This document shows, one piece after another, positions 1 through 64,000 of a stretch of DNA of 64,000 bases (the first letter of the stretch is position 1; the number at the start of each line of letters is the position of its first letter). Under the pieces are notes generated by a model. The model saw nothing but the letters and a program-made list of their open reading frames with translations. It was not told where the DNA came from and did not search any database. The DNA comes from a virus, in UHGV virus genome UHGV-1351569. One strand, given 5' to 3'. The position numbers were made by a program, and so were the translations under genes.

Positions 1-16
1 TCATAATCGGAATGCA

Positions 17-346
17 ATGATGACAGACACGCAACTTTTCGAATATCTTTATTTTTCGCCAAAAACTATTAAAAATAAATTGGTGAATCATTTTGAAATT
101 TTGGCAAATAACAACGTCTTGAGCGAATTTTATCCTAAGCAATACAAATTACAAAAAGGCGTATTCAAAGGATGCAGAGTTTTGTGTACTGCTCCTAATG
201 CAAGATTAATGAATAAAATTCCATATTTTACCATGGAATTTATTGATGGACCTTTTAAAGGACTAATCACACAGAGTTTAATGGCATATGATTCTGAGCC
301 ATTTTTAATTAAAGAACAATCTTGGATAAATTTATTTTCTAATTGA
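17..346 (+). CDS. hypothetical protein (vs-region small ORF)
   Basis: 109-aa ORF from track; dense same-strand gene packing; no recognisable motif. Confidence 0.5.
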
Positions 347-353
347 GGTTTAT

Positions 354-716
354 ATGAAAGCATATCAAATTCTTGAAGGCACACATAAAGGCACTATTTA
401 TTTTGAAGATGGTATTCAAGCACGAATTATTGTTTCTAAAACCTTTAAAGAGGACTCTTTTGTAGACCCAGAAATTTTCTATGGTTTGCATGCCCGTGAA
501 ATTGAAATTGAGCAACAGCCTACAGTTAAAATTGAAGGTGGTCAACACCTGAACGTTAACGTTCTGCGTCGTGAAACTCTGGAAGATGCAGTTAAGCATC
601 CGGAAAAATATCCACAGCTGACCATCCGTGTATCCGGTTATGCAGTTCGCTTTAACTCTCTGACTCCGGAACAGCAGCGCGACGTTATCGCTCGTACCTT
701 CACTGAGAGTTTGTAA
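354..716 (+). CDS. GrcA/YfiD-like autonomous glycyl radical cofactor (T4 Y06I-like)
   Basis: C-terminal [24 protein letters not shown] matches the glycyl-radical RVSGY motif of PFL/GrcA; RBS gaggtt before ATG. Confidence 0.8.
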
Positions 717-937
717 TGGCAAAGATAATTATTGAAGGTTCTAAAGATGTGCTAAATGCTTTCGCCGAGTGGTTTAGTAATTCAGGCGAACAGCAATTTA
801 ATGAAGCATGGAATATGGGTGATATTGATGGAATTTATCCTACGACAGAAATTTCTGTTCAGGGATATGGCATTCATGAACCTATTCGTTTAGTTGAATA
901 TGATTTAGGTACTGGTGAGGAAGTAAAATATGATTGA
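716..937 (+). CDS. hypothetical protein, 73 aa
   Basis: ORF start overlaps the previous stop (translational coupling). Confidence 0.5.
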   Translation: MAKIIIEGSKDVLNAFAEWFSNSGEQQFNEAWNMGDIDGIYPTTEISVQGYGIHEPIRLVEYDLGTGEEVKYD

Positions 938-1196
938 AGATATTAAGGGTTATAAGCCACATACTGAAGAGAAAATCGGTAAAGTGAATGCTATCAAAGA
1001 TGCTGAAGTTCGTTTAGGACTTATCTTTGACGCTTTATATGATGAATTTTGGGAAGCACTAGATAATTGCGAAGACTGTGAACTCGCGAAGAATTATGCC
1101 GAAAGCCTTGATCAGTTAACTATTGCTAAAACGAAACTCAAAGAAGCCAGTATGTGGGCTTGCCGTGCAGTGTTCCAACCAGAGGAAAAATACTAA
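930..1196 (+). CDS. hypothetical protein, 88 aa (vs-cluster)
   Basis: ORF from track, overlapping-stop coupling. Confidence 0.5.
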
Positions 1197-1474
1197 TGGC
1201 TCAATTAAGCGCAGGGTTTGGTTATGAGTATTATACTGCCCCTCGTCGTGTATCTGCTGCTCCTAAGAAAATTCAGAGTCTTGATGACTTCCAGGAAGTA
1301 GTTCGTAACGCTTTCCAGGACTATGCACGTTATCTTAAAGAAGATTCACAGGACTGTCTCGAAGAAGATGAAATTGCTTACTATACGCAGCGTCTTGAAC
1401 AGCTCAAAAATCTACATGAGGTTCGTGCAGAAGTTTCAAAGTCTATGAATAAATTGATTAGATTTAAAGAATAA
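1196..1474 (+). CDS. hypothetical protein, 92 aa (vs-cluster)
   Basis: ATG at 1196 overlaps previous stop (taATG) and follows agaggaaaaa RBS; the track's 1154 GTG start is less likely. Confidence 0.5.
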
Positions 1475-1476
1475 TT

Positions 1477-1506
1477 GTTTACTTTTCCTCTTGACTGTGG
1501 TATAAT
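1477..1506 (+). promoter_or_regulatory. T4-type early (sigma70) promoter upstream of regB
   Basis: GTTTAC at 1477-1482, 18-bp spacer, TGgTATAAT extended -10 at 1501-1506. Confidence 0.6.
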
Positions 1507-1533
1507 TTTTCTATCAGTTAAGAGGAGAACAAC

Positions 1534-1995
1534 ATGACTATCAACACAGAAGTTTTTATCCGTCGAAATAAGCTCCGTCGTCACTTTGAGTTGGAGTTTC
1601 GTCAAATTAACAATGAGATTCGTGAGGCATCAAAAGCAGCAGGGGTCTCATCGTTTCATCTAAAATATTCTCAACATCTTCTTGATCGCGCAATTCAACG
1701 GGAGATTGATGAGACATACGTTTTTGAATTATTCCATAAAATAAAAGACCATGTTTTAGAAGTTAATGAATTCCTGAGTATGCCTCCGCGTCCTGACATT
1801 GACGAGGATTTTATTGATGGGGTTGAATACCGTCCTGGACGTTTAGAAATCACAGATGGAAATCTTTGGCTTGGATTTACAGTTTGTAAACCTAATGCGA
1901 AGTTCAAAGACCCGTCGCTTCAGTGCAGGATGGCAATTATCAACAGTCGTCGTTTACCAGGAAAGGCTTCTAAAGCAGTAATTAAAACTCAATGA
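1534..1995 (+). CDS. regB: RegB sequence-specific endoribonuclease
   Basis: 153 aa; sequence and size match recalled T4 RegB; position between vs genes and tk side. Confidence 0.85.
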   Translation: MTINTEVFIRRNKLRRHFELEFRQINNEIREASKAAGVSSFHLKYSQHLLDRAIQREIDETYVFELFHKIKDHVLEVNEFLSMPPRPDIDEDFIDGVEYRPGRLEITDGNLWLGFTVCKPNAKFKDPSLQCRMAIINSRRLPGKASKAVIKTQ

Positions 1996-2002
1996 GGTAA
2001 GC

Positions 2003-2548
2003 ATGAGAAAAGCACTACTCGCTGGTCTATTGGCCATTTCAATGATGGCACATAGCTCCGAGCATACTTTCAGTAATGTCCAACTCGATAACATGCGTTA
2101 CGCGTATCAATTCGGGGAACAATTTTCTAAGGATGGAAAATATAAAACACACAAAAATATCCACAAGAGCGGATTAGGTCATATAATGGCTGCTATTTTA
2201 TGGCAAGAAAGCTCTGGCGGAGTTAATTTAAAATCTAAACCAAAGCATCACGCTTACGGAATGTTCCAAAATTATTTGCCTACTATGCGAGCAAGAGTTA
2301 AGGAACTTGGTTATAATATGACCGACGCTGAAATAAAAAGAATGTTGAATAAACGATCCAATTCAGCTTCCTGGGCGTACATTGAACTTTCTTATTGGTT
2401 AAATATACATAAGGGCGATATAAGAAAAGCAATATCCTCTTATAATTCGGGATGGAATGTTAAAGCAGGTTCTAAATATGCTTCTGAAGTCCTAGAAAAG
2501 GCTAATTACCTTAAAAATAATAAACTTTTGGAAATAGTAAATGACTAA
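2003..2548 (+). CDS. secreted protein with N-terminal signal peptide (T4 vs.1 position)
   Basis: 181 aa; hydrophobic N-terminus MRKALLAGLLAISMMAHS. Confidence 0.6.
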   Translation: MRKALLAGLLAISMMAHSSEHTFSNVQLDNMRYAYQFGEQFSKDGKYKTHKNIHKSGLGHIMAAILWQESSGGVNLKSKPKHHAYGMFQNYLPTMRARVKELGYNMTDAEIKRMLNKRSNSASWAYIELSYWLNIHKGDIRKAISSYNSGWNVKAGSKYASEVLEKANYLKNNKLLEIVND

Positions 2549-2888
2549 AATTTTGGTTTTATGTATAGGATTAATTTCATTTTCTGCTTCTGCGTCAGCA
2601 GATACATCATATACTGAAATTAGAGAATATGTAAACCGCACTGCGGCAGATTATTGTGGGAAAAATAAAGCATGCCAAGCTGAATTTGCACAGAAATTAA
2701 TATATGCATATAAAGACGGAGAAAGAGATAAATCAAGCAGATACAAAAACGATACATTATTAAAACGATATGCTAAAAAGTGGAATACTTTAGAATGTTC
2801 AGTTGCGGAGGAGAAAGATAAAGCCGCTTGTCATTCAATGGTTGACCGTTTGGTAGATTCTTATAATCGAGGATTGAGTACTAGATGA
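2541..2888 (+). CDS. small exported protein (T4 vs position)
   Basis: 115 aa; N-terminal signal-like segment LVLCIGLISFSASASA; overlapping start/stop. Confidence 0.55.
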   Translation: MTKILVLCIGLISFSASASADTSYTEIREYVNRTAADYCGKNKACQAEFAQKLIYAYKDGERDKSSRYKNDTLLKRYAKKWNTLECSVAEEKDKAACHSMVDRLVDSYNRGLSTR

Positions 2889-3364
2889 TTGTAAAATATA
2901 TCAAGGGCGATATTGTCGCCCTATTTCTTCAAGGTAATATTATTGCGCACGGGTGTAACTGTTTTCATACAATGGGCAGTGGTGTAGCTGGTCAATTAGC
3001 AAGAGCCTATCCCAAAATTTTAGAAATAGATAAGACCACAACTGAATATGGTTCGCGTGAAAAACTCGGTGATATGTCTATTGTTTTTAAACATAAACCT
3101 AATGGTTTTGGCATATGTTATAACTTGTATACGCAATACGAACCAGGTCCTAATCTTGATTATGGTGCTTTAGTAAACTGCATGATAGAATTAAATCTAC
3201 AGGCAGAAACCCTTTTGTTTAAACCAGTAATTTACATTCCACGCATAGGTTGTGGTATTGCTGGCGGTGATTGGGATAAGGTTTCTAAATTAATCGACAT
3301 GTTTACTCCTGATATTGATTTAATAGTGGTGGATTATGAAAGTACATTACCCACATCCGTTTGA
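2885..3364 (+). CDS. macro-domain-like protein (putative ADP-ribose binding/processing)
   Basis: N-terminal GDIVALF...GNIIAHGCNCF...MGSGVAGQLARAYP resembles the macro-domain GDIT...NAAN...GGGV signature. Confidence 0.55.
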   Translation: MIVKYIKGDIVALFLQGNIIAHGCNCFHTMGSGVAGQLARAYPKILEIDKTTTEYGSREKLGDMSIVFKHKPNGFGICYNLYTQYEPGPNLDYGALVNCMIELNLQAETLLFKPVIYIPRIGCGIAGGDWDKVSKLIDMFTPDIDLIVVDYESTLPTSV

Positions 3365-3548
3365 TCCTAAAAACAAAGCAGAAATTATTCGTCAATGGGA
3401 ACGCATTTGCCGTACTAAATGCCCAATTAATAGTTCACATGATGTAAATAAAGACTATATTGGAACATTCGTTGAATATACCTTTATTGATAAGAAAGGT
3501 CGTAAACAGCACGTAGAAGAATATTGCTTAAAGGTTACATGGTTATGA
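3336..3548 (+). CDS. hypothetical protein, 70 aa
   Basis: ORF from track. Confidence 0.45.
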   Translation: MKVHYPHPFDPKNKAEIIRQWERICRTKCPINSSHDVNKDYIGTFVEYTFIDKKGRKQHVEEYCLKVTWL

Positions 3549-3751
3549 GCCAAACTAGTATTCTTAAAAATGCCCATTGTGAAAAGTGTAAATGGCCTGT
3601 TGTTTTTGCTTTATGTAATGATGAAATGGCTTGTGATTTCGATTATTGGTGCTATTGTTCGAACAAAGGATGTAGCAATCATAAAGGTGAAGGGTTTTAC
3701 TCGGGATTTTACCCTTATCCTGATTTCGTTAAAGAAGGTGAACCAAAATGA
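3545..3751 (+). CDS. Cys-rich small protein (putative metal-binding)
   Basis: ATG at 3545 overlaps previous stop (ATGA); HCEKCKW...CNDEMACDFDYWCYCSNKGCSNH. Confidence 0.5.
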   Translation: MSQTSILKNAHCEKCKWPVVFALCNDEMACDFDYWCYCSNKGCSNHKGEGFYSGFYPYPDFVKEGEPK

Positions 3752-3924
3752 ATGATGATTTAAAATATCAATTATTACGTGAACTTGATGTTTTGATTGA
3801 ACTTTCTGCACAAAAAGGATTTATAATTGGATCGGGTCAAAAAGACCCCAACGGTCATTCAATCGTATCGGTTATGAATCAGAAACGAGTCATTTTAAAA
3901 CTTTTGGGGATTGACATACTGTGA
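3748..3924 (+). CDS. hypothetical small protein, 58 aa (below track size cutoff)
   Basis: Hand-translated; ATG overlaps upstream stop (aATGA); stop overlaps next start. Confidence 0.4.
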   Translation: MNDDLKYQLLRELDVLIELSAQKGFIIGSGQKDPNGHSIVSVMNQKRVILKLLGIDIL

Positions 3925-4106
3925 GCCTAAGCAAAGAACAAAAAGATAAATTGTTTGAGCTTATCCATGAACTTCTAGATGAGCATACAGAAGCAAACAC
4001 CTTTTATGATGAATACGGCCCGCTATCTCCCGAACAGCAGGAAGAATTTGCTGATCGGTTTGATAAGAAAGAAAATGAATTAATAGCTTATGTGAATACG
4101 CTTTAA
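3921..4106 (+). CDS. hypothetical protein, 61 aa
   Basis: ORF from track (GTG start), acidic helical. Confidence 0.45.
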   Translation: MSLSKEQKDKLFELIHELLDEHTEANTFYDEYGPLSPEQQEEFADRFDKKENELIAYVNTL

Positions 4107-4115
4107 GAAGGTGAT

Positions 4116-4697
4116 ATGGCGAGTTTAATTTTTACTTATGCAGCAATGAATGCTGGAAAATCTGCTTCTCTTTTGACTGCTGCGCATAATTATAAAGAAC
4201 GCGGAATGGGTGTATTAGTTCTTAAGCCTGCTATTGATACTCGCGATTCTGTCTGTGAAGTCGTTTCTCGCATCGGAATTAAACAGGAAGCGAATATTAT
4301 TACGGATGATATGGATATTTTCGAGTTCTATAAATGGGCTGAAGCACAAAAAGATATTCATTGTGTATTTGTAGATGAAGCTCAGTTTTTAAAAACTGAA
4401 CAGGTGCATCAATTAAGCCGAATTGTTGATACATATAATGTTCCTGTTATGGCTTATGGACTAAGGACTGATTTCGCTGGAAAATTATTTGAAGGTTCTA
4501 AAGAACTTTTGGCGATTGCAGATAAACTTATTGAACTAAAGGCAGTTTGTCATTGTGGTAAAAAAGCTATTATGACAGCTCGATTAATGGAAGATGGAAC
4601 ACCAGTTAAAGAAGGCAATCAAATCTGTATTGGTGATGAAATTTATGTTTCTTTGTGTAGAAAACATTGGAATGAATTAACTAAAAAGCTCGGTTAG
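4116..4697 (+). CDS. tk: thymidine kinase
   Basis: 193 aa; P-loop AAMNAGKS; C-terminal CHCGKKA...CxxH zinc motif typical of type II TK; matches recalled T4 Tk. Confidence 0.95.
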   Translation: MASLIFTYAAMNAGKSASLLTAAHNYKERGMGVLVLKPAIDTRDSVCEVVSRIGIKQEANIITDDMDIFEFYKWAEAQKDIHCVFVDEAQFLKTEQVHQLSRIVDTYNVPVMAYGLRTDFAGKLFEGSKELLAIADKLIELKAVCHCGKKAIMTARLMEDGTPVKEGNQICIGDEIYVSLCRKHWNELTKKLG

Positions 4698-4706
4698 TGC
4701 AAAAGT

Positions 4707-4714
4707 TATAAATA
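4707..4714 (+). promoter_or_regulatory. possible T4 late promoter core (TATAAATA)
   Basis: Exact TATAAATA about 25 nt upstream of the 4740 ORF. Confidence 0.4.
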
Positions 4715-4739
4715 GGTTTATCTAACTAAAGGGGTATAT

Positions 4740-4952
4740 ATGCTACAATTAACTGAAAAGCAACTTCGCAATCTTACTGTTCTTCAATTAGATGAAATTC
4801 GTAGGGAAGTTGGAAATATCATTTCAGCTTTGCGTCGAGAAGTATCGCTCAACCAATCTCCGGCAGACTATACTAGATTGCGAAATTTTGAAAAATACCT
4901 TGATAAAGTTAAGGCCGTGCATCGGCATAAAGTAAATACAGGACAAAAATGA
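4740..4952 (+). CDS. hypothetical protein, 70 aa
   Basis: ORF with ggggtatat RBS. Confidence 0.5.
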
Positions 4953-4964
4953 TAGGAGGCCTTT

Positions 4965-5258
4965 ATGGCCTTAAAAGCAACGGCACTTTTTGCCATGCTA
5001 GGATTGTCATTTGTTTTATCTCCATCAATTGAAGCGAATGTCGATCCTCATTTTGATAAATTTATGGAATCTGGTATTAGGCACGTTTATACACTTTTTG
5101 AAAATAAAAGCGTAGAATCGTCTGAACAATTCTATAGTTTTATGAGAACGACCTATAAAAATGACCCGTGCTCTTCAGATTTTGAATGTATAGAGCGAGG
5201 CGCGGAGATGGCACAATCATACGCTAGAATTATGAACATTAAATTGGAGACTGAATGA
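4965..5258 (+). CDS. rI: RI lysis-inhibition regulator (antiholin)
   Basis: 97 aa; N-terminal signal/SAR-like segment; near-identical to recalled T4 RI. Confidence 0.85.
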   Translation: MALKATALFAMLGLSFVLSPSIEANVDPHFDKFMESGIRHVYTLFENKSVESSEQFYSFMRTTYKNDPCSSDFECIERGAEMAQSYARIMNIKLETE

Positions 5259-5641
5259 AATTCAGCGACTTTTCACAAAGTGGAAAACCTTCAAAGGCAG
5301 ATGAATACTTAGGTTTATTAATGGCTGCACAAGCTTATTTTCATTCTGCGCATTTTGAAACTAAAAGTTATGCTAGACACAAAGCATACGATTTTATTTT
5401 CTCTGAGTTACCAGATTTGATTGATAAATTTGGTGAGCAATATTTGGGGTATTCTGGTAGAAAATACACACCTTCAATTCCAGATGCCAGTAAACTTCCT
5501 ACCGACACAATTAAAATGATTGATCGCATACTAGACCAATCTAACAGCATTTACAAAGAAATGCCTCCAGCCATTCAAAGCACGATAGATGATATTACTG
5601 GAATGTTTTACCAGAGTAAATATCTTCTTTCCCTCGAATAA
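5255..5641 (+). CDS. hypothetical protein, 128 aa
   Basis: ATGA overlap with rI stop. Confidence 0.6.
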
Positions 5642-5644
5642 CAT

Positions 5645-5668
5645 TAGTCTCCTTCGGGAGACTTTTTT
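5645..5668 (+). terminator. rho-independent terminator (UUCG tetraloop hairpin + U tract)
   Basis: gtctcc-ttcg-ggagac then tttttt. Confidence 0.6.
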
Positions 5669-5677
5669 CATTTTACC

Positions 5678-5707
5678 GGTTTACTTTCCATTTGAGCTGT
5701 GATACTA
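5678..5707 (+). promoter_or_regulatory. T4-type early promoter
   Basis: GTTTAC, ~17-bp spacer, TAnnnT -10; directly follows the terminator. Confidence 0.5.
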
Positions 5708-5736
5708 TACAACCATCAGATAAAGAGGAGAACATC

Positions 5737-5925
5737 ATGAAAATTGAAGCACTTAATCAAGAAGGAAATATCTACGTCATCATTAATGGTGATTTTTTCG
5801 TCAACATGGATGAAGTTACCAGTGAAGAACTTGAAAAACTTCTTAAGAAACGCTATGATATGTGTGATGAAGCTGCAACTCATATGGCGTGTGCAATATT
5901 CTCTCTTTCATATGTGGTGGAATAA
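5737..5925 (+). CDS. hypothetical protein, 62 aa
   Basis: ATG at 5737 preceded by aagaggagaa RBS (track start 5692 lacks RBS). Confidence 0.5.
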
Positions 5926-6128
5926 TGATTAGTATTGAACAAGCAGATAAAATTAAAGAATTGGTAGCTTTAATTCGCAAAGCAGACGAGGAACTTAGTG
6001 ACTTTGCTTGGTTTTCGGCAGGCATTGCAAATAAAGGCGCTGAAGAACTTGAAGCTAAAGTTGATAATGCTGTAGAAGCTTTAGATATGTTTCTTGATGA
6101 AATTATCGATCATAATACGAGAGTTTAA
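5925..6128 (+). CDS. hypothetical protein, 67 aa
   Basis: taATG overlap with upstream stop. Confidence 0.5.
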   Translation: MISIEQADKIKELVALIRKADEELSDFAWFSAGIANKGAEELEAKVDNAVEALDMFLDEIIDHNTRV

Positions 6129-6130
6129 GT

Positions 6131-6325
6131 ATGCTAACACGTGAACAGTTTGAAAAAATCATTAAATTAGCACGTGATATTGAAATAGATTCATACCAAT
6201 TGGCAGTTGAGCATTGTGAAGGATATTCATACGATGGTATAGAAGCAGCTAAAAAGGATTTGGATAAATCCAAAGCTAAGTTAGTTCAATATCTTGAAAT
6301 GATTAGGTGGAATAATGAAAACTGA
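6131..6325 (+). CDS. hypothetical protein, 64 aa
   Basis: ORF from track. Confidence 0.5.
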   Translation: MLTREQFEKIIKLARDIEIDSYQLAVEHCEGYSYDGIEAAKKDLDKSKAKLVQYLEMIRWNNEN

Positions 6326-6488
6326 AAAGCAGATGTTTTTAATGAAGCTAATTGAAGAATATGCTAATGCAGTTTCTGACTATGAGTATTCTTCTAGGGA
6401 AAGAGGTACAGCTTTCGCAAAGGAAGAAATGAAAATCATGGTTGATGCTCACACAAAGCTTCAGAATTTTATTGAAAACGTCATTTAA
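6315..6488 (+). CDS. hypothetical small protein, 57 aa (below track cutoff)
   Basis: Hand-translated; overlaps end of previous ORF. Confidence 0.35.
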   Translation: MKTEKQMFLMKLIEEYANAVSDYEYSSRERGTAFAKEEMKIMVDAHTKLQNFIENVI

Positions 6489-6490
6489 TG

Positions 6491-6520
6491 GTTTACAAGT
6501 TGGCAAGGTTATGGTATAGT
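6491..6520 (+). promoter_or_regulatory. T4-type early promoter
   Basis: GTTTAC 6491-6496, 18-bp spacer, TATAGT. Confidence 0.5.
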
Positions 6521-6655
6521 AATCTTGTCAACTGCCAAGGAGAAGAGAATGAAAGTTTTGTTTGTTGTGTATGTGATGATTCAATATTATCACCCGATGT
6601 TTACTTATAATCTGGTGAACAACATTATTGATATTATTCAAAGGAGTATGTAATT

Positions 6656-7033
6656 GTGAGTGAGTCGAAGAGAATCAATATGAAACGATTGGTATTAGAA
6701 GTTAGTCCACTTTTTGGTGAATTGGCTATAGAAAAAGTAAATAACATGTATCGTTTGACGCAAGAAGACGATATGCTGTATTTTACGCCTAGTGAAATCA
6801 TTCATTTAACCCAAATTGAATATCCTTATACTGATAAAATAGTAAGCATCAATGATGAGCACAAAATTCATTTTTATTCTTCATGCCCAGGATTTAATAT
6901 TAAAAGTGAGTCAATGTGTTTATCAGTTATCCATTGGGATAGTTTTATAGATAAGATTAAATATTTTTATTATTCTAATGAAAGAAAACATAGTTTAAAA
7001 TGGTTTAAAAAATTGCAATGCTATTATTACTAA
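6656..7033 (+). CDS. hypothetical protein, 125 aa (GTG start)
   Basis: aaggag RBS 9 nt upstream of GTG; see finding on downstream start-less open frame. Confidence 0.5.
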   Translation: MSESKRINMKRLVLEVSPLFGELAIEKVNNMYRLTQEDDMLYFTPSEIIHLTQIEYPYTDKIVSINDEHKIHFYSSCPGFNIKSESMCLSVIHWDSFIDKIKYFYYSNERKHSLKWFKKLQCYYY

Positions 7034-7220
7034 CGCTTGCAATCAGAACGATGAAACTCTTTTAAATGTATCAAAATGTTATGAAGATGGAGATGTCTTA
7101 ACTATTCGTCAAATTGATGATTTTCGATCGCATATTGTCACATTTACCAAAGACGAAGCTATTGCGCTAAAGACTTATCTTGATTCTGTCATTCCAACTA
7201 TGATTTCAAAGTGAGGAAAT

Positions 7221-7742
7221 ATGTTTATTTCAAGTGAAAGCGGTTTAATTCGTGTTGAATTTAAAAATGACATCTTTCTTATTCAAGGAGATGATATTAT
7301 TAAAATGAGTTATGACGAAATCAAGAAAATTTGTAATGCTCTTGAAAATCATGGAAAGGTGAATGCTGTCATTGATATTGGCGATTTATGGGTGACACTT
7401 TATGAAGTATCCGAAGGATTTAACATTGAAGATGAAAACAACATCTTAGCTATTGATAAAAGAAGCGATTTGTTTGATGTGTTAAAAGTTTATGAACAGT
7501 CAAACGGTGGAAGAAAAGCTGCATTGATTTATCAAAAACCACATTCATGCGGAACTGCTTCAATCATTTCCAATATTGAAGGCGAAGTTGATACTTATAT
7601 GTGTGTTTTAAAAGCTGGTGGTGACCGTCATCCGGATTTTATTTCTATTCGTCAAAACAATGGAGAAATTTCATTATCAAAATCAGAAGCTGAAGCTATG
7701 ATTAAGTATTTAACAACCGTTACGCCTTCAATGAAAGGATAA
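7221..7742 (+). CDS. hypothetical protein, 173 aa
   Basis: gaggaaat RBS. Confidence 0.6.
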   Translation: MFISSESGLIRVEFKNDIFLIQGDDIIKMSYDEIKKICNALENHGKVNAVIDIGDLWVTLYEVSEGFNIEDENNILAIDKRSDLFDVLKVYEQSNGGRKAALIYQKPHSCGTASIISNIEGEVDTYMCVLKAGGDRHPDFISIRQNNGEISLSKSEAEAMIKYLTTVTPSMKG

Positions 7743-7744
7743 TT

Positions 7745-8206
7745 ATGATTATTAATGAAAACTCTTGGCACTATAAATTATTCAAATTGTTTAACGATGA
7801 ATGGCAACGACCTAAGACACTATGCGCATATTTTTGGTCTATTGCCATTCCTACATTTTTCGTTTCTATTTTTGGATGTGCTATACTCGTAGGGCTAACA
7901 ATTATTTGTGCAGAAAGCCTACAACGTTGGCTTATTTTTGGTAGTTTATGGACTTTGCTTCCATCAGCATTTATACTTGCGATTTTGGTTGTTTTACTTA
8001 TTATCGGTTCATTTGTTATTCCTGCACATTTGCGTGAAAAATATAAAGATTATAAATGGAAAAAGGATTATGCTTTACACGTAGAAAATATTGATAGGGC
8101 GTATAAAGGTTTACCTCCTATTCAACCCAAGAAATCGATTATCGTTGAATTTTTAAAAGCTCGTAAAGCTAAAGTATGTCCTGTTATTGAATATAAGGCT
8201 GAATGA
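7745..8206 (+). CDS. hypothetical membrane protein, 153 aa
   Basis: Two long hydrophobic segments. Confidence 0.6.
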   Translation: MIINENSWHYKLFKLFNDEWQRPKTLCAYFWSIAIPTFFVSIFGCAILVGLTIICAESLQRWLIFGSLWTLLPSAFILAILVVLLIIGSFVIPAHLREKYKDYKWKKDYALHVENIDRAYKGLPPIQPKKSIIVEFLKARKAKVCPVIEYKAE

Positions 8207-9216
8207 TGAAAACAGTAATGAAAAGCTATTTTGGTAGTCATCTTTATGGAACTTCTACCCCAGAATCTGATGTAGATTTTAAAGAAATCTTTGTTCCTCC
8301 TGCTCGCGATATTCTTATCGGAAATGTCAAAGAGCATATGAGTAAAAACACTAACAACACATCATCTAAAAACACTAAAGATGATATTGACCATGAACTA
8401 TACAGTCTTAAGTATTTCTTTAAATTAGCAGCAGATGGTGAAACCGTAGCATTGGATATGCTCCACACTCCACCTGAGCTAGTGGTTAAATCTGATTTAC
8501 CTGATGTATGGAAATTTATCCAAGACAATCGTTCACGGTTTTATACAACTAACATGAAATCCTATTTAGGATATGTCCGCAAGCAAGCTTCTAAATACGG
8601 TGTCAAGGGTTCTCGTTTGGCCGCATTACGTGATGTATTGAAAGTAGTTAATCAAATCCCTGAGCAATGGGTTGATTACCAAGAAGACGGCTCCATTAAG
8701 CAGCGTCGCACTAAAGTTGAAGATATTAAGCATCGTCTTCCAGAGAACGAATTCTGTGAATGGGTATTCCATAATCATGAGAAAACAGGTCCACAAACGT
8801 TCTACACTGTGTTGGGTCGTAAATATCAAACAACGCTTTCTCTTATTGAGCTTAAGCAGTCACTGAATAAATTAGATGCTGAATACGGCGAACGTGCTCG
8901 TAAGGCTGAAGCGAATGAGGGCATCGACTGGAAAGCTCTGAGTCATGCTTGTCGTGGTGGACTCCAACTATTGGAAATTTACAAAACTGGTGACTTAGTC
9001 TATCCACTTCAAGACGCTCCATTTATTCTCGACGTGAAGTTGGGTAAACATCCATTTAAAACTGTTCAAGAGTTTTTGGAAGATGTGGTCGATCAAGTAG
9101 AAGCAGCATCCATTGAAGCTTCTAAGAACGGTATGCAGCAAAAAGTAGACATGGGTTTCTGGGATGACTTCCTTGAGAGGGTTTATCTTGAAAACCACCG
9201 AAGTTATTATAAATGA
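8203..9216 (+). CDS. predicted nucleotidyltransferase-fold protein
   Basis: 337 aa; N-terminal GSHLYGTSTPESDVDF fits the pol-beta-type NTase G[SG]x9-13Dx[DE] motif. Confidence 0.6.
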   Translation: MMKTVMKSYFGSHLYGTSTPESDVDFKEIFVPPARDILIGNVKEHMSKNTNNTSSKNTKDDIDHELYSLKYFFKLAADGETVALDMLHTPPELVVKSDLPDVWKFIQDNRSRFYTTNMKSYLGYVRKQASKYGVKGSRLAALRDVLKVVNQIPEQWVDYQEDGSIKQRRTKVEDIKHRLPENEFCEWVFHNHEKTGPQTFYTVLGRKYQTTLSLIELKQSLNKLDAEYGERARKAEANEGIDWKALSHACRGGLQLLEIYKTGDLVYPLQDAPFILDVKLGKHPFKTVQEFLEDVVDQVEAASIEASKNGMQQKVDMGFWDDFLERVYLENHRSYYK

Positions 9217-9218
9217 TA

Positions 9219-9243
9219 GGGAGCCTTCGGGCTCCCTTTTTTA
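9219..9243 (+). terminator. rho-independent terminator
   Basis: gggagcc-ttcg-ggctccc then tttttta. Confidence 0.65.
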
Positions 9244-9266
9244 TTTCAAAATTTTTTCACAAAACG

Positions 9267-9296
9267 GTTTACAAGCATAAAGCTTTATGGTACTAT
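9267..9296 (+). promoter_or_regulatory. T4-type early promoter with conserved leader (PeSL-like cassette)
   Basis: GTTTAC, 18-bp spacer, TACTAT; leader repeated elsewhere. Confidence 0.5.
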
Positions 9297-9330
9297 ACAA
9301 CTATCAACTGATACGGATTTGGAGAATAAA

Positions 9331-10300
9331 ATGAAAACTGTAACTATCAATAAGGGTATCTACTTCGGTAAAGAAATCTCTGGAACTTTTGAGCTCTTAG
9401 GCGAATGGTTCCCAGATAATGCTCCGGTAGATGCACAAGGAGATGGTAAAGTTTTTGTTGAAATTGACGGTAAACGTCGCGGTGTTTGGGTTTACAAATC
9501 AGATATTTCATATGATGGTGTAAAAGTTGAAGAAGTTAAAGAATCGTATGAAGATATGAAAACCCGCATTAATAAAAGATTTAATGTTATGGGAATGATG
9601 ACGAATGGTATTATTAATGGAAATATTCGTTCATTGATTATCTCTGGTGCAGCAGGTATTGGTAAAACGTATTCTTTAGATAAAGCTTTAAATAAAGCAA
9701 ATGATATTGGATACATTGAATATAAAAGCATTAATGGTAAAATCTCTGGTATTGGTCTTTATGAGCAGCTTTGGAATAATCGTGAAGAGAATTCTGTCCT
9801 TTTGATTGATGATGTGGATGTTTTCTCTGATATGGACATTCTTAATCTTCTAAAAGCTGCTCTGGACACTGGAGAGACCCGTAAAGTCTGCTGGAGCACG
9901 GCGTCTTCTTACTTAGAAGAAAAAGGCATTGAGCGTGAGTTTGAATTTAAAGGAACGATTGTTTTTATCACAAACGTTGACATTGACCGCGAATTAGACC
10001 GTGGTACTAAACTTGCCCCCACACTTACAAGCATTAGTGTCCCGCTCGGTTTATTTGGATTTAGGCGTTCACACTAATGAAGAAATTATGGTCAGGGTTG
10101 AAGATGTTATTCTTTCAACTGACATGATGCAAAAGCGCGGTCTTTCTGATGAAGAAACTTATAAAGCATTATCATGGATGAAAGTTAATGTTAATCGTTT
10201 ACGCAATGTTTCACTGCGTACTGCTCTTTATCTTGCTGACTTTATTATGACCGACAAAAACGGTTGGGAAGAAATTGCTGAGGTTACTCTTCTGAAATAA
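9331..10300 (+). pseudogene. AAA+ ATPase gene interrupted by a frameshift (N-part 9331-10077, C-part frame from 10001)
   Basis: Walker A GAAGIGKT, Walker B VLLIDDVD, sensor-1 TIVFITNVD in first frame; lid-like C-domain continues in the next frame; frames meet at a C5 run 10016-10020. Confidence 0.6.
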
Positions 10301-10389
10301 TTCATAAGAGGACTTCTATGACAAAAAGGCAGTTCAGAAATAGATTATATGGACTGCCATTAAAAAGATGACTAGAATTAAACTGGTGA

Positions 10390-10704
10390 ATGGAGGTAAT
10401 GATGTTATACTCAAAGGCTCGTGAAATTTACGAAACTAAAATTAAAGAAGCAGTATTTCAGTTCGCAACAACGATGCGATGGACAAATGATTGGGAGTAT
10501 TCAAAAAATCATAAGAAGCCCATGGTGACAAGAAAGGCTCATATGTTAGTGTTAATAGACCGTGAGCAGATTAAAGCCCGAGAAGCCCTCCAGAATCATA
10601 AAAAGGCTGCCTTTGAATGGTTTATGGATAACACTGCTCCTGAGACTAAGAAAGCAGTGAGCGCCTGGTTCAGTGGAAAAAATTGTGAAAGAAGTTTCTT
10701 TTAG
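10390..10704 (+). CDS. hypothetical protein, ~100 aa
   Basis: ggagg RBS; exact start among adjacent ATGs uncertain. Confidence 0.5.
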   Translation: MEVMMLYSKAREIYETKIKEAVFQFATTMRWTNDWEYSKNHKKPMVTRKAHMLVLIDREQIKAREALQNHKKAAFEWFMDNTAPETKKAVSAWFSGKNCERSFF

Positions 10705-10706
10705 TG

Positions 10707-10736
10707 GTTTACAAGACTGTTCCTCTGTGGTACTAT
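10707..10736 (+). promoter_or_regulatory. T4-type early promoter with conserved leader (PeSL-like cassette)
   Basis: GTTTAC, 18-bp spacer, TACTAT, leader acaactatcaactacggaggaacagaaaATG. Confidence 0.5.
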
Positions 10737-10764
10737 ACAACTATCAACTACGGAGGAACAGAAA

Positions 10765-11292
10765 ATGAACGCTAAAGATATTTTCAACTTGGTAAATTAC
10801 AACGATGGTAAATTTAAATCTGAAGCACAAAGCAAGTTCTTTAACGACATCTCAATCGGAGGTGAAATTACTGTTGATGGAGGACAAATTTACAAATCCC
10901 GTTGGAATTGGATCGTTATTATCGATGAGATTGGTATTGTAGAAATTTACAAGAATACGAATAAAAATCGTACATTACACTGGTCTCGTGATACTAATGA
11001 ACAGTACAAAAAGGATAAAGCATCTAAATTATCTCGTGTAACTCAAGAAGATATTGAGTTCATCAAGAAAGATATTTTAATGTATGATAACTTAATTGCT
11101 GAAGAGCAAGCTGTTATTGATAAATTTGACGAGATTAAAGCTTCTCGTGAAATTCCTGATTTTATGAAAGAATCAGTAAATGAACGATACTCTCTCATTT
11201 CAGAGCGTATTGAAACTTACAAAAAGCAAAGAGCTGAACGCCAAAATACTCTTCGGAAGTTTGAAGAACGGTTAAAGACGGTACTCGCATAA
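10765..11292 (+). CDS. hypothetical protein, 175 aa
   Basis: ORF downstream of conserved leader. Confidence 0.6.
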   Translation: MNAKDIFNLVNYNDGKFKSEAQSKFFNDISIGGEITVDGGQIYKSRWNWIVIIDEIGIVEIYKNTNKNRTLHWSRDTNEQYKKDKASKLSRVTQEDIEFIKKDILMYDNLIAEEQAVIDKFDEIKASREIPDFMKESVNERYSLISERIETYKKQRAERQNTLRKFEERLKTVLA

Positions 11293-11347
11293 CCGCTTTA
11301 TACCAAGGATGGTATAATGGTTCTAAGCCCTTTTAATTGAGATTGTT

Positions 11348-11752
11348 ATGAAACAGTTGATAATTAAAAGATTGAATTTATTGATATGTTGTTTATGTAT
11401 AGTAATTGCATATGGTTATTACGCAATTAATGATTATATGCATTATAAAGATTATGATGTTACTGTAGTTAATACCTTTACAGGAACTCAAGGAAAGGGG
11501 TCTAGTTTATCGTTTATTGCTGTATATGAACTCAAAGACGGTTATAGATTTAGCGAATATATTTCACCAGAGATGTATTCATCAATAGAAAAAGGCGATA
11601 ATATTACTGTAAGTTTACGTCCTTTCGACGTAAAACAGACATTGTTTGATAATATTGTTTGGTTCTTTGGAATGGTATTAGTTCAATCTGTATGCGGTGC
11701 TTATATAGTCTTTTCCATCATATTCTGCATATTTAGTAAAATTGAAAATTGA
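11348..11752 (+). CDS. hypothetical membrane protein, 134 aa
   Basis: N- and C-terminal hydrophobic helices. Confidence 0.55.
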   Translation: MKQLIIKRLNLLICCLCIVIAYGYYAINDYMHYKDYDVTVVNTFTGTQGKGSSLSFIAVYELKDGYRFSEYISPEMYSSIEKGDNITVSLRPFDVKQTLFDNIVWFFGMVLVQSVCGAYIVFSIIFCIFSKIEN

Positions 11753-12651
11753 GTGAGGAAAATATGTCAGTAGTAATTAATAATGTCAATGCAGTAATTA
11801 AATCTTTAGTTAATAAAAAATTGAATGAATGGACTGTACTTCGTCGTGGAGAGCCAGATAAATTTTTTCATAGATTTAACCCAACTTTGGATTTGAATGT
11901 TATTGACAGAGATGTTCATGCTGAAATTTTAGATAAATTTAAAGTTGATATTGGGTTTGGATTAGATAAACATTTACAACGAACAAACGGGTCTGGAATG
12001 GGTTTATCTAATCGCATCATGAAAGCCCTTAATAAAATTGGAGCGTTGTCTCGTATTAATGCGAGTGAAATCCTTCGTAATTATAATAAAGGATATGACC
12101 TTTATGGTCGACTAATGCCAAAATTATCATTCGATCAAATGATTGCGGATTTGTGGGAAAATCAACGACGATTATTAGCATTGGGAGCTCGATTAGCTAA
12201 AGGTCTAGATAAACAAATGATTTTTAAGACCAATAATACAGAAGACCTTAAATGCTTTAAATTTAGTATTCGTGGCGATGATTATTACATCAGAACTCGC
12301 TCCACAGATTATGTCAATATGGGCCATCATCTCTGTTTAGCTTTTGAAGTTTTAAAAGAAGCTGGAACATTAGAATATACGTCTGGTACTAAATGCCCGA
12401 TTGGTTCAAATTGTATTTTGATTTATCGCCCGGATGAATCCAGTTCAACTAAATTGCCTACGAAACCTGTACCAGTTCGTAGTAATGAAAAACATTCTGA
12501 ACAAATTGATTATTTTAATAAGCAAATTGAAGAGCTGAATATTTCTATTCAACAGTATGACGATGAAATTTTCAGACTATCTGGATTGAGTAGTAAAGCT
12601 AAATCTGAGCGTGAAAAGTTAATTAAAATTGTCGATTTACTTAAATCTTAA
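11749..12651 (+). CDS. hypothetical protein, 300 aa, C-terminal coiled-coil tail (member 1 of 4-gene tandem family)
   Basis: ATGA overlap upstream; C-terminal heptad-like helix. Confidence 0.6.
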   Translation: MSEENMSVVINNVNAVIKSLVNKKLNEWTVLRRGEPDKFFHRFNPTLDLNVIDRDVHAEILDKFKVDIGFGLDKHLQRTNGSGMGLSNRIMKALNKIGALSRINASEILRNYNKGYDLYGRLMPKLSFDQMIADLWENQRRLLALGARLAKGLDKQMIFKTNNTEDLKCFKFSIRGDDYYIRTRSTDYVNMGHHLCLAFEVLKEAGTLEYTSGTKCPIGSNCILIYRPDESSSTKLPTKPVPVRSNEKHSEQIDYFNKQIEELNISIQQYDDEIFRLSGLSSKAKSEREKLIKIVDLLKS

Positions 12652-12659
12652 GGAACACC

Positions 12660-13688
12660 ATGAAAACTCGTTCTCAAATTGAAGATATGGTTCGTAACGC
12701 CAGCTATACTCGTGATGTTATGACATTTTTGTGCCAAAATAATTTAGACCCTGATAAAGTTAATCGTGTTATTCATCACTTTAAGTATACGAATAGCAGT
12801 GAATGGGTGCGTAATTTTAGTAAAGCGGGGTATATTACACAAATGACTGCTCGTGAGCAGCTCACCGATTTCTGTAAAACTATTGATTATAAAAATCCTC
12901 TATTTGTTCAAGGCGTTGGTCAAAGTAAGGTCGATTTATCAACAGGATTTTTTAATCCAAATCATTATCGTATTGAATGGAGATTTATTGCTCTATTCCG
13001 TAAACAATTAAAGCAAATTTTGTCTACTGCTAGTCGATTAAAAGGTTCTGATATTAACTTAAAGAATCTGAAATTTGATGGTTATACTCTTCAGATGGAA
13101 GTAAGACCATTAAAAGAAAATAACAGAACTGCACGAATTAGCTTTAAACCTAATACAAAAAATTCTCTTTCAATTTGCGAATGCCTTAAATCGCAGTTGA
13201 CAGAAGCATTTAAGTATATGGATGTTGTTGCTGCTGTTCAGTCTAAGATTTCACAACATTTCGAACGATTTAAATTAGACACAACAACATATGAACTTGA
13301 TATGATCGTTTCATTTAAATATGAATTTTTGAGAAAGGACGAAGTTACACAAGAGAAAAAGCAAGAAGTGCAAGATAACTTAAATTTAAATTTATCCAAT
13401 TACTCATCAAACGATCCTAAATTTTGGATGTATAGTTCAGGTAATAAGGATGCATGGAAATTCAATAAAGTGAATTTTCTTCCTGTTGAAAATCCGAGTC
13501 TTAAACCTGTTGAAAAATGGCATGCAGATGCGATTGAGAAGTCTATCAAGGCAGTAGATGATGAACTCGTTAAAGCAACTAATGAAGTGCTAGAAGCTGA
13601 AAAGATGCTAGAAAAAGCTCAAGAAAAAGTCAAAAATCTCACGAAGCAACGTTCTAAACTGAACAATGCACTAAATGCACTGAACTAG
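12660..13688 (+). CDS. hypothetical protein, 342 aa, C-terminal coiled-coil tail (family member 2)
   Basis: N-terminus MKTRSQIEDM; C-terminal KAQEKVKNLTKQRSKLNNALNALN. Confidence 0.6.
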   Translation: MKTRSQIEDMVRNASYTRDVMTFLCQNNLDPDKVNRVIHHFKYTNSSEWVRNFSKAGYITQMTAREQLTDFCKTIDYKNPLFVQGVGQSKVDLSTGFFNPNHYRIEWRFIALFRKQLKQILSTASRLKGSDINLKNLKFDGYTLQMEVRPLKENNRTARISFKPNTKNSLSICECLKSQLTEAFKYMDVVAAVQSKISQHFERFKLDTTTYELDMIVSFKYEFLRKDEVTQEKKQEVQDNLNLNLSNYSSNDPKFWMYSSGNKDAWKFNKVNFLPVENPSLKPVEKWHADAIEKSIKAVDDELVKATNEVLEAEKMLEKAQEKVKNLTKQRSKLNNALNALN

Positions 13689-13718
13689 TTTACTTTACCA
13701 CAGGGATGTGGTATAATG
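13689..13718 (+). promoter_or_regulatory. T4-type early promoter
   Basis: GTTTAC, 18-bp spacer, TGgTATAAT. Confidence 0.5.
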
Positions 13719-13745
13719 TTCTTACTTTCTACTGAGGAGATTAAT

Positions 13746-14747
13746 ATGACTCGTAACGAATATATCAAATCATTCAATAGCGTTATTGATGATAAAGCTA
13801 TACCGATGTTTGGCCAAAATAGCGTTCTTTCTATTATCAATCAATGGCTCAATAGTGTTGATGCAAGTATTGTTTCTTCTACTAAATTTATTCATGAAAT
13901 TCGTAAAATTTCTAGCCGTGTAGATAAAGATGTTATCAAGAAAACCTTTAAAGAGTCTCGTCTTCTTTCATATTTGGTTAATCGGGATATTCTTGGTAAT
14001 TTTGGGAAAGAAATTAAACGAACCAAAGATGTAGTAGGATATAATTGGTTCGGTGATGTTAATTCTTATCATCTTAATAATAAAGAAGACCCTGAGAATA
14101 TTTTTACTCGTCGTTGGATTAGTAATTTCAGACTTTTCAAAGGACAGATTCTAAAATCAGCTTCTAAATTATGTTATGGCGATTATCGTCAAATTCATCC
14201 TTTGGCTTCTGATATGATTATCATAAAAGAATATGAACTTGATAAAAATAAAGTATCTATTTTTGTGAATTATGGATTTTTTACACCAGAAACTAACCAA
14301 AAGAATATTAATAAATTTTTCTCAATTGCTAGCACTATAACTCGTCAATTAGAGACCGCATTACTTTGTATGGAAACAGTAGAAAATATTCATACATATC
14401 CTTTTAAGAATATATGCGGATGGGAAGGATATAAAATTGTAATTAGTCTTCGTGAAGTGAAATGTGCTTATTCACCTACTGATAAAGAAATTTATCAACA
14501 AAAATGTGAGGAAATTGTGAATACTCCTAAAGAAGAAACTACCCTTGAGGAACTAATGGAATGTCTTGATGATTCACCTGAACCGGTAGAAATTCGTCCA
14601 GAAGTTATTGCATTAGAAAAAGCTTATAAAGAAGTTCTAGAAATTTCTAATAAAGCGCAGAAAGAATATGAGCAGGCTAAAAGGATTTGGGAAGAATCTG
14701 TTAATCGTCTTGATCGTCTGGAACAAGCTTTACAGTTAATTAAGTAA
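13746..14747 (+). CDS. hypothetical protein, 333 aa, C-terminal coiled-coil tail (family member 3)
   Basis: ATG at 13746 after gaggag RBS; N-terminus MTRNEYIKSF. Confidence 0.6.
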   Translation: MTRNEYIKSFNSVIDDKAIPMFGQNSVLSIINQWLNSVDASIVSSTKFIHEIRKISSRVDKDVIKKTFKESRLLSYLVNRDILGNFGKEIKRTKDVVGYNWFGDVNSYHLNNKEDPENIFTRRWISNFRLFKGQILKSASKLCYGDYRQIHPLASDMIIIKEYELDKNKVSIFVNYGFFTPETNQKNINKFFSIASTITRQLETALLCMETVENIHTYPFKNICGWEGYKIVISLREVKCAYSPTDKEIYQQKCEEIVNTPKEETTLEELMECLDDSPEPVEIRPEVIALEKAYKEVLEISNKAQKEYEQAKRIWEESVNRLDRLEQALQLIK

Positions 14748-14799
14748 TTTAAAGCCAAGGATGGCTCGGAGTATAAACTATTAACCAAGTGAGAAGAAC

Positions 14800-15726
14800 A
14801 TGAAAACTCGTAAACATTATATTGATTATTTTGACAGTCTTATTACTAAACATCGTAATTATCAGATAGGACACAGAGCAGTAATCAATAATATTCTTCG
14901 TGATTTTTTAGACTATATTGGATGGGAAAACCATATTTGTAAAGATACACAAAATGCGTATTCACATTCTCTTGGTTCTTTGCTCGAGTGGTTCAAACGT
15001 TCCCGATTACTATCTTCTGTGATAGCTGTTAATAATGTTAAAAAATTTATGTATCCAAGCTACATTGAGACTAATGTATCAAATGCTAGTGTTGTTACAT
15101 TTAATATTATTAACGACGTGAAAAGAACTTATTTAGAAGAATGGTTTTCTAAAGATAGTAAAGAAAAATTTGCCAGTGAGTTTTCACACGAATTTAATAA
15201 TAATGTGAATATGCTTTTTAAGCATTCTCGTAGACTGTTTTGTCATGGCGATGACCGTACTATTAATGTAAATGTAAAAGATTGGGTTACGGCTAAATTC
15301 ATTCCATCATCACAGAATGGACCATTTGAATTGTCAATTATTGTTTGTGCTCCGCATGAAATATATAAAAATATTCCATATATGAAACCATGTGAAGCTA
15401 ATAAACATAATAAAACGATTCGTTCTTTGACTTATAATCTTCGTACGTTATTGTCTAAAATGGACGTAGTTGAATCCTTTGATGATAATACGAATTATGG
15501 TCTTTCACTATTTGAAACTAAAGTTGTTATTAAGTTAAAGGACCCTAGTAAATTTAAACCTACGCCAAAGCCCAATCGTGGGAATGATACTATGAAAGAA
15601 GAACGCGAATATCTCAGTGCTCGTTTGATTGAAGTTGAAAAACAGATTGAAGAGCATACTAAAGTTATTAAGGCTTTAACTGCCAAAGCAAATGGTTTAC
15701 GTGATGCTATTGAGGTACTGAAATGA
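14800..15726 (+). CDS. hypothetical protein, 308 aa, C-terminal coiled-coil tail (family member 4)
   Basis: N-terminus MKTRKHYIDYF; C-terminal helix [31 protein letters not shown]. Confidence 0.6.
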   Translation: MKTRKHYIDYFDSLITKHRNYQIGHRAVINNILRDFLDYIGWENHICKDTQNAYSHSLGSLLEWFKRSRLLSSVIAVNNVKKFMYPSYIETNVSNASVVTFNIINDVKRTYLEEWFSKDSKEKFASEFSHEFNNNVNMLFKHSRRLFCHGDDRTINVNVKDWVTAKFIPSSQNGPFELSIIVCAPHEIYKNIPYMKPCEANKHNKTIRSLTYNLRTLLSKMDVVESFDDNTNYGLSLFETKVVIKLKDPSKFKPTPKPNRGNDTMKEEREYLSARLIEVEKQIEEHTKVIKALTAKANGLRDAIEVLK

Positions 15727-16040
15727 AAAAGCGTTTATTAGAAGATATTGCAGCTTCAAGTAATTCCAGTCTAATTAAAATTATTATGGCTGGTGAAGAA
15801 GACGATCTGGAAATGCGTGGAAAGATTCATGGTTGTGACGATTTAGATTTTAAACCTCCAGCTTGGGATGCCATTATGGCTATGGTTGAACGTCGCGAAA
15901 GGGCTTCTAAAAGCGTTCCTAATTGTCCTGAATGCGGTACTGAACAGGTTCAATTAGTCCATTGGCAGACTAGTAATCTTCGTTATAAATGCCGTCATTG
16001 CAAACACCGATTTAACCGAGAAGAAAATGACCAAGCGTAA
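15723..16040 (+). CDS. small zinc-ribbon protein, 105 aa
   Basis: CPECGTEQ...CRHCKHRF (CxxC...CxxC). Confidence 0.55.
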
Positions 16041-16254
16041 AGAATATATGGAGATTGCTGAAAAGGCAGTACGTGAATTAGCAATAGCATATTATAATGA
16101 ACATGGTAAATTTCCTGATAGATACAGCGTGCTTAAATCTGCTTTAACTCGTTCATATAAAAATATGCTATCAGAAGTAAGTGATATTATTACAAACATA
16201 AAGAACAAACGGGCCAAAGTCTTGATTACGACGAGACTTTTAAACAAGTACTAG
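16027..16254 (+). CDS. hypothetical protein, 75 aa
   Basis: ORF from track. Confidence 0.5.
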
Positions 16255-16269
16255 GAATTAAGGAATAAT

Positions 16270-16533
16270 ATGTTTAAAGTATATGGTTATGATAGCAACA
16301 TCCATAAATGTGTGTATTGCGATAATGCAAAACGTCTTTTGACTGTGAAGAAACAGCCGTTTGAATTTATCAATATTATGCCGGAAAAAGGTGTTTTTGA
16401 TGATGAGAAAATCGCTGAGCTTCTGACGAAACTAGGTCGTGATACTCAAATTGGTTTGACAATGCCACAAGTATTTGCTCCTGATGGAAGTCATATTGGC
16501 GGATTTGACCAATTGCGGGAATACTTTAAATGA
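16270..16533 (+). CDS. nrdC: phage thioredoxin/glutaredoxin NrdC
   Basis: 87 aa; CVYC active site; matches recalled T4 NrdC. Confidence 0.9.
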   Translation: MFKVYGYDSNIHKCVYCDNAKRLLTVKKQPFEFINIMPEKGVFDDEKIAELLTKLGRDTQIGLTMPQVFAPDGSHIGGFDQLREYFK

Positions 16534-16745
16534 TGCTCGAAGGAACTGATTATATCCATGACTACCGCGGAAGCGCGGTATATGTAGGTGATGAGGTTGC
16601 AGTTTATTACGGGTATGGAACTTTGATGACAGCAAAGGTTATTCAAATTAAAAATAACCGTGCTAAACTCGAAGTTTATTATTCTAATGGTGAAAAGTCT
16701 ATTTCTAAGTGGAAATACGGCGATTGCATGGTCAAACTGGGGTAA
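16530..16745 (+). CDS. hypothetical protein, 71 aa
   Basis: ATGA overlap with nrdC stop. Confidence 0.5.
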   Translation: MMLEGTDYIHDYRGSAVYVGDEVAVYYGYGTLMTAKVIQIKNNRAKLEVYYSNGEKSISKWKYGDCMVKLG

Positions 16746-16747
16746 AT

Positions 16748-16918
16748 ATGATTTACGATATTAATGTAGCAAGAGCTCCGTCAATGGTTACTATTCCAGC
16801 TGAAGAATTAGATCGTCTTCAGAAAATTGAAGAGCTTCTTTGGGAAATTGAATCTGATTTGCCATCAGGACTAGAATCCTGGATTGATTATGAAGAACTT
16901 AATAAATTGCGAAATTAA
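16748..16918 (+). CDS. hypothetical protein, 56 aa
   Basis: ATG at 16748 just after upstream stop. Confidence 0.4.
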   Translation: MIYDINVARAPSMVTIPAEELDRLQKIEELLWEIESDLPSGLESWIDYEELNKLRN

Positions 16919-16928
16919 TTGGTGAAAA

Positions 16929-17249
16929 ATGAATATTGAAAATAAATTAGATGTTGATGCAGTTCTGAGCGAAATCATCGAAGACCATGATGCATTTTCA
17001 GAAAATTATGATTTCGATTTTTCGGATTATCTTAAACCTGTCGAAATAGAAGACTGGGTGCAAGATGGTAAATGCCAATATCGTCAGTGTGTTTATTTTA
17101 GTCCAAAACATAACGTTCATGTGTCTGTAAATGAATCTCGTTCAGGTTCTTACCATTCTGACTGGTATTATGCAGTTCCGACTGTTGAACTAGTCGAGCC
17201 CCGTGAACGTGTAGTAACTCAGACAGTACGAGAATGGATTACGCTATAA
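16929..17249 (+). CDS. hypothetical acidic protein, 106 aa
   Basis: ORF from track. Confidence 0.5.
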   Translation: MNIENKLDVDAVLSEIIEDHDAFSENYDFDFSDYLKPVEIEDWVQDGKCQYRQCVYFSPKHNVHVSVNESRSGSYHSDWYYAVPTVELVEPRERVVTQTVREWITL

Positions 17250-17354
17250 AACCTTGGTGGGCGGCTAGATGGGAAACAGTAGAGCCAGAGCCGGAAGAAC
17301 CGGTTTACACTGATGAAGAAACAGTATATAATGAACCAACAATAAATGACTTAA

Positions 17355-17819
17355 TTGATATGGAGATGGGACATGATTACAGTAGATAAGTGGTTTAGAA
17401 TTAATCGTGCTGATAAAGGGCTGTGTAATTACTGGCCGGAACTTAGTGCAGGTACTGTCTTTAAAGTTCGTGAACTTGCAAAAGAATGCGAAGATGATAT
17501 AGAACCTGATACTGGAATTATTGAAATTGAACTTTCTGATGGAAAGATTATTAACATCTATGATAAGCCAATTACATATTGGTGCTTGTGGAATACCGAA
17601 TCAGTAGAAAATGGCGAAATTGAAGAAGTTGTAGAACGAGTTGATCAAGCTATTCATAAACCTAAAGCCGCTTTTCAAGGTGAACGCATTTCATATGCAT
17701 TATCTAAATCGGCGTTGAAAAAAGATATTGATGATTACGAAGGAAATTTAATGCAAGCCGCGGCAGAATATATTGAATGGCTTGAAACTCAAATTTCTTT
17801 TTCTGACCGAGCGTTTTAA
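17355..17819 (+). CDS. hypothetical protein, 154 aa (at the position where T4 carries pin)
   Basis: ORF from track; assignment to pin is positional only. Confidence 0.5.
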   Translation: MIWRWDMITVDKWFRINRADKGLCNYWPELSAGTVFKVRELAKECEDDIEPDTGIIEIELSDGKIINIYDKPITYWCLWNTESVENGEIEEVVERVDQAIHKPKAAFQGERISYALSKSALKKDIDDYEGNLMQAAAEYIEWLETQISFSDRAF

Positions 17820-17995
17820 TGAAAACCGAATTAATTTATACTGAAAAGTTAAATGGTGGTAAGGTTTGGAAACTTTTTATTAAAGGAAGTCCTACTGACC
17901 CTAATATGACCACTTGTATAGGAACTTATTCTCGTCCTACTAAAAAGATGATTCGACAATATAAGCGATTGCATCGAATGTTTTACAATACTTGA
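17819..17995 (+). CDS. hypothetical basic small protein, 58 aa (below track cutoff)
   Basis: Hand-translated; aATG overlaps upstream stop. Confidence 0.4.
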   Translation: MKTELIYTEKLNGGKVWKLFIKGSPTDPNMTTCIGTYSRPTKKMIRQYKRLHRMFYNT

Positions 17996-18007
17996 AAATA
18001 ATAAATA

Positions 18008-18036
18008 CCCTTATCTATTCAAGGTAAGGGTTTATT
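18008..18036 (+). promoter_or_regulatory. stem-loop over the gene 49 ribosome-binding region
   Basis: ccctta...taaggg inverted repeat enclosing the aagg SD, 6 nt before ATG. Confidence 0.45.
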
Positions 18037-18510
18037 ATGTTATTGACTGGCAAATTATATAAAGAAGAAAAACAGAAATTTTATGATGCGCAAAACGGTA
18101 AATGCTTAATTTGCCAACGAGAACTAAATCCTGATGTTCAAGCTAATCACCTTGACCATGACCATGAATTAAATGGACCAAAAGCAGGAAAGGTACGTGG
18201 ATTGCTCTGTAATCTCTGTAATGCTGCAGAAGGTCAAATGAAGCATAAATTCAATCGTTCTGGCTTAAAGGGACAAGGTGTTGATTATCTTGAATGGCTA
18301 GAAAATTTACTTACTTATTTAAAATCCGATTACACCCAAAATAATATTCACCCTAACTTCGTTGGAGATAAATCAAAGGAATTTTCTCGTTTAGGAAAAG
18401 AGGAAATGATGGCTGAGATGCTTCAAAGAGGATTTGAATATAATGAATCTGACACTAAAACACAATTAATAGCTTCATTTAAGAAGCAGCTTAGAAAGAG
18501 TTTAAAATGA
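18037..18510 (+). CDS. 49: endonuclease VII (Holliday-junction resolvase)
   Basis: 157 aa; CxxC...HLDHDH...CNLCN zinc/His-Cys box; matches recalled T4 gp49. Confidence 0.92.
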   Translation: MLLTGKLYKEEKQKFYDAQNGKCLICQRELNPDVQANHLDHDHELNGPKAGKVRGLLCNLCNAAEGQMKHKFNRSGLKGQGVDYLEWLENLLTYLKSDYTQNNIHPNFVGDKSKEFSRLGKEEMMAEMLQRGFEYNESDTKTQLIASFKKQLRKSLK

Positions 18511-19044
18511 CAATTGAAAAAGAAATTGAAGGATTGATTCATAAAACTAATAAAGACCTTTTAAACGAGAATGCTAATAAAGATTCTCGTGTTTTTCCAA
18601 CTCAACGGGACCTTATGGCTGGTATTGTGTCTAAACACATTGCCAAAAATATGGTCCCGTCTTTTATTATGAAAGCGCATGAAAGCGGAATTATCCATTT
18701 CCATGATATTGATTATTCCCCTGCTCTTCCATTTACTAATTGCTGTTTAGTAGATTTAAAAGGAATGCTTGAAAACGGATTTAAGCTCGGTAATGCACAG
18801 ATTGAAACTCCTAAATCAATCGGCGTTGCTACTGCAATTATGGCACAAATTACTGCACAGGTTGCTTCCCACCAATATGGCGGAACGACTTTTGCGAATG
18901 TAGATAAAGTACTTTCTCCTTATGTTAAACGCACCTATGCAAAACATATTGAGGATGCAGAAAAATGGCAAATCGCTGATGCGTTGAATTATGCTCAATC
19001 CAAAACAGAAAAAGATGTCTATGATGCATTCCAGGCGTATGAGT
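18507..19044 (+). CDS. nrdD: anaerobic ribonucleotide reductase NrdD, exon 1
   Basis: Exon ends after gagT where P1 pairing augagu/gcucau with intron IGS is visible. Confidence 0.85.
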
Positions 19045-19254
19045 TAATTTAATTCAGGCTCATGTAAAACCGGTCTAAACGGGGAACCTCTCTAGTAGAC
19101 AATCCCGTGCTAAATGTTCTTTTGAACTAAATGCCTAACGACTAACCGTGATGAATGTAGCGGTGTAGAATAGAAGCTAATGCTATTCGAAACGGCCGGC
19201 ATCGAAAGATGAAGATATAGTCTAATCTGCATGGCGACATGCAGCAGTCATCTT

Positions 19255-19262
19255 GTATAAAT
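19255..19262 (+). promoter_or_regulatory. T4 late promoter core (TATAAATA) inside intron, upstream of endonuclease ORF
   Basis: Exact TATAAATA 30 nt upstream of the ORF ATG. Confidence 0.55.
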
Positions 19263-19292
19263 AAGATTATCTTATGAATACGAGGTGAAACA

Positions 19293-20063
19293 ATGAAATG
19301 GATAAAAAGACGTTGTACTAAAATAAAAGATAAAGACGCATTTACATACTTAGTTAAGTTTTCTAATGGCGACATTTATATCGGTTATAAAAAAGTTAGA
19401 ACAATTAAAAACAAGCCCACAAACTGGAAAACTTACACAACGTCATCTAAGTATATAAATGAACGCTTAAAAACTGATACACCTACTAAATGGATAATTT
19501 TAAAAACATTTGATAGTTATAAAGACGCATTAAAACATGAAGAAGAGGTCATACGTAAATATTTTTATAGCAAAAAATGTTTAAATAAATCCATAGGCGG
19601 TAAAAAGTTTTATAAGCATCCGGATACTGAAGAACATATTCAAAAATTAAGAGATGCTCATAAGGGTAAAGTGTTATCCGAATCTCATAAAAACAATATA
19701 AAATCTTCTGTAGCTGAATATTATGCTAAAAACGGAAGATCTAAGGAACATGTGCAAAATAATATCAATAGTCGAAAAAGTAAAAAACAAGTATCGATAA
19801 AGCTTAAAAATAAAACTTTTAGAAGTTTTAAAAAAGCGGCGGAATATTTAAATTGCACTGAAAGTGAAGTCGAAACTCATCCTCTTGTTTTGAGTATTAA
19901 GACTACTATTCATAAAGTTCCTGAATATGTGGTTGTTGACGGTATTAAGTATACGTCTTATATAGAAGCAGCTAAAGCGCTAAATTTTCATCCTAGCACT
20001 ATAAAAGAACGTTGCGTATCTATGGACTATCCAAATTTTGTTGTTTCATATAAACGGGCATGA
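19293..20063 (+). CDS. intron-encoded homing endonuclease (I-TevII-like)
   Basis: 256 aa ORF wholly inside the intron; size and position match T4 I-TevII. Confidence 0.8.
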   Translation: MKWIKRRCTKIKDKDAFTYLVKFSNGDIYIGYKKVRTIKNKPTNWKTYTTSSKYINERLKTDTPTKWIILKTFDSYKDALKHEEEVIRKYFYSKKCLNKSIGGKKFYKHPDTEEHIQKLRDAHKGKVLSESHKNNIKSSVAEYYAKNGRSKEHVQNNINSRKSKKQVSIKLKNKTFRSFKKAAEYLNCTESEVETHPLVLSIKTTIHKVPEYVVVDGIKYTSYIEAAKALNFHPSTIKERCVSMDYPNFVVSYKRA

Positions 20064-20077
20064 ATTTGCGACTCATG

Positions 20078-21369
20078 CCGAATATAATGATGAAGTAAAT
20101 ACACTTTTCAGCTCTAATGGACAAACGCCTTTTGTAACAATTACGTTTGGTACGGGAACTGACTGGACTGAACGAATGATTCAGAAAGCAATTCTGAAAA
20201 ATCGTATTAAAGGTCTTGGTCGCGATGGGATAACTCCTATTTTCCCTAAGCTTGTTATGTTCGTTGAAGAAGGTGTTAATCTTTATAAAGATGACCCGAA
20301 CTATGATATTAAACAGCTTGCTCTAGAGTGCGCAAGCAAAAGAATGTATCCTGACATCATTTCGGCTAAGAACAATAAAGCTATCACCGGTTCATCTATT
20401 CCTGTTTCTCCAATGGGTTGCCGCAGTTTCTTGAGCGTATGGAAAGATTCGACTGGTAATGAAATTCTTGATGGACGTAATAATCTTGGCGTTGTAACAC
20501 TGAATCTTCCTCGCATCGCGTTAGATTCTTATATTGGAACACAGTTCAATGAACAGAAATTTGCCGAATTGTTCAATGAACGAATGGATTTATGTTTTGA
20601 AGCTTTGATGTGTAGAATTAGTTCCTTAAAAGGAGTTAAAGCGACTGTTGCTCCTATTCTTTATCAAGAAGGTGCATTCGGGGTTCGTCTTAAACCAGAT
20701 GACGACATAATTGAGTTATTTAAAAACGGTAGAAGTTCAGTGTCTTTGGGATACATTGGTATTCACGAATTGAATATTCTTGTCGGTCGTGATATTGGGC
20801 AGGAAATTTTGACTAAAATGAATGCTCATCTTAAGCAGTGGACTGAAAGAACCGGTTTTGCTTTTAGTTTGTATTCTACACCTGCTGAAAACCTGTGCTA
20901 TCGCTTCTGTAAACTTGATACCGAAAAATATGGAAGTGTAAAGGATGTTACTGATAAAGGCTGGTACACTAACAGTTTCCATGTTTCAGTAGAAGAAAAT
21001 ATCACTCCGTTTGAAAAGATTTCTCGTGAAGCGCCATATCATTTCATTGCGACAGGTGGTCACATTTCTTATGTTGAACTTCCTGATATGAAAAATAACT
21101 TAAAAGGTCTTGAGGCTGTATGGGATTATGCTGCACAACATTTAGATTATTTTGGCGTTAACATGCCAGTAGATAAATGTTTTACGTGTGGAAGTACCCA
21201 TGAAATGACTCCTACTGAAAACGGGTTTGTTTGTTCTATTTGTGGAGAAACTGATCCTAAAAAGATGAACACAATAAGAAGAACTTGTGGTTATTTGGGA
21301 AATCCGAACGAACGTGGATTTAATCTTGGCAAAAATAAAGAAATCATGCATAGGGTTAAACACCAATGA
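20078..21369 (+). CDS. nrdD: anaerobic ribonucleotide reductase NrdD, exon 2
   Basis: In-frame continuation; C-terminal RRTCGYLG glycyl-radical motif; joined product about 609 aa. Confidence 0.85.
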
Positions 21370-21836
21370 ATTATGATAGATTTTATCCTTGCGATTTTGT
21401 GAATGGCCCTGGATGCAGGGTCGTTCTTTTCGTTACAGGTTGTTTGCATAAATGTGAAGGGTGTTATAATAAATCAACATGGAATGCTAGAAATGGCGTT
21501 CCATTCACTGGTGAAACACTAGAACAATTAATTGAATGTTTGAATAATGATTATATAGAAGGATTAACTATAACTGGAGGTGACCCTCTTTATCCTGATA
21601 ACCGAGATGTTATTCATTGCATTGTTCAAACAGTAAAAAATCTTTATCCGAATAAAAGCATTTGGTTGTGGACCGGATATAAGTTTGAGGATATTAAACA
21701 ACTAGAAATGCTTAAATATGTTGATGTTATTATTGATGGGAAGTATGAGAAAAATCTTCCGACCAAAAAGCTGTGGCGAGGATCAGATAATCAGCGACTT
21801 TGGTCAAATACCGATGGGGTGTGGAAACATGATTAA
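21366..21836 (+). CDS. nrdG: anaerobic RNR activating enzyme (radical SAM)
   Basis: 156 aa; Cys cluster CRVVLFVTGCLHKCEGC; ATGA overlap with nrdD. Confidence 0.88.
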   Translation: MNYDRFYPCDFVNGPGCRVVLFVTGCLHKCEGCYNKSTWNARNGVPFTGETLEQLIECLNNDYIEGLTITGGDPLYPDNRDVIHCIVQTVKNLYPNKSIWLWTGYKFEDIKQLEMLKYVDVIIDGKYEKNLPTKKLWRGSDNQRLWSNTDGVWKHD

Positions 21837-21926
21837 ATTGAATTATATTATGGACACTATAAATGATATGATTTTTCATTTTGGTCCAGAATTTTATTCG
21901 CAATATAGTTTAGTGCTTATCAATGC

Positions 21927-22163
21927 TTGGTTAATCAATTAAGGGTAAATATGTATAAATTTCGTAAAGGTTTAGCTGATTTTCTTACAACCGTAACGTT
22001 CTTTTTGTTTATGGCAGTTGGTGCTATTTTTCTTATTCCTTTTATTGCTATATTTTTCGTGATTAGCTTAATTTCTCCAGAAAAAGGCTTATCTTCTAGC
22101 GAATTCAATGAGCGTCTGGATAAAATTACTAACAAGCTTAATGCTGCTCTTAGTAAGGAATAG
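21927..22163 (+). CDS. small membrane protein, 78 aa
   Basis: Central hydrophobic helix. Confidence 0.5.
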   Translation: MVNQLRVNMYKFRKGLADFLTTVTFFLFMAVGAIFLIPFIAIFFVISLISPEKGLSSSEFNERLDKITNKLNAALSKE

Positions 22164-22165
22164 TT

Positions 22166-22474
22166 GTGAAACAAAACAAGATTGAAGTCTATGGAATTCC
22201 AGATGAAGTAGGTCGTTGTCCTGGATGTCAATCAGTTACAAAACTTTTAAAGGAGCTCAATGCTCCTTTTACTTTCTATAAAGTTCTTACAAATAATGGT
22301 AAGATTGAGTATGATCGTCCACTGATTGTATCTCTTGCTAAACGAGCTGGATTCGCATCTCTTAGCATTCGTTATCCAGTCATTTTCATCAATGATTCTA
22401 GACAAAAGAACATTAAACACTTCAAAGAAACTCTCATTTCACTTGGATATGATAGAGATATCATAGAAGACTAA
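22166..22474 (+). CDS. nrdH: glutaredoxin-like protein (NrdH-type)
   Basis: 102 aa; CPGC redox motif near N-terminus. Confidence 0.75.
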   Translation: MKQNKIEVYGIPDEVGRCPGCQSVTKLLKELNAPFTFYKVLTNNGKIEYDRPLIVSLAKRAGFASLSIRYPVIFINDSRQKNIKHFKETLISLGYDRDIIED

Positions 22475-22477
22475 GAC

Positions 22478-22500
22478 GGGCCCTCTGGGCCTTTCTTTCT
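22478..22500 (+). terminator. putative rho-independent terminator
   Basis: GC hairpin ggccc-tct-gggcc then T-rich run. Confidence 0.45.
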
Positions 22501-22572
22501 CACATTCTGTATATTACCATTCTAAGCTATCGTTCCCTTCTTATCGTTCCCTAAAATAATTTTCACAAAGTT

Positions 22573-22602
22573 GTTTACAAGAAGTTCAAACTGTGGTATT
22601 AT
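22573..22602 (+). promoter_or_regulatory. T4-type early promoter
   Basis: GTTTAC, 18-bp spacer, TGgTATTAT. Confidence 0.5.
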
Positions 22603-22632
22603 TAACATATGAATTGCCTTTGAGGAATTGAT

Positions 22633-22809
22633 ATGGTTGATAAAGAGATTAAAAGGGATCAGTATTATCGTGTTAACGGACATATTGTTATTGTTACAGC
22701 AGTAGATGATCTAGATGTTCATTATACTGTACTTAAATGGAACAAACGCATGATTTGTGATCGTGCTGTATTTAGTTCAGTTGCTAAGGAAATTAAACTC
22801 CATGGGTAA
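22633..22809 (+). CDS. hypothetical small protein, 58 aa (below track cutoff)
   Basis: Hand-translated; gaggaa RBS 6 nt upstream. Confidence 0.4.
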   Translation: MVDKEIKRDQYYRVNGHIVIVTAVDDLDVHYTVLKWNKRMICDRAVFSSVAKEIKLHG

Positions 22810-23023
22810 AACGTATCGTCGTAAAGATTTAAAAGTACGTGATTATGACTATTTCGGAAAGCGTAAAGCTCCTGATGGTGTAAGTCATAAAGATATGGTT
22901 GAAAACATTTTTCGCTCTGATAAATGGCGTAGAATGAAAGGCATTGATTCAGAAGTTAAAGATGAGTTAAATCGTCAATTGCGTGGTGAAGTAAGAAAGT
23001 TGAAAAAAATCAGTTTACATTGA
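22802..23023 (+). CDS. highly basic small protein, 73 aa
   Basis: ATG at 22802 overlaps upstream stop; Lys/Arg-rich. Confidence 0.5.
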   Translation: MGKTYRRKDLKVRDYDYFGKRKAPDGVSHKDMVENIFRSDKWRRMKGIDSEVKDELNRQLRGEVRKLKKISLH

Positions 23024-23235
23024 CGATGATTTTGATTACAATACTTCTCAACGAGTTGCTAAGCGTAAATCAAACGAGTGCTATCGTTACAGCTGAGGAA
23101 AATATGAATATCAAACGCATGCTTTTTAAACAAGGATTATACACTTTAAATATTGCTCCAAAAGGCGATACGACCAAGTGGTCAGTAAATGACTGGATTA
23201 AATTCATTGATGAAAACGGTAACTGGAAAATTTAA
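23020..23235 (+). CDS. hypothetical protein, 71 aa
   Basis: ORF from track. Confidence 0.45.
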   Translation: MTMILITILLNELLSVNQTSAIVTAEENMNIKRMLFKQGLYTLNIAPKGDTTKWSVNDWIKFIDENGNWKI

Positions 23236-23436
23236 ATGAATCCTGAATCTAAATTATCACAACGAATTGCCGAAGCTCGTCGTCAGTTCTTTGAAAATAT
23301 GATAGCCCAAGGTATTGATGACGAAGTTTTTCTGAACTGGTTTTGGAATCACAAATATTCAAAATGCGCAGGAGCAATATTAATATCAGCTGCAATGATG
23401 TACGAAGGCTGGAAGGGTGCCAAACGGTTTAGCTAA
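23236..23436 (+). CDS. hypothetical protein, 66 aa
   Basis: ORF from track, followed by terminator. Confidence 0.5.
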   Translation: MNPESKLSQRIAEARRQFFENMIAQGIDDEVFLNWFWNHKYSKCAGAILISAAMMYEGWKGAKRFS

Positions 23437-23454
23437 GGGCTTCGGCCCTTTTTG
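23436..23454 (+). terminator. rho-independent terminator
   Basis: gggc-ttcg-gccc then ttttt. Confidence 0.6.
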
Positions 23455-23488
23455 GATAATAAAATTTTAACGTAATTGAGGATAATGT

Positions 23489-23815
23489 ATGACTATTCAA
23501 ATTAAAAACGCCATCAATTCTTATGCATATGATAAAGTAGTTTCTTTGCTAGAAAAAGGCGATATTGTAACTCCTCAAATTTTGGATAAATGGGAAAAAG
23601 AGCTTCATCAGACGATGAAACAGAATGATCAGAAAATTGGACGCAATACTGTCCGTGAATTGTTGGTTCAATATATCTTGTCAGAATTTGATGTTAAAGC
23701 TTTTGGCGTAGAATCTAAAGCTTATCAAAAGCATGAAATTTCTGATAAAACTATTCGTCGTATGAAAAATCAACGCAAGAAAAAATTTGCTGATCTGAAA
23801 ATTACTAAGGCATAA
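23489..23815 (+). CDS. hypothetical protein, 108 aa
   Basis: gaggataatgt RBS. Confidence 0.55.
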   Translation: MTIQIKNAINSYAYDKVVSLLEKGDIVTPQILDKWEKELHQTMKQNDQKIGRNTVRELLVQYILSEFDVKAFGVESKAYQKHEISDKTIRRMKNQRKKKFADLKITKA

Positions 23816-23817
23816 TT

Positions 23818-24033
23818 ATGAATGAAGCTCTTATTAACGATTTACGTCTTGCTGGGTATGAAGTAAATACAAATGGCATTGGTTTAACTCAAATTGAAGG
23901 AAACGGATTCATCCTTGAGTATGAATTTAGCCAATGGTGGTTATACGCTAATTACGGCGAATTGATTGAATACGTTGACCAATTTGATTCACTAGATGCA
24001 GCTCTCGAAGCGGCTAAGTTGATGAATGTATGA
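23818..24033 (+). CDS. hypothetical protein, 71 aa
   Basis: ORF from track. Confidence 0.5.
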   Translation: MNEALINDLRLAGYEVNTNGIGLTQIEGNGFILEYEFSQWWLYANYGELIEYVDQFDSLDAALEAAKLMNV

Positions 24034-24299
24034 AATTTATTAATATTTCTATTACTATTGAAAATTATGGAATTTTCTATGTTGATCAATACATGAAAAT
24101 TTCATTTTTCCCAAATAAGACTGGTGTTGGATATTGGGAAAGCCATGTTTCTGAATTAAATGAAAGCGAATATGTTAGCACACATGAAAAGTTTTTAGAC
24201 TTTTTATATCATGCTGATTTAACTAGTCATTATATAGATATTCATGAATTTAAAAAGATGATGGAGAAAGTATTCCAAGCATACTGTTTACTTAGATAA
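24030..24299 (+). CDS. hypothetical protein, 89 aa
   Basis: ATGA overlap. Confidence 0.5.
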   Translation: MKFINISITIENYGIFYVDQYMKISFFPNKTGVGYWESHVSELNESEYVSTHEKFLDFLYHADLTSHYIDIHEFKKMMEKVFQAYCLLR

Positions 24300-24310
24300 C
24301 TGATATCCTC

Positions 24311-24350
24311 TATGCTTTAAGATAGATCTTCAAATATTATGATATAATAG
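24311..24350 (+). promoter_or_regulatory. possible MotA-dependent middle promoter upstream of gene 55
   Basis: MotA-box-like TGCTTTA at 24313-24319; downstream TAnnnT candidates at irregular spacing. Confidence 0.35.
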
Positions 24351-24377
24351 ATCTATGAATTGAGCTAAGAGGTGAAA

Positions 24378-24935
24378 ATGTCAGAAACTAAGCCTAAATA
24401 TAATTACGTAAACAATAAAGAGCTTTTACAAGCTATTATTGATTGGAAAACAGAATTAGCAAATAATAAAGACCCAAATAAAGTAGTTCGTCAGAATGAT
24501 ACTATCGGATTAGCCATTATGCTTATTGCAGAAGGCTTATCTAAACGTTTCAACTTTTCAGGATACACCCAATCCTGGAAACAAGAAATGATTGCAGATG
24601 GTATAGAAGCTTCTATTAAGGGGCTTCATAATTTTGATGAAACGAAATATAAAAACCCACATGCGTATATAACTCAAGCTTGTTTTAATGCATTCGTCCA
24701 ACGTATTAAAAAAGAACGTAAGGAAGTTGCAAAGAAATATAGTTACTTCGTTCACAATGTCTATGACAGTCGTGACGACGATATGGTTGCGTTAGTAGAT
24801 GAAACTTTTATTCAAGACATCTACGATAAAATGACGCATTACGAAGAATCAACCTATAGAACACCGGGGGCTGAAAAGAAAAGTGTTGTAGACGATTCTC
24901 CTAGTTTGGATTTTTTATATGAGGCTAACGATTAA
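24378..24935 (+). CDS. 55: late-transcription sigma factor gp55
   Basis: 185 aa from ATG 24378 (gaggtg RBS); matches recalled T4 gp55 size and sequence. Confidence 0.9.
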
Positions 24936-25137
24936 CCTCTCCGGATTCTTGGAAGAAATACCCGAAGTTGAAGCTATTCCCTATTTACTTAAAATGTATC
25001 TCAGGGAAGTTTTAGCTCTTGACATTGATATTGATCCAGAAAATCCGTATGATACCGCTTTTAAATCTAATGGTGTAGAATTAAACTATCGGTATCATTT
25101 AACAGATGATGATTTTTATTTTATATTAGAGAAATAA
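24919..25137 (+). CDS. hypothetical protein, 72 aa
   Basis: ORF from track. Confidence 0.45.
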
Positions 25138-25138
25138 T

Positions 25139-25456
25139 ATGACTGATAAACCCGAAATTAATGATGAAGTGGAAAAGCTTATTTCTTCTATTGAAGAAAA
25201 GAACCGTCTTGAAGCAGAAAGAAAAGCAAATAAGTTATTGTCTAAAAACAAACGCGAACTGAACCGTCTCTATAAGCACGCTCAGATTGCAGCTGAAAAC
25301 AATAATTTTGCTCAATACGAATATGCTATCAAGAAAAGTCGGGATATTCTAAAACAGCCATATAACGATGAACTCATTAGTATTCTTTGGAAGACTACTA
25401 GATCGCAGATTGAGGATATGATTGATGCTTACACGCGTAAAATTCAAGCGTCTTAA
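25139..25456 (+). CDS. hypothetical protein, 105 aa
   Basis: ORF from track. Confidence 0.5.
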   Translation: MTDKPEINDEVEKLISSIEEKNRLEAERKANKLLSKNKRELNRLYKHAQIAAENNNFAQYEYAIKKSRDILKQPYNDELISILWKTTRSQIEDMIDAYTRKIQAS

Positions 25457-25628
25457 AATTAATGCAGGATTTACTGAATCTTTGAATGGTCATCTTTGCG
25501 TGAAAATTTCTGAAAAGGAATACCATGATAGTTCAATTAAAGAAGTTAATCCTCCTATTGTAAGAGCAGACCCTAATATGAAAGTGTGGGTTGATTCCTA
25601 TCAAGTCAAAAAATGGTGGCAACTGTGA
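25422..25628 (+). CDS. hypothetical protein, 68 aa
   Basis: ORF from track. Confidence 0.45.
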   Translation: MMLTRVKFKRLKINAGFTESLNGHLCVKISEKEYHDSSIKEVNPPIVRADPNMKVWVDSYQVKKWWQL

Positions 25629-25631
25629 AAG

Positions 25632-25805
25632 ATGAACACCCAGACTTCTGAAATAGATTATAATAAAATTCGTTCCTCTAAAGTAGAAATGATGAGACGC
25701 TTTAAAGAGTCTCATGATAAAGCTAAAGCAGAAGGAACTATAACATATAAGCGTATAAAATTTAGAAGCTCTAATGAGCCTCTGTATGGTGTATTATGCG
25801 GATAG
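25632..25805 (+). CDS. hypothetical small protein, 57 aa (below track cutoff)
   Basis: Hand-translated; stop overlaps the downstream hairpin. Confidence 0.35.
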   Translation: MNTQTSEIDYNKIRSSKVEMMRRFKESHDKAKAEGTITYKRIKFRSSNEPLYGVLCG

Positions 25806-25821
25806 GAGCTTCGGCTCCTAT

Positions 25822-25847
25822 ATTGCTTTACAAATTTTTGGTAAAAT
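25822..25847 (+). promoter_or_regulatory. MotA-dependent middle promoter upstream of alpha-gt
   Basis: TGCTTTA at 25824-25830, 11-bp spacer, TAAAAT. Confidence 0.5.
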
Positions 25848-25871
25848 AAACCAAAACAATGAGGATATTAA

Positions 25872-27074
25872 ATGAAAGTATGCATTTTTATGGCTCGAGG
25901 TCTTGAAGGTTGCGGTGTAACTAAATTTTCTCTTGAGCAACGTGATTGGTTTATTAAAAACGGTCATGAAGTAACTTTAGTTTATGCTAAAGATAAATCA
26001 TTTACCCGTAATTGCGCGCATGATTATAAATCATTTTCAATTCCGGTTTTATTGGCAAAAGAATACGATAAAACACTTAAGCTGGTAAATGATTGTGATA
26101 TTCTAATTATCAATTCAGTTCCTGCTACTTCAGTCGAAGAAGACACTATTAATAACTATAAAAAAATTATTGATAACATTAAACCTTCGGTTCGTGTTGT
26201 AGTTTATCAACATGACCATTCTTCTCTTTCTTTGCGTCGAAATTTGGGATTAGAAGAAACTGTTCGCCGAGCTGATGTTATTTTTAGTCATTCTGATAAT
26301 GGTGATTTTAATAAAGTTCTGATGAAAGAATGGTATCCAGAAACTGTTTCACTGTTTGATGATATTGAAGAAGCACCGACCGTATACAACTTTCAGCCTC
26401 CTATGGATATTGCGAAGGTTCGATCAACCTACTGGAAAGATGTTTCTGAAATTAACATGAATATCAACCGTTGGATTGGTCGTACGACTACATGGAAAGG
26501 TTTTTATCAGATGTTTGATTTTCACGAAAAACATCTTAAACCTGCAGGACTAAGTACTATTATGGAAGGTCTGGAACGTTCTCCAGCGTTCATTCCTATT
26601 AAAGAAAAAGGAATTCCATACGAGTATTATCGTCTTCATCAAGTAGACCAAATTAAAATTGCTCCTAATTTGCCAACGCAAATTCTTGACCGTTATGTAA
26701 ATAGCGAAATGCTTGAACGCATGAGTAAATCCGGATTTGGTTATCAGCTGAGTAAATTAGATAAAAAATATCTACAACGTTCTTTAGAATATACTCATCT
26801 CGAGCTTGGTGCATGTGGAACAATTCCAGTATTTTGGAAATCTACTGGCGAAAATTTAAAATTCCGTGTTGATAATACTCCGTTAATTTCTCATGATAGC
26901 GGTATCGTTTGGTTTGATGAAAATGACATGGAATCAACATTTGAGCGTATTAAAGAACTGTCATCTGACCGAGCTCTTTATGACCGTGAACGCGAAAAAG
27001 CTTATGAATTTTTGTATCAGCATCAAGATTCAAGCTTCTGCTTTAAAGAACAGTTTGACATTATTACAAAATAA
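25872..27074 (+). CDS. agt: DNA alpha-glucosyltransferase
   Basis: 400 aa; near-identical to recalled T4 alpha-gt along its length. Confidence 0.92.
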   Translation: MKVCIFMARGLEGCGVTKFSLEQRDWFIKNGHEVTLVYAKDKSFTRNCAHDYKSFSIPVLLAKEYDKTLKLVNDCDILIINSVPATSVEEDTINNYKKIIDNIKPSVRVVVYQHDHSSLSLRRNLGLEETVRRADVIFSHSDNGDFNKVLMKEWYPETVSLFDDIEEAPTVYNFQPPMDIAKVRSTYWKDVSEINMNINRWIGRTTTWKGFYQMFDFHEKHLKPAGLSTIMEGLERSPAFIPIKEKGIPYEYYRLHQVDQIKIAPNLPTQILDRYVNSEMLERMSKSGFGYQLSKLDKKYLQRSLEYTHLELGACGTIPVFWKSTGENLKFRVDNTPLISHDSGIVWFDENDMESTFERIKELSSDRALYDREREKAYEFLYQHQDSSFCFKEQFDIITK

Positions 27075-27092
27075 AGGGCTTCGGCCCTTTAG
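27075..27092 (+). terminator. rho-independent terminator-like hairpin
   Basis: gggc-ttcg-gccc then ttt. Confidence 0.5.
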
Positions 27093-27113
27093 CTTTATAC
27101 GGAGTTTGATATA

Positions 27114-27254
27114 ATGATATTTCTTGGATATGTGATACTTTTTCTCGCATTTTATCTATTCACTAGAGCATGTTGGATTGGGTTCTTTAGCACTCCAGAT
27201 GGATTTATTTCAATAATTTTATTTTGCATTTCAATGACGGTTCTTGATATATGA
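27114..27254 (+). CDS. small hydrophobic protein, 46 aa (below track cutoff)
   Basis: Hand-translated; ggag RBS; stop overlaps gene 47 ATG. Confidence 0.35.
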   Translation: MIFLGYVILFLAFYLFTRACWIGFFSTPDGFISIILFCISMTVLDI

Positions 27255-28270
27255 AAATTTTAAATTTAGGTGATTGGCATTTAGGCGTTAAAGCTGATGA
27301 TGAATGGATTCGCGGTATTCAAATTGATGGAATTAAGCAAGCGATAGAATATTCTAAGAAAAATGGAATTACTGTATGGATTCAATACGGTGATATTTTT
27401 GATGTACGAAAAGCGATCACGCATAAAACTATGGAGTTTGCTCGTGAGATAGTTCAAATGCTTGATGACGCTGGAATCACATTACATACTATTGTAGGAA
27501 ATCACGATCTCCACTATAAAAATGTAATGCATCCAAATGCTTCTACTGAGCTTTTGGCTAAATATCCTAATGTTAAAGTATATGATAAGCCTACTACAGT
27601 AGATTTTGACGGATGTTTGATTGATTTAATTCCTTGGATGTGCGAAGAAAATACTGGTGAAATTCTTGAACACATCAAAACTTCATCTGCTTCTTTTTGT
27701 GTTGGTCACTGGGAACTGAATGGATTTTATTTTTATAAAGGAATGAAATCTCACGGTCTTGAACCTGATTTCCTTAAGACTTATAAAGAGGTGTGGTCTG
27801 GTCACTTCCATACTATCTCTGAGGCTGCTAACGTCAGATATATTGGGACACCATGGACACTAACTGCAGGTGACGAGAATGACCCTCGTGGGTTCTGGAT
27901 GTTTGATACAGAAACAGAACGAATGGAATTTATTCCAAACAACACCACCTGGCATCGTCGAATTCAATATCCATTTAAGGGAAAAATTGACTATAAAGAT
28001 TTTACAAATTTATCAGTACGTGTTATAGTAACTGAGGTAGACAAAAATCTAACGAAGTTCGAATCTGAACTAGAAAAAGTTGTGCATTCATTACGAGTTG
28101 TGTCAAAGATTGATAACTCTGTCGAGTCAGATGATAGTGAAGAAGTTGAAGTTCAATCTCTTCAGACGTTGATGGAAGAATACATTAATGCAATTCCAGA
28201 CATCACTGATTCTGACCGCGAAGCACTTATTCAATATGCAAATCAGTTATATGTAGAGGCAACACAATGA
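27251..28270 (+). CDS. 47: recombination nuclease subunit gp47 (Mre11-like)
   Basis: 339 aa; phosphoesterase motifs GDWH, GNHD, GHFH. Confidence 0.92.
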   Translation: MKILNLGDWHLGVKADDEWIRGIQIDGIKQAIEYSKKNGITVWIQYGDIFDVRKAITHKTMEFAREIVQMLDDAGITLHTIVGNHDLHYKNVMHPNASTELLAKYPNVKVYDKPTTVDFDGCLIDLIPWMCEENTGEILEHIKTSSASFCVGHWELNGFYFYKGMKSHGLEPDFLKTYKEVWSGHFHTISEAANVRYIGTPWTLTAGDENDPRGFWMFDTETERMEFIPNNTTWHRRIQYPFKGKIDYKDFTNLSVRVIVTEVDKNLTKFESELEKVVHSLRVVSKIDNSVESDDSEEVEVQSLQTLMEEYINAIPDITDSDREALIQYANQLYVEATQ

Positions 28271-28530
28271 CTTTTGATGAATTTAAAAATGTTATGATGA
28301 GTCAGCATTTTGAATGTGAAGTAAAAGATGATATTGGGCATAAAGAAATTATTGAATATTGGTTTGAACCGCTAGAGGTTGAAGATAATTGTATTAAAAA
28401 GGTCACGGTCTGCACTGACTGGGCTGTATCTTTTAACTTCAACATTTTAGATAATGACACACCTAAATCATTACAAGATATGGCTGTATCTTGTATTAAG
28501 GATGCATACTGTGAAGTTTTCGACATTTGA
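28267..28530 (+). CDS. hypothetical protein, 87 aa
   Basis: ATGA overlap with gene 47. Confidence 0.5.
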   Translation: MTFDEFKNVMMSQHFECEVKDDIGHKEIIEYWFEPLEVEDNCIKKVTVCTDWAVSFNFNILDNDTPKSLQDMAVSCIKDAYCEVFDI

Positions 28531-28717
28531 CATTAACGATGAATTCATAGCAAATATTGATTACACCGAAGAAGATTCTAGATATGTTGGAATAATTTAT
28601 ATCACATCAAAAGCAGCACAAGGTGTTGTTTGCATGGCTGAATTTGATGAATACTTTTTAGATTATGATGATATGATAGAATGGTCTAAAAGATACATTA
28701 AAAGGAATCTTTTGTGA
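28502..28717 (+). CDS. hypothetical protein, 71 aa
   Basis: ATG at 28502 after aagga RBS; track start 28454 less likely. Confidence 0.45.
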   Translation: MHTVKFSTFDINDEFIANIDYTEEDSRYVGIIYITSKAAQGVVCMAEFDEYFLDYDDMIEWSKRYIKRNLL

Positions 28718-30396
28718 AGAATTTTAAACTAAACCGAGTTAGGTATCAAAATATAATGTCAGTAGGTGGAAATCCTATTGACATTCAATTAGATAAGGTT
28801 CAAAAAACTCTTATTACTGGACGAAATGGCGGTGGTAAGTCTACTATGTTAGAAGCCATCACATTTGGGCTTTTTGGCAAGCCATTTCGTGATGTAAAGA
28901 AAGGTCAATTAATAAACAGCACAAATAAGAAAGAACTTTTAGTTGAACTGTGGATGGAATATGATGAGAAAAAGTACTATATCAAAAGAGGACAAAAACC
29001 AAACGTTTTCGAAATCACCGTTAACGGTACACGTCTTAATGAATCTGCCAGCAGTAAAGATTTCCAAGCAGAATTTGAACAGCTTATCGGAATGTCATAT
29101 GCCAGTTTCAAGCAGATTGTTGTTCTTGGTACAGCAGGGTATACCCCTTTCATGGGTTTGTCGACCCCTGCACGAAGAAAGCTTGTGGAAGACCTGCTTG
29201 AGGTAGGAACATTAGCTGAAATGGATAAGCTTAATAAAGCACTAATACGTGAATTAAATTCACAAAACCAAGTGCTTGATGTTAAAAAAGATAGTATTAT
29301 CCAACAAATTAAAATATATAATGATAACGTTGAACGCCAGAAAAAATTAACTGGTGATAACCTTACTCGTCTGCAGAATATGTATGATGATTTGGCAAAA
29401 GAAGCTAGAACGTTAAAATCGGAAATAGAAGAAGCTAATGAAAGATTAGTTAATATTGTTTTGGATGAAGACCCGACTGATGCATTTAATAAAATCGGTC
29501 AAGAAGCATTTTTGATTAAATCAAAAATTGACTCGTATAATAAAGTCATTAATATGTATCACGAAGGTGGATTATGTCCAACCTGTTTGTCACAATTAAG
29601 TTCCGGCGATAAAGTTGTTTCTAAAATTAAAGATAAAGTTTCTGAATGCACGCATTCGTTTGAACAGCTTTCAACACATCGTGATAATTTAAAAGTTCTT
29701 GTTGATGAATACCGAGATAATATTAAAACCCAACAGTCGTTGGCGAATGATATTCGCAATAAAAAGCAATCTCTAATCACGACTGTAGATAAAGCTAAAA
29801 AAGTTAAAGCGGCTATAGAAAAAGCATCTTCTGAGTTTATTGACCATGCTGATGAAATAGCACTGCTTCAAGAAGAACTTGATAAAATTGTTAAGACAAA
29901 AACTAATTTAGTAATGGAAAAATACCATAGAGGAATTTTGACTGATATGCTCAAAGATTCTGGTATTAAAGGTGCTATTATTAAAAAGTACATTCCATTA
30001 TTTAATAAGCAAATTAACCATTATCTTAAAATAATGGAAGCGGATTATGTGTTTACATTAGATGAAGAATTTAATGAGACAATTAAATCCCGTGGTCGTG
30101 AAGATTTTAGTTATGCTTCATTTAGTCAAGGTGAAAAAGCACGAATTGATATTGCTCTTTTATTTACTTGGCGTGATATTGCTGAAAAAGTTTCAGGTGT
30201 TAAAATAAACACACTAATTCTTGATGAAGTTTTTGATTCAGCAACCGATGTTGAAGGTGTAAAAGCTATTTCAACTATTTTAGATAGTTTAAAAAATACT
30301 AATGTTTTTGTTATTTCACATAGAGACCATGACCCACAGGCATATGGTCAGCATCTCCAAATGAAGAAAGTTGGTCGATTTACTGTAATGGTTTAA
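28714..30396 (+). CDS. 46: recombination ATPase gp46 (Rad50/SbcC-like)
   Basis: 560 aa; Walker A GRNGGGKST; central coiled coil with CPTC zinc hook; C-terminal LILDEVFD. Confidence 0.92.
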   Translation: MKNFKLNRVRYQNIMSVGGNPIDIQLDKVQKTLITGRNGGGKSTMLEAITFGLFGKPFRDVKKGQLINSTNKKELLVELWMEYDEKKYYIKRGQKPNVFEITVNGTRLNESASSKDFQAEFEQLIGMSYASFKQIVVLGTAGYTPFMGLSTPARRKLVEDLLEVGTLAEMDKLNKALIRELNSQNQVLDVKKDSIIQQIKIYNDNVERQKKLTGDNLTRLQNMYDDLAKEARTLKSEIEEANERLVNIVLDEDPTDAFNKIGQEAFLIKSKIDSYNKVINMYHEGGLCPTCLSQLSSGDKVVSKIKDKVSECTHSFEQLSTHRDNLKVLVDEYRDNIKTQQSLANDIRNKKQSLITTVDKAKKVKAAIEKASSEFIDHADEIALLQEELDKIVKTKTNLVMEKYHRGILTDMLKDSGIKGAIIKKYIPLFNKQINHYLKIMEADYVFTLDEEFNETIKSRGREDFSYASFSQGEKARIDIALLFTWRDIAEKVSGVKINTLILDEVFDSATDVEGVKAISTILDSLKNTNVFVISHRDHDPQAYGQHLQMKKVGRFTVMV

Positions 30397-30408
30397 TTTA
30401 TTAGAGAT

Positions 30409-30434
30409 TATGCTTTAATTTATTAGAGTATAAT
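30409..30434 (+). promoter_or_regulatory. MotA-dependent middle promoter
   Basis: TGCTTTA 30411-30417, 11-bp spacer, TATAAT 30429-30434. Confidence 0.55.
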
Positions 30435-30451
30435 CTCTATGGAGGAAAAAC

Positions 30452-30640
30452 ATGGAATATTCAACTGGACAGCATCTATTAACTATTCCTGAAATAAAAC
30501 GATATATTCTGAGAAATAATTTTTCTAATGAAGAGCATATAGTTACTGAATCTATGCTTAAGAATGCATTTAAATCAGAATATACGAAAATAATGTCCAA
30601 CAGGAATGAAGCTTGGACTGTTACTGATTATTATGACTAA
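30452..30640 (+). CDS. hypothetical protein, 62 aa
   Basis: ggagg RBS. Confidence 0.5.
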   Translation: MEYSTGQHLLTIPEIKRYILRNNFSNEEHIVTESMLKNAFKSEYTKIMSNRNEAWTVTDYYD

Positions 30641-30649
30641 AGGTGTATT

Positions 30650-31039
30650 ATGACTAAAATTACTGTGAATTATACTGTTGATGTAAAAGATATTCAGCCA
30701 AAACACGTGCGTTCTGAATCAAATCCACAAAACCAAAATAAAATTCGTCGAGCATGGGTTTTGTCTCTTTCTGATAATGCAATGGAAGTTATTCAGAACA
30801 AAATTAAATCTGCACCTGCTCGTCATGCGTATTATGAAGCTATTGATCGTGAAGTGAGTGATAAATGGATTGAACTGATGCGCAAACATACGGCAGAATC
30901 TCTAAACGCTGGTGCCAAATTTATTATGACTTCATGTGGTGAACGCCTTGAAGATGATTACTGCGGTAATGCAGATGAACGTCTAATTGTTGCTGCTCAA
31001 ATTGTTGCTGAAACAATTGCTGCTGATTTTAATCGTTAA
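30650..31039 (+). CDS. rpbA: RNA polymerase-binding protein RpbA
   Basis: 129 aa, size and position between 46 and 45 as in T4. Confidence 0.75.
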
Positions 31040-31065
31040 TTGCTTTATTAAATTAGTTATAAAAT
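31039..31065 (+). promoter_or_regulatory. MotA-dependent middle promoter upstream of gene 45
   Basis: TGCTTTA 31041-31047, ~12-bp spacer, TAAAAT. Confidence 0.5.
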
Positions 31066-31094
31066 TAAATCTCATTTGAATTGAAGGAAATTAC

Positions 31095-31781
31095 ATGAAA
31101 CTGTCTAAAGATACTACTGCTCTGCTTAAAAATTTCGCTACTATTAACTCTGGTATTATGCTTAAATCCGGTCAATTTATTATGACTCGCGCAGTTAATG
31201 GTACAACTTATGCGGAAGCAAATATTTCTGACACTATTGATTTTGATGTAGCGATTTACGATTTGAACGGTTTTCTCGGTATTCTGTCTCTAGTTAATGA
31301 CGATGCAGAAATTTCCCAGTCAGAAGATGGAAATATTAAAATTGCTGATGCCCGTTCAACAATTTTTTGGCCAGCAGCTGATCCGAGTACAGTAGTTGCT
31401 CCTAATAAACCAATTCCATTCCCGGTAGCATCTGTTGTTACCGAAATTAAAGCTGAAGACCTTCAACAGCTGTTGCGTGTATCTCGCGGTCTGCAGATTG
31501 ATACAATTGCTATCACAGTAAAAGAAGGTAAAATTGTAATTAACGGTTTTAACAAAGTAGAAGATTCTGCTTTGACCCGTGTTAAATATTCTTTGACTCT
31601 TGGTGATTATGATGGTGAAAATACATTTAATTTCATTATCAATATGGCAAATATGAAAATGCAACCAGGAAATTATAAACTTCTTCTCTGGGCAAAAGGT
31701 AAACAAGGCGCTGCTAAATTTGAAGGTGAACATGCGAATTATGTAGTAGCTCTTGAAGCTGATTCTACCCACGATTTTTAA
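31095..31781 (+). CDS. 45: sliding clamp gp45
   Basis: 228 aa; matches recalled T4 gp45. Confidence 0.93.
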   Translation: MKLSKDTTALLKNFATINSGIMLKSGQFIMTRAVNGTTYAEANISDTIDFDVAIYDLNGFLGILSLVNDDAEISQSEDGNIKIADARSTIFWPAADPSTVVAPNKPIPFPVASVVTEIKAEDLQQLLRVSRGLQIDTIAITVKEGKIVINGFNKVEDSALTRVKYSLTLGDYDGENTFNFIINMANMKMQPGNYKLLLWAKGKQGAAKFEGEHANYVVALEADSTHDF

Positions 31782-31783
31782 TA

Positions 31784-31801
31784 AAGGGCTTCGGCCCTTT
31801 A
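31784..31801 (+). terminator. terminator-like UUCG hairpin
   Basis: gggc-ttcg-gccc then ttta. Confidence 0.45.
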
Positions 31802-31832
31802 TAATTTACACTAAAACTTGAATGAGGAAATT

Positions 31833-32792
31833 ATGATTACTGTAAATGAAAAAGAACACATTCTTGAACAGAAATATCGTCCATCTACTATCGATGAATG
31901 TATTCTTCCCGCCTTTGATAAAGAAACCTTTAAATCTATTACAAGTAAAGGTAAAATTCCACATATTATTCTTCATTCTCCTTCTCCAGGAACAGGTAAA
32001 ACAACCGTAGCAAAAGCATTGTGTCATGATGTAAATGCTGATATGATGTTTGTGAATGGATCAGACTGTAAAATTGATTTCGTTCGTGGTCCTTTGACTA
32101 ATTTTGCTAGTGCAGCTTCATTTGATGGTCGTCAAAAAGTAATCGTTATTGATGAATTTGACCGTTCAGGGTTAGCAGAGTCTCAGCGACATCTTCGTTC
32201 CTTTATGGAAGCTTATAGTTCAAACTGTAGTATTATTATTACTGCTAACAATATTGATGGTATTATTAAACCGCTTCAGTCACGCTGTCGAGTTATTACA
32301 TTCGGTCAACCGACCGATGAAGATAAAATTGAAATGATGAAGCAGATGATTCGTCGATTGACTGAAATCTGCAAGCATGAAGGAATTGCTATAGCTGATA
32401 TGAAAGTTGTAGCAGCTTTGGTTAAAAAGAATTTTCCTGATTTTCGTAAAACTATTGGCGAGCTCGATAGTTATTCATCTAAAGGTGTTTTGGATGCTGG
32501 TATTTTATCACTGGTTACTAACGATCGTGGTGCTATTGATGATGTTCTTGAGTCTCTCAAAAATAAAGATGTTAAACAACTCAGAGCTTTAGCACCAAAA
32601 TATGCAGCTGATTATTCGTGGTTCGTAGGTAAACTTGCCGAAGAAATCTATACACGCGTAACTCCGCAAAGTATTATTCGTATGTATGAAATTGTTGGTG
32701 AAAATAACCAGTATCATGGAATTGCGGCTAATACTGAATTACATTTAGCATATCTTTTCATTCAATTGGCATGTGAAATGCAGTGGAAGTGA
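31833..32792 (+). CDS. 44: clamp loader large subunit gp44 (AAA+)
   Basis: 319 aa from ATG 31833; Walker [11 protein letters not shown], Walker B VIVIDEFD. Confidence 0.93.
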
Positions 32793-32793
32793 T

Positions 32794-33357
32794 ATGAGCT
32801 TATTTCAAGATGATATTCAATTAAACGAGCATCAAGTTGCTTGGTATTCAAAAGATTGGACAGCTGTCCAATCCGCTGCTGATTCTTTTAAAGAAAAAGC
32901 TGAAAATGAATTTTTTGAAATAATTGGAGCTATTAATAATAAAACTAAATGCTCTATTGCTCAAAAAGATTATTCAAAATACATGGTTGAGAATGCATTA
33001 TCACAATTTCCTGAATGCATGCCAGCTGTATATGCTATGAATTTAATTGGATCAGGTTTAAGCGATGAAGCCCATTTTAATTACCTGATGGCTGCTGTTC
33101 CTCGGGGTAAAAGATATGGTAAATGGGCAAAACTGGTCGAAGATTCTACTGAAGTATTGATTATTAAGTTACTTGCTAGGCGGTATCAAGTTAATACAAA
33201 TGATGCAATTAACTATAAATCAATTCTTACTAAAAATGGAAAACTTCCTTTAGTATTAAAAGAACTAAAAGGTTTAGTCACGGATGATTTTTTAAAAGAA
33301 GTGACTAAGAATGTAAAAGAACAGAAACAACTCAAAAAACTAGCATTGGAATGGTAA
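32794..33357 (+). CDS. 62: clamp loader small subunit gp62
   Basis: 187 aa from ATG 32794, immediately after gene 44 stop. Confidence 0.88.
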
Positions 33358-33358
33358 A

Positions 33359-33727
33359 ATGATTGAAATTACTCTTAAAAAACCTGAAGATTTTCTGAAA
33401 GTAAAAGAAACTTTGACTCGTATGGGAATTGCTAATAATAAAGATAAAGTTCTGTATCAGTCCTGTCATATTCTTCAGAAAAAAGGACTATACTATATCG
33501 TTCATTTTAAAGAAATGCTTCGTATGGATGGTCGTCAAGTTGAAATGACAGAAGAAGATGAAGTTCGTCGTGATTCGATTGCATGGTTGTTAGAAGATTG
33601 GGGACTGATTGAAATCGTTCCTGGTCAAAGAACTTTTATGAAAGATTTAACTAATAACTTCCGAGTTATTTCTTTTAAACAAAAACATGAATGGAAACTC
33701 GTTCCTAAATATACGATTGGTAATTAA
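33359..33727 (+). CDS. regA: translational repressor RegA
   Basis: 122 aa; matches recalled T4 RegA. Confidence 0.9.
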   Translation: MIEITLKKPEDFLKVKETLTRMGIANNKDKVLYQSCHILQKKGLYYIVHFKEMLRMDGRQVEMTEEDEVRRDSIAWLLEDWGLIEIVPGQRTFMKDLTNNFRVISFKQKHEWKLVPKYTIGN

Positions 33728-33728
33728 T

Positions 33729-33950
33729 ATGACTGCTATAACTCCACAAGAATACATGGCGTCTCTTAAAGAAAAATATAATCTTTCTGCAACAGAAACA
33801 CTTTTCGATTTACCAGAAAACCTTCAACTAAAATTTCAGGTAGAATTTCAAAAATTAATTCACCCAGAACAAAAACACTTTACTGCGGTCGTTAAGTCAA
33901 TTAATGCAGATGGAATGACAATTTTTCACCGACAAATAGTACTAATTTAA
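33729..33950 (+). CDS. hypothetical protein, 73 aa
   Basis: ATG at 33729 after regA stop; track start 33687 overlaps regA. Confidence 0.45.
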   Translation: MTAITPQEYMASLKEKYNLSATETLFDLPENLQLKFQVEFQKLIHPEQKHFTAVVKSINADGMTIFHRQIVLI

Positions 33951-33953
33951 GCA

Positions 33954-33973
33954 AGGGGCTTCGGCCCCTTATT
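33954..33973 (+). terminator. rho-independent terminator
   Basis: ggggc-ttcg-gcccc then ttattt. Confidence 0.55.
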
Positions 33974-33992
33974 TGGAGTATAATATATCAAG

Positions 33993-34028
33993 AGCCTAAT
34001 AACTCGGGCTATAAACTAAGGAATATCT
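33993..34028 (+). promoter_or_regulatory. gene 43 translational operator (hairpin + RBS)
   Basis: agcc-TAATAACTCG-ggct hairpin followed by aaggaatatctATG. Confidence 0.6.
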
Positions 34029-36725
34029 ATGAAAGAATTTTATATCTCTATCGAAACAGTCGGAAATAACATTGTTGAACGTTATATTGATGAAAACGGA
34101 AAGGAACGTACTCGTGAAGTAGAATATCTTCCGACTATGTTTAGACATTGTAAGGAAGAGTCAAAATACAAAGACATCTATGGTAAAAATTGTGCTCCTC
34201 AAAAATTTCCATCAATGAAAGATGCACGAGATTGGATGAAGCGGATGGAAGACATCGGTCTCGAAGCTCTCGGTATGAACGATTTTAAACTCGCTTATAT
34301 CAGTGATACATATGGTTCAGAAATTGTTTATGACCGAAAATTTGTTCGTGTAGCTAACTGTGACATTGAGGTTACTGGTGATAAATTTCCTGACCCAATG
34401 AAAGCAGAATATGAAATTGATGCTATCACTCATTATGATTCAATTGACGATCGTTTTTATGTTTTCGACCTTTTGAATTCAATGTACGGTTCAGTATCAA
34501 AATGGGATGCAAAGTTAGCTGCTAAGCTTGACTGTGAAGGTGGTGATGAAGTTCCTCAAGAAATTCTTGACCGAGTAATTTATATGCCATTTGATAATGA
34601 GCGTGATATGCTCATGGAATATATTAATCTCTGGGAACAGAAACGACCTGCTATTTTTACTGGTTGGAATATTGAGGGATTTGACGTTCCGTATATCATG
34701 AATCGTGTTAAAATGATTCTAGGCGAACGCAGTATGAAACGTTTCTCTCCAATCGGTCGAGTAAAATCTAAACTAATTCAAAATATGTACGGCAGCAAAG
34801 AAATTTATTCTATTGATGGCGTATCTATTCTTGATTATTTAGATTTGTACAAGAAATTCGCTTTTACTAATTTGCCGTCATTCTCTTTGGAATCAGTTGC
34901 TCAACATGAAACCAAAAAAGGTAAATTGCCGTACGATGGTCCTATTAATAAACTTCGTGAGACTAATCATCAACGATACATTAGTTATAACATCATTGAC
35001 GTAGAATCAGTTCAAGCAATTGATAAAATTCGTGGGTTTATCGATCTAGTTTTAAGTATGTCTTATTACGCTAAAATGCCTTTTTCTGGTGTAATGAGTC
35101 CTATTAAAACTTGGGATGCTATTATTTTTAACTCGTTGAAAGGTGAACATAAGGTTATTCCTCAACAAGGTTCGCACGTTAAGCAGAGTTTTCCAGGCGC
35201 ATTTGTGTTTGAACCTAAACCGATTGCTCGTCGATACATTATGAGTTTTGACTTGACGTCTCTGTATCCTAGCATTATTCGTCAGGTTAACATTAGTCCT
35301 GAGACTATTCGTGGACAGTTCAAAGTTCATCCAATTCATGAATATATCGCAGGAACAGCTCCTAAGCCAAGTGATGAATATTCTTGTTCTCCGAATGGAT
35401 GGATGTATGATAAGCACCAAGAAGGTATTATTCCAAAGGAAATCGCTAAAGTATTTTTCCAGCGTAAAGACTGGAAAAAGAAAATGTTCGCGGAAGAAAT
35501 GAATGCCGAAGCTATTAAAAAGATTATTATGAAAGGTGCAGGGTCTTGCTCAACTAAACCAGAAGTTGAACGATATGTTAAGTTCAATGATGATTTCTTA
35601 AACGAATTATCGAATTACACCGAATCTGTTCTTAATAGTCTGATCGAAGAATGTGAAAAAGCAGCTACACTTGCTAACACAAATCAGCTGAACCGTAAAA
35701 TTCTTATCAACAGTCTTTATGGTGCTCTTGGTAATATTCATTTCCGTTACTATGATTTGCGAAATGCTACTGCTATCACAATTTTTGGTCAAGTCGGTAT
35801 TCAGTGGATTGCTCGTAAAATTAATGAATATCTGAATAAAGTATGCGGAACTAATGGTGAAGATTTCATCGCAGCAGGTGATACTGATTCAGTATATGTT
35901 TGTGTAGATAAAGTTATTGAAAAAGTAGGTCTTGACCGCTTTAAAGAACAAAATGATTTAGTTGAATTCATGAATCAGTTTGGTAAGAAAAAGATGGAAC
36001 CTATGATTGATGTTGCATATCGTGAGTTATGTGATTATATGAATAACCGCGAGCATCTGATGCATATGGACCGTGAAGCTATTTCTTGCCCTCCGCTTGG
36101 TTCAAAGGGTGTTGGTGGATTTTGGAAAGCGAAAAAACGTTATGCTCTGAACGTTTATGATATGGAAGATAAGCGATTTGCTGAACCGCATCTAAAAATC
36201 ATGGGTATGGAAACTCAGCAGAGTTCAACGCCAAAAGCAGTACAAGAAGCTCTCGAAGAAAGTATTCGTCGCATTCTTCAGGAAGGCGAAGAGTCTGTCC
36301 AAGAATACTATAAGAACTTTGAGAAAGAATATCGTCAACTTGATTATAAAGTTATTGCTGAAGTAAAAACTGCGAACGATATAGCGAAATATGATGATAA
36401 AGGTTGGCCAGGGTTTAAATGCCCGTTCCATATTCGTGGTGTACTAACTTATCGTCGAGCTGTTAGTGGTTTAGGTGTAGCTCCAATTTTGGATGGAAAT
36501 AAGGTAATGGTTCTTCCGTTACGTGAGGGAAATCCATTTGGTGACAAGTGCATTGCTTGGCCATCGGGTACGGAACTTCCAAAAGAAATTCGTTCTGACG
36601 TACTGTCTTGGATTGACTACTCAACTTTGTTCCAAAAATCGTTTGTTAAACCACTTGCGGGCATGTGTGAATCGGCAGGTATGGACTATGAGGAAAAAGC
36701 TTCGTTAGACTTCCTGTTTAGCTGA
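34029..36725 (+). CDS. 43: DNA polymerase gp43 (family B, with 3'-5' exonuclease)
   Basis: 898 aa; exo motif VANCDIEV, polymerase motifs SLYPS and YGDTDS. Confidence 0.97.
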   Translation: MKEFYISIETVGNNIVERYIDENGKERTREVEYLPTMFRHCKEESKYKDIYGKNCAPQKFPSMKDARDWMKRMEDIGLEALGMNDFKLAYISDTYGSEIVYDRKFVRVANCDIEVTGDKFPDPMKAEYEIDAITHYDSIDDRFYVFDLLNSMYGSVSKWDAKLAAKLDCEGGDEVPQEILDRVIYMPFDNERDMLMEYINLWEQKRPAIFTGWNIEGFDVPYIMNRVKMILGERSMKRFSPIGRVKSKLIQNMYGSKEIYSIDGVSILDYLDLYKKFAFTNLPSFSLESVAQHETKKGKLPYDGPINKLRETNHQRYISYNIIDVESVQAIDKIRGFIDLVLSMSYYAKMPFSGVMSPIKTWDAIIFNSLKGEHKVIPQQGSHVKQSFPGAFVFEPKPIARRYIMSFDLTSLYPSIIRQVNISPETIRGQFKVHPIHEYIAGTAPKPSDEYSCSPNGWMYDKHQEGIIPKEIAKVFFQRKDWKKKMFAEEMNAEAIKKIIMKGAGSCSTKPEVERYVKFNDDFLNELSNYTESVLNSLIEECEKAATLANTNQLNRKILINSLYGALGNIHFRYYDLRNATAITIFGQVGIQWIARKINEYLNKVCGTNGEDFIAAGDTDSVYVCVDKVIEKVGLDRFKEQNDLVEFMNQFGKKKMEPMIDVAYRELCDYMNNREHLMHMDREAISCPPLGSKGVGGFWKAKKRYALNVYDMEDKRFAEPHLKIMGMETQQSSTPKAVQEALEESIRRILQEGEESVQEYYKNFEKEYRQLDYKVIAEVKTANDIAKYDDKGWPGFKCPFHIRGVLTYRRAVSGLGVAPILDGNKVMVLPLREGNPFGDKCIAWPSGTELPKEIRSDVLSWIDYSTLFQKSFVKPLAGMCESAGMDYEEKASLDFLFS

Positions 36726-36737
36726 TAGAATAAATCT

Positions 36738-36760
36738 AGGGACCTCCGGGTCCCTTTTTC
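36738..36760 (+). terminator. rho-independent terminator
   Basis: gggacc-tccg-ggtccc then ttttt. Confidence 0.65.
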
Positions 36761-36842
36761 ATATAAGTAATATAAATCTATACTTATGAAAAAGAGATGA
36801 TTCTGGACCTTTTGGATTCATTAAAAATTTTTTCACAAAACT

Positions 36843-36872
36843 GTTTACATCTCTGTTCTTCCATGGTACTAT
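36843..36872 (+). promoter_or_regulatory. T4-type early promoter with conserved leader (PeSL-like cassette)
   Basis: GTTTAC, 18-bp spacer, TACTAT, leader acaactatcaactacggaggaacagaaaATG. Confidence 0.5.
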
Positions 36873-36900
36873 ACAACTATCAACTACGGAGGAACAGAAA

Positions 36901-37152
36901 ATGAAAAATATTCAAACTAATTTTATTCAAAATTTAAAAGTTGTTAACGCAGAAAAAGCGAATAAACTTTTTAAAGTTAAAGAATTTGAAAATGAAGGTA
37001 ACACTTACGGTATTATAGAACAAAATGGAATGGTGACTGGATTAGAAATTTATAATGGTAAAGGAAAATTTCAGTCACAGCCAATTTCTGTTATGGGTGT
37101 AAGAAAAGGAATTAAAACTGAAGATGCTTTAAAGTTATTTGTTAAGTTTTAA
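36901..37152 (+). CDS. hypothetical protein, 83 aa
   Basis: ORF downstream of conserved leader. Confidence 0.55.
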   Translation: MKNIQTNFIQNLKVVNAEKANKLFKVKEFENEGNTYGIIEQNGMVTGLEIYNGKGKFQSQPISVMGVRKGIKTEDALKLFVKF

Positions 37153-37164
37153 GAGGAAATTATT

Positions 37165-37545
37165 ATGAAAATCGCTATTTTGGTTATTGCATTAGGTCTT
37201 ACTGGTTGTGTAGCTCAAGGACCGGTAGTAAATCAGTCTGATGTAGGAAAAATTGTAAACTGTTCAAGCAAGTTTTATAATCCTAATGTCAAGTGTTATA
37301 AAGAAGCTCCAAAACAGACAGTAGAACAAATGCAGGCGAATTTTGACGAAGCTATTCGTCCAGATGAATCTGCTCAAGCATATCGTAATTCGGATGTAAT
37401 TACACGCGAAGAAAAAATTGAAAACTACTGCGCAGAACTTTGGGCAAATTGGGCTAATAATTACCAATGGCGTACTGGTAAAAATGCTCCGATGGAGTAT
37501 GTAGTGAATTCTTATAATTCATGTGTAAAAAATTTGACTAAGTGA
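37165..37545 (+). CDS. putative lipoprotein, 126 aa
   Basis: Signal peptide with lipobox LGLTGC at residues 11-16. Confidence 0.6.
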   Translation: MKIAILVIALGLTGCVAQGPVVNQSDVGKIVNCSSKFYNPNVKCYKEAPKQTVEQMQANFDEAIRPDESAQAYRNSDVITREEKIENYCAELWANWANNYQWRTGKNAPMEYVVNSYNSCVKNLTK

Positions 37546-37552
37546 GGAAAAC

Positions 37553-37804
37553 ATGGAAACTTTAGTAGCAGGTTCAATTTTTATGGTTTTAGTTTCAGGT
37601 GTGTTGGCTATTATTATATACATGCTTCCATGGTTTATCGCCTTGATGCGTGGGTCAAAATCGACAGTAGGAATCTTTTTCACATCTTTACTGTTTAACT
37701 GGTCAATTATTGGTTGGTTTATTACATTTATTTGGTCAATTGCAGGTGAAACTAAAAAGTCTGCACAGCCAAATCAGGTAATTATCATCAGAGAGAAGGA
37801 ATGA
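37553..37804 (+). CDS. imm: superinfection immunity protein Imm
   Basis: 83 aa, two TM helices, position before gene 42. Confidence 0.8.
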   Translation: METLVAGSIFMVLVSGVLAIIIYMLPWFIALMRGSKSTVGIFFTSLLFNWSIIGWFITFIWSIAGETKKSAQPNQVIIIREKE

Positions 37805-37950
37805 AAAGCAAAATTATAACAGTGTTGCTTTTAATCTTGATGATTATAATAAGTATATACTATAGTGTAACGGTTCCTCTTATGATTCCAACTATTATTT
37901 TAGGTTGGGGTTTATTACTGTTACAAGTTAAATATGAATGTATCAATTGA
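37801..37950 (+). CDS. small membrane protein, 49 aa (below track cutoff)
   Basis: Hand-translated; aATGa overlap with imm stop; strongly hydrophobic. Confidence 0.4.
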   Translation: MKSKIITVLLLILMIIISIYYSVTVPLMIPTIILGWGLLLLQVKYECIN

Positions 37951-37957
37951 GGTTTAA

Positions 37958-38698
37958 ATGATTAGTGACTCTATGACAGTTGAAGAAATCCGTCTTCATT
38001 TGGGACTTGCATTAAAAGAAAAAGATTTCGTAGTTGATAAAACTGGCGTTAAAACTATTGAAATTATTGGCGCATCATTTGTAGCAGATGAACCGTTTAT
38101 TTTTGGCGCTCTTAATGATGAATACATTCAGCGTGAACTTGAATGGTATAAATCTAAAAGCTTGTTCGTTAAAGATATTCCAGGTGAAACACCGAAGATT
38201 TGGCAACAAGTAGCATCTTCTAAAGGTGAAATTAACTCGAATTATGGTTGGGCTATCTGGTCAGAAGATAACTATGCCCAGTATGATATGTGTTTAGCTG
38301 AACTTGGTCAAAATCCTGATTCTCGACGTGGTATCATGATTTATACTCGTCCATCCATGCAATTTGACTACAATAAAGATGGCATGTCAGATTTCATGTG
38401 TACTAATACAGTACAGTACCTGATTCGTGATAAGAAAGTCAATGCAGTAGTAAGCATGCGCTCAAATGATGTGGTCTTCGGATTCCGTAATGATTATGCA
38501 TGGCAAAAATACGTATTAGATAAATTAGTATCTGATTTGAATGCAGGCGATTCAACTCGTCAGTATAAAGCAGGTTCTATTATATGGAATGTTGGAAGTC
38601 TTCATGTATATTCTCGTCATTTTTACTTGGTTGATCATTGGTGGAATACTGGCGAAACTCATATTGTGAAAAAAGATTATAACGGTGAGTGGAAATGA
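37958..38698 (+). CDS. 42: dCMP hydroxymethylase gp42
   Basis: 246 aa; thymidylate-synthase-like fold; size and position as in T4. Confidence 0.9.
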   Translation: MISDSMTVEEIRLHLGLALKEKDFVVDKTGVKTIEIIGASFVADEPFIFGALNDEYIQRELEWYKSKSLFVKDIPGETPKIWQQVASSKGEINSNYGWAIWSEDNYAQYDMCLAELGQNPDSRRGIMIYTRPSMQFDYNKDGMSDFMCTNTVQYLIRDKKVNAVVSMRSNDVVFGFRNDYAWQKYVLDKLVSDLNAGDSTRQYKAGSIIWNVGSLHVYSRHFYLVDHWWNTGETHIVKKDYNGEWK

Positions 38699-39537
38699 TT
38701 CAATTCGTAATTCCAAGCTATCAACGCGTAGGGGCAGTTTCTGCCCTTGATATGTTTCCGACTGATTATGAACCTCATATTGTAGTACGTGAACACGAAG
38801 AAAAAGCTTATTATGACGCTTACGGGTCTAGGGCTAAAATTATAACTATTCCTGATGATGTAAACGGAATTGCCGGTACTCGTAAAGCAATTACTGATAT
38901 GTATGCAGGTCAACGAATCTGGATGATTGACGATGATACTACTATTCGTATGAGTTCAATGCGAAAAAGAGATGATCGTCGTTGTGTAGATAAAGTCAAT
39001 CAATTGACTCGTGAACAGTTCTATGAATTGATTCAATATGTTGAGGATGCCATGGATTGTGGGTATTATCATGGCCATGCTCGTCTACCTATTTTTAAAA
39101 TTACTTCATCTTGGGGTAATTATCGTGAAAATTCATATGGATTCACGAATACATGGTATGACCTCGGAAAACTTACTACAGAACAAATTGGGTATGGAAA
39201 AATTGATTTATGCGAAGATATGTATGCATTTCTCAATTTAATTAATCAAGGTTATCCGCATTTGGCCTTGTTCAAATATCTGGTTGTATCTGGAAAAGCA
39301 CAAGCTCCTGGCGGGTGTAGTTCAATTCGTAGTAATTCTAAACATAATAGAGCGCTTGAGCAAATCAATAGAGAGTTTCCAGAGCAAGCTCGTTGGAAAA
39401 CTTCTAATATTGAAAAACGAAAATCGTTGGGTGAAGAAGACGAGCCATTAAAGGTTCTTCGTATGTGTGTTTCGCGTAAAGAAAAATCAGAAGCATTTCA
39501 TAAGTTTAATGCTATTCATCCAATAGCAGTTGATTAA
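38695..39537 (+). CDS. putative DNA glycosyltransferase (T2/T6 beta-alpha-gt-like), 280 aa
   Basis: Occupies the 42-uvsX slot where T4 has beta-gt but does not resemble T4 beta-gt; ATG 38695 overlaps gene 42 stop. Confidence 0.5.
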   Translation: MIQFVIPSYQRVGAVSALDMFPTDYEPHIVVREHEEKAYYDAYGSRAKIITIPDDVNGIAGTRKAITDMYAGQRIWMIDDDTTIRMSSMRKRDDRRCVDKVNQLTREQFYELIQYVEDAMDCGYYHGHARLPIFKITSSWGNYRENSYGFTNTWYDLGKLTTEQIGYGKIDLCEDMYAFLNLINQGYPHLALFKYLVVSGKAQAPGGCSSIRSNSKHNRALEQINREFPEQARWKTSNIEKRKSLGEEDEPLKVLRMCVSRKEKSEAFHKFNAIHPIAVD

Positions 39538-39614
39538 TGCCTAAATTTATTGTGTTATAATTACCCTATCTTTAACCAGTGAGGAAAATATAATGATGCC
39601 TATGGAAAAAATGA

Positions 39615-40796
39615 ATGTCTATTGCAGATTTAAAATCCCGTTTGATTAAAGCTTCCACTTCTAAAATGACTGCTGAACTGACTACATCTAAATTCTTTAA
39701 TGAAAAGGATGTAATCCGTACAAAAATCCCAATGCTTAATATCGCTATTTCAGGTGCGATTGACGGTGGTATGCAGTCTGGTTTAACCATTTTTGCAGGT
39801 CCTTCTAAACACTTTAAATCAAATATGTCTTTGACTATGGTTGCGGCGTATTTGAACAAATATCCTGACGCGGTATGTCTATTCTATGATAGCGAATTTG
39901 GTATTACACCAGCTTATTTGCGATCCATGGGAGTTGACCCGGAACGAGTAATTCATACACCAATTCAGTCAGTTGAACAGCTGAAAATTGATATGGTGAA
40001 TCAGCTTGAAGCTATTGAGCGTGGTGAAAAAGTTATTGTATTCATCGACTCAATCGGTAATATGGCTTCTAAGAAAGAAACGGAAGATGCCTTGAATGAA
40101 AAATCTGTGGCAGATATGACTCGTGCTAAATCACTGAAGTCATTATTCCGTATTGTTACTCCTTATTTTAGTATTAAAAACATTCCATGTGTTGCGGTTA
40201 ACCATACAATTGAAACAATTGAAATGTTTAGTAAAACCGTGATGACAGGTGGTACAGGCGTAATGTATTCGGCTGATACTGTATTCATTATCGGTAAGCG
40301 CCAGATTAAAGATGGTTCTGATCTTCAGGGGTATCAATTTGTTCTAAATGTAGAAAAATCTCGTACCGTTAAAGAAAAAAGTAAATTCTTTATTGATGTT
40401 AAATTTGATGGTGGTATCGATCCTTATTCTGGATTGCTAGATATGGCTCTAGAATTAGGATTTGTAGTAAAACCTAAGAATGGTTGGTATGCTCGTGAAT
40501 TTCTTGATGAAGAAACCGGCGAGATGATTCGCGAAGAAAAATCTTGGCGTGCAAAAGATACCAACTGCACTACATTCTGGGGTCCTTTATTTAAGCATCA
40601 ACCATTCCGAGATGCTATTAAACGTGCTTATCAGTTAGGTGCTATTGATAGTAATGAAATTGTTGAAGCTGAAGTTGACGAATTGATTAACTCAAAGGTT
40701 GAAAAATTTAAATCTCCAGAAAGTAAAAGTAAATCAGCAGCTGATTTAGAAACTGACCTAGAACAGTTAAGTGATATGGAAGAATTTAATGAATAA
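39615..40796 (+). CDS. uvsX: recombinase UvsX (RecA-like)
   Basis: 393 aa; Walker A GPSKHFKS; very similar to recalled T4 UvsX. Confidence 0.95.
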   Translation: MSIADLKSRLIKASTSKMTAELTTSKFFNEKDVIRTKIPMLNIAISGAIDGGMQSGLTIFAGPSKHFKSNMSLTMVAAYLNKYPDAVCLFYDSEFGITPAYLRSMGVDPERVIHTPIQSVEQLKIDMVNQLEAIERGEKVIVFIDSIGNMASKKETEDALNEKSVADMTRAKSLKSLFRIVTPYFSIKNIPCVAVNHTIETIEMFSKTVMTGGTGVMYSADTVFIIGKRQIKDGSDLQGYQFVLNVEKSRTVKEKSKFFIDVKFDGGIDPYSGLLDMALELGFVVKPKNGWYAREFLDEETGEMIREEKSWRAKDTNCTTFWGPLFKHQPFRDAIKRAYQLGAIDSNEIVEAEVDELINSKVEKFKSPESKSKSAADLETDLEQLSDMEEFNE

Positions 40797-41133
40797 AGAT
40801 GATTTAGATTTAGATCTAGAAATTATCGATGAATCCCCCTCTTCGGAGGGGGAAGAAGAAAGAAAAGAACGTCTTTTTAATGAATCTCTTAAGATAATTA
40901 AATCTGCCATGGAAAATGTTATCCAGGAGATTGTCATTAAACTAGAAGATGGTTCTACACATATAGTGTATGTAACTAAACTGGATTGGGTTGATGGAAA
41001 GGTTGTAATGGACTTTGCTGTTCTTGACCAAGAAAGAAAAGCTGAGTTAGCTCCTCATGTAGAAAAATGTATTACAATGCAACTACAAGATGCATTTAAT
41101 AAAAGGTCAAAGAAAAAATTTAAATTCTTTTAA
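40789..41133 (+). CDS. 40: gp40 head-assembly protein
   Basis: 114 aa from ATG 40789 overlapping uvsX end; position as in T4. Confidence 0.75.
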   Translation: MNKDDLDLDLEIIDESPSSEGEEERKERLFNESLKIIKSAMENVIQEIVIKLEDGSTHIVYVTKLDWVDGKVVMDFAVLDQERKAELAPHVEKCITMQLQDAFNKRSKKKFKFF

Positions 41134-41142
41134 GGAGTAAGT

Positions 41143-42570
41143 GTGGTAGAAATTATTCTTTCTCATCTCATATTTGATCAAGCTTATTTTTCAAAAGTTT
41201 GGCCATATATGGATTCAGAATATTTTGAAAGTGGTCCAGCTAAAAATACATTCAAATTAATTAAATCTCATGTCAATGAGTATCATAGCGTTCCATCTAT
41301 TAATGCGTTAAATGTTGCATTAGAAAATAGTTCATTTACTGAAACAGAATATTCTGGTGTAAAAACACTTATTTCAAAACTGGCTGATTCTCCGGAAGAC
41401 CACAGCTGGTTAGTAAAAGAAACAGAAAAATATGTTCAGCAAAGGGCGATGTTTAATGCTACGTCTAAAATAATCGAAATTCAAACTAATGCTGAGCTTC
41501 CTCCGGAAAAACGAAATAAGAAAATGCCAGATGTAGGTGCTATTCCTGACATCATGCGCCAAGCATTATCAATTTCATTTGATAGCTACGTTGGTCATGA
41601 TTGGATGGATGACTACGAAGCACGTTGGCTATCTTATATGAATAAAGCTCGTAAGGTTCCATTTAAACTCAAAATTCTAAATAAAATTACTAAAGGCGGA
41701 GCTGAAACTGGAACACTGAACGTTTTAATGGCTGGTGTTAACGTTGGTAAGTCATTAGGATTGTGTTCATTGGCAGCAGATTATTTGCAGCTCGGACACA
41801 ATGTTCTTTACATTTCCATGGAAATGGCAGAAGAAGTCTGTGCTAAGCGTATTGACGCTAATATGCTCGATGTTTCTCTTGATGACATTGATGATGGGCA
41901 TATTTCTTACGCTGAATATAAAGGAAAAATGGAAAAATGGCGTGAGAAATCTACTCTCGGTCGTTTAATCGTTAAACAGTATCCTACTGGTGGAGCAGAC
42001 GCTAATACATTTCGTTCTCTTTTGAACGAATTGAAGCTCAAGAAGAATTTTGTTCCAACAATCATTATTGTTGACTATCTGGGTATTTGTAAATCTTGCC
42101 GCATCAGAGTTTATTCAGAAAATAGTTACACAACTGTTAAAGCTATCGCAGAAGAATTACGTGCTCTGGCTGTTGAAACCGAAACTGTTCTTTGGACCGC
42201 AGCACAGGTTGGTAAACAAGCTTGGGATTCTTCTGATGTTAACATGAGCGATATTGCAGAATCTGCCGGTCTTCCAGCAACAGCCGATTTTATGCTTGCG
42301 GTCATTGAAACCGAGGAGCTAGCAGCTGCTGAACAACAACTAATTAAGCAAATCAAATCACGATATGGCGATAAGAATAAGTGGAATAAGTTTTTGATGG
42401 GTGTTCAAAAAGGAAATCAGAAATGGGTAGAAATTGAACAAGATTCTACTCCAACTGAAGTGAACGAAGTAGCAGGTTCACAACAGATTCAGGCTGAGCA
42501 GAATCGCTATCAAAGAAATGAATCTACTCGAGCCCAGTTAGATGCTTTGGCGAATGAATTAAAATTTTAG
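41143..42570 (+). CDS. 41: replicative DNA helicase gp41
   Basis: 475 aa; Walker A GVNVGKS; matches recalled T4 gp41; GTG start. Confidence 0.95.
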   Translation: MVEIILSHLIFDQAYFSKVWPYMDSEYFESGPAKNTFKLIKSHVNEYHSVPSINALNVALENSSFTETEYSGVKTLISKLADSPEDHSWLVKETEKYVQQRAMFNATSKIIEIQTNAELPPEKRNKKMPDVGAIPDIMRQALSISFDSYVGHDWMDDYEARWLSYMNKARKVPFKLKILNKITKGGAETGTLNVLMAGVNVGKSLGLCSLAADYLQLGHNVLYISMEMAEEVCAKRIDANMLDVSLDDIDDGHISYAEYKGKMEKWREKSTLGRLIVKQYPTGGADANTFRSLLNELKLKKNFVPTIIIVDYLGICKSCRIRVYSENSYTTVKAIAEELRALAVETETVLWTAAQVGKQAWDSSDVNMSDIAESAGLPATADFMLAVIETEELAAAEQQLIKQIKSRYGDKNKWNKFLMGVQKGNQKWVEIEQDSTPTEVNEVAGSQQIQAEQNRYQRNESTRAQLDALANELKF

Positions 42571-42599
42571 TTTACAAGCTGACGAGACTATGGTATAGT
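42570..42599 (+). promoter_or_regulatory. T4-type early promoter
   Basis: GTTTAC, 18-bp spacer, TGgTATAGT. Confidence 0.5.
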
Positions 42600-42628
42600 A
42601 GTCTTGTTGGTTAAATGAGGAGATTGTT

Positions 42629-42811
42629 ATGGAATTGGTAAAGGTAGTTTTTATGGGGTGGTTTAAGAATGAAAGCATGTTTACTAAAGAAACCACAATG
42701 ATGAAAGATGACGTTCAATGGGCTACTACTCAGTATGCTGAAGTTAATAAAGCGCTAGTTAAAGCTTTCATTGATGACAAAAAAGTATGCGAAGTGGATT
42801 GCCGAGGATAA
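42629..42811 (+). CDS. dmd: Dmd antitoxin (inhibitor of RnlA/LsoA)
   Basis: 60 aa; near-identical to recalled T4 Dmd. Confidence 0.85.
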   Translation: MELVKVVFMGWFKNESMFTKETTMMKDDVQWATTQYAEVNKALVKAFIDDKKVCEVDCRG

Positions 42812-42812
42812 T

Positions 42813-43070
42813 ATGCATATCGTTTTATTTAAACCTACTCCGTATAACGTCAGGAAAAATACTCAATTCAAAGCACTTATTGCAGATACGTGGGAATTGG
42901 TGTTAGATATTCCAGCAGAAGAAAGTCCTCCATTTGGTCGAGTGGAATTTATTAAGTTTGCTGTGCGCCCTACGAAGCGACAGATTCGCCAATGCAAAAG
43001 ATACTTTCGTAAAATCGTCAAGTTAGAGAAACAGTTTGTAACATGTGATTACGCAGAAGTTTTAAAATAA
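42813..43070 (+). CDS. hypothetical protein, 85 aa (T4 61.4 position)
   Basis: ATG at 42813 just after dmd stop; track start 42771 overlaps dmd. Confidence 0.5.
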   Translation: MHIVLFKPTPYNVRKNTQFKALIADTWELVLDIPAEESPPFGRVEFIKFAVRPTKRQIRQCKRYFRKIVKLEKQFVTCDYAEVLK

Positions 43071-43072
43071 CT

Positions 43073-43102
43073 GTTTACTTTTGTTGAAAATTGAGATACT
43101 AT
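43073..43102 (+). promoter_or_regulatory. T4-type early promoter
   Basis: GTTTAC, 18-bp spacer, TACTAT. Confidence 0.45.
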
Positions 43103-43128
43103 AAACATAAACTACTGAGGAGATTATC

Positions 43129-43422
43129 ATGAAAAAATTTATCTTTGCTGCAATTTTTGCTTTATCTTCTTGCGCTGCTCAGCCTGCTATGGCGGGTTAT
43201 GACAAAGATTTGTGTGAATGGTCTATGACCGCAGATCAGACTGAAGTTGAAACTCAAATTGAAGCGGATATTATGAATATCGTTGAGCGTGATCGTCCTG
43301 AAATGAAAGCTGAAGTGCAAAAACAGCTTAAGTCTGGTGGTGTAATGCAGTATAATTACGTTCTGTATTGTGATAAAAACTTCAATAATAAAAATATCAT
43401 CGCTGAAGTGGTAGGTGAGTAA
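43129..43422 (+). CDS. sp: Spackle periplasmic protein
   Basis: 97 aa with signal peptide; matches recalled T4 Sp. Confidence 0.8.
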   Translation: MKKFIFAAIFALSSCAAQPAMAGYDKDLCEWSMTADQTEVETQIEADIMNIVERDRPEMKAEVQKQLKSGGVMQYNYVLYCDKNFNNKNIIAEVVGE

Positions 43423-43434
43423 ATAGAGGTTAGT

Positions 43435-43791
43435 ATGTATAGTTCTGAATTTTCATATTTAAAAATGGAAAAAATTTCATACGATTTTATAGATGAAAAG
43501 GTTTATTATAGTTTCCATGAACCACGTTTTAACAGTGAAGTCGGTTTTATTGTAGTAAAAGATAATTTCATTTTAAAAATATATTCGGCATTAAAGGATT
43601 TTCACTACGAAAATATTAACCTAAAATTTGATAAAGAAAACGTTCATAATTGTGCAGTAACAATTACAGGAAATAAAGGTACATGTGTTATGCTATCTGA
43701 TGAAATTAATGATTTGTTAAATGATGTAGAAAAGGTTGCTGTTCCATCAATTGATGACCAAATTTTTAACGCTTTTATGAATAGAGGTTAA
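43435..43791 (+). CDS. adfA: 61.2-position protein (anti-DarT factor AdfA in T4-like phages)
   Basis: 118 aa at the 61.2 slot between sp and 61; identity rests on synteny and size. Confidence 0.55.
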   Translation: MYSSEFSYLKMEKISYDFIDEKVYYSFHEPRFNSEVGFIVVKDNFILKIYSALKDFHYENINLKFDKENVHNCAVTITGNKGTCVMLSDEINDLLNDVEKVAVPSIDDQIFNAFMNRG

Positions 43792-43792
43792 T

Positions 43793-43957
43793 ATGAAAAC
43801 ATATAAAGAATTTATTAAAGAAGATGTGGTAGCTGGAGATTCAGGTGGTAATCCTGAAAATATCTCTACTGGAACAACAACAGGTGCTGTAGTAAATAAA
43901 GGTCCTGAACAGATTCCTAAAAAGAAAAAAGAGGAATCTAAAGAAAAAGAAGAGTAA
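43793..43957 (+). CDS. small Lys/Glu-rich protein, 54 aa (T4 61.1 position; below track cutoff)
   Basis: Hand-translated; ATG 2 nt after upstream stop, stop 2 nt before gene 61 ATG. Confidence 0.45.
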   Translation: MKTYKEFIKEDVVAGDSGGNPENISTGTTTGAVVNKGPEQIPKKKKEESKEKEE

Positions 43958-43959
43958 AA

Positions 43960-44988
43960 ATGTCATCAATACCTTGGATTGATAATGAGTTTGCATACCG
44001 TGCATTGGCTCATTTACCTAAATTCACACAAGTAAATAATAGTTCAACTTTTAAATTGCGGTTTAGATGCCCTGTTTGTGGAGATTCAAAAACCGACCAA
44101 AATAAAGCTCGTGGATGGTATTACGGTGATAATAATGAAGGAAATATTCATTGTTATAACTGTAACTATCATGCACCAATCGGAATATATTTAAAGGAGT
44201 TTGAACCTGATTTATATCGTGAGTATATCTTTGAAATAAGAAAAGAAAAAGGTAAAAGTCGTCCAGTAGAAAAACCTAAAGAACTTCCTAAGCGACCTGA
44301 GAAGAAAATAATTAAATCTCTTCCGTCATGTGTTAGATTAGATAAACTGGCGGAAGACCATCCAATTATAAAATATGTAAAAGCTCGTTGTATTCCAAAG
44401 GATAAATGGAAATATCTTTGGTTTACAACCGAATGGCCTAAATTAGTTAATAGTATAGCACCGGGAACATACAAAAAGGAAATACCTGAGCCTCGTCTTG
44501 TTATTCCAATTTATAATGCTAATGGAAAAGCTGAGTCTTTTCAAGGCCGTGCGTTAAAGAAAGATGCTCCTCAAAAATATATCACCATCAAAGCTTATCC
44601 TGAGGCAACAAAAATCTATGGAGTCGAACGAGTCAAAGATGGTGATGTATATGTTCTAGAAGGACCTATAGATTCACTTTTTATTGAAAATGGTATAGCT
44701 ATTACAGGTGGTCAATTAGACCTAGAAATTGTTCCATTTAAAGATAGACGTGTATGGGTTTTAGATAATGAACCTCGTCATCCTGACACTATTAAACGAA
44801 TGACTAAATTAGTTGATGCAGGAGAAAGGGTTATGTTTTGGGATAAATCTCCCTGGAAATCAAAAGATGTTAATGATATGATTAGAAAGGAAGGTGCAAC
44901 CCCTGAACAAATTATGGAATATATGAAAAATAATATTGCCCAGGGGTTAATGGCTAAAATGCGGCTATCTAAATATGCCAAGATTTAA
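43960..44988 (+). CDS. 61: DNA primase gp61
   Basis: 342 aa; N-terminal zinc ribbon CPVCGDS...CYNCNYH; matches T4 gp61 size. Confidence 0.93.
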   Translation: MSSIPWIDNEFAYRALAHLPKFTQVNNSSTFKLRFRCPVCGDSKTDQNKARGWYYGDNNEGNIHCYNCNYHAPIGIYLKEFEPDLYREYIFEIRKEKGKSRPVEKPKELPKRPEKKIIKSLPSCVRLDKLAEDHPIIKYVKARCIPKDKWKYLWFTTEWPKLVNSIAPGTYKKEIPEPRLVIPIYNANGKAESFQGRALKKDAPQKYITIKAYPEATKIYGVERVKDGDVYVLEGPIDSLFIENGIAITGGQLDLEIVPFKDRRVWVLDNEPRHPDTIKRMTKLVDAGERVMFWDKSPWKSKDVNDMIRKEGATPEQIMEYMKNNIAQGLMAKMRLSKYAKI

Positions 44989-45185
44989 ATTAACCCAACC
45001 AAAGCAAATGCTAAATCTACGAATGTATCAAGAGTAACTACTGGAATATTAATACCATGCGCAATAGCTACTGGCGATAAAACAAAATTCCAAAGTAAAA
45101 TTCCTATCATAGCAGAAATAGTAAAAGCTATACGTTTTTTATTACCTTTGATGGCATTAACAAGTGCCATTAATTTTTGTACCAT
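44985..45185 (-). CDS. small hydrophobic protein, 66 aa, opposite strand
   Basis: Only ORF in the 61-56 gap; AAGGAGGA RBS 5 nt before ATG on minus strand; two hydrophobic segments. Confidence 0.55.
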   Translation of the reverse strand: MVQKLMALVNAIKGNKKRIAFTISAMIGILLWNFVLSPVAIAHGINIPVVTLDTFVDLAFALVGLI

Positions 45186-45196
45186 ATGTCCTCCTT

Positions 45197-45222
45197 ATTG
45201 CTTTATATATTTATTGTATAAT
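45197..45222 (+). promoter_or_regulatory. MotA-dependent middle promoter upstream of gene 56
   Basis: TGCTTTA 45199-45205, 11-bp spacer, TATAAT 45217-45222. Confidence 0.55.
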
Positions 45223-45256
45223 TAATCTACTAACCCATGAATTGAAAGGAAAAATA

Positions 45257-45775
45257 ATGGCTTACTTTAACGAATGTTCACAACTGATTGAAGGCGCTGA
45301 TAAAGCTCAAAATGAATATTGGGATATTCTCGGCGATGAAAAAGACCCACTACAGGTTATGCTTGATATGCAGAAATCTCTGCAGGTTCGTTTAGCTAAA
45401 GATAAACCTGAATATAACCGTCATCCTGATGATTTGGCTACCGCAGGTGAAGTTGTTGATTGGCTGCGCAATCAGAAAGATTATATTGACGATGAATTCC
45501 GTGAACTTCTGACTTCTCTTGGTGGTATGAGTAATGGTGAAAAAGACGCATCTGCTGTATGGAAACCTTGGAAGTCGCAGCATGGTGAACGTCGTGAAAC
45601 TCTGATTACTGATTTGTCTCCGCAAGACCAGTTAGAAATTAAATTTGAAATGATTGATATTCTTCATTTCGTTCTGAACATGTTCCAAGGTCTCGGTCTT
45701 ACGGCTGAAGAAATCTTTAAACTTTATTATCTAAAAAATGCTGAAAACTTCGCTCGTCAAGACAGAGGTTATTAA
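45257..45775 (+). CDS. 56: dCTPase/dUTPase gp56
   Basis: 172 aa from ATG 45257; close match to recalled T4 gp56. Confidence 0.9.
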   Translation: MAYFNECSQLIEGADKAQNEYWDILGDEKDPLQVMLDMQKSLQVRLAKDKPEYNRHPDDLATAGEVVDWLRNQKDYIDDEFRELLTSLGGMSNGEKDASAVWKPWKSQHGERRETLITDLSPQDQLEIKFEMIDILHFVLNMFQGLGLTAEEIFKLYYLKNAENFARQDRGY

Positions 45776-45819
45776 TGGCTCGTTTATTTAAACGACGACT
45801 TAAAAGCCGCGAGAATTAT

Positions 45820-45827
45820 TATAAATA
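45820..45827 (+). promoter_or_regulatory. T4 late promoter core (TATAAATA) upstream of soc
   Basis: Exact TATAAATA about 30 nt upstream of soc ATG. Confidence 0.6.
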
Positions 45828-45857
45828 ATCATGTAATTTAAATAAAAGGAGAATTAC

Positions 45858-46103
45858 ATGGCTAGTACTCGCGGTTATGTTAATATCAAAACGTTTGAGC
45901 AGAAATTAGATGGAAATAAGAAAATTGAAGGAAAGGAAATTTCTGTAGCTTTCCCTCTTTATTCTGACGTTCACAAAATTTCTGGCGCTCATTACCAGAC
46001 ATTCCCTTCAGAAAAAGCAGCATATACTACTGTATATGAAGAAAATCAACGCGCTGCGTGGATTGCTGCAAACGAAGATTTGTGGAAAGTAACTGGTGAA
46101 TAA
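45858..46103 (+). CDS. soc: small outer capsid protein Soc
   Basis: 81 aa; near-identical to recalled T4 Soc. Confidence 0.93.
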   Translation: MASTRGYVNIKTFEQKLDGNKKIEGKEISVAFPLYSDVHKISGAHYQTFPSEKAAYTTVYEENQRAAWIAANEDLWKVTGE

Positions 46104-46108
46104 ATTCA

Positions 46109-46133
46109 GGGACTCCTTCGGGAGTCCTTTTTT
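46109..46133 (+). terminator. rho-independent terminator
   Basis: ggactcc-ttcg-ggagtcc then tttttt. Confidence 0.65.
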
Positions 46134-46143
46134 CATTTTACCG

Positions 46144-46173
46144 GTTTACTTTCCACAATGAGTATGGTATAAT
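46144..46173 (+). promoter_or_regulatory. T4-type early promoter
   Basis: GTTTAC, 18-bp spacer, TGgTATAAT. Confidence 0.5.
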
Positions 46174-46199
46174 AGAATTATCTTATAGAGGAGAGCACT

Positions 46200-46412
46200 A
46201 TGTTAAATCGTTGGATTAAACCAAATGAAGACCTCCAGAAGGTTCTTGATAAAGCTATCTCTGATAAATGGGGTATGAAAAGCTGGGATTGTGATGTCGT
46301 CACGCATTCATTCATGATGCATGCAGATGGTTCAGTCGAGTTCAATGCTGAAATGCGATACACTGACTGGGGTGGATTTCAAAGAGTCGAATTTCAAAGA
46401 GGCTTTTTGTAA
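46200..46412 (+). CDS. hypothetical protein, 70 aa
   Basis: gaggagagcact RBS. Confidence 0.5.
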   Translation: MLNRWIKPNEDLQKVLDKAISDKWGMKSWDCDVVTHSFMMHADGSVEFNAEMRYTDWGGFQRVEFQRGFL

Positions 46413-46753
46413 TGTTTATCTTTAATTGGTTTAAAAGTTTCTTTACGGATTTTTTCTCTACAGCTCCTGGAGAAGGTGTAGTTCCTATTTCAAACGACTA
46501 CCTTCCTTTAACTGTAGTTGAATATGTTTATATGGGAGATGGAACAGTAGAAGCAGTTACTATGACTTATGAAGAAGCCCAGGAATATTATAAAAATCCT
46601 TGGCGCTGGTCAACACCTACTACATCATCTAATGCACAGAATACACAGTCTAGTTCTGATTCATATGACACTAATGTTCCTGTTCATGTATGGACGGGCG
46701 ATTCGTGTGGAAGTTCTTGTGATTCTAGTTGTTCATCTACATCTTGCGATTGA
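46412..46753 (+). CDS. hypothetical protein with Ser/Cys-rich C-terminal tail, 113 aa
   Basis: C-terminus [18 protein letters not shown]. Confidence 0.5.
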
Positions 46754-46761
46754 GGAAAATT

Positions 46762-47247
46762 ATGGAAGCGATTTTGTTTGAAATGTATATTAGCAGTAAT
46801 AGTATGTCGTTTGCTAAAGATGTTCCAATTACAGTAGCAGTAATGATTGATAAGGGTTATTGTGACCCAATGTATCTCGTAGAAAATTTCGTTTCAATGC
46901 CAGTTCCAGAAGATGCTGAAATAAAACTTAAAAAGATTGGTATCATTGAAACTGTACCAAATATTCCGTTTAGAGCAATTGAAGCATTTACTAAATCCGA
47001 ATACATTAATGTTAGCGCAGAACAATATAATGATAAGCCTTTATCTTTTTATTCGTACGATTCACTATATAGTTGGAAAATAGATAAAGGAAATAAATTT
47101 ATAATTGCAAGTGAAGATGCTTTATCATACTTTATTTCTTCTGTATGGAATAGTTTACATCCAAATTTGCTAAAAATTCATGAATTTGATGATGCTCCTA
47201 CTGTTGTTTTAGGTAAAACAAATGAAAGTTCTGAAGAAAATGTTTGA
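46762..47247 (+). CDS. mrh: Mrh (modifier of rpoH-dependent heat-shock response)
   Basis: 161 aa from ATG 46762 (gaggaaaatt RBS); size/position as T4 mrh. Confidence 0.6.
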
Positions 47248-47425
47248 ATGGTTCAATAGACCAAACTCAATGTATATTGATGATGGTTGGGTTGAACAAG
47301 CAAATAAAGAAATGCAGAACGAATCAGAAGAATGGATGAAATCAATGATTAGTGCTGAGAAAGAAAAGAAATTAGAGCGCTCAGCGCTTAAATTGATGAG
47401 AGACATCTATGGGGATAAATCATGA
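47222..47425 (+). CDS. hypothetical protein, 67 aa
   Basis: ORF from track. Confidence 0.45.
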
Positions 47426-47586
47426 ACAAAGATATGACGTTAGAAGAGGCAAAGGCTAAAGCAAATGAAGCATTGGATTTGCTTCTTAAAATCGGTAGTA
47501 AAATGATGGAAGAAAATGAGAAATACATTCAGGAAAACAAAATTCCTGACGGTCCATTAGTAGGCAAAAGGAAATCACATGATTGA
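47422..47586 (+). CDS. hypothetical small protein, 54 aa (below track cutoff)
   Basis: Hand-translated; ATGA overlap upstream. Confidence 0.35.
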
Positions 47587-48049
47587 AGTAGCAAAACATT
47601 ATTCAATAGAATTTATGTCCAAAGAAGGTAAATCAGTAAATACACTTGATAAAAAATGCTCATTAATTATTCCTTTAGCAGAAAATCCGGATTTTTTAAT
47701 TAAAGATATAAAAGAAAGAAAATATCCAGAAAATGTTATTCTAATTATAAAGCATACTGAAGATATTTTGCAGAATACAGATTCACCATTTTCTTCTTCT
47801 GAAGCTTTAACTATTAAAGGCTATAAAAGAGCTCACGAATATGGTCTTTTTGACATGTTTGAAGACGATAAAGTTAAATTAGCGAGTCAACCTTCTAAAA
47901 GTAAAACATTCATTATTGAAGATATTAAAGATATAAATGCATTTGTTAGGATGGTCTGGGCTCATTTTGATGTTGGACTACGCTGGAGAATGTCCGAAGA
48001 AGAAAGAAAGATTATTGAAGCTAATCGTCACTTTGGTTTTTATCGCTAG
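47579..48049 (+). CDS. hypothetical protein, 156 aa
   Basis: ORF from track. Confidence 0.55.
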
Positions 48050-48057
48050 GAATTAAT

Positions 48058-48240
48058 ATGGATTTATTTGAGATGTTAGAAGATAATCATTCTACGAATA
48101 TCCAGAATGATTCTAGTGATTATAAGAAAGAGTACCGTATAGTATTACAGAATTATGGAATTGAAGCCCCAGATGCTCTTCTAGAAGAACTAGCTTCATA
48201 CCATCTTGACCCTCCGCCCTGGGCTCCCTGGGCAAAATAA
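48058..48240 (+). CDS. hypothetical protein, 60 aa
   Basis: ORF from track. Confidence 0.45.
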   Translation: MDLFEMLEDNHSTNIQNDSSDYKKEYRIVLQNYGIEAPDALLEELASYHLDPPPWAPWAK

Positions 48241-48251
48241 TTCAAAAAGTT

Positions 48252-48281
48252 GTTTACTTTCCTTCCTAACAATGATATGAT
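48252..48281 (+). promoter_or_regulatory. T4-type early promoter
   Basis: GTTTAC, 18-bp spacer, TATGAT. Confidence 0.45.
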
Positions 48282-48307
48282 AGCTTCTGAAGTATACGGA
48301 GGCTATC

Positions 48308-48931
48308 ATGATTATTAATCCTGCAGATGTTGAACAGTTATCTATAAAAGCTGAAAGCGTTGATTTTCAATATGATATGTATAAAAAAGTCTGTGAAAAA
48401 TTTACTGACTTTGAGCAGTCTGTTCTTTGGCAATGTATGGAAGCCAAAAAGAATGAAGCTCTCCATCGGCAGTTGAATAAAATCGTTAAAAAGCATTTAA
48501 CTAAATCACCTTATCAGCTATATCGTGGTATATCAAAATCGACAAAAGAACTCATTAAAGATTTACAAGTTGGAGAAGTGTTTTCAACGAACAGAGTAGA
48601 TTCATTTACTACTAGTTTGCATACAGCGTGTTCTTTTTCTTATGCTGAATATTTCACTGAAATAGTACTTCGCTTAAAAACTGATAAAGCTTTTAATTAC
48701 TCTGACCATATCAGCGATATTATACTTTCTTCTCCTAATACTGAGTTTAAGTATACATATGAAGATACTGATGGATTAGATTCAGAGCGTACTGATAACT
48801 TAATGATGATTGTACGTGAACAAGAATGGATGATTCCAATTGGAAAGTATAAAATAACTTCTATTTCAAAAGAAAAATTACACGATTCATTTGGAACATT
48901 TAAAGTGTATGATATTGAGGTAGTTGAATGA
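48308..48931 (+). CDS. modB: ADP-ribosyltransferase ModB
   Basis: 207 aa; R-S-E ART signature (LYRG, STS, QEWMIP); size and order as T4. Confidence 0.75.
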   Translation: MIINPADVEQLSIKAESVDFQYDMYKKVCEKFTDFEQSVLWQCMEAKKNEALHRQLNKIVKKHLTKSPYQLYRGISKSTKELIKDLQVGEVFSTNRVDSFTTSLHTACSFSYAEYFTEIVLRLKTDKAFNYSDHISDIILSSPNTEFKYTYEDTDGLDSERTDNLMMIVREQEWMIPIGKYKITSISKEKLHDSFGTFKVYDIEVVE

Positions 48932-49530
48932 AATATTCAGCAATGCAATTAAAAGATTTTAAAATCAAATCAATGGATGCATCGGTGCGTGCTTCTATTC
49001 GTGAAGAATTACTTTCTGAAGGATTTAATTTATCTGAAATTGAACTTTTAATTCATTGTATTACTAATAAGCCAGACGACCACTCTTGGTTAAATGAAAT
49101 AATCAAATCTCGTTTGGTTCCAAACGATAAACCTCTTTGGAGAGGTGTTCCAGTTGAGACTAAGCAGGTGTTAAATCAAGGAATTGATATTATTACATTT
49201 GATAAAGTAGTATCAGCTTCATATGATAAAAATATAGCTCTACATTTTGCTTCTGGTTTAGAGTATAACACACAAGTTATTTTTGAATTCAAAGCTCCTA
49301 TGGTATTTAATTTCCAGGAGTATGCTATAAAAGCTCTACGTTGTAAAGAATATAGTCCGAGTTTTAAGTTTCCGGATAGCCATCGCTATCGTAATATGGA
49401 ATTAGTTTCAGATGAACAAGAAGTAATGATACCAGCTGGAAGTGTATTTAGAATTGCAGATAGATATGAGTATAAAAAGTATTCAACATACACTATCTAT
49501 ACTCTTGATTTTGAAGGATTTAATCTATAA
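48928..49530 (+). CDS. modA: ADP-ribosyltransferase ModA
   Basis: 200 aa; LWRG, SASY, QEVMIP; paralogous to preceding gene. Confidence 0.75.
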   Translation: MKYSAMQLKDFKIKSMDASVRASIREELLSEGFNLSEIELLIHCITNKPDDHSWLNEIIKSRLVPNDKPLWRGVPVETKQVLNQGIDIITFDKVVSASYDKNIALHFASGLEYNTQVIFEFKAPMVFNFQEYAIKALRCKEYSPSFKFPDSHRYRNMELVSDEQEVMIPAGSVFRIADRYEYKKYSTYTIYTLDFEGFNL

Positions 49531-49587
49531 TGGAAGGACTTAGATTCATTATACCATGAAATTTTTAAAGCATTTTTACATAAAGTT

Positions 49588-49617
49588 GTTTACAAGTTAA
49601 GGTAAAAATGTTATAGT
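49588..49617 (+). promoter_or_regulatory. T4-type early promoter
   Basis: GTTTAC, 18-bp spacer, TATAGT. Confidence 0.45.
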
Positions 49618-49646
49618 ATAAGTAGTTAACCGTTCGTGAGAAAAAT

Positions 49647-50393
49647 ATGAAACTGTCTAATAATCAAATTCGTAAAATTACACGTCGTCTAGAGCATACT
49701 CAGGCATCAGCTAAAAGACGTTCTAAAGATTTTAACTTAGACTTCAATTACATTAAGAACATTTTAGATCAGAAAGTTTGCGCTTACTCAGGAGAACCTT
49801 TTGATAATCGTATTGAAGGAGAGAAATTATCGTTAGAACGTTTTGATAATAACGTTGGATATATTAAAGGGAATGTTATTGCAGTAAAGAAAAAGTATAA
49901 TACATTTCGTTCTGATTATACTTTAGAAGAGTTGATTGAAAAGCGTGATTTATTTGCTTTGCGAATTGGTCGTTCATCTGCGAAAAAAGTTCATAAACTA
50001 AATTTAGATGAAAAGAAATGGGCTAAAATCAAAAAGACTTATAATCAAATTAAATCTATACAGAAAAAACGTGAAAACCGAATTGAGCACATTTCTCAGC
50101 TTTCTAAATCAAAACAAACTTCTGACGTTAAGCTAACGATTATAGCACTTAAAGCTCGTATTGATGGTTCTCGTATAGCAGAAGGCGCTGAAGTTGTTAA
50201 ATTGAACGTTCTTCTTAAAGGCTCGGATTGGAAAACCGTGAAAAAGTTGTCAGAAGCAGAAATGCAATATGATATGTGTGATAAAATTATTCAAGGTGTA
50301 GAGCGGTATCAAAACTTGTCTTTTATTGATAAACTTAAACTGAAAAGAGGATACCCGCTAAATTGTTCAATTTTTAAACTTATCCGAGGATAA
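49647..50393 (+). CDS. srd: Srd-position protein (sigma-factor-like decoy in T4)
   Basis: 248 aa, between modA and dda.1/dda as in T4; assignment positional. Confidence 0.55.
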   Translation: MKLSNNQIRKITRRLEHTQASAKRRSKDFNLDFNYIKNILDQKVCAYSGEPFDNRIEGEKLSLERFDNNVGYIKGNVIAVKKKYNTFRSDYTLEELIEKRDLFALRIGRSSAKKVHKLNLDEKKWAKIKKTYNQIKSIQKKRENRIEHISQLSKSKQTSDVKLTIIALKARIDGSRIAEGAEVVKLNVLLKGSDWKTVKKLSEAEMQYDMCDKIIQGVERYQNLSFIDKLKLKRGYPLNCSIFKLIRG

Positions 50394-50394
50394 T

Positions 50395-50706
50395 ATGTTT
50401 TATGTATATGCGATAGTGTATAGAGATAAAGATGGATTTGCGGTGCCTGTTCCTCTTGATGAACATCGTCCTGCTGTATTTTTTGAAAGGGAGATTGCTG
50501 ATAAAGTATTTACAACTCTTAAAGAGCAGTATCGACTAGCTTTAGGTATGGGAATTCCGAGATTAGTTGAGACTCCACGCAAGTTTTGGTTTAATAAAAT
50601 AGAAGTTAAACACGTTAAGCCTGATGTAGACACACAAAGATTATATCGGCGAATTTTAGATACTGGGCGTATTGTTAGTATACCAATTGCAGGGAATTTA
50701 CGATGA
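50395..50706 (+). CDS. hypothetical protein, 103 aa (dda.1 position)
   Basis: ORF from track. Confidence 0.55.
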   Translation: MFYVYAIVYRDKDGFAVPVPLDEHRPAVFFEREIADKVFTTLKEQYRLALGMGIPRLVETPRKFWFNKIEVKHVKPDVDTQRLYRRILDTGRIVSIPIAGNLR

Positions 50707-52022
50707 CATTTGATGATTTGACCGAAGGCCAGAAAAATGCCTTTAACATCGTTATGAGGGCTATCAAAGAAAAGAAACATCATGTAACTATTAATGGACC
50801 TGCTGGTACTGGTAAGACTACTCTTACTAAGTTCATCATTGAAGCTTTAATATCTACGGGCGAAACTGGAATTATTTTAGCAGCTCCTACACATGCAGCT
50901 AAAAAGATTCTTTCAAAACTATCAGGGAAAGAAGCGAGTACTATTCACAGTATTCTTAAAATTAACCCAGTAACATACGAAGAAAACGTTCTTTTTGAAC
51001 AAAAAGAAGTACCAGATTTAGCTAAATGCAGGGTATTAATTTGCGACGAAGTGTCAATGTATGATAGAAAGCTATTTAAAATTCTGCTTTCAACTATCCC
51101 GCCGTGGTGTACTATAATTGGAATAGGTGATAATAAGCAAATTAGACCTGTTGACCCAGGAGAAAATACTGCTTATATCAGTCCATTCTTTACACACAAA
51201 GATTTTTATCAGTGTGAACTTACTGAAGTTAAACGTAGTAATGCTCCTATTATTGATGTAGCTACTGATGTTCGCAACGGTAAGTGGATTTATGATAAAA
51301 TTGTTGACGGGCATGGAGTACGTGGATTTACTGGTGATACCGCTTTACGCGATTTTATGGTAAATTATTTTTCAATCGTCAAATCGCTAGATGATTTGTT
51401 TGAAAATCGTGTAATGGCATTTACGAATAAATCCGTTGACAAGTTAAATAGCATTATTCGCAAAAAGATTTTTGAAACTGATAAAGATTTTATCGTTGGT
51501 GAAATTATTGTAATGCAGGAACCATTAATTAAAACATATAAAATTGATGGAAAGCCTGTGTCAGAAATTATTTTTAATAACGGACAATTAGTTCGTATTA
51601 TAGAAGCAGAGTATACATCAACGTTTGTTAAAGCTCGTGGTGTTCCTGGAGAATATCTAATTCGTCATTGGGATTTAACAGTAGAAACTTACGGCGATGA
51701 TGAATATTATCGTGAAAAGATTAAAATAATTTCGTCTGATGAAGAGCTGTATAAGTTTAACTTATTTTTAGGTAAAACGGCAGAAACTTATAAAAATTGG
51801 AATAAAGGTGGAAAAGCTCCGTGGAGTGATTTTTGGGATGCTAAATCACAGTTTAGTAAAGTGAAAGCACTTCCTGCATCAACATTCCATAAAGCTCAGG
51901 GTATGTCTGTAGACCGTGCTTTCATTTATACGCCTTGTATTCATTATGCAGATGCTGAATTGGCCCAACAACTTCTTTATGTTGGTGTTACCCGTGGTCG
52001 TTATGATGTGTTTTATGTGTGA
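50703..52022 (+). CDS. dda: Dda DNA helicase (SF1)
   Basis: 439 aa; Walker A GPAGTGKTT, Walker B LICDEVSM. Confidence 0.93.
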   Translation: MTFDDLTEGQKNAFNIVMRAIKEKKHHVTINGPAGTGKTTLTKFIIEALISTGETGIILAAPTHAAKKILSKLSGKEASTIHSILKINPVTYEENVLFEQKEVPDLAKCRVLICDEVSMYDRKLFKILLSTIPPWCTIIGIGDNKQIRPVDPGENTAYISPFFTHKDFYQCELTEVKRSNAPIIDVATDVRNGKWIYDKIVDGHGVRGFTGDTALRDFMVNYFSIVKSLDDLFENRVMAFTNKSVDKLNSIIRKKIFETDKDFIVGEIIVMQEPLIKTYKIDGKPVSEIIFNNGQLVRIIEAEYTSTFVKARGVPGEYLIRHWDLTVETYGDDEYYREKIKIISSDEELYKFNLFLGKTAETYKNWNKGGKAPWSDFWDAKSQFSKVKALPASTFHKAQGMSVDRAFIYTPCIHYADAELAQQLLYVGVTRGRYDVFYV

Positions 52023-52028
52023 GGCTAT

Positions 52029-52289
52029 ATGATTAACATCAATTCAAAATATTTAAATCGTCTAATAGATGGTATAAAGAAGCATACTGATAAGCAAGAT
52101 AATCTCAGTGTTATGGTAACAGGAGCTGAGCTCCTTTATAAGCTTAATCTTATAAGTGATACTATACTAGCAATTAAACGAATTGAAAAACAATCATATC
52201 ATAGTAATACAGACACTGTAATTGCATTAGATGAAAGTGTCTGTAAATTACTAATTAAATTTGAGGAAGCTATTCGTGGAAATAACTAA
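52029..52289 (+). CDS. hypothetical protein, 86 aa
   Basis: ORF from track. Confidence 0.5.
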   Translation: MININSKYLNRLIDGIKKHTDKQDNLSVMVTGAELLYKLNLISDTILAIKRIEKQSYHSNTDTVIALDESVCKLLIKFEEAIRGNN

Positions 52290-52521
52290 AGACCAGTTTT
52301 ATCTGCTTCAAGATAAAGTGAGCGAAATTTATGAAATAGCTTATAGTAAAAATCGCAAAAACGTGAAAATTGAATCGGGCAAATTAATGCTTCAATTGGA
52401 AGAAATTGAACGAGATTTGATTGCATTAGAATTCTTTTGCGGTGAAGTGAAAACTGTTACAATCAGTGATTATGTTTTAGGTGAAATTAGCCATCTTTAT
52501 AAGGCGGTTATTAATGATTGA
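52261..52521 (+). CDS. hypothetical protein, ~86 aa (paralog of next ORF)
   Basis: Shares LEEI..D......F......V.I.DY..G.I pattern with 52481-52756; start uncertain. Confidence 0.45.
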   Translation: MRKLFVEITKDQFYLLQDKVSEIYEIAYSKNRKNVKIESGKLMLQLEEIERDLIALEFFCGEVKTVTISDYVLGEISHLYKAVIND

Positions 52522-52756
52522 ATTAAGTTTGCAGCAGTTTAAATCTCTTATGACAAATGTTAAAGCTGTCATTCAAGAAAATTCGGGACCTGATAATGTT
52601 ACTATTCGCGAAAAAGCTTTAAAGATAGTATACAGTCTTGAAGAGATACAAAAAGATATTGAATCTATGGCAAAATTTATTGATGAGCCCATTAATAAAG
52701 TTTATATCCAAGATTATACTGTAGGTCAAATTCGCGATTTAGCGAGGAAAATTTAA
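52481..52756 (+). CDS. hypothetical protein, 91 aa (paralog of previous ORF)
   Basis: See previous. Confidence 0.5.
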   Translation: MKLAIFIRRLLMIELSLQQFKSLMTNVKAVIQENSGPDNVTIREKALKIVYSLEEIQKDIESMAKFIDEPINKVYIQDYTVGQIRDLARKI

Positions 52757-53439
52757 TGTTTGATTTTATTATAGATTTTGAAACAATGGGAAACGGTGAA
52801 AAGGCAGCTGTTATTGATTTGGCTGTTATTGCCTTTGACCCTAATCCAGAAGTAGTTGAAACATTTGATGAATTAGTTTCACGCGGCATTAAAATCAAGT
52901 TTGATTTAAAAAGCCAAAAAGGACATCGTCTTTTTACTAAAAGCACTATCGAATGGTGGAAAAATCAGTCTCCTGAAGCTCGAAAAAATATTGCACCATC
53001 AGATGAAGATGTAAGCACTATCGATGGTATTGCAAAATTTAATGATTACATCAATGCACATAACATTGATCCTTGGAAATCTCAAGGCTGGTGTCGTGGA
53101 ATGTCGTTTGATTTTCCAATTTTAGTCGATCTCATTCGCGATATTCAACGTCTTAATGGCGTTTCTGAGAATGAGCTTGACACATTTAAGTTAGAACCAT
53201 GTAAATTCTGGAATCAGCGTGATATTCGTACCAGAATTGAAGCACTTTTGCTTGTTCGTGATATGACCACATGTCCTCTTCCAAAGGGAACTTTAGATGG
53301 ATTCGTTGCACATGATTCTATTCATGACTGTGCGAAAGACATTCTGATGATGAAGTATGCTTTGCGATATGCTATGGGTCTTGAAGATGCTCCATCAGAG
53401 GAAGAGTGCGATCCTCTGTCTCTTCCAACAAAACGATAA
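52756..53439 (+). CDS. dexA: exonuclease A (DEDDh 3'-5' exonuclease)
   Basis: 227 aa; N-terminal DFETMG exo motif; position next to dda. Confidence 0.85.
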   Translation: MFDFIIDFETMGNGEKAAVIDLAVIAFDPNPEVVETFDELVSRGIKIKFDLKSQKGHRLFTKSTIEWWKNQSPEARKNIAPSDEDVSTIDGIAKFNDYINAHNIDPWKSQGWCRGMSFDFPILVDLIRDIQRLNGVSENELDTFKLEPCKFWNQRDIRTRIEALLLVRDMTTCPLPKGTLDGFVAHDSIHDCAKDILMMKYALRYAMGLEDAPSEEECDPLSLPTKR

Positions 53440-53445
53440 AAAGTT

Positions 53446-53478
53446 GTTTACTTCCTCGGTTAGTTGTGGTATTATAAT
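53446..53478 (+). promoter_or_regulatory. T4-type early promoter
   Basis: GTTTAC, 18-bp spacer, TATTATAAT. Confidence 0.5.
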
Positions 53479-53502
53479 ACCATAGCTACTGAGGATAATA
53501 AA

Positions 53503-54000
53503 ATGAAAATTTATCGTGTTGAATCATCGTTTAGTATTCTTGATTATGAAGATGCTATAACAATACGTCGAAATCTTTGTGTTCAAATAACACCGTACAG
53601 GAGTATAATAGATTCATGGAGCGAAGAGTGGCTATTACACGTAGGTTATGACAGACCTAATTTTATGCATCATAACGATAATAAAAGAATTCCTTTACCA
53701 CACGAAGATAAACTATTAGTTAAAAACGCTAATATAGTAATTAATACTAAGTTCAAGAAAGATTATGTTGGAGTAGAATATCATATTCCAGGATGGTTTA
53801 TAGCTCTTTATCATTTTGCTTTCGCTAGTGAATATGATATGATGAGATGGTTCACACGAGAAGAGCGGGAAGAATTATCTTCTAAAGGATTTTATCTCGC
53901 TGTATACGAAGTTCCTGAAGATGAAGTTATCATTGGCGGGCACCAAGTAATGTTCCGCAAATCGCATGCTGAACTCATAGATTTTATTGAAATGAGATAA
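53503..54000 (+). CDS. hypothetical protein, 165 aa
   Basis: ATG at 53503 after gaggataataaa RBS; track start 53464 lies within promoter. Confidence 0.55.
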   Translation: MKIYRVESSFSILDYEDAITIRRNLCVQITPYRSIIDSWSEEWLLHVGYDRPNFMHHNDNKRIPLPHEDKLLVKNANIVINTKFKKDYVGVEYHIPGWFIALYHFAFASEYDMMRWFTREEREELSSKGFYLAVYEVPEDEVIIGGHQVMFRKSHAELIDFIEMR

Positions 54001-54002
54001 TT

Positions 54003-54542
54003 ATGAAATTTAATTATAATCCTGAATACACACCAAATCCGGTAGCTAAACTGATTGATTTTGATGTTGTAAGCACTTATGTATGCCCTGTTAAACCACT
54101 GGAAATTAAGGAACCTACTATGACTACCGCTATTGAAATCGGCAAAATCTACAAACTGGCTGAAACTGAAATTAAAACTACTGAACTAAATTTGGGTTAT
54201 AAAGCATTGACTAATGTTTTTGGTGAAGGCGAGTTTGTGGTTAAAAGCTTTTCAAAAAGTAACTGGCATGATAAGAATAAAGCTTACGTGATTCGAGTGC
54301 ACCGTTTAGATAATGATGAAGTAATTAAAACTATAGTTTTTGAAGCAGAGTTCATCCTCTTTCAAGAATGCGATCCTACTGACCTTCTAACTCGTGCGGT
54401 AGCTATCAAGACTCCATTTATTTCGGTCTGTGGTTGGGTAACAGACCAATGGATTGAAGATGGTGTTGAACTTCTGAACGTTGTTCATGCAGGTGATTTT
54501 AGTGTAGTACCTCGTAGTGCGGTGGTAGCTATTTTAAATTAA
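54003..54542 (+). CDS. hypothetical protein, 179 aa (paralog of next gene)
   Basis: C-terminal CGWVTDQWIEDGVELLNVV resembles CGYITDQWVEDGVKLYNVV of the next ORF. Confidence 0.6.
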   Translation: MKFNYNPEYTPNPVAKLIDFDVVSTYVCPVKPLEIKEPTMTTAIEIGKIYKLAETEIKTTELNLGYKALTNVFGEGEFVVKSFSKSNWHDKNKAYVIRVHRLDNDEVIKTIVFEAEFILFQECDPTDLLTRAVAIKTPFISVCGWVTDQWIEDGVELLNVVHAGDFSVVPRSAVVAILN

Positions 54543-54544
54543 TA

Positions 54545-54574
54545 GTTTACAAACTCTTGGGACCAGAGTATAAT
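54545..54574 (+). promoter_or_regulatory. T4-type early promoter
   Basis: GTTTAC, 18-bp spacer, TATAAT bracketed by gggacc/ggtccc inverted repeat. Confidence 0.5.
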
Positions 54575-54618
54575 GGTCCCGTGGAGTATAAAATCTTTTT
54601 AACAAGTGAGAGATAACT

Positions 54619-55107
54619 ATGATTATTAATATTGGTGAAATTGCTCGTGTATCTGATAAATCCCGTTCTAAAGCAGCAGGAAAATTGGTTGAAATTGTAA
54701 GCATTCAGCTTAAACACGGTGTTAAAGATGAAGATTCTGAAGTAAAAGTGCGTATCATTCCTAAAGATGGAAAGTCTAAACCTCAGTTTGGCTATGTTCG
54801 TGCGAAATTTCTTGAGTCTGCGTTTTTGAAAGCTGTTCCTGCTAAAGGAATTAAAACGATTGATACTTCGCATGTAGGTGTAGACTTTAAGTGGAAACTC
54901 GGTCAATCTATTAAGTTCATTGCTCCTTGTGAATTTAAATTCATCCCAGATGATGGAAAGGCTGTTTATACTCGTGCTATGTGTGGATACATTACCGATC
55001 AATGGGTAGAAGACGGTGTTAAGTTGTACAACGTGGTATTTTTAGGAACATACAAAGTCATTCCTGAAAGTTGGATTAAACACTATAGAAATGCGCTCTA
55101 TGCATAA
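54619..55107 (+). CDS. motB: MotB-position protein, 162 aa
   Basis: 162 aa as T4 MotB and located between dexA and the cef/goF region; assignment positional. Confidence 0.5.
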   Translation: MIINIGEIARVSDKSRSKAAGKLVEIVSIQLKHGVKDEDSEVKVRIIPKDGKSKPQFGYVRAKFLESAFLKAVPAKGIKTIDTSHVGVDFKWKLGQSIKFIAPCEFKFIPDDGKAVYTRAMCGYITDQWVEDGVKLYNVVFLGTYKVIPESWIKHYRNALYA

Positions 55108-55204
55108 AATTTAAAATTTTTTCATAAAACTATATACATCAGTAGTTGATTATGGTACTATATCAATATCAACTACTGATACAGAAAACAACTTGGAGAA
55201 TAAA

Positions 55205-55474
55205 ATGGAAAACTTAATTATCATCGAACAATCTTTCAACGATTATGGTATGGCTTACGGTTATCGTGCGATAATGGAAGATTCTCGTGGATGTGTTATC
55301 GATATTGCTGAATGTAAAGATTTACTGCAGCTTTTGAAGATTGTTCGCAAAAATTGGGATTGTGAAAACATTAAAGTTCGTGTTGTAACGGAAGAAGAAA
55401 CTATTTTTCATGATGTAAAATTTGCCAAAGGTGCTGCTACTCTTCTGAAACGCATCGCTCCACTGTTCAATTAA
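55205..55474 (+). CDS. hypothetical protein, 89 aa
   Basis: ATG 55205 after conserved leader ggagaataaaATG; track TTG start 55193 unlikely. Confidence 0.5.
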   Translation: MENLIIIEQSFNDYGMAYGYRAIMEDSRGCVIDIAECKDLLQLLKIVRKNWDCENIKVRVVTEEETIFHDVKFAKGAATLLKRIAPLFN

Positions 55475-55487
55475 TGAGGAAATTGTA

Positions 55488-55703
55488 ATGAAACGTAAAA
55501 TTGTTCAGAATTGCACTAATGACGAATTTGAAGATGTATTATTCGATCCAGATTTGGTAGTAGTTCAAAAGGAACACACTGCTAAGTTTACTCACTTGAC
55601 TTCGGTTTATGTGTATGAAAAGGTTGGTGATAAACAACCAATTTACGGTGTATTCCGTGAAATCACCGAAGACGGTACAACTTACTGGAAGGAAATTTAT
55701 TAA
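55488..55703 (+). CDS. hypothetical protein, 71 aa (T4 cef position/size)
   Basis: gaggaaattgta RBS; 71 aa equals recalled Cef length. Confidence 0.45.
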
Positions 55704-56122
55704 TGGCTATTAAATTTGAAGTTAATAAATGGTATCAATTTAAAAATAAACAAGCTCAAGAAAATTTTATTAAAGACCATACTGATAACGGAATCTATGC
55801 GCGGCGTTTAGGTATGGAACCTTTTAAAATTTTAGATGTTGACTATTACGGGCGTCCTACTAAAATTGTGACATCTACTGGCATAGTTGGATATTCATCA
55901 CGAGGTACAGTCATTGACGAAAACTTTATCTGGCTTTGTACTAACGAAGCTGGGTTCTTTGATGAAGTGGAAAATCCATACCAAGCAGCTGAAGAGCAAG
56001 AGCAGGAAGAGCAAGAACAAATAGAAGATTTCACAGAATTTCCTGCCATGAAAGTTACTATTGAAAATAATGAACAGGCATGGTCCTTGTATCAGATGTT
56101 GAAAGCACACTTTAAGGAATAA
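55703..56122 (+). CDS. hypothetical protein, 139 aa with acidic [10 protein letters not shown] stretch (T4 goF position)
   Basis: ORF from track; assignment positional. Confidence 0.5.
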
Positions 56123-56124
56123 TT

Positions 56125-56301
56125 ATGCCAATGTATGATTATAAATGCCAATCCGAAGATTGCGGGCATGAATATGAAAAAATTAAAAAGATTTCTGAAC
56201 GAGAAAATGATGTTTGCCCTAAATGTCATCGTCTGTCTATTCGTCGGCCTTCTGCTCCTAAGCATGTGAATGGTGGATTTTACGACTTACTTAAAGGGTA
56301 A
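56125..56301 (+). CDS. FmdB-family-like zinc-ribbon small protein, 58 aa (below track cutoff)
   Basis: Hand-translated MPMYDYKCQSEDCGHEYE...CPKCH fits the FmdB MxxYxYxCxxCGxxFE...CPxC pattern. Confidence 0.5.
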   Translation: MPMYDYKCQSEDCGHEYEKIKKISERENDVCPKCHRLSIRRPSAPKHVNGGFYDLLKG

Positions 56302-56303
56302 TT

Positions 56304-56588
56304 ATGTTTAAAATCGGTAAGAAATATCGCATTCGCGAAGGTGAAGAAAAGAAATATCTATCTTCTGCTATTTATAGGAATGGTTCTATTAATGCCGTAA
56401 TATCTACAAGCGAATTTATCGTTGAAGATATGAAAGGTCATAACGTTACAATGATTAGTACAGCAACTAGCAGAAATGCTGGAAAAATTCTTCACAGTCT
56501 TCGGAGTGAAGTTTTAATTTATGATGAAGAATTTGACTTCTTCGAAGAAGTTCCCGAAGATTTTGATTTGAATGTACTATCACTATGA
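56304..56588 (+). CDS. hypothetical protein, 94 aa
   Basis: ORF from track. Confidence 0.5.
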   Translation: MFKIGKKYRIREGEEKKYLSSAIYRNGSINAVISTSEFIVEDMKGHNVTMISTATSRNAGKILHSLRSEVLIYDEEFDFFEEVPEDFDLNVLSL

Positions 56589-56669
56589 AATCTGGTGACC
56601 CTCTTTCTTTTACAGTTAAAGATGAAAGAAGTCGTTTAAGAATTATTAGTCTCCTTCAAGCCATTAAAT

Positions 56670-56942
56670 TTGAGTGAAATTATGAAATATGTTAATCGTT
56701 CTATCGCGGCATTAGTATTAGCAGTGTCTTTAGCAGGATGTACTGATGCTGATAATGCAACCAAAGTTTTGTCTTCAAGTGGTTTTACTAATATTGAAAT
56801 CACTGGATATAATTGGTTCGGTTGCTCTGAAAATGATTTCCAGCATACTGGATTTCGTGCTATTGGACCTACCGGACAGAAAGTAGAAGGAACAGTATGT
56901 TCTGGTCTATTCTTCAAGGATTCGACTATCCGTTTTAAATAA
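56670..56942 (+). CDS. putative lipoprotein, 90 aa
   Basis: Signal peptide with lipobox LAGC. Confidence 0.55.
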   Translation: MSEIMKYVNRSIAALVLAVSLAGCTDADNATKVLSSSGFTNIEITGYNWFGCSENDFQHTGFRAIGPTGQKVEGTVCSGLFFKDSTIRFK

Positions 56943-56960
56943 AAGGCCTTCGGGCCTTTA
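56943..56960 (+). terminator. terminator-like UUCG hairpin
   Basis: ggcc-ttcg-ggcc then ttta. Confidence 0.45.
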
Positions 56961-57011
56961 GCTTTATGATTACCGGAGTATAATATTCCCGAAACCAAAC
57001 GAGGATAAGTG

Positions 57012-58829
57012 ATGATTAAGAATGAAATTAAAATTCTGAGCGATATTGAACATATCAAAAAGCGTAGCGGCATGTACATTGGTTCTTCTGCTAATGAAAT
57101 GCATGAGCGCTTTCTGTTTGGTAAATGGGAAAGTGTTCAGTATGTACCTGGTCTTGTTAAGCTTATTGATGAAATTATCGATAACTCAGTAGATGAAGGT
57201 ATTCGTACTAAGTTTAAATTCGCGAATAAAATTAATGTTACTATTAAAAACAATCAAGTAACAGTTGAAGATAACGGTCGTGGTATTCCACAAGCGATGG
57301 TTAAAACACCTACTGGTGAAGAAATTCCTGGTCCTGTTGCCGCCTGGACTATTCCAAAAGCAGGTGGTAACTTTGGTGATGATAAAGAACGCGTCACTGG
57401 CGGTATGAACGGTGTTGGTTCTAGTTTAACTAACATTTTTTCTGTGATGTTTGTCGGTGAAACTGGTGATGGTCAAAATAATATTGTAGTTCGTTGTTCA
57501 AATGGCATGGAAAATAAATCGTGGGAAGATATTCCTGGAAAATGGAAAGGAACTCGCGTTACTTTCATTCCTGATTTTATGTCATTTGAAACTAATGAGC
57601 TATCTCAGGTTTATCTTGACATTACACTAGATCGTCTCCAGACACTTGCAGTAGTTTATCCTGATATTCAATTTACCTTTAATGGTAAAAAGGTTCAGGG
57701 TAATTTTAAGAAATATGCACGTCAATATGATGAGCATGCTATCGTTCAAGAACAAGAAAACTGTTCTATTGCGGTCGGTCGTTCACCTGATGGTTTTCGT
57801 CAATTAACGTACGTCAATAACATTCATACTAAGAATGGTGGCCATCATATTGACTGTGTTATGGATGATATTTGTGAAGACCTTATTCCACAAATCAAAC
57901 GCAAGTTCAAAATTGATGTAACTAAAGCACGTGTTAAAGAATGTTTGACTATCGTTATGTTTGTTCGTGATATGAAAAACATGCGATTTGATTCTCAAAC
58001 TAAAGAGCGTTTGACTTCTCCATTTGGTGAAATTCGCAGTCATATTCAGCTTGATGCTAAAAAGATTTCACGTGCTATTCTAAATAATGAAGCAATTTTA
58101 ATGCCAATTATTGAAGCTGCCTTGGCTCGTAAATTGGCGGCAGAAAAAGCAGCAGAAACTAAAGCAGCTAAAAAGGCTTCTAAAGCTAAGGTTCATAAAC
58201 ATATTAAAGCGAATCTTTGTGGTAAAGATGCTGACACTACTCTTTTCTTGACTGAGGGTGATTCTGCTATCGGATATCTTATTGATGTTCGTGATAAAGA
58301 ACTTCATGGTGGTTATCCATTACGTGGTAAAGTTCTCAACAGTTGGGGTATGTCATATGCTGATATGCTTAAAAACAAAGAACTGTTTGATATTTGCGCA
58401 ATCACTGGATTAGTTCTTGGTGAAAAAGCCGAAAACTTGAATTATCATAATATCGCAATTATGACCGATGCTGACCACGATGGTCTAGGAAGCATTTATC
58501 CTTCTCTGCTCGGATTTTTTAGTAATTGGCCAGAATTGTTTGAACAAGGAAGAATTCGCTTTGTCAAAACTCCTGTAATCATCGCTCAGGTCGGTAAAAA
58601 ACAAGAATGGTTTTATACAGTCGCTGAATATGAGAGTGCCAAAGATGCTCTACCTAAACATAGCATCCGTTATATTAAAGGACTTGGCTCTTTGGAAAAA
58701 TCTGAATATCGTGAGATGATTCAAAACCCAGTATATGATGTTGTTAAACTTCCTGAGAACTGGAAAGAGCTTTTTGAAATGCTCATGGGAGATAATGCTG
58801 ACCTTCGTAAAGAATGGATGAGCCAGTAG
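57012..58829 (+). CDS. 39: DNA topoisomerase II ATPase subunit gp39, unsplit form
   Basis: 605 aa from ATG 57012 (gagga RBS); GHKL ATPase N-domain; C-terminal ~130 aa equals recalled T4 gp60 C-terminus, so one ORF covers T4 39 plus 60. Confidence 0.9.
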   Translation: MIKNEIKILSDIEHIKKRSGMYIGSSANEMHERFLFGKWESVQYVPGLVKLIDEIIDNSVDEGIRTKFKFANKINVTIKNNQVTVEDNGRGIPQAMVKTPTGEEIPGPVAAWTIPKAGGNFGDDKERVTGGMNGVGSSLTNIFSVMFVGETGDGQNNIVVRCSNGMENKSWEDIPGKWKGTRVTFIPDFMSFETNELSQVYLDITLDRLQTLAVVYPDIQFTFNGKKVQGNFKKYARQYDEHAIVQEQENCSIAVGRSPDGFRQLTYVNNIHTKNGGHHIDCVMDDICEDLIPQIKRKFKIDVTKARVKECLTIVMFVRDMKNMRFDSQTKERLTSPFGEIRSHIQLDAKKISRAILNNEAILMPIIEAALARKLAAEKAAETKAAKKASKAKVHKHIKANLCGKDADTTLFLTEGDSAIGYLIDVRDKELHGGYPLRGKVLNSWGMSYADMLKNKELFDICAITGLVLGEKAENLNYHNIAIMTDADHDGLGSIYPSLLGFFSNWPELFEQGRIRFVKTPVIIAQVGKKQEWFYTVAEYESAKDALPKHSIRYIKGLGSLEKSEYREMIQNPVYDVVKLPENWKELFEMLMGDNADLRKEWMSQ

Positions 58830-58858
58830 TTTACTTTACCACAAGGATGTGGTATAAT
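58829..58858 (+). promoter_or_regulatory. T4-type early promoter
   Basis: GTTTAC, 18-bp spacer, TGgTATAAT; near-duplicate of promoter at 13689. Confidence 0.5.
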
Positions 58859-58883
58859 TAATTGGGCAAATGAGGATATTGAA

Positions 58884-59087
58884 ATGAAATCATATAAAGT
58901 AAATTTAGAACTTTTTGATAAAGCAGTTCATCGAGAATATAGAATCATTCAACGCTTTTTCGATATGGGAGAAGCCGAAGAGTTTAAAAACCGCTTTAAG
59001 GATATTAGAGATAAAATTCAATCCGACACTGCAACTAAAGATGAACTACTAGAAGTTGCTGAAGTTATTAAACGCAATATGAATTAA
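58884..59087 (+). CDS. hypothetical protein, 67 aa
   Basis: gaggatattgaa RBS. Confidence 0.5.
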
Positions 59088-59097
59088 TGAGGAAATT

Positions 59098-61275
59098 ATG
59101 ATTATCACCACTGAAAAAGAAACAATTCTTGGTAATGGTTCTAAATCAAAAGCATTTAGCATCACAGCATCTCCTAAAGTATTTAAAATTCTGTCATCTG
59201 ATTTGTATACAAACAAGATTCGCGCAGTAGTCCGCGAATTGATTACCAACATGATTGATGCCCATGCTCTCAATGGAAATCCTGAAAAATTTATCATTCA
59301 AGTTCCAGGACGATTAGATCCGCGATTTGTTTGCCGAGATTTTGGTCCGGGTATGAGCGATTTTGATATTCAAGGTGATGATAATTCTCCTGGGTTGTAT
59401 AATTCATACTTTAGTTCATCTAAAGCCGAATCTAACGATTTCATTGGTGGATTTGGTTTAGGTTCTAAATCTCCGTTTAGTTATACTGATACGTTTAGTA
59501 TTACTTCGTACCATAAAGGTGAAATTCGTGGTTATGTAGCTTACATGGATGGTGATGGTCCACAGATTAAACCTACATTCGTAAAAGAAATGGGTCCAGA
59601 CGATAAAACTGGTATTGAAATCGTAGTTCCAGTTGAAGAAAAAGACTTTAGAAACTTTGCTTATGAAGTTTCTTATATCATGCGACCATTCAAAGATTTG
59701 GCTATCATTAATGGTCTTGACCGTGAAATTGATTATTTTCCGGATTTTGATGACTATTACGGTGTAAATCCAGAAAGATACTGGCCAGATCGTGGTGGAT
59801 TGTATGCTATCTATGGCGGTATTGTTTATCCTATTGATGGTGTTATTAGAGACCGTAACTGGTTAAGCATCCGCAATGAAGTGAATTATATTAAGTTTCC
59901 AATGGGTTCACTTGATATTGCTCCATCGCGTGAGGCTCTTTCACTGGACGATCGTACTCGTAAAAATATTATTGAGCGCGTTAAAGAGCTTAGTGAGCGG
60001 GCATTCAATGAAGATGTAAAACGATTTAAAGAATCTACATCTCCTCGTCATACATATCGTGAATTGATGAAAATGGGATATTCTGCTCGAGATTATATGA
60101 TTAGCAATTCAGTCAAATTCACGACTAAAAATCTGTCATATAAAAAGATGCAGAGCATGTTTGAACCTGACAGTAAGTTATGCAATGCAGGGGTTGTGTA
60201 TGAAGTAAATCTTGACCCTCGACTGAAACGCATTAAACAAAGTCATGAAACTTCAGCCGTTGCGTCAAGCTATCGTCTGTTTGGTATTAATACGACAAAA
60301 ATTAATATTGTTATTGATAATACTAAAAATCGTGTTAATATTGTCCGTGGATTAGCACGTGCATTAGATGATAGTGAATTTAATAACACCTTAAATATTC
60401 ATCACAATGAGCGGCTTCTGTTTATTAATCCAGAAGTAGAATCGCAGATTGATTTGCTTCCTGATATTATGGCAATGTTTGAAAGTGATGAAGTTAACAT
60501 TCATTATTTGTCAGAAATTGAAGCTTTAGTTAAAAGTTATATTCCAAAGGCAGTAAAAAGTACAGCTCCTCGTCCTAAAGCTGCTACTGCATTTAAGTTT
60601 GAAATTAAAGACGGGCGCTGGGAAAAAGAGGAATTGTTTACACTTACGTCAGAAGCAGATGAAATTACTGGTTATGTAGCATACATGCATCGTTCTGATA
60701 TTTTCTCTATGGATGGTACTACATCGCTTTGTCATCCATCTATGAATATTTTGATTCGTATGGCTAATCTTATTGGCATTAATGAATTTTATGTTATTCG
60801 TCCGCTTTTACAGAAAAAGGTAAAAGAACTTGGTCAGTGCCAATGTATTTTTGAAACTTTGCGTGATTTATATGTAGATGCTTTTGATGATGTAGATTAT
60901 GATAAGTATGTAGGTTATTCAAGTTCAGCTAAACGATATATTGATAAAATTATCAAGTATCCTGAGTTAGATTTTATGATGAAGTACTTCAGTGTAGATG
61001 AAGTTTCTGAAGAATATACACGACTCGCTAATATGGTTAGTTCATTACAGGGTGTATATTTCAACGGTGGAAAAGATACCATCGGTCATGACATCTGGAC
61101 AGTAACTAATCTTTTTGATGTATTATCAAATAATGCTTCAAAAAATAGTGATAAAATGGTTGCTGAGTTTACCAAGAAATTCCGTATTGTTTCCGACTTC
61201 ATCGGTTATCGCAGCTCTTTAAGTGATGATGAAGTTTCTCAAATCGCTAAAACTATGAAGGCCCTTGCGGCCTAA
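59098..61275 (+). CDS. rIIA: rIIA protein
   Basis: 725 aa, exactly recalled T4 rIIA length; position downstream of gene 39. Confidence 0.85.
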
Positions 61276-61286
61276 TAAGGAAAATT

Positions 61287-62225
61287 ATGTACAATATTAA
61301 ATGCCTGACCAAAAACGAACAAGCTGAAATTGTCAAACTGTATTCAAGTGGTAATTATACCCAGCAGGAATTGGCTGATTGGCAAGGTGTATCGGTGGAC
61401 ACAATCCGTCGTGTTTTGAAAAATGCTGAAGAAGCTGAGCGTTCCAAAGTTACCATTAGCGGTGACATTACAGTTGAAGTTAAGAGTGATGTAGCCATTG
61501 CTCCAGTTGCTAAATCTGACATTATTTGGAATGCATCTAAAAAATTCATTTCAATTACTGTTGATGGCGTAACTTATAACGCAACTCCTAATACTCATTC
61601 AAACTTCCAGGAAATTCTTAATCTGCTTGTTGCAGATAAATTGGAAGAAGCAGCGCAAAAAATTAATGTTCGCCGCGCTGTTGAAAAATATATTTCTGGT
61701 GATGTTCGAATTGAAGGTGGAAGCTTGTTCTATCAAAACATTGAATTACGGTCTGGTTTAGTTGATCGTATTCTCGATTCGATGGAAAAAGGCGAAAACT
61801 TTGAATTTTATTTTCCGTTCTTGGAAAATCTGTTGGAAAACCCGAGCCAAAAAGCGGTATCTCGACTCTTTGATTTCTTGGTAGCAAACGATATTGAAAT
61901 TACAGAAGACGGTTACTTCTATGCTTGGAAAGTAGTTCGCAGTAATTACTTTGACTGCCATTCAAATACTTTTGATAACAGTCCTGGTAAAGTAGTTAAA
62001 ATGCCACGTACTCGTGTGAATGACGATGATACACAAACTTGTTCTCGTGGTCTGCATGTGTGTTCTAAATCTTATATTCGTCACTTTGGCAGTTCAACCA
62101 GTCGAGTTGTAAAAGTTAAAGTACATCCTCGCGATGTAGTATCAATTCCGATTGATTACAACGATGCTAAAATGCGTACTTGCCAATACGAAGTAGTTGA
62201 AGACGTTACTGAACAATTTAAATAA
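61287..62225 (+). CDS. rIIB: rIIB protein
   Basis: 312 aa, recalled T4 rIIB length; follows rIIA. Confidence 0.85.
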   Translation: MYNIKCLTKNEQAEIVKLYSSGNYTQQELADWQGVSVDTIRRVLKNAEEAERSKVTISGDITVEVKSDVAIAPVAKSDIIWNASKKFISITVDGVTYNATPNTHSNFQEILNLLVADKLEEAAQKINVRRAVEKYISGDVRIEGGSLFYQNIELRSGLVDRILDSMEKGENFEFYFPFLENLLENPSQKAVSRLFDFLVANDIEITEDGYFYAWKVVRSNYFDCHSNTFDNSPGKVVKMPRTRVNDDDTQTCSRGLHVCSKSYIRHFGSSTSRVVKVKVHPRDVVSIPIDYNDAKMRTCQYEVVEDVTEQFK

Positions 62226-62253
62226 GGGCTTCGGCCCTTAACTAAGGAAAATT

Positions 62254-62448
62254 ATGTTAGGTTATCAAGCACGAGTAAAAGAAGAATACGATCAATTAAT
62301 GCTCAAAATTAATGCACTGAGCAAATTTTTAGAAAGCACAAAGTTTCTAACGATTAATGAAGTTGAGCAAGAATTGCTGCTTTCACAATTCATCTCAATG
62401 AAATCTTACGCAGATTGTTTAGAAAAAAGAATTGCACAATTCAAATAA
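62254..62448 (+). CDS. hypothetical protein, 64 aa
   Basis: ORF between two UUCG hairpins. Confidence 0.5.
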   Translation: MLGYQARVKEEYDQLMLKINALSKFLESTKFLTINEVEQELLLSQFISMKSYADCLEKRIAQFK

Positions 62449-62452
62449 AATA

Positions 62453-62472
62453 AGGGGCTTCGGCCCTTTTGT
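62453..62472 (+). terminator. rho-independent terminator
   Basis: gggc-ttcg-gccc then ttttgtttt. Confidence 0.55.
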
Positions 62473-62535
62473 TTTAAGGAAAAATTATGATTTATTGTAT
62501 GAATATCAGTGATTCCGACGTAAAAGGAAAGTTTA

Positions 62536-63093
62536 ATGCAGAAAACGAATCCGGGTTTACAGAGACTATTTCAGATTCCGACATTTACCCTATCGAACAG
62601 TGACTTGACTAGTGAAATGAAGGTCAAAATTGCTGATACAGCAAGATACTCTTTAAAACAAAACCCGAACCAGGATAAAGCAGAAGTTATTGAAAGATGT
62701 CGTATCGCGGTGTACGCAGAGTTTTTTGTAGCAGATTGGCTAAGCGGGTATGTTAACAAAGGCCAAGAGGATGTTAATGACCCGTATACATACGCATGGG
62801 ATGTATTGGCGCATCCAAGATATTGCGGGCTTCGTGTAGAAGTTAAGACACACCAAACTGACTCACGTTGGATTTCGGTAACAACCGGATGCAGCGGAGA
62901 GTATCCATACGGTTCTGGAATAAATCTAGGGCCCATTCTGAATCACCAAGTCGCTGACTGTATAATTATATTCAACACTAAAGAAATTCATCCAGGTGTC
63001 ATCCAGTACACTCCGAAGTTCATCGGTGATAGAGAAGACCTTCGTAAAGTTGTAAGAAAAAGCAACTACAACGGATGGTATCTTTCCATTTAA
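62536..63093 (+). CDS. denB: endonuclease IV (DenB)-position protein, 185 aa
   Basis: 185 aa equals recalled T4 DenB length; lies downstream of rIIB as in T4. Confidence 0.6.
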   Translation: MQKTNPGLQRLFQIPTFTLSNSDLTSEMKVKIADTARYSLKQNPNQDKAEVIERCRIAVYAEFFVADWLSGYVNKGQEDVNDPYTYAWDVLAHPRYCGLRVEVKTHQTDSRWISVTTGCSGEYPYGSGINLGPILNHQVADCIIIFNTKEIHPGVIQYTPKFIGDREDLRKVVRKSNYNGWYLSI

Positions 63094-63110
63094 AAAAATT
63101 TCACAAAACA

Positions 63111-63140
63111 GTTTACATACCACAAGGACTGTGGTACTAT
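63111..63140 (+). promoter_or_regulatory. T4-type early promoter with conserved leader (PeSL-like cassette)
   Basis: GTTTAC, 18-bp spacer, TACTAT, leader ...gatacggatttggagaataaaATG. Confidence 0.5.
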
Positions 63141-63174
63141 ATAACTATCAACTGATACGGATTTGGAGAATAAA

Positions 63175-63381
63175 ATGTTTACTACAGCTGAATTAAAACG
63201 AGCAAAAGCTAAGAAAGGGCAAGGAAAATATAAAGCTGAATTAGTTAAAGAACTTCAGTTTGCTGAGGCTGAATTGAATTCAATGATTATTCAAAATGCT
63301 CCAGAAACTGAAATTGCTCTTAAACGTATTGCGAATAAGTGTCTTCGTGATGCAATCGTCGATCTTTTAGCGGATTATTGA
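63175..63381 (+). CDS. hypothetical protein, 68 aa
   Basis: ATG 63175 after conserved leader; track TTG start 63163 unlikely. Confidence 0.5.
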   Translation: MFTTAELKRAKAKKGQGKYKAELVKELQFAEAELNSMIIQNAPETEIALKRIANKCLRDAIVDLLADY

Positions 63382-63650
63382 GTAAAATGAAATTTAAATT
63401 TTATTACGCTAAACATAAAATAACTGATGAGTTTGTGTCAGTTGAATATTCTAGCGATGATGAAGGTATGATTTATACTCGCTTAGGGTTATCGCACTGG
63501 GAGTCTGATACGCCTTATTTTTCAACTCCTGAAGAAATTACACGTTTAGTTAATGGTCATATGAATGACCACTGGAATGTAATTCTTTCAGATAGTCTTA
63601 AAGCGGCTATTAATAGTAATGAAATGAAAATCGCTGAGATTGAACTATGA
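63378..63650 (+). CDS. hypothetical protein, 90 aa
   Basis: ATGA overlap. Confidence 0.5.
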   Translation: MSKMKFKFYYAKHKITDEFVSVEYSSDDEGMIYTRLGLSHWESDTPYFSTPEEITRLVNGHMNDHWNVILSDSLKAAINSNEMKIAEIEL

Positions 63651-63835
63651 GTTCATTATGGTGGTGTTTTGTTTGGTTAATTAGTATTCCATTGATTTGT
63701 TTAGTATTTACTTTTGTGATGAGGTTATTATGAAAATTTTGAATTCTGTACTTATTGCTTGTGCATGGTGGGTTGCACAGGTTTCAGCGGTAGTAGTTGG
63801 TATTCACATTTATTACGAATATTTTTAAAAAAGTT

Positions 63836-63865
63836 GTTTACAAGACTGTTCTTCCGTGGTACTAT
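63836..63865 (+). promoter_or_regulatory. T4-type early promoter with conserved leader (PeSL-like cassette)
   Basis: GTTTAC, 18-bp spacer, TACTAT, leader ...ctatcaactacggaggaacagaaaATG. Confidence 0.5.
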
Positions 63866-63893
63866 TACCCTATCAACTACGGAGGAACAGAAA

Positions 63894-64000
63894 ATGAAAA
63901 AGATTGTTAAAGCTATATGGAATGTAGTTATAATACTAATAGTTTTGAGTATATTCCCAATCGTTTTAATGATTGATGTATTAAACGTTTACTTTGGATT
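63894..64000 (+). CDS. hydrophobic small protein, 5' part only (runs off window end)
   Basis: ATG after conserved leader; an in-frame upstream ATG at 63729 with gagg RBS is an alternative start. Confidence 0.4.
   Translation, partial: MKKIVKAIWNVVIILIVLSIFPIVLMIDVLNVYFG

Follow-up and report, generated by a model that had tools for sequence, protein, structure and literature searches.

Two genes flanking imm in a T2/RB51-like Tequatrovirus, imm.1 and 42.1, encode conserved, probably envelope-targeted proteins with a possible role in superinfection exclusion

The locus described here raises the question of whether the two small proteins encoded on either side of the superinfection immunity gene imm take part in excluding secondary phages. 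Plasmid-borne imm alone reportedly already excludes T4 (Lu and Henning, 1989) and is said to be sufficient for partial exclusion. More than 50 years after Imm was discovered, the way in which it stops DNA from entering is not yet understood (PMC6832632). We analysed the locus within a window of 64,000 nucleotides (virus genome UHGV-1351569), which is a T2/RB51-like Tequatrovirus. Tentatively, we propose that Imm.1, Imm and gp42.1 are accessory, non-essential envelope proteins of the class of Imm and Spackle, which would guard the infected cell against secondary T-even virions; that imm.1 and 42.1 contribute to superinfection exclusion or to protection of the envelope is a reasonable if unproven hypothesis. 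The genes concerned are as follows.

36901–37152, plus strand: ORF of 83 aa, hydrophilic, PHROG 18567 (7.4e-52), in a variable slot between gene 43 and imm.1
37165–37545, plus strand: imm.1, 126-aa precursor, exported, probably lipid-anchored; Pfam DUF5481, PHROG 1754
37553–37804, plus strand: imm, 83-aa superinfection immunity membrane protein; PF14373, PHROG 1039 'immunity to superinfection'
37801–37950, plus strand: 42.1, 49-aa very hydrophobic membrane peptide; PHROG 3610
37958–38698, plus strand: gene 42, dCMP hydroxymethylase, the downstream end of the cassette
43129–43422, plus strand: sp (spackle), PHROG 1586 at 8.4e-47, 5.3 kb downstream; the other known T-even exclusion gene

A preliminary description of this DNA had placed a 126-aa ORF with a lipobox ahead of imm and a 49-aa hydrophobic peptide after it, overlapping the imm stop. 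Both are there exactly, the first at 37165–37545 with L-T-G-C and Cys15, the second at 37801–37950 with its ATG overlapping the imm stop codon as ATGA (37801–37804), and both are already catalogued T-even genes, imm.1 and 42.1, real and conserved. Imm.1 matches the DUF5481 profile at 5.4e-72 (239.2 bits, cutoff 27) and PHROG 1754 at 5e-44, is identical to its counterparts at 126/126 (RB51), 124/126 (T2) and 124/125 (T4) positions, and in 502 Tequatrovirus records keeps an identity of 95% or more. The T4 protein (UniProt P18057) shows no material difference from it and is encoded by the same gene in the same place upstream of imm, behind the same early-type promoter sequence. The imm product matches PF14373 at 7.7e-16 and is identical to those of T2 and RB51 (83/83) and nearly so to that of T4 (82/83), while gp42.1 matches PHROG 3610 over its full length (5e-26). 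Imm resembles its neighbours in belonging to the same cassette and early unit and in being an envelope protein, but differs in being a polytopic inner-membrane protein, and PF14373 matches only this middle ORF, neither Imm.1 nor gp42.1.

Both flanking genes are under purifying selection and are not chance ORFs. Between the window and T4, imm.1 displays pS of 0.10 and pN of ~0.00 (omega 0.03), and omega within Tequatrovirus is 0.03–0.07; for 42.1, compared across five genera, pS is 0.56–0.99, pN 0.21–0.35 and omega 0.16–0.31, with substitutions falling at codon positions in the order 3 > 1 > 2. They are known genes without assigned function: literature searches with imm.1, DUF5481 and accession numbers returned no paper on the function of either gene and no experiment tying either to exclusion. 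Many records of the Imm.1 family carry the label 'immunity protein', which appears to derive from the gene name, and no underlying experiment was found.

In the window imm.1, imm and 42.1 form a compact cassette with overlapping ribosome-binding signals, and an early-type promoter is predicted just downstream of the gene-43 terminator. The signals read from the sequence are these.

36738–36755, plus strand: terminator-like GC-rich hairpin and T-run directly after gene 43 (gp43 ends at 36725)
36844–36872, plus strand: T4 early-type promoter-like site, gTTTACA-17-TACTAT with TG extension; 9/12 consensus match, putative function
37165–37209, plus strand: Imm.1 signal peptide with lipobox L-T-G-C (Cys15 codon 37207–37209; Val at +2), as read from the sequence
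37544–37549, plus strand: Shine-Dalgarno GAGGAA for imm, overlapping the imm.1 stop TGA (37543–37545)
37826–37850, plus strand: promoter-like element in 42.1 (TGCTTTT, 12 nt, TATAAT), MotA-box-like with one mismatch; prediction only

Only 7 nt separate imm.1 from imm, whose Shine-Dalgarno sequence ends 3 nt before its ATG. The hairpin after gene 43 has a 7-bp stem with 5 GC pairs, followed by TTTTTCAT, and recurs in the 43–imm.1 spacer of T4. The early-type site heads the unit ORF83-imm.1-imm-42.1-42, and its sequence, CTGTTTACA...TGGTACTATAC, is kept directly upstream of imm.1 in T4 and also in a metagenomic relative (L047). The element inside 42.1 would drive gene 42 without 42.1, and phage Lutter carries an annotated 'promoter' feature at the equivalent place; we call it promoter-like only, since a strict MotA-box pattern found no match inside 42.1. 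The 83-aa ORF, annotated in RB51 and T2 and absent from T4, has no hydrophobic segment and is not part of the envelope set; in other T-evens (L021/L023) the slot between gene 43 and imm.1 is filled by a different ORF.

T4 imm.1 is an early gene, dispensable for growth. According to supplementary data its product is classed as early at both the RNA and the protein level (PMC9697503 supplements), imm.1 scores as 'Not Fit' by CRISPRi-ART (score -0.77, p 0.98; PMC11879866 supplement 15), and it is listed as 'Non-essential' by HIDEN-SEQ, with 31/31 insertions tolerated and imm behaving in the same way (10.1101/2025.11.20.689424 supplement 7).

The association of the lipoprotein gene with imm extends well beyond Tequatrovirus. 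In each of the ten imm-bearing Tevenvirinae lineages sampled, a gene of the Imm.1 family (PHROG 1754) is separated from imm by no more than one gene; it is immediately upstream in Tequatrovirus, S16 (Gelderlandvirus), CkP1 (Karamvirus), Roth51 and Metamorpho (Jiaodavirus-type) and three metagenomic relatives (L046, L047 and L049). In Mosigvirus imm.1 and imm have moved together to a position directly upstream of sp, in the order dmd-imm.1-imm-sp, and in Dhakavirus and Gaprivervirus the genes are permuted but contiguous (43-imm-42.1-lipoprotein), so that, judged by gene order, the proximity has survived two independent rearrangements. T4-like genomes are strongly syntenic, and conserved adjacency alone is weak evidence. 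Outside the T4-like phages, a lipobox scan and reading, performed without an HMM, identified an Imm.1-like lipoprotein ORF upstream of imm in none of 12 Imm_superinfect loci (those with a delimitable imm ORF, out of 15). The association of 42.1 is looser: sequence comparison indicates translational coupling to imm in five lineages, while four have imm without 42.1, and in Mosigvirus 42.1 is left behind, not adjacent to imm, when imm.1-imm moves.

It is possible, though we think it rather doubtful, that Imm.1 does its work during infection independently of Imm, on a target in the host envelope (for example a component of the periplasm or outer membrane that it inhibits or stabilises), and that its adjacency to imm is simply the inherited order of a shared early operon. 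Phage EcS1 keeps both the lipoprotein and 42.1, and a six-frame scan of its whole genome with the Imm HMM returned a best E of 0.016, compared to 1e-41 for the positive control, for a candidate that Pfam rejects. The lipoprotein gene likewise lies directly after gene 43 with no adjacent imm in EcS1 and, as seen in the local context, in Kosakonia 305 and Erwinia Gravdalen; purifying selection acts on the EcS1 lipoprotein (omega 0.07 in comparison with Gravdalen), and the length classes of Imm do not follow the lipoprotein subfamilies. Because it is kept in a genome without imm, the lipoprotein must have some Imm-independent activity, and EcS1, the four lineages lacking 42.1 and the position of 42.1 in Mosigvirus together argue against an obligate partnership with imm. 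Against a function wholly apart from Imm stand the two rearrangements that kept the lipoprotein no more than one gene from imm, one of them beside sp, and our searches yielded no candidate host target.

The preliminary description's view that both neighbours are targeted to the envelope fits the sequence of what are two genuine genes: Imm.1 carries a signal of lipoprotein type, and one or two membrane-spanning segments are predicted in gp42.1. Its further suggestion of 'membrane remodelling' found no specific support. Lipoproteins were sought as a charged n-region, a hydrophobic h-region and a lipobox [LVI][ASTVI][GAS]C with the Cys at about residue 15–35. The N-terminus of Imm.1, MKIAILVIALGLTGC, has a positively charged n-region (K2), a hydrophobic core and a lipobox with Cys15, and MKIAILVIALG-LTGC passes the PROSITE PS00013-type rule, as do 6 of the 347 window ORFs in all compared to 0.58 +/- 0.64 in shuffled sequence. 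A canonical lipobox is present in 10 of 12 tabulated family members, none of which has Asp at +2 (Val in the window protein; V, G, S, Q or A in relatives), and in 14 of the 16 lineage sequences read, including the LLSGC of the Dhakavirus and Gaprivervirus lipoproteins; a fifteenth (P0007) reads TTGC with the Cys in register. Imm.1 is thus probably lipid-anchored. Sec would export it, Cys15 would be lipidated and signal peptidase II would cleave the precursor, and, because there is no Asp at +2, the Lol pathway would be expected under the E. coli +2 rule to deliver it to the outer membrane (inner leaflet).

The remainder of the protein offers few leads to function. Representatives of all lineages score in PHROG 1754 (2e-15 to 8e-52), and G14, Y38, C89 and C120, all present in the window protein, are invariant in an alignment of 11 divergent family members; two subfamilies align by hhalign with 97.9% probability, or 88.7% for the mature domains only, with both Cys residues aligned. 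Mature Imm.1 is predicted to be helical, AF2 placing helices at 53–63, 68–75, 81–104 and 110–125, but pLDDT reaches 85–92 only at 81–125 and is low outside this C-terminal hairpin (60 overall from the single sequence, 64 from a 6-sequence alignment). The family is narrow and provides no bacterial homologue as a functional lead, since an exhaustive search of 1.84 billion representatives recovered only 6 relatives, and a word-indexed protein search returned near-identical sequences only. Foldseek comparison of the model with the PDB gave nothing below E = 1, PDB sequence profiles gave no match and PADLOC nothing meaningful; against BFVD, Foldseek returned Imm.1 family members only, annotated 'Immunity protein' or 'Lipoprotein', so that no relative with known function emerged from these sequence and structural searches. 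A T6SS immunity periplasmic lipoprotein model (NCBIfam NF045617) was rejected as an assignment, the best score being 18.9 bits against a cutoff of 43, with 3 of 11 members matching and no match for the window protein.

The closest known parallel is T4 Spackle (gp61.3), an exclusion factor that is similarly early, exported, small and helical with one disulfide (PMC7677548), has a signal peptide resembling that of Imm.1, and is encoded next to imm.1-imm in Mosigvirus, but which differs in having a known target, the gp5 lysozyme. Homology between the two was considered and rejected, as hhalign aligns only the 19-residue signal peptide; Foldseek finds no solved-structure fold match for Imm.1. Spackle in the same window also passes the lipoprotein rule, and a lipobox alone does not prove lipidation. 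Imm.1 might instead be cut free by signal peptidase I as a soluble protein of the periplasm, perhaps a Spackle-like inhibitor of an enzyme of the superinfecting virion, which we consider improbable. Consistent with it, in one family member (P0004) Phe replaces the lipobox Cys and a site of signal-peptidase-I type, AHA|S, comes after it, C-V-A|Q after Cys15 of the window protein is a possible site of the same kind, and Spackle, whose lipobox-like Cys15 is invariant in four genera, is nevertheless reported to lose a periplasmic localisation signal by cleavage, leaving a mature protein of 75 aa (PMC7677548); the faint, sub-threshold resemblance to T6SS immunity lipoproteins points the same way. 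However, the canonical lipobox prevails across lineages, the family motif lies at residues 12–19 behind a short h-region, typical of signal peptidase II substrates, and the mature domain has no homology to that of Spackle.

A lipid-anchored Imm.1 could alternatively mask a receptor, binding it from the periplasmic side of the outer membrane and blocking adsorption in the manner of T5 Llp or phi80 Cor, but we regard this as very unlikely. T-even receptors differ (OmpC/LPS, FadL/OmpF, Tsx), yet Imm.1 does not vary with receptor specificity, being 98–99% identical in T2 and T4. DUF5481 is moreover the sole Pfam family above threshold, no sequence relationship to Llp or Cor is apparent, and T-even exclusion acts after adsorption, secondary adsorption being left unblocked (PMC6832632). 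What Imm.1 shares with T5 Llp and phi80/N15 Cor is a general design, that of small phage lipoproteins (early and predicted, in the case of Imm.1) of the outer-membrane inner leaflet which alter the susceptibility of the cell, Llp acting on FhuA from the periplasmic side (PMC9586334).

On the other side of imm, gp42.1 has a GRAVY of 1.57 and hydrophobic windows spanning residues 1–43, which fits a peptide crossing the membrane once or twice. The gene is annotated in RB51 and RB32, where it is the same ORF with the same overlap with the imm stop, whereas in the T4 (AF158101) and T2 (LC348380) records the ORF is intact but unannotated ('intergenic gap'). RB69 ORF054c is also the same ORF, and a resemblance to the 'T4 42-imm intercistronic region' is already mentioned in its record; in RB69-type phages 42.1 lies within an arabinose-5-phosphate isomerase cluster, away from imm. 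The treatment of this frame as intergenic in the T4 and T2 references, together with the promoter-like element inside it, could suggest that the 49 codons are no gene and are conserved because gene 42 has its promoter and ribosome-binding region there, but there is very little to recommend this: synonymous sites are saturated while amino-acid change is limited, and at least eight lineages, including genomes whose downstream gene is not 42, retain the frame, the length (45–49 aa) and the motif IYW..T.P.MIPT...W....LQ.K..C.N. The window peptide has this conserved C-terminal motif in addition to its PHROG 3610 match, and relatives match the same profile at 4e-21 to 8e-27. We also discarded the idea of 42.1 as a partner specific to gene 42, as four lineages have 42 without 42.1 and the RB69-type 42.1 precedes a different gene.

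That the pair belongs to the lysis machinery, with Imm.1 as an o-spanin-like lipoprotein and gp42.1 as a holin- or antiholin-like peptide, is most improbable, for the likeness is one of broad type only (an outer-membrane lipoprotein and a small inner-membrane protein), whereas T4 Imm.1 is early and not late, the genes around the pair (gene 43, imm and gene 42) include no lysis gene, the T4-like EcS1 has separately annotated Rz-like spanins and holin, the helical mature domain of ~110 aa is unlike short o-spanins, and imm.1 is dispensable for growth; spanin membership, taken as late expression with the lysis genes and a short o-spanin gene beside or inside an i-spanin gene, was rejected on the same expression and neighbourhood grounds.

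Judged by its sequence, Imm.1 would display a periplasmic domain of ~110 residues, the confidently modelled core being the helical hairpin 81–125 stapled by Cys89-Cys120. gp42.1 would cross the inner membrane once or twice and would be produced in step with Imm from early transcripts, and not from those starting at the promoter-like site inside 42.1. Under the exclusion role that we tentatively favour, protection would comprise exclusion of incoming DNA and resistance to damage from without, and Imm.1, working from the periplasm or the outer membrane, may either target the incoming tail tip or support Imm at injection sites. A more ambitious version, which we think unlikely, joins outer-membrane or periplasmic Imm.1 with inner-membrane Imm and gp42.1 in a single trans-envelope exclusion device, in which the lipoprotein would recognise or trap the secondary T-even tail tip or position Imm at injection sites. 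If true, this would explain how a scarce 83-residue membrane protein halts DNA ejection half-way, and would make Imm.1 a third, overlooked T-even exclusion factor.

As a conserved, early, exported gene travelling with imm, and in one genus lying between dmd and spackle, imm.1 is an obvious and cheap candidate, and an exclusion role, if true, would matter to the design of T-even phage cocktails; if there is none, genomes of the EcS1 type suggest an envelope function that does not depend on Imm. The reference records of T4 and T2 call for correction in either case, as 42.1 is a real gene missing from both.

The phage in the window is a T-even of the T2/RB51 type, and the 1.3-kb stretch around imm.1, imm and 42.1 is 97–98% identical to Ozark, RB27, RB51 and T2. 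The preliminary description had placed a 126-aa lipoprotein ORF (imm.1) before the superinfection immunity gene imm and a 49-aa hydrophobic ORF (42.1) after it; its coordinates, the lipobox and the ATGA overlap with the imm stop (37801–37804) all proved right on checking against the sequence.

Features of the imm region and of sp in the window
34029–36725, +: gene 43
36738–36755, +: terminator-like hairpin
36844–36872, +: early-type promoter-like site (sequence match, gTTTACA-17-TACTAT)
36901–37152, +: 83-aa hydrophilic ORF (PHROG 18567), same in T2/RB51
37165–37545, +: imm.1, 126-aa ORF
37553–37804, +: imm
37801–37950, +: 42.1, 49-aa ORF
37826–37850: promoter-like element inside 42.1 (TGCTTTT, 12 nt, TATAAT), read from sequence
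37958–38698, +: gene 42
38689–39537: beta-glucosyl-HMC-alpha-glucosyltransferase, overlapping the end of gene 42 (PHROG 842; Pfam TAGT, 1.2e-09)
43129–43422: sp (Spackle), 5.3 kb downstream of the imm.1/imm/42.1 stretch

The glucosyltransferase following gene 42 is of the T2/T6 type and not the T4 beta-glucosyltransferase, thus the phage is T2/T6-like rather than T4-like in DNA glucosylation. What lies between gene 43 and imm.1 differs among T-evens: T4 has no ORF there, two compared loci (L021, 1809–2102; L023, 1656–2102) carry a different ORF of ~97 aa with a hydrophobic N-terminus, and metagenomic locus L046 carries an frd.3-like ORF (450–662). The 83-aa ORF has at its end an exact match to the MotA-box pattern (TGCTTTA...TAAGTT, 37125–37148), which precedes the imm.1 start by 17 nt and may serve imm.1-imm as a middle promoter; across the window as a whole the pattern occurs more often than expected (18 matches vs 6.2).

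Both imm.1 and 42.1 are real genes, already known and annotated in T-even phages but uncharacterised. Imm.1 belongs to Pfam DUF5481 (5.4e-72) and PHROG 1754 (5e-44), and gp42.1 to PHROG 3610 (5e-26). Imm.1 is identical in RB51, differs at two residues in T2 and one in T4, and is found at ≥95% identity in 502 phage records; its synonymous divergence from T4 is 0.10 and its non-synonymous divergence ~0.00 (omega 0.03). Gene 42.1 is annotated by name in RB51 and RB32, while the T4 (AF158101) and T2 (LC348380) reference records leave a 153-nt gap without annotation between imm and 42. Its equivalents lie at 26220–26372 of the T4 record (3138–3290 of locus L003), where the frame is intact on translation (MKSKIIAALLL...KYECIN), and in the T2 record (2606–2758 of locus L002), where the stretch, compared as DNA only, is 97% identical to the window. 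Across Tequatrovirus, Mosigvirus (RB69), Kanagawavirus (Kosakonia 305), Winklervirus (Gravdalen) and Kagamiyamavirus (EcS1), pS for gp42.1 is 0.56–0.99 (saturated), pN 0.21–0.35 and omega 0.16–0.31, and substitutions fall at codon positions in the order 3 > 1 > 2. The promoter-like element inside 42.1 carries a 'promoter' annotation in phage Lutter; a reading of the frame as nothing more than a conserved promoter region is nevertheless hardly credible, being ruled out by these omega values and the codon-position order. Gene 42.1 is under purifying selection, yet the T4 and T2 reference annotations omit it. The RB69 annotation of ORF054c is short by 11 codons; the conserved frame has 47 aa and begins MKAITIG....

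The N-terminus of Imm.1 (MKIAILVIALG-LTGC) comprises K2, a 10-residue hydrophobic core and a canonical lipobox with Cys15, and the protein beyond it is hydrophilic (GRAVY -0.48). A PROSITE-type lipobox rule is passed by 6 of the 347 ORFs in the window vs 0.6 expected in shuffles; a third lipobox ORF of the window lies at 56670–56942 (+; 90 aa, MSEIMKYVNRSIAALVLAVSLAGC..., PHROG 902). The motif is strong but not conclusive evidence of lipidation, since Spackle satisfies the same rule (F-A-L-S-S-C15, Cys15 being invariant in an alignment of four genera) yet its mature form is described as 75 residues long, a periplasmic localisation signal having been cleaved off (PMC7677548); either the Spackle motif is unused, or its processing is worth a second look. 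No member of the Imm.1 family has Asp at +2, and the E. coli sorting rule therefore predicts the outer membrane. The mature part is predicted to be helical, with confidence only for a hairpin (81–104/110–125, pLDDT 85–92) bearing the family-invariant C89 and C120, for which a periplasmic disulfide is the simplest reading. Imm.1 would thus be exported by Sec, lipidated at Cys15 and anchored in the outer membrane, presenting a disulfide-stapled helical domain to the periplasm. The likeness to Spackle goes no further than design (a small helical protein with one disulfide, made early and exported). Neither Imm.1 nor gp42.1 belongs to the Imm, Spackle, Llp/Cor, spanin or T6SS-immunity-lipoprotein families.

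gp42.1 (GRAVY 1.57) has Lys at positions 2 and 4 and is hydrophobic over residues 5–41, a stretch broken by a conserved S-x-T-x-P-x-M-I-P-T turn. It is probably inserted in the inner membrane, possibly with one or two spans, and the gene layout suggests translational coupling from imm.1 through imm to 42.1.

Expression of imm.1 in T4 is early at the RNA and protein level (PMC9697503 supplements). Two genome-wide screens of T4 found it dispensable: CRISPRi-ART scored the gene -0.77 (p 0.98, 'Not Fit'; PMC11879866 supplement 15) and catalogued it as 'Unknown', PHROG 1754 (supplements 8 and 15), and HIDEN-SEQ classed it 'Non-essential' with 31/31 insertion sites tolerated, as it did imm with 20/20 (10.1101/2025.11.20.689424 supplement 7). 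One would expect such dispensability if the gene served competition or protection, and just as much if it were an accessory gene of any kind. Our literature search found no study on the function of Imm.1 or gp42.1.

In other genera the neighbour upstream of imm goes undetected by Pfam DUF5481; all of these proteins are PHROG 1754 members (2e-15 to 8e-52). Profile-profile comparison joined the two lipoprotein subfamilies at 97.9% probability, and at 88.7% over 103 columns without signal peptides, with both cysteines in register.

Gene orders ('lipoprotein' denotes a PHROG 1754 member)
Tequatrovirus: 43-(variable ORF)-lipoprotein-imm-42.1-42
Metagenomic L046: 43-frd.3-like-Imm.1-imm-42.1-42
Metagenomic L047: 43-lipoprotein-imm-42.1-42
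Metagenomic L049: 43-lipoprotein-imm-42
S16, CkP1, Roth51/Metamorpho: 43-lipoprotein-imm-42
Dhakavirus (UGJNEcP3, CUA3), Gaprivervirus (TH44): 43-imm-42.1-lipoprotein, the 42.1 start again overlapping the imm stop
Mosigvirus: dmd-lipoprotein-imm-sp, 42.1 left at 43-(arabinose-5-P isomerase)-42.1
Kosakonia 305, Gravdalen, EcS1: 43-lipoprotein-(arabinose-5-P isomerase)-42.1, imm not alongside

The lipoprotein gene adjoins imm or lies one gene off in all ten imm-bearing Tevenvirinae lineages examined. Adjacency alone is weak evidence because T4-like genomes are highly syntenic. The proximity was kept through two independent rearrangements, one of which (Mosigvirus) set the pair beside sp, the other known exclusion gene. 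Among 15 Imm_superinfect loci outside the T4-like phages, scanned for lipoboxes and read rather than searched by HMM, none of the 12 with a delimited imm ORF had an Imm.1-like lipoprotein ORF upstream. In one of the loci, on an unrelated high-GC viral contig (L042), an apparently unrelated ORF of 75 aa with lipobox LSGC (2228–2455) stops 21 nt short of the Imm_superinfect gene; this may be either a coincidence or a pairing of a lipoprotein with Imm that arose independently.

The preliminary suggestion, a part in superinfection exclusion or membrane remodelling, is a reasonable hypothesis. Comparative evidence favours it to some degree for Imm.1 and to a lesser one for 42.1. From context, we tentatively propose, as a possibility falling short of probable, that they act with Imm and Spackle in guarding the envelope of the infected cell against secondarily adsorbing T-even virions. 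Evidence against an obligate partnership comes from the absence of 42.1 in four imm-bearing lineages and from EcS1, whose lipoprotein is under purifying selection (omega 0.07 vs Gravdalen) and which also keeps 42.1 and sp. A six-frame scan of its whole genome, assembled from six loci, found no imm (best Imm HMM match E = 0.016 vs 1e-41 for the window control, the candidate having no Pfam match). The main rival, that Imm.1 acts on a host envelope component independently of Imm, is somewhat unlikely. That Imm.1, Imm and gp42.1 form a three-part trans-envelope exclusion device is doubtful. A soluble, Spackle-like periplasmic form of Imm.1 is more doubtful still: the lipobox is canonical in 14 of the 16 lineage sequences read and varies to TTGC in one relative (P0007). 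Another relative (P0004; L046 718–1086, 44% identical), encoded still upstream of imm and 42.1, has Phe for the lipobox Cys followed by a signal-peptidase-I-type site (AHA|S), and is perhaps a form of the protein that is soluble by nature. T-even phages use different receptors, and Imm.1 is nearly invariant in T2, T4 and their relatives. Receptor masking in the manner of T5 Llp (PMC9586334) is therefore very unlikely, T-even exclusion also acting after adsorption (PMC6832632). A lysis role for either protein is extremely improbable.

In several genera an arabinose-5-phosphate isomerase/nucleotidyltransferase cassette, which we take to be an arabinosyl-hmC modification cassette, is inserted at the imm.1/imm/42.1 slot downstream of gene 43 (L004, RB69; L005, Kosakonia 305; L006, Gravdalen; L007, EcS1; L051–L053). 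The three small genes are split differently in each genus; DNA-modification modules thus have a recombination hot spot here. Database names in this region are noisy: RefSeq T2 (NC_054931.1) calls imm.1 'iduronate sulfatase', RefSeq calls gene 42 'thymidylate synthase', AP018813.1 has a 'tail tape measure protein' among its features here, and the 'immunity protein' label on Imm.1 in many records is apparently name transfer.

Follow-up and report, generated by a model that had tools for sequence, protein, structure and literature searches.

A very probable T2/T6-type beta-glucosyl-HMC-alpha-glucosyltransferase gene at the beta-gt locus of a mosaic Tequatrovirus

The 280-aa reading frame found between gene 42 and uvsX in a 64,000-nucleotide stretch of viral DNA (UHGV-1351569; the whole stretch is called the window below) was assigned with high confidence to the beta-glucosyl-HMC-alpha-glucosyltransferase of the T2/T6 type (ba-gt, alias g-gt or TAGT) together with the pathway proposed for it. 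The identity of the gene, its synteny, fold, motifs and pathway partners were established in this analysis, and the chemistry and the phenotypes were taken from the literature. The enzyme is a named textbook one at its usual locus in T4-like coliphages, already known, and its annotation is routine. The result for the window opens no new question; the wider interest lies only in the alleles of the reference phages T2 and T6.

The locus between gene 42 and uvsX

The gene and its surroundings in the window are as follows.

37958..38698, + strand: gene 42, dCMP hydroxymethylase, 246 aa (Pfam Thymidylat_synt PF00303; identity to T4 gp42)
38681..39622, + strand: cassette variable relative to T4, ~940 bp (boundaries of the T4 alignment)
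38695..39537, + strand: ba-gt/TAGT coding sequence, very probable beta-glucosyl-HMC-alpha-glucosyltransferase, 280 aa (sequence identity, synteny, fold, motifs)
39615..40796, + strand: uvsX, right flank of the locus (Pfam T4_UVSX_C PF21134 and RecA PF00154)

The ORF listing of the window gives ba-gt on the + strand from a GTG at 38689 to 39537 (282 aa), and the frame counted from the ATG at 38695 to the stop at 39537 has 280 aa. This listing and the Pfam matches of the flanking genes agreed with the initial annotation, which had placed a 280-aa ORF at 38695-39537 between gene 42 and uvsX. It had also put a 351-aa b-gt at this locus of T4, and the T4 annotation indeed has a 1056-bp b-gt (351 aa) in the same interval, together with the homing endonuclease gene segA. 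According to the record annotations, uvsX has the same position in T2, T6, and T4, and the window gp42 is identical to that of T4 at 238 of 245 positions (97%).

The stop codon of gene 42 and the ATG of ba-gt are joined in an ATGA overlap, which is the same in T2, and a purine-rich run (GGTGAG) is located 8-13 nt 5' of the ATG. The two genes share a transcript, and the overlap suggests that the translation of ba-gt is probably coupled to that of gene 42 as well. The consensus scans round ba-gt yielded 19 sigma-70 promoter-like sites versus 14.7 ± 4.2 in shuffled sequence and three terminator-like sites versus 1.6 ± 1.3, neither number being above expectation, and so provided no regulatory signal of use. 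A hairpin picked up by the terminator scan (38729-38749, + strand; 9-bp stem with 5 G-C pairs, TAGGGGCAG-TTT-CTGCCCTTG) lies inside the coding sequence, directly 3' of the Arg11 codon; it spans codons 12-18 and has the same sequence in T2 and T6.

Homology to T4 breaks off close to the end of gene 42, within its last ~6 codons (~38680), and is back at codon 3-4 of uvsX (~39623). The cassette enclosed measures ~940 bp, versus ~1.9 kb for b-gt and segA in T4. The alignments of the window to T2 and T6 run without a break through the whole ba-gt region at ~98-99% identity. The GC and GC3 values of ba-gt match those of the neighbour genes, which makes it a long-resident gene and not a recent foreign insert. 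The window overall is a mosaic Tequatrovirus, the best matches in the phage collection showing ~96-97% identity over 20 kb; no record identical to the window was found in that collection.

The 77-bp spacer before uvsX (39538-39614, + strand) is without a T4 counterpart; in T4, segA abuts uvsX. It contains TATAAT at 39556-39561 and, ~12 bp 5' of it, TGCCTAA, a pair of elements that we take to resemble a T4 MotA-dependent middle promoter. The uvsX product of the window has 393 aa; compared with T4, its gene has two additional codons following Met-Ser.

Several other features of the window deserve a record. An 83-aa ORF (36901-37152, + strand) between gene 43 and imm.1 has no Pfam match; it corresponds to the hypothetical T2_046 in T2, and only an unannotated gap of ~180 bp is present in T4 and T6. 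The gap between imm and gene 42, ~150 bp long and unannotated in the T2, T4, and T6 records, is filled by a very hydrophobic 49-aa ORF (37801-37950, + strand) that begins MKSKIITVLLLILMIIISIYY and shares an ATGA overlap with the imm stop; it may represent an unannotated small membrane protein. A group I intron was detected at 19013-19244 (+ strand; Rfam RF00028, 75.4 bits, E = 2.5e-17), followed by a 256-aa ORF at 19293-20063 that lies between the exon-like ORFs 18507-19052 and 20038-21369; the arrangement resembles the nrdD (sunY) intron and its homing endonuclease. Finally, the match of a 118-aa ORF (43435-43791, + strand) to Pfam AdfA, the family of the anti-DarT factor (gene 61.2), is confined to the C-terminal half of the profile (positions 113-211 of 211); the ORF is a shortened version likewise annotated in T2.

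Identity, predicted fold and conserved residues

A megablast search with the 843 bp of ba-gt found 475 phage records, all with a gene coverage of 80% or more and an identity of 90-99%, and most of them belonging to Tequatrovirus phages of Escherichia, Shigella, and Yersinia. In those matching records that name the gene, it is called "beta-glucosyl-HMC-alpha-glucosyltransferase", "ba-gt", or "ggt". The protein is identical to the T2 enzyme at 278 of 280 positions (99%), to the T6 enzyme (AP018814) at 276 of 280, and to the TAGT of RB14 and vB_Eco_Solly throughout (100%). It is matched by PHROG 842 (beta-glucosyl-HMC-alpha-glucosyltransferase; E = 6e-89) and by Pfam PF20691 TAGT (38.9 bits versus a gathering cutoff of 27.5; profile positions 2-205 of 205), and no other Pfam family reached E <= 1. 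A PF20691 match is also precomputed for the homologues P0001-P0011. The family has 336 representatives within a library of 1.84 billion proteins, and NCBIfam has no model for either ba-gt or alpha-gt. In the BLASTP comparison with T4 b-gt no similarity was seen (best E = 2.2). Both the lack of resemblance to T4 beta-gt and the glycosyltransferase of a non-T4 kind at its locus, as they had been read from the sequence in the initial annotation, are borne out, the former by this comparison and the latter by the 99% identity to T2/T6, PHROG 842, and Pfam TAGT.

The fold predicted for the protein, as judged from a confident structure model and a fold comparison, is that of a GT-A glycosyltransferase. 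It has the acidic DxD motif that accompanies this fold in PF20691 TAGT, and the two-Rossmann-domain GT-B fold was not found. The fold prediction agrees with the view that the frame encodes a glycosyltransferase. Independently, the T6 protein was assigned to GT-A as a sister of GT2 on the basis of an AlphaFold3 model (PMC13216743).

The residue conservation was read from an alignment of 147 homologues, and three sites stood out.

38725..38727, + strand: Arg11 codon CGC, in the IPSYQR motif directly after strand beta1
38929..38937, + strand: Asp79-Asp80-Asp81 codons, DxD-type motif with an inferred role in metal/UDP binding (conservation, model, 9jma alignment)
39214..39219, + strand: Glu174-Asp175 codons ("ED" motif), candidate catalytic base (conservation; GT2 analogy)

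Arg11 is invariant in all 142 family members having that position. The DDD motif, placed at the end of the modelled strand 74-78, is conserved at Asp79 in 145, at Asp80 in 147, and at Asp81 in 138 of the 147 sequences. Glu174 was found in 123 of them and Asp175 in all 147; G206/G207 and R212 are invariant or nearly so too. Every invariant residue is intact in the window protein.

In GT2-type enzymes, the DxD motif binds metal-UDP, and the aspartate of the ED motif serves as the catalytic base of the inverting mechanism. By analogy, the DDD at 79-81 would hold a divalent metal and UDP, and Asp175 would act as the catalytic base. An inverting mechanism fits, since a beta product is formed from UDP-alpha-glucose. 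When the sequence is aligned, though only weakly, with AvpGT (9jma), IPSYxR falls on IPTYNR, DDD on DDDD, and ED on EED. The PDB search with the single protein gave nothing meaningful (best E = 1.6, an unrelated PNPOx-like protein). With the family profile the best glycosyltransferase was non-significant (E = 1.1), and the top match was a de novo TIM barrel (E = 0.003) aligned via a low-complexity DD stretch. As no solved structure of a TAGT-family member was found in the PDB, the residue roles are drawn from the model and the GT2 analogy. The resemblance to GT2-type transferases is visible in structure comparison only.

Predicted DNA modification and the alleles of T2 and T6

The second transferase of the proposed pathway was found elsewhere in the window.

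25872..27074, + strand: alpha-gt, DNA alpha-glucosyltransferase, full length (Pfam AGT, E = 2.4e-236)

It matches the T4 AGT crystal structures 1XV5/1Y6F over residues 1-400 (E = 5e-257) and is matched by 504 phage records; the initial annotation had rightly called it conserved. A tblastn search of the whole window with T4 b-gt gave a best E of 1.4, so that no such gene lies within these 64 kb of the ~166-kb genome, and no paralogue of ba-gt or alpha-gt was found within the 64-kb window either. With alpha-gt and gp42 present and no T4-type beta-gt in the window, the gene content supports the T2/T6-like pattern (gentiobiosyl, not beta-glucosyl) that had been suggested from the beginning.

In the proposed pathway, gp42 would make hm-dCMP, which would then be incorporated at replication, and alpha-gt would move glucose from UDP-glucose to hmC in an alpha linkage. 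The ba-gt product, a GT-A-fold, GT2-like enzyme with no relation to alpha-gt or T4 beta-gt, both of which are GT-B enzymes, would use UDP-glucose to attach another glucose to the first one through a beta-1,6 linkage, giving gentiobiosyl-hmC. The role of this step would be counter-defence, the second sugar hiding alpha-glucosyl-hmC from enzymes like the glycosylase Brig1 and the deglucosylase BapA.

In T2 and T6, the enzyme is known to glucosylate the already alpha-glucosylated hmC, which yields the gentiobiosyl base (PMC13216743). When ba-gt is deleted, T6 is left with only alpha-glucosyl-hmC and becomes more Brig1-sensitive (PMC11078745), and the DNA of such a mutant becomes a substrate of the BapA deglucosylase (bioRxiv 10.64898/2026.02.25.707755). 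Depending on the phage, a TAGT homologue accompanies alpha-GT, accompanies beta-GT, or stands alone; among 753 GT-encoding phage genomes, no more than 6 have the pair of alpha-GT and beta-GT as in T4, which makes alpha-GT with TAGT the common arrangement (PMC13216743). In the Durham Tequatrovirus phages, alpha-GT is accompanied by a TAGT syntenic with the T4 beta-GT, and HPLC/MS showed alpha-gentiobiosyl-hmC and no beta-glucosyl-hmC in their DNA (PMC13390438). Solly DNA contains ~1/3 5-hmdC, ~2/3 alpha-gentiobiosyl-hmC, and mono-alpha-glucosyl residues at the background level, while the Geo/EL/BGP phages have a ratio of 1:2:2 despite the same gene set (PMC13390438).

The term "T2/T6-like" spans two very different outcomes. 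T6 DNA is ~72% gentiobiosyl. For T2 DNA a level of only ~5% is reported (PMC6024577, PMC13390438). From its sequence, the window allele is predicted to give the high level of the T6/Solly type, because its protein is identical to that of Solly and lacks the His11 of T2. In the virion DNA, hmC would then make up ~1/3 and gentiobiosyl-hmC ~2/3, mono-alpha-glucosyl-hmC would be scarce, and beta-glucosyl-hmC would be absent, as expected of a Solly-identical protein with all invariant residues. The expression level and the kinetics or activity of alpha-gt could shift the final hmC ratio. No Dam-type motif DPPY/NPPY ([DN]PP[YFW]) was found in the ORFs of at least 120 aa within the 64-kb window, and the distance from the primase gene (gene 61) to the next ORF is only 176 bp (44988-45164), so that dam would not fit between genes 61 and 56. 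In this respect the window resembles the Dam-less, high-gentiobiosyl Solly group and not the Geo group (PMC13390438). Taking together gp42, alpha-gt, the intact ba-gt, and the lack of b-gt and Dam in the window, we infer that DNA of the T6/Solly type is to be expected.

A weak allele or weak expression would instead produce T2-like DNA, composed mostly of mono-alpha-glucosyl-hmC with a few percent of gentiobiosyl-hmC. Such an outcome has precedents, as the T2 gene is 99% identical and yet T2 DNA has the low level given above (PMC6024577, PMC13390438), and relatives with the same genes, namely the Geo group with its 1:2:2, show intermediate ratios (PMC13390438). We nevertheless regard it as improbable for this phage: both T2-specific substitutions (H11 and S251) are absent, all invariant residues are kept, the protein is that of Solly, whose DNA is ~2/3 gentiobiosyl (PMC13390438), and the lack of a Dam-type motif and of space for dam is shared with the Solly group, unlike the Geo group. 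Still less credence can be given to another specificity, whether for a different sugar, for example arabinose, or for hmC itself as the acceptor. Although specificity does vary across the TAGT family (PMC13216743), the identity to the enzymes of T2, T6, and Solly, phages with measured DNA chemistry, is 99-100%, and gp42 is of the hydroxymethylase type (97% to T4) and not the 5-hydroxy-dCMP synthase type of the arabinosylating Mosigvirus (PMC13390438). The arabinosyl-type modification was rejected on account of this T4-type gp42 and of the identity of the protein to one from a glucose-modified phage. That the frame is a chance or non-functional one has a negligible probability, and the conservation in 475 records and 336 family representatives, the confident fold model, and the conserved catalytic motifs rule it out.

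As a T2/T6-type Tequatrovirus, the phage should thus have gentiobiosyl-hmC and no beta-glucosyl-hmC in its DNA. Towards modification-dependent defences, the phage is predicted to be relatively protected from Brig1 and BapA and to stay exposed, via the ~1/3 of unglucosylated hmC, to GmrSD/BrxU-type enzymes and the 5hmC-specific Brig3.

The comparison revealed atypical alleles in the reference phages. All three T2 ba-gt records covered, which are independent of one another (LC348380, with the gene at 4001-4843 of the locus, MH751506, and PV958097) encode His11, versus Arg in 142 of 142 family members, at the position corresponding to 38725-38727 of the window; the second T2 substitution, S251, falls at a variable position. 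The two T6 stocks that have been sequenced carry different, independent lesions. The T6 record MH550421 has a TAG amber at codon 10 (locus 4951-4953, minus strand), and for this reason the annotation of its "ggt" starts at Met20. In the T6 record AP018814/NC_054907 Gln10 is present, and one GAT is lost from a perfect (GAT)3 tract (locus 1030 region), which shortens DDD to DD and the protein to 279 aa; the DDD codons are GAC GAT GAT in the window, T2, and Solly.

The literature covered offers no sequence explanation for the T2/T6 gentiobiosyl difference, and R11H is a candidate reason for the ~5% of T2 versus the ~72% of T6. We tentatively put forward a broader reading, more doubtful than probable, in which the window carries the intact wild-type ba-gt, the alleles of the classical laboratory phages are damaged, and the T2 pattern reflects a hypomorphic allele and not regulation. 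If it is true, the window phage would be at the high gentiobiosyl level of the T6/Solly type. Atypical or defective T2/T6 reference alleles matter wherever those records or stocks serve as standards; for example, a "T6 TAGT" modelled from the RefSeq entry would have one Asp of the DDD missing. The T6 and T2 lesions are absent from the window, and the verdict on its gene is unaffected by them.

Comparison with known systems

The ba-gt of T2 and T6 (PHROG 842) is the same gene as that of the window, with a common length, position between gene 42 and uvsX, ATGA overlap, and alpha-gt partner. The alleles differ in detail: T2 has His11 and Ser251 where the window has Arg11 and Pro251, and both the amber at codon 10 in T6 MH550421 and the loss of one Asp from the DDD motif in T6 AP018814 are absent from the window. 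The TAGT of vB_Eco_Solly and RB14 is an identical protein at the same locus, the DNA showing ~1.9% synonymous differences.

The window protein has the GT-A fold and the DDD motif in common with the PF20691 TAGT family, of which it is a distant member. The acceptor of ba-gt is the sugar already on the base, whereas that of PF20691 TAGT is the hydroxymethyl group of the base. The family name refers to TET/JBP dioxygenases acting on DNA; the hmC of T-even phages is made by gp42 at the nucleotide level instead. An association with TET/JBP is therefore not expected in the window, nor is it needed for PF20691 membership.

T4 b-gt is like ba-gt in its syntenic locus after gene 42, its use of UDP-glucose, its beta linkage, and its hmC DNA. 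It has, however, a GT-B fold (PMC13216743), whereas a GT-A fold is predicted for the window protein. The T4 enzyme (351 aa) acts on free hmC, and the window enzyme (280 aa), being of the T2/T6 type, would extend alpha-glucosyl-hmC. The T4 locus also has segA, which the window lacks.

The cellular GT2-type inverting GT-A enzymes (for example, AvpGT 9jma, TarS 5tze, GlfT2 4fix, and SpsA 1h7l) are 8-16% identical to the window protein, which has no match to the GT2 profile Pfam Glycos_transf_2. They differ from it in the acceptor, which for the ba-gt of the window would be glycosylated DNA.

Follow-up and report, generated by a model that had tools for sequence, protein, structure and literature searches.

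A T2-type anti-TA island between helicase gene 41 and primase gene 61, and its neighbour gp61.1, a putatively prohead-targeted protein

The interval between helicase gene 41 and primase gene 61 in the stretch of DNA analysed here (64,000 nucleotides, called the window below) is, judged by its gene content, order and identities, a T2-type version of the published T4 “anti-TA island”. The whole is probably best explained as such an island followed by gp61.1, a separate, non-island gene whose product is putatively targeted to the prohead. The cluster itself adds little to what is already known: the island was published in 2022, together with the suggestion that other genes of the region are candidates (Srikant et al. 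2022, PMC9391042), TifA has likewise been published, and the arrangement is that of phage T2. The features of the locus are the following:

41143–42570, + strand: gene 41, replicative helicase (475 aa, 99.8% identity to T4 gp41); left border
42571–42599, + strand: early-promoter-like site 5' of dmd (TTTACA, 17-nt spacer, TATAGT, with TG)
42629–42811, + strand: dmd (61.5), antitoxin against RnlA/LsoA (Pfam Dmd match and T4/T2 identity)
42813–43070, + strand: tifA (61.4), ToxN inhibitory factor A, the 85-aa ORF (T4 gp61.4 identity)
43073–43102, + strand: second early-promoter-like site, 5' of sp (GTTTAC T, 17-nt spacer, TACTAT)
43129–43422, + strand: sp (61.3), Spackle (Pfam T4_Spackle match and T4 identity)
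43435–43791, + strand: 118-aa ORF at the 61.2 position, T2/RB32 type (matches the AdfA C-terminal half)
43793–43957, + strand: 54-aa ORF (gp61.1), entire
43793–43822, + strand: gp61.1 residues 1–10, MKTYKEFIKE (CTS-like, with an I-x-E prohead-protease motif)
43823–43906, + strand: gp61.1 residues 11–38 (homologous to the N-fist of mature gp23*)
43907–43957, + strand: gp61.1 residues 39–54, charged tail EQIPKKKKEESKEKEE, and stop codon
43960–44988, + strand: gene 61, DNA primase (342 aa, 98.5% identity to T4 gp61); right border

The anti-TA island and its published members

A first-pass annotation of this DNA had drawn five ORFs between helicase 41 and primase 61; all five are confirmed on the + strand with the coordinates listed above, and so is their placement, the two flanking proteins being 99.8% and 98.5% identical to those of T4. 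The position between these genes and the gene order (dmd, tifA, sp, 61.2 slot, 61.1) are common to the T4 island (PMC9391042); Dmd, TifA, Sp and gp61.1 are 93–99% identical to their T4 counterparts, and an early-promoter-like site is found 5' of dmd here as well. The difference lies in the 61.2 slot, which holds the 208-aa adfA in T4 and a 118-aa gene in the window. Phage T2 (MH751506), for its part, has the same content in the same order (dmd, 61.4, sp, the 118-aa ORF, 61.1, 61 and a short minus-strand ORF), with identities of 60/60 for Dmd, 84/85 for TifA, 110/118 for the product of the 118-aa ORF and 52/54 for gp61.1; the T2 locus and the window show point differences only, and the window represents a different isolate. 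The top DNA matches to the window in the phage collection reach 96.8% identity, and the island DNA was matched in 503 phage records.

Two early-promoter-like sites would appear to serve the locus, a use that we infer from their consensus matches. The site at 42571–42599 obtained the top score in the consensus scan (10/12 matches), and its position agrees with that of the early promoter driving the dmd-tifA two-gene operon (PMC9391042); the site at 43073–43102, with 8/12 matches to the sigma-70 consensus, is under the scan threshold and was found by eye. A first unit would, on this basis, be composed of dmd and tifA, and a second of sp, the 118-aa ORF, 61.1 and 61. T4 time-course data class both the transcripts and the proteins of dmd, 61.4, sp and 61.2 as early.

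The identities proposed earlier for dmd and Spackle are borne out. Dmd (PF17587) scores 153.5 bits in Pfam over residues 1–60 of 60 and is identical to the T4 protein at 59/60 positions (98.3%); Spackle (PF25676, T4_Spackle) scores 153.3 bits over its full length, is identical to the T4 protein at 94/97 positions (96.9%), and has a signal-peptide-like N-terminus, MKKFIFAAIFALSSCAAQPAMA, which is hydrophobic and ends in AMA. Spackle acts in the periplasm to keep out superinfecting phage and is no counter-measure to host immunity. The description of the locus as a counter-defence cluster can be kept for Dmd and TifA, which would both act directly against toxin RNases of the host (Dmd blocking RnlA and LsoA), and has to be given up for Spackle, a protein of inter-phage superinfection exclusion; the 54-aa ORF is a non-island gene.

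The 85-aa ORF was wrongly termed uncharacterised: by its identity to T4 gp61.4 (84/85 residues, 98.8%, the single residue change being I83V), it is TifA, the published ToxN inhibitor. It scores 72.7 bits against Pfam DUF7279 / PF23945 (cut-off 24.5), and its pairwise dN/dS is 0.03–0.10. In the program-made ORF list, its start is a TTG (42771); the ATG at 42813, 1 nt after the dmd stop codon, yields the 85 aa of T4 gp61.4. This protein was renamed TifA as a ToxN inhibitor (PMC9391042), and its mechanism was described as one of RNA binding: TifA binds RNA and ToxN and traps the latter as an inactive ribonucleoprotein complex, with residues P53, T54, K55, R56, and R59 of a basic C-terminal helix required for both RNA binding and ToxN neutralisation (PMC10853763). 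Direct reading of the TifA encoded in the window finds all five of them, as well as F41; Phe at position 41 is the weaker, T4-type allele. ToxN is neutralised by the TifA proteins of T2, T4 and T6, which are mutually >96% identical; for the protein encoded here, with its Phe41, weak inhibition of the T4 kind would be expected. The earlier proposal that the 85-aa ORF inhibits host immunity was, thus, right, though already established (PMC9391042, PMC10853763).

The 118-aa gene in the 61.2 slot

The protein at the 61.2 position had been taken for the anti-DarT protein AdfA. It is not the AdfA orthologue; on sequence grounds, it is a half-length paralogue of the AdfA C-terminal half, encoded by a separate gene and not by an allele of adfA. 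AdfA is a two-part protein of about 208–211 aa (208 aa in T4), with which the 118-aa ORF has in common the residues homologous to 109–208 of T4 AdfA (38% identity over 95 aa), an identical 14-residue C-terminus and the genomic slot; the AdfA N-terminal domain is lacking, and residues 1–21 of the ORF are unrelated to AdfA. In keeping with this, the Pfam AdfA profile (PF23813) is matched with 34.5 bits at positions 113–211 of 211 only, while PHROG 4122 is matched over the full length. Cys73 of the 118-aa ORF stands opposite T4 His165 (His164 as numbered in RB69), in a register that is uncertain at 38% identity; His164 is required for DarT1 binding and neutralisation (PMC11257639).

Searches for the 118-aa ORF matched 337 phage records, T2, RB32, and RB51 among them. 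The gene is alone in the 61.2 slot in the T2 locus, and it is in tandem with a 208-aa adfA (202/208 residues identical to T4) in slur03; because it co-occurs there with a full adfA, the 118-aa ORF is not a replacement allele. We also rejected a truncated adfA pseudogene, as the ORF is intact, evolves under purifying selection (pairwise dN/dS 0.07–0.19), forms, across 337 genomes, a family of its own and is found alongside adfA.

A functional short AdfA, neutralising some DarT by direct binding, would make the anti-DarT label effectively right, and we regard this as unlikely. The Pfam AdfA score does exceed the curated cut-off (34.5 vs 27 bits), and PF23813 had already been assigned by the database to close relatives of the ORF, but the 110 N-terminal residues of AdfA are missing; the half that is kept is the one in which His164, decisive for DarT1 binding, falls, but a Cys takes its place. 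Purifying selection on the ORF and the view that AdfA variants are tuned to different DarT homologues (PMC11257639) would suit such a protein, whereas T2, a carrier of the 118-aa gene, was described as having no adfA homologue, was treated by the authors of the AdfA work as adfA-less and resists DarTG1 via AdfN (PMC11257639). AlphaFold2 modelled the 118-aa ORF poorly (mean pLDDT 56); structurally, a DarT-binding role is, therefore, neither supported nor refuted, and this poor query model matched in BFVD solely uncharacterised phage proteins, with high rmsd. We retain the reading as a separate gene: among T-even phages, the 61.2 slot is occupied by two different genes, and annotations and tallies of anti-DarT AdfA should leave the short one out.

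Distribution and conservation of gp61.1

The 54-aa ORF, gp61.1, had been proposed as a candidate inhibitor of host immunity by association with its neighbours. The association does not hold: as seen from homology searches and synteny, gp61.1 belongs to a family present at the 41/61 junction of nearly every non-cyanobacterial T4-like phage and is no island gene. Homologues were found by tblastn in 1428 phage records from several genera, and an exhaustive representative search gave 26 clusters of relatives among 1.84 billion representative proteins; both searches were needed to see the family, a word-indexed protein search returning merely 9 close relatives of gp61.1 (and 5 relatives of the 118-aa ORF). 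The presence/absence comparison across T4-like phages that had been suggested as a check does not give the picture of a patchy gene: gp61.1 is in 1428 records, the 118-aa ORF in 337 and the island DNA in 503, and the per-genus record counts of gp61.1 stand at about 1:1 with those of capsid gene 23. The gene adjoins that of the primase in T4, T2, slur03, VR7, Roth34, IME13, QD01, Melin, ZPAH1, and one metagenomic contig, and it lies two genes away from it in ER45; in distant T4-like phages, it is kept immediately 5' of the primase gene or no more than two genes from it, in some of them without any of dmd, tifA, sp or adfA. Guilt by association, thus, fails for gp61.1, because its family adjoins the primase across the Straboviridae, island-less genomes included. 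The island genes would have been inserted 5' of gp61.1.

The absence of a known function for the 54-aa ORF, on the other hand, was rightly noted: in the literature searched, “gp61.1” is found in two annotation tables only. A Pfam search with E up to 1 gave no match, and in PHROGs, gp61.1 falls into function-unknown families only. The composition had been described as Lys/Glu-rich, which is true of the last 13 residues and not of the remainder; all family members have a Lys/Arg-rich tail after the motif. Three architectures can be distinguished, the motif being kept inside proteins of 150–250 aa in other lineages. In the form of ~250 aa, a second CTS-like segment comes after the Lys tail, and neither Pfam nor PHROGs matched the C-terminal domain. 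For a long-form homologue, AlphaFold2 predicts a helical core with confidence over residues 10–70, forming a small N-domain, and a disordered tail; a Foldseek search of the long-form N-terminal domain against solved structures gave no match (top E 6).

Given its very short length, its low-complexity tail and the failure to detect its protein in the T4 time-course proteome, one may ask whether the 54-aa ORF is non-functional as a protein, that is, a chance ORF or a mere leader for gene 61. The probability of this is very small. The 85-aa, 118-aa and 54-aa ORFs are each conserved across hundreds of phage genomes; for gp61.1, the homologues in the 1428 genomes and in the 26 clusters are recognised at the protein level, the motif persists within the longer proteins, and VR7 and T4 differ by a dN of 0.08 with saturated synonymous sites. 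Pairwise dN/dS values are 0–0.5, with few differences. Conservation and dN/dS effectively refute a chance ORF.

The setting of the gene could also speak for a replication accessory, or for an ORF coupling translation into gene 61, the likeness to gp23 described below being an evolutionary relic. Its place between the helicase and primase genes is invariant across the Straboviridae; in the window, 2 nt separate its stop codon from the gene 61 ATG, and its Lys-rich tail might serve for nucleic-acid binding. We nevertheless consider this explanation quite improbable. The T4 replisome has been reconstituted in vitro without gp61.1. The gap between the gp61.1 gene and the primase is 40–80 nt in QD01, Melin and ZPAH1, and thus the tight coupling is not conserved, to which the two intervening genes of ER45 can be added. 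A coupling role would, moreover, leave the conserved capsid-like motif and the Glu site of gp61.1 unexplained, and the same gene cluster has a head gene, gene 40, embedded in it.

gp61.1, the internal proteins and the N-terminus of gp23

The first ten residues of gp61.1, MKTYKEFIKE, are to be compared with MKTYQEFIAE in the T4 internal proteins IPII and IPIII and with MKTFKEF in IPI. In the published CTS, targeting depends on residues 4 and 7 and processing on residues 8 and 10, with L/I-x-E as the gp21 cleavage motif; all four determinants of the internal proteins are identical in gp61.1 (Y4, F7, I8, and E10), and I8-K9-E10 fits the cleavage motif. A degenerate CTS DNA pattern has a single occurrence in the 64-kb window, where 0.02 chance matches are expected. 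Differences from the internal proteins are that gp61.1 has no folded cargo, the 44-residue remainder being predicted as disordered in a homologue, and that its gene is in the replication cluster and not at the IP loci. The residue following the cut is Ala in IPII, IPIII and gp23, and would be Asp in gp61.1. In T4 gp61.1, the sequence from residue 11 (Asp11) reads DMVAGD..., and the tryptic peptide is EDMVAGDSGGNPENISIGTTSGAVVNK.

The segment that follows is related to the major capsid protein. BLASTP aligned gp61.1 residues 2–38 with gp23 residues 57–93 (15/37 identical, pairwise E = 3e-8); a profile of the gp61.1 family searched against all PDB sequences placed T4 gp23 on top (E = 4.8e-10, the first unrelated entry having E = 0.09); and hhalign of the family against gp23 gave a probability of 97.4% (E = 1.3e-11). 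Homology is confined to gp23 residues 50–101, and even with the long forms, hhalign aligned the 40-residue motif alone, with no extension into the gp23 delta-domain. The ~40 homologous residues include the cleavage Glu (a Glu of gp61.1 aligns with the gp23 maturation site E65, of the E65/A66 pair), the GD.G...NI..G.T.GAV motif and the GP that follows, and in each of the three gp61.1 architectures, most members have a hydrophobic-x-Glu before the motif. In gp23, this region comprises the N-fist, the 25-residue segment that opens mature gp23* (PMC9958956). gp61.1 differs from gp23 in having neither the HK97-fold body nor the delta-domain, and in having a Lys-rich tail in place of the N-arm. The same alignment suggests that the IP targeting sequence may itself derive from the segment just before the gp23 cleavage site.

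A true capsid protein was considered and rejected, since 54 aa leave no room for the HK97-fold body (A/P domains and E-loop, about 450 residues in gp23); the “major capsid protein” labels that several gp61.1 homologues bear in GenBank and UniRef are misannotations. When gp61.1 was examined for co-variation with the gp23 N-fist of its own phage, 2/5 pairs were top on the diagonal, both segments being too conserved for the comparison to discriminate.

The members of the gp61.1 family share, from N- to C-terminus, a hydrophobic-x-Glu site of gp21 type, a ~28-residue N-fist homologue and a Lys-rich tail. We tentatively infer, with less than even confidence, that gp61.1 would be carried into the prohead core, that gp21 would cut it after Glu10, and that the resulting 44-residue peptide, made of the N-fist and the basic tail, would act in or on the capsid or be co-injected with DNA. 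Entry into the prohead would rely on the IP-type targeting sequence in the short forms and on the N-terminal domain in the long ones, with gp21 then releasing the peptide; the latter may fill N-fist sites of the shell, for example beside the gp24 vertices, which are N-fist-less, or bind the packaged DNA and be injected. In T4 time-course data, the gp61.1 transcript is early and was detected; the protein was undetected in the whole-cell proteome, which counts against a head role. The late promoter consensus TATAAATA is absent near 61.1, its nearest copy being 5' of soc. The ipII and ipIII transcripts are, however, classed as early too in the same data, and head gene 40 is located on the opposite side of gene 41, within the same cluster; an early gene at this locus can, therefore, encode a head protein. 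The literature searched holds no report of gp61.1 in virions. Two further observations count against a head protein: the Asp after the predicted cut, and the helicase–primase position, which could point to replication.

The CTS of IP type also makes a counter-defence role possible for gp61.1, by an argument other than guilt by association. IPI* is an injected inhibitor of a restriction enzyme. gp61.1 could, likewise, be an injected IP-like inhibitor; or it could be a cytoplasmic early mimic or decoy of the capsid N-terminus, blunting a host sensor of this segment or of prohead-protease activity. Several points are consistent with such a factor: CTS-bearing internal proteins have been described in the literature as diverse injected defence proteins, host systems sensing gp21 protease activity exist, the gp61.1 transcript is early and its product mimics a conserved segment of the capsid protein. 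Its gene stands, furthermore, at the edge of an island in which the remaining genes have been put forward as candidates (PMC9391042), but it occupies the same locus in island-less phages, and its near-universal occurrence, parallel to that of the capsid gene, sets it apart from patchy accessory genes such as those counted above. The core motif is strongly conserved, whereas anti-defence proteins usually diversify. We, thus, hold a counter-defence factor to be rather unlikely, and put the prohead-targeted peptide before it.

gp61.1 belongs to the 100 or so T4 genes that have no assigned function, and it combines the exact CTS determinants with a copy of the N-fist in a gene as widespread as the capsid gene itself. 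It may perhaps, and we say so with reserve, be an overlooked head-morphogenesis component of the Straboviridae as a whole, in the form of a free-standing copy of the gp23 maturation site and N-fist to which a basic tail is joined. If true, this would add a conserved component to the best-studied phage head.

The interval between helicase 41 and primase 61

The genome is T4-like (Tequatrovirus) and lies in the orientation opposite to that of the T4 reference. ORF calls on the window bore out the five ORFs, with their coordinates, that the first-pass annotation had proposed between helicase 41 and primase 61; they are closely spaced and all on the + strand.

41143-42570, + strand: helicase 41, left border; 99.8% identical to T4
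42571-42599, upstream of dmd: early-promoter-like site, strong (consensus scan)
42629-42811, + strand: dmd, 60 aa; 98.3% identical to T4 Dmd
42813-43070, + strand: 85-aa ORF (gp61.4, TifA), counted from ATG; 98.8% identical to T4
43073-43102, upstream of sp: early-promoter-like site, weaker (read by eye)
43129-43422, + strand: sp (Spackle), 97 aa; 96.9% identical to T4
43435-43791, + strand: 118-aa ORF at the 61.2 position; aligns with the C-terminal half of T4 gp61.2 (AdfA, 208 aa), 38% identical across 95 residues
43793-43957, + strand: 54-aa ORF (gp61.1); 92.6% identical to T4 gp61.1
43960-44988, + strand: primase 61, right border; 98.5% identical to T4

The locus is the same, gene for gene, in phage T2, and 503 phage records match the 1.39-kb stretch at 90-99% DNA identity (best match 96.8%). 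No terminator-like sites between the genes were found in a scan of the locus. Beyond the primase, T4 carries the dam methyltransferase gene before gene 56, whereas the window has no dam there (44985-45775).

44985-45185, - strand: hydrophobic ORF, 66 aa, no Pfam match; sits where T4 has dam
45148-45173: terminator-like hairpin, within the region of the 66-aa ORF
45820-45827: exact T4 late-promoter consensus, TATAAATA, some 30 nt ahead of soc (45858-46103)

The short minus-strand ORF, also present in T2, is followed by a dCTPase-like gene 56 and then by soc. Only four exact late-promoter sequences occur in the window, and the one before soc fits the view that soc is a late gene placed among early ones.

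TifA and the ORF at the 61.2 position

The 85-aa ORF had been described as of unknown function; on sequence identity, however, it is TifA. Gene 61.4 of T4 received the name tifA in 2022, when T4 was found to escape toxIN, a type III toxin-antitoxin system, by amplification of the dmd-tifA operon, ToxN being inhibited by TifA (PMC9391042). In the mechanism described in 2023, TifA binds RNA and ToxN, trapping ToxN in an inactive ribonucleoprotein complex, with residues P53, T54, K55, R56, and R59 required (PMC10853763). Potency is tuned by position 41, Phe (as in T4) being weaker than Ser or His, and ToxN is neutralised by each of the TifA proteins of T2, T4, and T6, which share more than 96% identity. 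The window protein differs from that of T4 only by I83V; it keeps all five RNA-binding residues and has Phe at position 41. The proposal that this ORF counters host immunity is thus right but already known, since the region was named a possible “anti-TA island” in 2022 and its other genes were called attractive anti-toxin candidates (PMC9391042).

The label AdfA for the 118-aa ORF does not hold, and its sequence identifies it as a distinct relative of AdfA. The Pfam AdfA model scores 34.5 bits (cut-off 27) but matches at profile positions 113-211 of 211 only, and the ORF forms its own full-length PHROG family, with members in 337 phage records, T2, RB32, and RB51 among them. His164, needed by AdfA for DarT1 binding (PMC11257639), is aligned with Cys73. 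In the slur03 locus (L007 1152-2136), set against window 43423-43791, a 208-aa adfA (202/208 residues identical to T4) and the 118-aa gene stand in tandem between sp and 61.1, which makes the two paralogues rather than alleles; T4 has adfA alone in this slot, T2 and the window the 118-aa gene alone. The group that first described AdfA reports adfA in only 13 of 17 Tevenvirinae and its natural absence from T2 (PMC11257639). Both proteins end, just before 61.1, with the same 14 residues, SIDDQIFNAFMNRG; we infer that recombination at this shared end may add or remove one gene or the other. The 118-aa ORF is under purifying selection (dN/dS 0.07-0.19); its predicted structure model was of too poor quality for use.

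Distribution of gp61.1

The 54-aa ORF had been proposed as an immunity inhibitor from its neighbours. Its homologues were found by tblastn in 1428 phage records, with hosts including Escherichia, Klebsiella, Acinetobacter, Aeromonas, Vibrio, and Stenotrophomonas, and counts by genus word are nearly equal to those of the gp23 N-terminal segment.

Phage records by genus word: gp61.1, then gp23 N-terminal segment
Escherichia: 611, 608
Klebsiella: 276, 282
Shigella: 82, 83
Acinetobacter: 65, 69
Enterobacter: 56, 55

Cyanophage records fall outside the main gp61.1 genera, and their gp23 matches are weak and mostly past the N-fist, the first segment of the mature capsid protein gp23*. In all loci inspected, the homologue lies at the gene 41/61 junction: directly before the primase in T4, T2, slur03, VR7, Roth34, IME13, Vibrio phage QD01, Acinetobacter phage Melin, Aeromonas phage ZPAH1, and a 128-kb metagenomic T4-like contig, and two genes ahead of it in Klebsiella phage ER45. 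A replication or translational-coupling role is one reading of gp61.1, which we consider quite improbable. In VR7 (Gaprivervirus; L015 194-581), the genes run 61.2, 61.4, ORF036c (an additional small ORF), 61.1, and 61; island order and content are thus rearranged between genera, with 61.1 still adjoining the primase.

Of these loci, those of IME13, ZPAH1, and the metagenomic contig run helicase, gp61.1 homologue, primase, and dmd, tifA, sp, and adfA are all missing from them; evidently 61.1 was already in place when the island genes entered upstream of it. gp61.1 is therefore not an island gene; its spread is core-like, unlike that of patchy accessory anti-defence genes, which removes the argument from association. 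That gp61.1 is nevertheless an injected or decoy-type counter-defence factor seems to us unlikely.

gp61.1 and the capsid protein gp23

Searched exhaustively, 1.84 billion representative proteins yielded 26 gp61.1 clusters, which show three architectures. Short forms (50-70 aa) often start with MKTF.EF, long forms (123-165 aa) have an N-terminal domain of about 100 residues, and forms of about 250 aa (P0102-P0109; L018 5001-5720, which in the metagenomic contig is flanked by helicase 41 and a gene of primase size) carry, after the Lys tail, a second capsid-targeting-like segment of type M.EV..F..F(I/V)E, e.g., MSEVVDFKTFIAE, and a further C-terminal domain of about 70 residues without a Pfam or PHROG match. 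Common to all are hydrophobic-x-Glu, (M/V)VAGDSGG.PENIASG.TSGAV.NKGP, and a Lys/Arg run.

Three independent sequence tests support homology to the gp23 N-terminal segment: gp61.1 residues 2-38 align with gp23 residues 57-93 (15/37 identical; BLASTP pairwise E = 3e-8); the family profile, run against all 177,635 distinct PDB sequences, ranked T4 gp23 first (residues 50-101, E = 4.8e-10; next unrelated E = 0.09); and hhalign of the long forms with five gp23 N-termini gave 97.4% probability (E = 1.3e-11, 40 columns). The matched segment comprises the maturation cleavage site and the N-fist, the Glu preceding the gp61.1 motif aligning with gp23 Glu65. The prohead protease gp21 removes the first 65 residues of gp23, and the 25-residue N-fist, missing from gp24*, contacts four neighbouring subunits once the capsid has expanded (PMC9958956).

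In ER45, gp23 (L013 4298-5866) reads TKIASG...TNIGP, other sampled gp23 proteins having NIAAG, and its gp61.1 homologue (L017 244-732) reads EKIASG...TNIGP; the likeness could reflect gene conversion or co-variation of the two genes, though a single case among five phages does not amount to evidence. When gp61.1 was compared with the gp23 N-fist of each of five phages, the phage's own pair scored highest in two.

Many GenBank/UniRef homologues are named “major capsid protein” or “major capsid domain-containing protein” (the Melin record cites IPR010762), because automatic pipelines pick up the 40-residue resemblance; lacking the capsid-fold body, they are not major capsid proteins. “DNA primase-helicase subunit” and “methyltransferase” are misannotations too (examples: L005 3165-3641, L016 601-765; homologues P0002, P0037, P0051, P0060, P0089).

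The window gp61.1 starts with MKTYKEFIKE, T4 IPII and IPIII with MKTYQEFIAE, and T4 IPI and T4 gp61.1 share MKTFKEF. The 10 N-terminal residues of IPIII are enough to have it packaged into the head; in this capsid-targeting sequence (CTS), targeting depends on residues 4 and 7 and processing on residues 8 and 10, and gp21 cleaves after L/I-x-E (PMC9026906). The window gp61.1 matches at all four positions, and the 64-kb window has a single copy of the CTS-like DNA pattern vs. 0.02 expected.

Our preferred, still tentative, reading is that gp61.1 is a prohead-targeted peptide: it would enter the prohead core, and gp21 would cleave it after Glu10 to release a 44-residue peptide made of the N-fist-like segment and basic tail, with the N-terminal domain of long forms acting as a propeptide. 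Counting against it, the residue after the predicted cut is Asp, not Ala, no late promoter was found near 61.1, the protein went undetected in the T4 time-course proteome although its transcript was seen, and the literature searched contained no report of gp61.1 in virions. Two objections lose force on a closer look: T4 ipII and ipIII transcripts are likewise classed early, and a head-morphogenesis gene is conserved inside the replication cluster next to the 61.1 locus. This is gene 40, the head vertex assembly chaperone (40771-41133; 99.9 bits to Pfam Phage_head_chap), which immediately precedes helicase 41 (uvsX, 40, 41 also in ZPAH1 and the metagenomic contig). We found no paper, in the literature searched, on the gp23 resemblance or any gp61.1 function. 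The analysis moves gp61.1 from “hypothetical” to a specific, testable candidate head peptide.

Follow-up and report, generated by a model that had tools for sequence, protein, structure and literature searches.

A conserved small membrane-protein gene, dam.1, in antisense orientation beside the primase gene at a dam-less, T6-type 61-56 junction

The 64,000 nucleotides of virus genome UHGV-1351569 analysed here (the window) very probably derive from a Tequatrovirus with a T6-type junction between genes 61 and 56, at which dam is missing and dam.1, a real gene for a probable inner-membrane protein that is probably made late, is present. dam.1 is conserved and syntenic and encodes a hydrophobic product; dam is absent from the window, as tblastn revealed no homologue of T4 Dam anywhere in the 64 kb (best E = 0.31). 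The finding is ordinary, dam.1 having already been catalogued in the annotation of T6, as RB69ORF029w and as phrog_2024. A preliminary description of the window had noticed an antisense ORF and placed it there instead of dam, a tempting reading that has to be corrected in that T4 and T2 carry both. Across the T-even phages dam.1 is a constant neighbor of the primase gene; dam is the optional element, inserted alongside it.

The features of the locus are compiled in Table 1. Gene 61 ends with a TAA codon at 44986-44988, and the intergenic gap to gene 56 (44989-45256) measures 268 bp, in agreement with the approximately 270 bp estimated before and with the statement that no dam-sized gene fits at this junction. 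The size stated earlier for T4 Dam at this position, about 260 residues, is likewise correct; NC_000866 has 259 aa between genes 56 and 61. dam.1 and gene 61 converge tail to tail and overlap by 4 bp at the primase stop codon. The near-perfect ribosome-binding site ascribed to the ORF was located as AAGGAGGA, and AGGAG or GGAGG occupies the equivalent place upstream of dam.1 in all lineages examined. In the window the spacing between this site and the ATG is short. A crude scan of the window stretches free of plus-strand ORFs disclosed no other minus-strand ORF of at least 45 aa with a Shine-Dalgarno sequence, which is consistent with the earlier view of dam.1 as the sole credible minus-strand gene in the window.

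Table 1. Features at the 61-56 junction (window coordinates)
Feature	Position	Strand	Basis or remarks
Gene 61 (DNA primase), 342 aa	43960..44988	+	ORF list, megablast annotations, gene order as in T4
dam.1, 66-aa ORF, ATG start	44985..45185	-	Sequence, ORF list
Terminator-like hairpin plus T-run	45148..45178	+ (gene 61 strand)	Pattern scan; inside dam.1 codons 5-13
Shine-Dalgarno sequence AAGGAGGA of dam.1	45196-45189	-	3-4 nt 5' of the ATG
Variable 40-bp stretch	45197..45236		T4 has about 919 bp with dam (NC_000866 about 16806-17724)
MotA-type middle-promoter-like site of gene 56	45197..45222	+	ATTGCTTTA 45197-45205, 11 nt, TATAAT 45217-45222
Late-promoter-like -10 element AATAAATA, A(-13) variant of TATAAATA	45215-45208	-	22 nt upstream of the dam.1 ATG
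Gene 56 (dCTPase/dUTPase), 172 aa	45257..45775	+	ATG at 45257

The proposal that the hydrophobic 66-aa ORF on the opposite strand is a gene is supported by conservation, by the match to phrog_2024 and by selection at the codon level. tblastn matched the ORF in 693 phage records, with identities as low as 46-56% in 190 of these, and with a more divergent query in 825 records, among them 117 Klebsiella phages. Some 500 Tequatrovirus records contain the ORF at an identity of at least 90% (tblastn), and an annotated CDS of IME340 is 100% identical to it. The PHROGs family phrog_2024 (function unknown) matches residues 2-66 with E = 3.3e-31. In a collection of 5.8 billion proteins the family forms 121 clusters of 41-74 aa, the names of which are uninformative throughout. 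dam.1 lies beside the primase stop in opposite orientation in all eight Tevenvirinae genera examined: Tequatrovirus (T4, T2, T6, IME340), Mosigvirus (RB69, PhAPEC2, phiC120), Gaprivervirus (VR20, TH40), Dhakavirus (JS98, ORF unannotated), Gelderlandvirus (CGG4-1), Moonvirus (Merlin), Karamvirus (CkP1) and Jiaodavirus (vB_VIPKPNUMC01). Residues W32, N33, P38, G44 and P48 are invariant in the alignment of the eight genera, and the window product has the characteristics of the family, namely a length of 61-74 aa, one hydrophobic helix and the core W-N-x4-P-x5-G-x3-P. Nei-Gojobori dN/dS ratios amount to 0.11 (window versus T4) and 0.06 (PhAPEC2 versus phiC120), and the sites that vary within genera are distributed over codon positions 1, 2 and 3 as 27, 6 and 39 (chi-square p = 9e-6). 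By these measures, dam.1 is under purifying selection.

It is extremely unlikely that dam.1 is a chance antisense frame, the conservation of which merely reflects the 3' untranslated region and terminator of gene 61 together with the promoter of gene 56. Such a view could invoke the terminator-like plus-strand hairpin inside the ORF and the fact that the ORF was not called in the reference annotations of T4 and JS98 nor in the original 1984 T4 record. However, the frame stays open over 63-74 codons in eight genera despite saturated synonymous sites, change is strongly suppressed at second codon positions (6 of the 72 variable sites), and a strong Shine-Dalgarno sequence is found in every lineage examined. 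Moreover, the hairpin is not conserved beyond Tequatrovirus, and the ORFs of VR20 and JS98 are set apart from the primase stop without any overlap. A read-through extension of the primase was also considered. In Tequatrovirus and Mosigvirus the primase frame continues open for 68-78 codons past the stop. The open frame was judged not meaningful: Gaprivervirus lacks the extension, and the frame can be closed only where dam.1 has a Tyr, His or Gln codon, of which the hydrophobic protein has just two.

Comparison of the junction with those of T4, T2 and T6, along the lines proposed in the preliminary description, revealed that the dam-less state matches T6; T4 and T2 have dam. The T2 junction contains dam, an extra 546-bp ORF and the dam.1 ORF. 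In pairwise blastn comparisons of the junction with T4 and IME340, the variable 40-bp stretch of the window is exchanged for the approximately 919 bp of T4. At the same site, the annotations of IME340, T2, SG1, CkP1 and Merlin show a homing-endonuclease gene or extra ORFs. Read from these alignments, dam in T4 is an optional cassette of about 0.9 kb that replaces 40 bp. Junctions without dam also occur in T6, RB69, PhAPEC2, VR20, JS98, CGG4-1 and others, and the other genera point to acquisition of dam as a cassette by the T4/T2 lineage, not to its loss in the window phage. The converse, a recent deletion in the window lineage from an ancestral junction that carried dam, is quite unlikely. The classical relatives T4 and T2 have dam at this place, and a T4-type Dam (at least 90% identity) is encoded in 182 phage records, which speaks for such a deletion. 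Arguing against a deletion are the lack of dam at this site in all genera examined other than Tequatrovirus, the interlocking of the gene 56 promoter and the late element of dam.1 within 40 bp that resemble the corresponding stretch of RB69 and VR20, the acceptance of other cargo by the site (homing endonucleases; extra ORFs in T2, CkP1 and Merlin), and the proportion of about two thirds of the dam.1-bearing Tequatrovirus records that are devoid of a T4-type Dam. Phage T4_ev240, which has the same junction, encodes a distinct Dam-like protein between nrdA and nrdB that is 33% identical to T4 Dam. This gene is rare, occurring at an identity of at least 80% in only 6 records, and it is absent at the nrdA-nrdB locus of the nearest relative, vB_VIPECOOM01.

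dam.1 is probably a late gene, as judged from the DNA that precedes it. At the level of sequence, AATAAATA at 45215-45208 has what characterizes a gp55-dependent late promoter, and gp55-RNA polymerase would transcribe dam.1 from this element late in infection. The predicted start lies near 45202, which leaves a leader of 17 nt. The motif ATAAATA is rare in the window, where both strands together contain 7 copies versus 39.9 +/- 6.3 expected, and five of the seven are positioned 22-30 nt upstream of a Shine-Dalgarno sequence plus ATG, including those of soc and gene 49. NATAAATA is located 16-22 nt upstream of the dam.1 ATG across four genera, where it sits in no fewer than four unrelated upstream contexts. 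Two copies are present in Jiaodavirus, at distances of 13 and 34 nt upstream, and in Karamvirus, Moonvirus and Gelderlandvirus ATTAAATA takes the place of NATAAATA. Position -13 of the late element is A, G or C but never the consensus T in any lineage, so that the dam.1 promoter may be weak. A(-13) is the commonest accepted variant of late promoters (PMC2988020; PMC1524935) and is found in 9 of the 50 T4 late promoters listed (PMC2988020). The HMM-based list of RB69 late promoters contains no site upstream of ORF029w (PMC1524935 supplement). In T4, early and middle transcripts all run in a single direction; both strands come into use only with late transcripts (PMC2988020). No sigma-70 promoter was found close upstream of dam.1 on the minus strand. 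The sole candidate, 45440-45411, scored 9/12 and was discarded; it lies within gene 56.

The middle-promoter-like site of gene 56 contains ATTGCTTTA, which we take to be a MotA box, and its predicted start is near 45229. The late element of dam.1 is situated in the spacer of this site, on the opposite strand. The previously noted overlap of the ORF with the middle promoter of gene 56 thus holds for the 5' leader and the promoter of dam.1 and not for its coding sequence. In T4, the equivalent mot-box and -10 sequence are annotated as P(M) 16.53 upstream of gene 69/56 (X01416). Middle and late promoters interleaved in this manner would exemplify temporal strand switching.

The hairpin on the gene 61 strand folds with -12.4 kcal/mol (z = -2.8); it is kept in Tequatrovirus and is weak in Mosigvirus and Gaprivervirus. 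Almost all of dam.1 would be covered in antisense by gene 61 transcripts ending at this putative terminator. In the proposed sequence of events, only read-through transcripts of gene 61, antisense to dam.1, would cross the locus before late times, and this read-through appears to end at the putative terminator hairpin within the 5' end of dam.1. The arrangement invites comparison with type I toxin-antitoxin systems, in that a toxic membrane peptide would be silenced until late times by the complementary 3' RNA of gene 61. The product is small and hydrophobic, in Tequatrovirus the hairpin and T-run would give the gene 61 RNA a 3' end able to pair with codons 3-66 of the ORF, and the consistent lack of T(-13) in the promoter elements fits a need for low expression. 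Nonetheless, such a system has only a very slim chance of being correct: the locus lacks an antisense RNA gene or promoter of its own, Mosigvirus and Gaprivervirus do not conserve the hairpin, an ordinary hairpin is found between both converging genes in Jiaodavirus, and the protein displays no similarity to type I toxin families in Pfam or PADLOC. A search of Rfam at E <=1 yielded nothing except two chance snoRNA matches.

The dam.1 product is most likely a single-pass inner-membrane protein with a cytoplasmic N-terminus, as derived from heuristics and an AF2 model. The N-terminus, rich in Lys and Arg and amphipathic, is predicted to be cytoplasmic and has a net charge of +5 in the flank of the helix. 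It would be followed by one transmembrane helix, about residues 19-42, which bears the invariant Trp-Asn and the invariant Pro, and by a hydrophobic and acidic C-terminal tail of 24 residues with the invariant Gly44 and Pro48 that is predicted to be at the periplasmic face. A TMHMM transmembrane helix at residues 21-41 was predicted for RB69ORF029w (PMC1524935 supplement). The AF2 model contains helices 2-14, 16-42 and 52-63 at medium confidence (pLDDT 74.5) and agrees with a single-pass topology. A second transmembrane helix, which would create a hairpin topology, was rejected, as the C-terminal segment is too polar in Jiaodavirus and Karamvirus: the Kyte-Doolittle value of the C-terminal 19 residues is 1.6-2.0 in the T-even phages versus 0.6-1.1 in these two genera. 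It is this lower C-terminal hydrophobicity that favors the single-pass topology.

Database searches offered little guidance to the function of dam.1. Pfam, NCBIfam and PADLOC contained nothing meaningful, a fold search of BFVD returned family members and weak helical matches only, and all 6 matches in a profile search of 1.84 billion representatives belong to the dam.1 family. The window contains no paralogues of dam.1. In T6, ATT replaces the ATG start codon of the window gene, and in T4_ev240 one nucleotide is deleted within the A-run of dam.1; both observations hint at dispensability. Our best guess is a putative accessory, probably dispensable inner-membrane factor of a late process linked to the envelope, the candidates being timing or inhibition of lysis, exclusion, or membrane-bound assembly. 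A more specific assignment, as a holin or another direct effector of lysis, is suggested by the name "Holin" given to the homologue of vB_EcoM_OE5505 in UniRef and BFVD and by a protein that is small, hydrophobic and probably late. This assignment is very unlikely. Only one entry carries the label, as an unreviewed annotation by its submitter; most other named members are called "hypothetical protein", and a few have differing automatic labels. No Pfam holin family was matched. The N-terminal charges and the hydrophobic C-terminus are the reverse of what is typical of holins, and the gene is located between the primase and dCTPase genes, outside any lysis cluster and not beside an endolysin or spanin gene as holin genes typically are. 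In addition, T4-like phages already possess a set of lysis proteins, consisting of the holin T, the antiholins RI and RIII, and spanins.

None of NC_000866, AF158101 and X01416 annotates the T4 dam.1 ORF. The reference records of T4 (NC_000866) and JS98 omit the gene, and genome-wide screens and omics studies that use those annotations are blind to it. The omission from the reference annotation leaves room for a bolder but unlikely interpretation, according to which dam.1 encodes an important late inner-membrane protein that T4 genetics has overlooked and that is gated by a compact promoter/antisense switch. The switch would consist of a late promoter inside the spacer of the opposing MotA-dependent gene 56 promoter (the T4 oriA region) and of the gene 61 read-through RNA, which would serve as natural antisense to dam.1 until late times. 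If so, dam.1 might supply a partner that is still missing from lysis inhibition, superinfection exclusion or membrane-bound head assembly. For the accessory factor that we prefer, confirmation of late expression and membrane location would add one more uncharacterised envelope protein to the late programme of T4. The practical value of the finding is modest. Literature searches retrieved no paper that uses the names dam.1 or RB69ORF029w and nothing relevant on T4 ribosome profiling or unannotated small proteins; the locus does not appear in the HIDEN-SEQ preprint.

Among known genes, soc and gene 49 resemble dam.1 in that a late-promoter-type element precedes their Shine-Dalgarno sequence and ATG by 22-30 nt amid early genes, and in the window gene 49 has the same AATAAATA variant as dam.1. 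Unlike these two genes, which share the orientation of the early genes, dam.1 is encoded on the opposite strand; late expression, established for soc and gene 49, is for dam.1 predicted from its sequence. The Dam methyltransferase, which occupies the locus in T4 and T2, is unrelated to the product of the ORF in the gap of the window. RB69ORF029w belongs to the phrog_2024 family, is 55% identical to window dam.1 and shares its position and strand. Nolan et al. 2006 (PMC1524935) list it among ORFs of five other T4-like phages with predicted transmembrane or signal-peptide segments and name no T4 counterpart; the ORF has been given neither a function nor an expression class. T4 does have a counterpart, although none was named there. 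It encodes 66 aa with 95% identity, is found at 17738-17938 of NC_000866 in the unannotated 309-bp gap between dam and 61, and agrees with the window ORF in its 4-bp overlap with the gene 61 stop, its Shine-Dalgarno sequence and its plus-strand hairpin. Unlike the window, T4 contains the dam cassette of about 0.9 kb between the dam.1 ORF and gene 56, and its upstream element is GATAAATA, the flanks of which are unrelated to those in the window. T6 (MH550421) has the same order of gene 61, antisense ORF and gene 56 without dam, and the ORF is annotated there as dam.1 (AXN58073.1). The record gives a 61-aa product that starts at Met6, the ATG of the window being ATT in T6. Across residues 6-66 the two proteins are near-identical, as are the upstream regions, including AATAAATA, the Shine-Dalgarno sequence and the promoter of gene 56.

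The window comes from a Tequatrovirus with about 97% identity to EcNP1, ECO4 and vB_VIPECOOM01, and its + strand is the direction of early transcription in T4. The gene order at the locus is sp, 61.2, 61.1, gene 61 (primase), gene 56 (dCTPase/dUTPase) and soc, with 268 bp between the primase stop and the start of gene 56. The preliminary description had noted a gap of about 270 bp that lacks dam, the DNA adenine methyltransferase gene, and contains a 66-aa ORF on the opposite strand (dam.1) with a ribosome-binding site, the only credible minus-strand gene. T4 Dam had no homologue by tblastn across all 64 kb (best E = 0.31), and in a scan outside the + strand ORFs dam.1 was the sole minus-strand ORF preceded by a ribosome-binding site. 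Since the gap, the ORF, the tblastn search and the minus-strand scan all agree, the observation is confirmed. The T4 position of dam given in the preliminary description was likewise borne out: the T4 reference genome has it, as a 259-aa gene, between genes 56 and 61. Gene 61.2 (43435-43791) encodes 118 aa in the window, T2 and IME340 versus 208 aa in T4 and T6.

Features of the gene 61-gene 56 junction in the window and unannotated dam.1 homologues in two RefSeq genomes
Feature	Position	Strand	Remarks
Gene 61 (primase)	43960-44988	+	ORF list
dam.1 ORF	44985-45185	-	66 codons, ATG start; 4-bp overlap with primase stop
Hairpin and T-run	45148-45178	+	-12.4 kcal/mol, z = -2.8; within dam.1 codons 5-13
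Ribosome-binding site of dam.1	45196-45189	-	AAGGAGGA; precedes ATG
MotA-type promoter-like site of gene 56	45197-45205; 45217-45222	+	ATTGCTTTA; TATAAT
Late-promoter-like element of dam.1	45215-45208	-	AATAAATA; 22 nt upstream of ATG
Gene 56	45257-45775	+	ORF list
dam.1 homologue, T4	NC_000866 17738-17938		locus L001 3239-3439
dam.1 homologue, JS98	NC_010105 (locus L026 about 2000-2200)		

On several independent grounds drawn from sequence comparison, the dam.1 ORF is a gene. It matches phrog_2024 (E = 3e-31), and hundreds of records list its homologues as hypothetical proteins; in RB69 the name is RB69ORF029w. The dN/dS ratio is 0.11 between the window and T4 (10 synonymous, 4 non-synonymous differences) and 0.06 between PhAPEC2 and phiC120; within genera, variable sites number 27/6/39 at codon positions 1/2/3 (p = 9e-6). 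Between genera synonymous sites are saturated, and the protein is still 46-56% identical. A homologue occupies the same place in the same orientation in eight genera (Tequatrovirus, Mosigvirus, Gaprivervirus, Dhakavirus [JS98, unannotated], Gelderlandvirus, Moonvirus, Karamvirus and Jiaodavirus), with Trp32, Asn33, Pro38, Gly44 and Pro48 invariant; the junction of the Winklervirus phage LC53 lacks it. When 1.84 billion representative proteins were searched with a profile, the dam.1 family alone was recovered, and a wider search yielded 121 clusters of 41-74 aa, none with a Pfam domain, those with a named source belonging to T4-like phages and a few bacterial assemblies. The feature is real and already cataloged as T6 dam.1, RB69ORF029w and phrog_2024; that the reference annotations of T4 and JS98 omit it, despite conservation in eight genera, is mildly noteworthy. 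The CGG4-1 homologue is mislabeled 'dCTP pyrophosphatase' and one Klebsiella phage copy 'DNA packaging ATPase'.

According to a review of T4 late transcription, early and middle transcripts all have one polarity and only late ones use either strand; dam.1 lies on the strand opposite to the early and middle transcripts. Its upstream element corresponds to the T4 late element TATAAATA but has A at -13, which is the variant seen most often (9 of the 50 T4 late promoters listed in that review). ATAAATA is a strongly avoided 7-mer, with 7 copies in the window (counting both strands) versus 39.9 +/- 6.3 expected. Five of these seven precede a ribosome-binding site and ATG by 22-30 nt, including those of soc and gene 49, the latter with the same variant as dam.1. 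The motif recurs by the dam.1 ATG across lineages despite unrelated flanking sequence: 16-22 nt upstream as GATAAATA in T4- and T2-type phages, AATAAATA in Mosigvirus and CATAAATA in Gaprivervirus, and in Jiaodavirus as GATAAATA at 34 nt and CATAAATA at 13 nt. Karamvirus, Moonvirus and Gelderlandvirus have ATTAAATA in place of these motifs. The consensus T at -13 is present in no dam.1 element, and the published RB69 late-promoter list contains no site upstream of ORF029w. Because of the opposite strand, the rare late-type motif and its recurrence by the ATG in several genera, dam.1 is probably a late gene.

The preliminary description had dam.1 overlapping the divergent middle promoter of gene 56, the counterpart of the annotated T4 P(M) 16.53; the overlap is with the leader and predicted promoter of dam.1 and spares its coding sequence. 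The late element sits inside the spacer of this opposing MotA-type promoter, so that the predicted starts, at about 45202 (-) and about 45229 (+), diverge and are 27 bp apart. This interleaving of a probable late promoter with a middle promoter is mildly noteworthy. Gene 61 transcripts, if terminated at the + strand hairpin, would have 3' ends antisense to nearly all of dam.1. Since the hairpin is kept only in Tequatrovirus, antisense control of dam.1 by gene 61 transcripts is a possibility rather than an asserted mechanism.

Other late-type elements occur in the window. A perfect TATAAATA at 56369-56376 (-) has no ORF start downstream; because the 7-mer core is so strongly avoided, it is possibly the late promoter of an antisense RNA. 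At 395-402 (-), AATAAATA is followed after 31 nt by a 77-codon ORF without a Shine-Dalgarno sequence; this may mark a further antisense late start or be due to chance. Gene 49 (AATAAATA) and two other ORFs, one of 70 aa and one starting 'MKWIKRRC...', are preceded at a distance of 25-29 nt by elements on the + strand (18001-18008, 4708-4715 and 19257-19264). These are probably additional genes of the early region with late or dual timing.

The N-terminal 18 residues of dam.1 form an amphipathic helix with a net charge of +5, followed by a hydrophobic helix at about residues 19-42; the last 24 residues are hydrophobic with conserved acidic residues, and the Jiaodavirus and Karamvirus tails are too polar to cross a membrane. 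An AlphaFold2 model (pLDDT 74.5) has helices at 2-14, 16-42 and 52-63, and for RB69ORF029w a single transmembrane helix (21-41) was predicted by Nolan et al. We infer a single-pass inner-membrane protein with a cytoplasmic N-terminus and a short periplasmic tail. Searches of Pfam, NCBIfam, PADLOC and BFVD gave no informative match. A single unreviewed label on one member reads 'Holin'; neither the charge layout nor the genomic context is that of a holin. For a small, single-pass inner-membrane, late protein of a T-even phage, a role late in infection linked to the envelope (timing or inhibition of lysis, exclusion, or membrane-bound assembly) is most plausible, as a guess. In the T6 record ATT replaces the start ATG (L021 2232-2432), and in T4_ev240 the AAAAAA run of codons 15-17 has lost 1 nt (L025 about 415-620). 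Each of these either inactivates the gene or reflects a sequencing error; if they are not errors, they hint that dam.1 can be dispensed with in the laboratory.

Among palindromic tetramers, GATC is depleted most across the whole window, which has no dam gene (67 observed versus 210 expected from trinucleotide frequencies, ratio 0.32); the next lowest is TCGA (0.59). T4_ev240, with a window-type junction lacking dam, encodes a 263-aa Dam-like protein between nrdA and nrdB (138107-138898; L019 2492-3283), with 33% identity to T4 Dam across residues 2-182. At >=80% identity this gene occurs in only 6 phage records, and it is missing at that locus in the nearest relative.

The preliminary description had the antisense gene standing at the junction instead of dam. 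This does not hold, as T4 and T2 carry both; dam.1 is no stand-in for dam, whose absence is a common polymorphism and no oddity. At >=90% identity, T4-type Dam occurs in 182 phage records and the antisense ORF in about 500, the two being adjacent by coordinates in several. None of the other genera examined beyond Tequatrovirus has dam at this site, and for this reason dam appears to be an optional cassette that part of Tequatrovirus has gained. In the junction alignment, 40 bp of the window (45197-45236) are replaced in T4 by 919 bp containing dam. The 309 bp without annotation between T4 dam and gene 61 contain the homologous antisense ORF, with 95% amino-acid identity to dam.1, and with a 4-bp overlap with gene 61 and a ribosome-binding site that both match those of the window. 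T2 carries dam and the antisense ORF together with an additional ORF of 546 bp, and IME340 instead has a homing-endonuclease gene immediately upstream of gene 56. The T6 junction is exactly that of the window, with gene 61, the antisense ORF and gene 56 and no dam, and in the T6 record the ORF bears the name dam.1.
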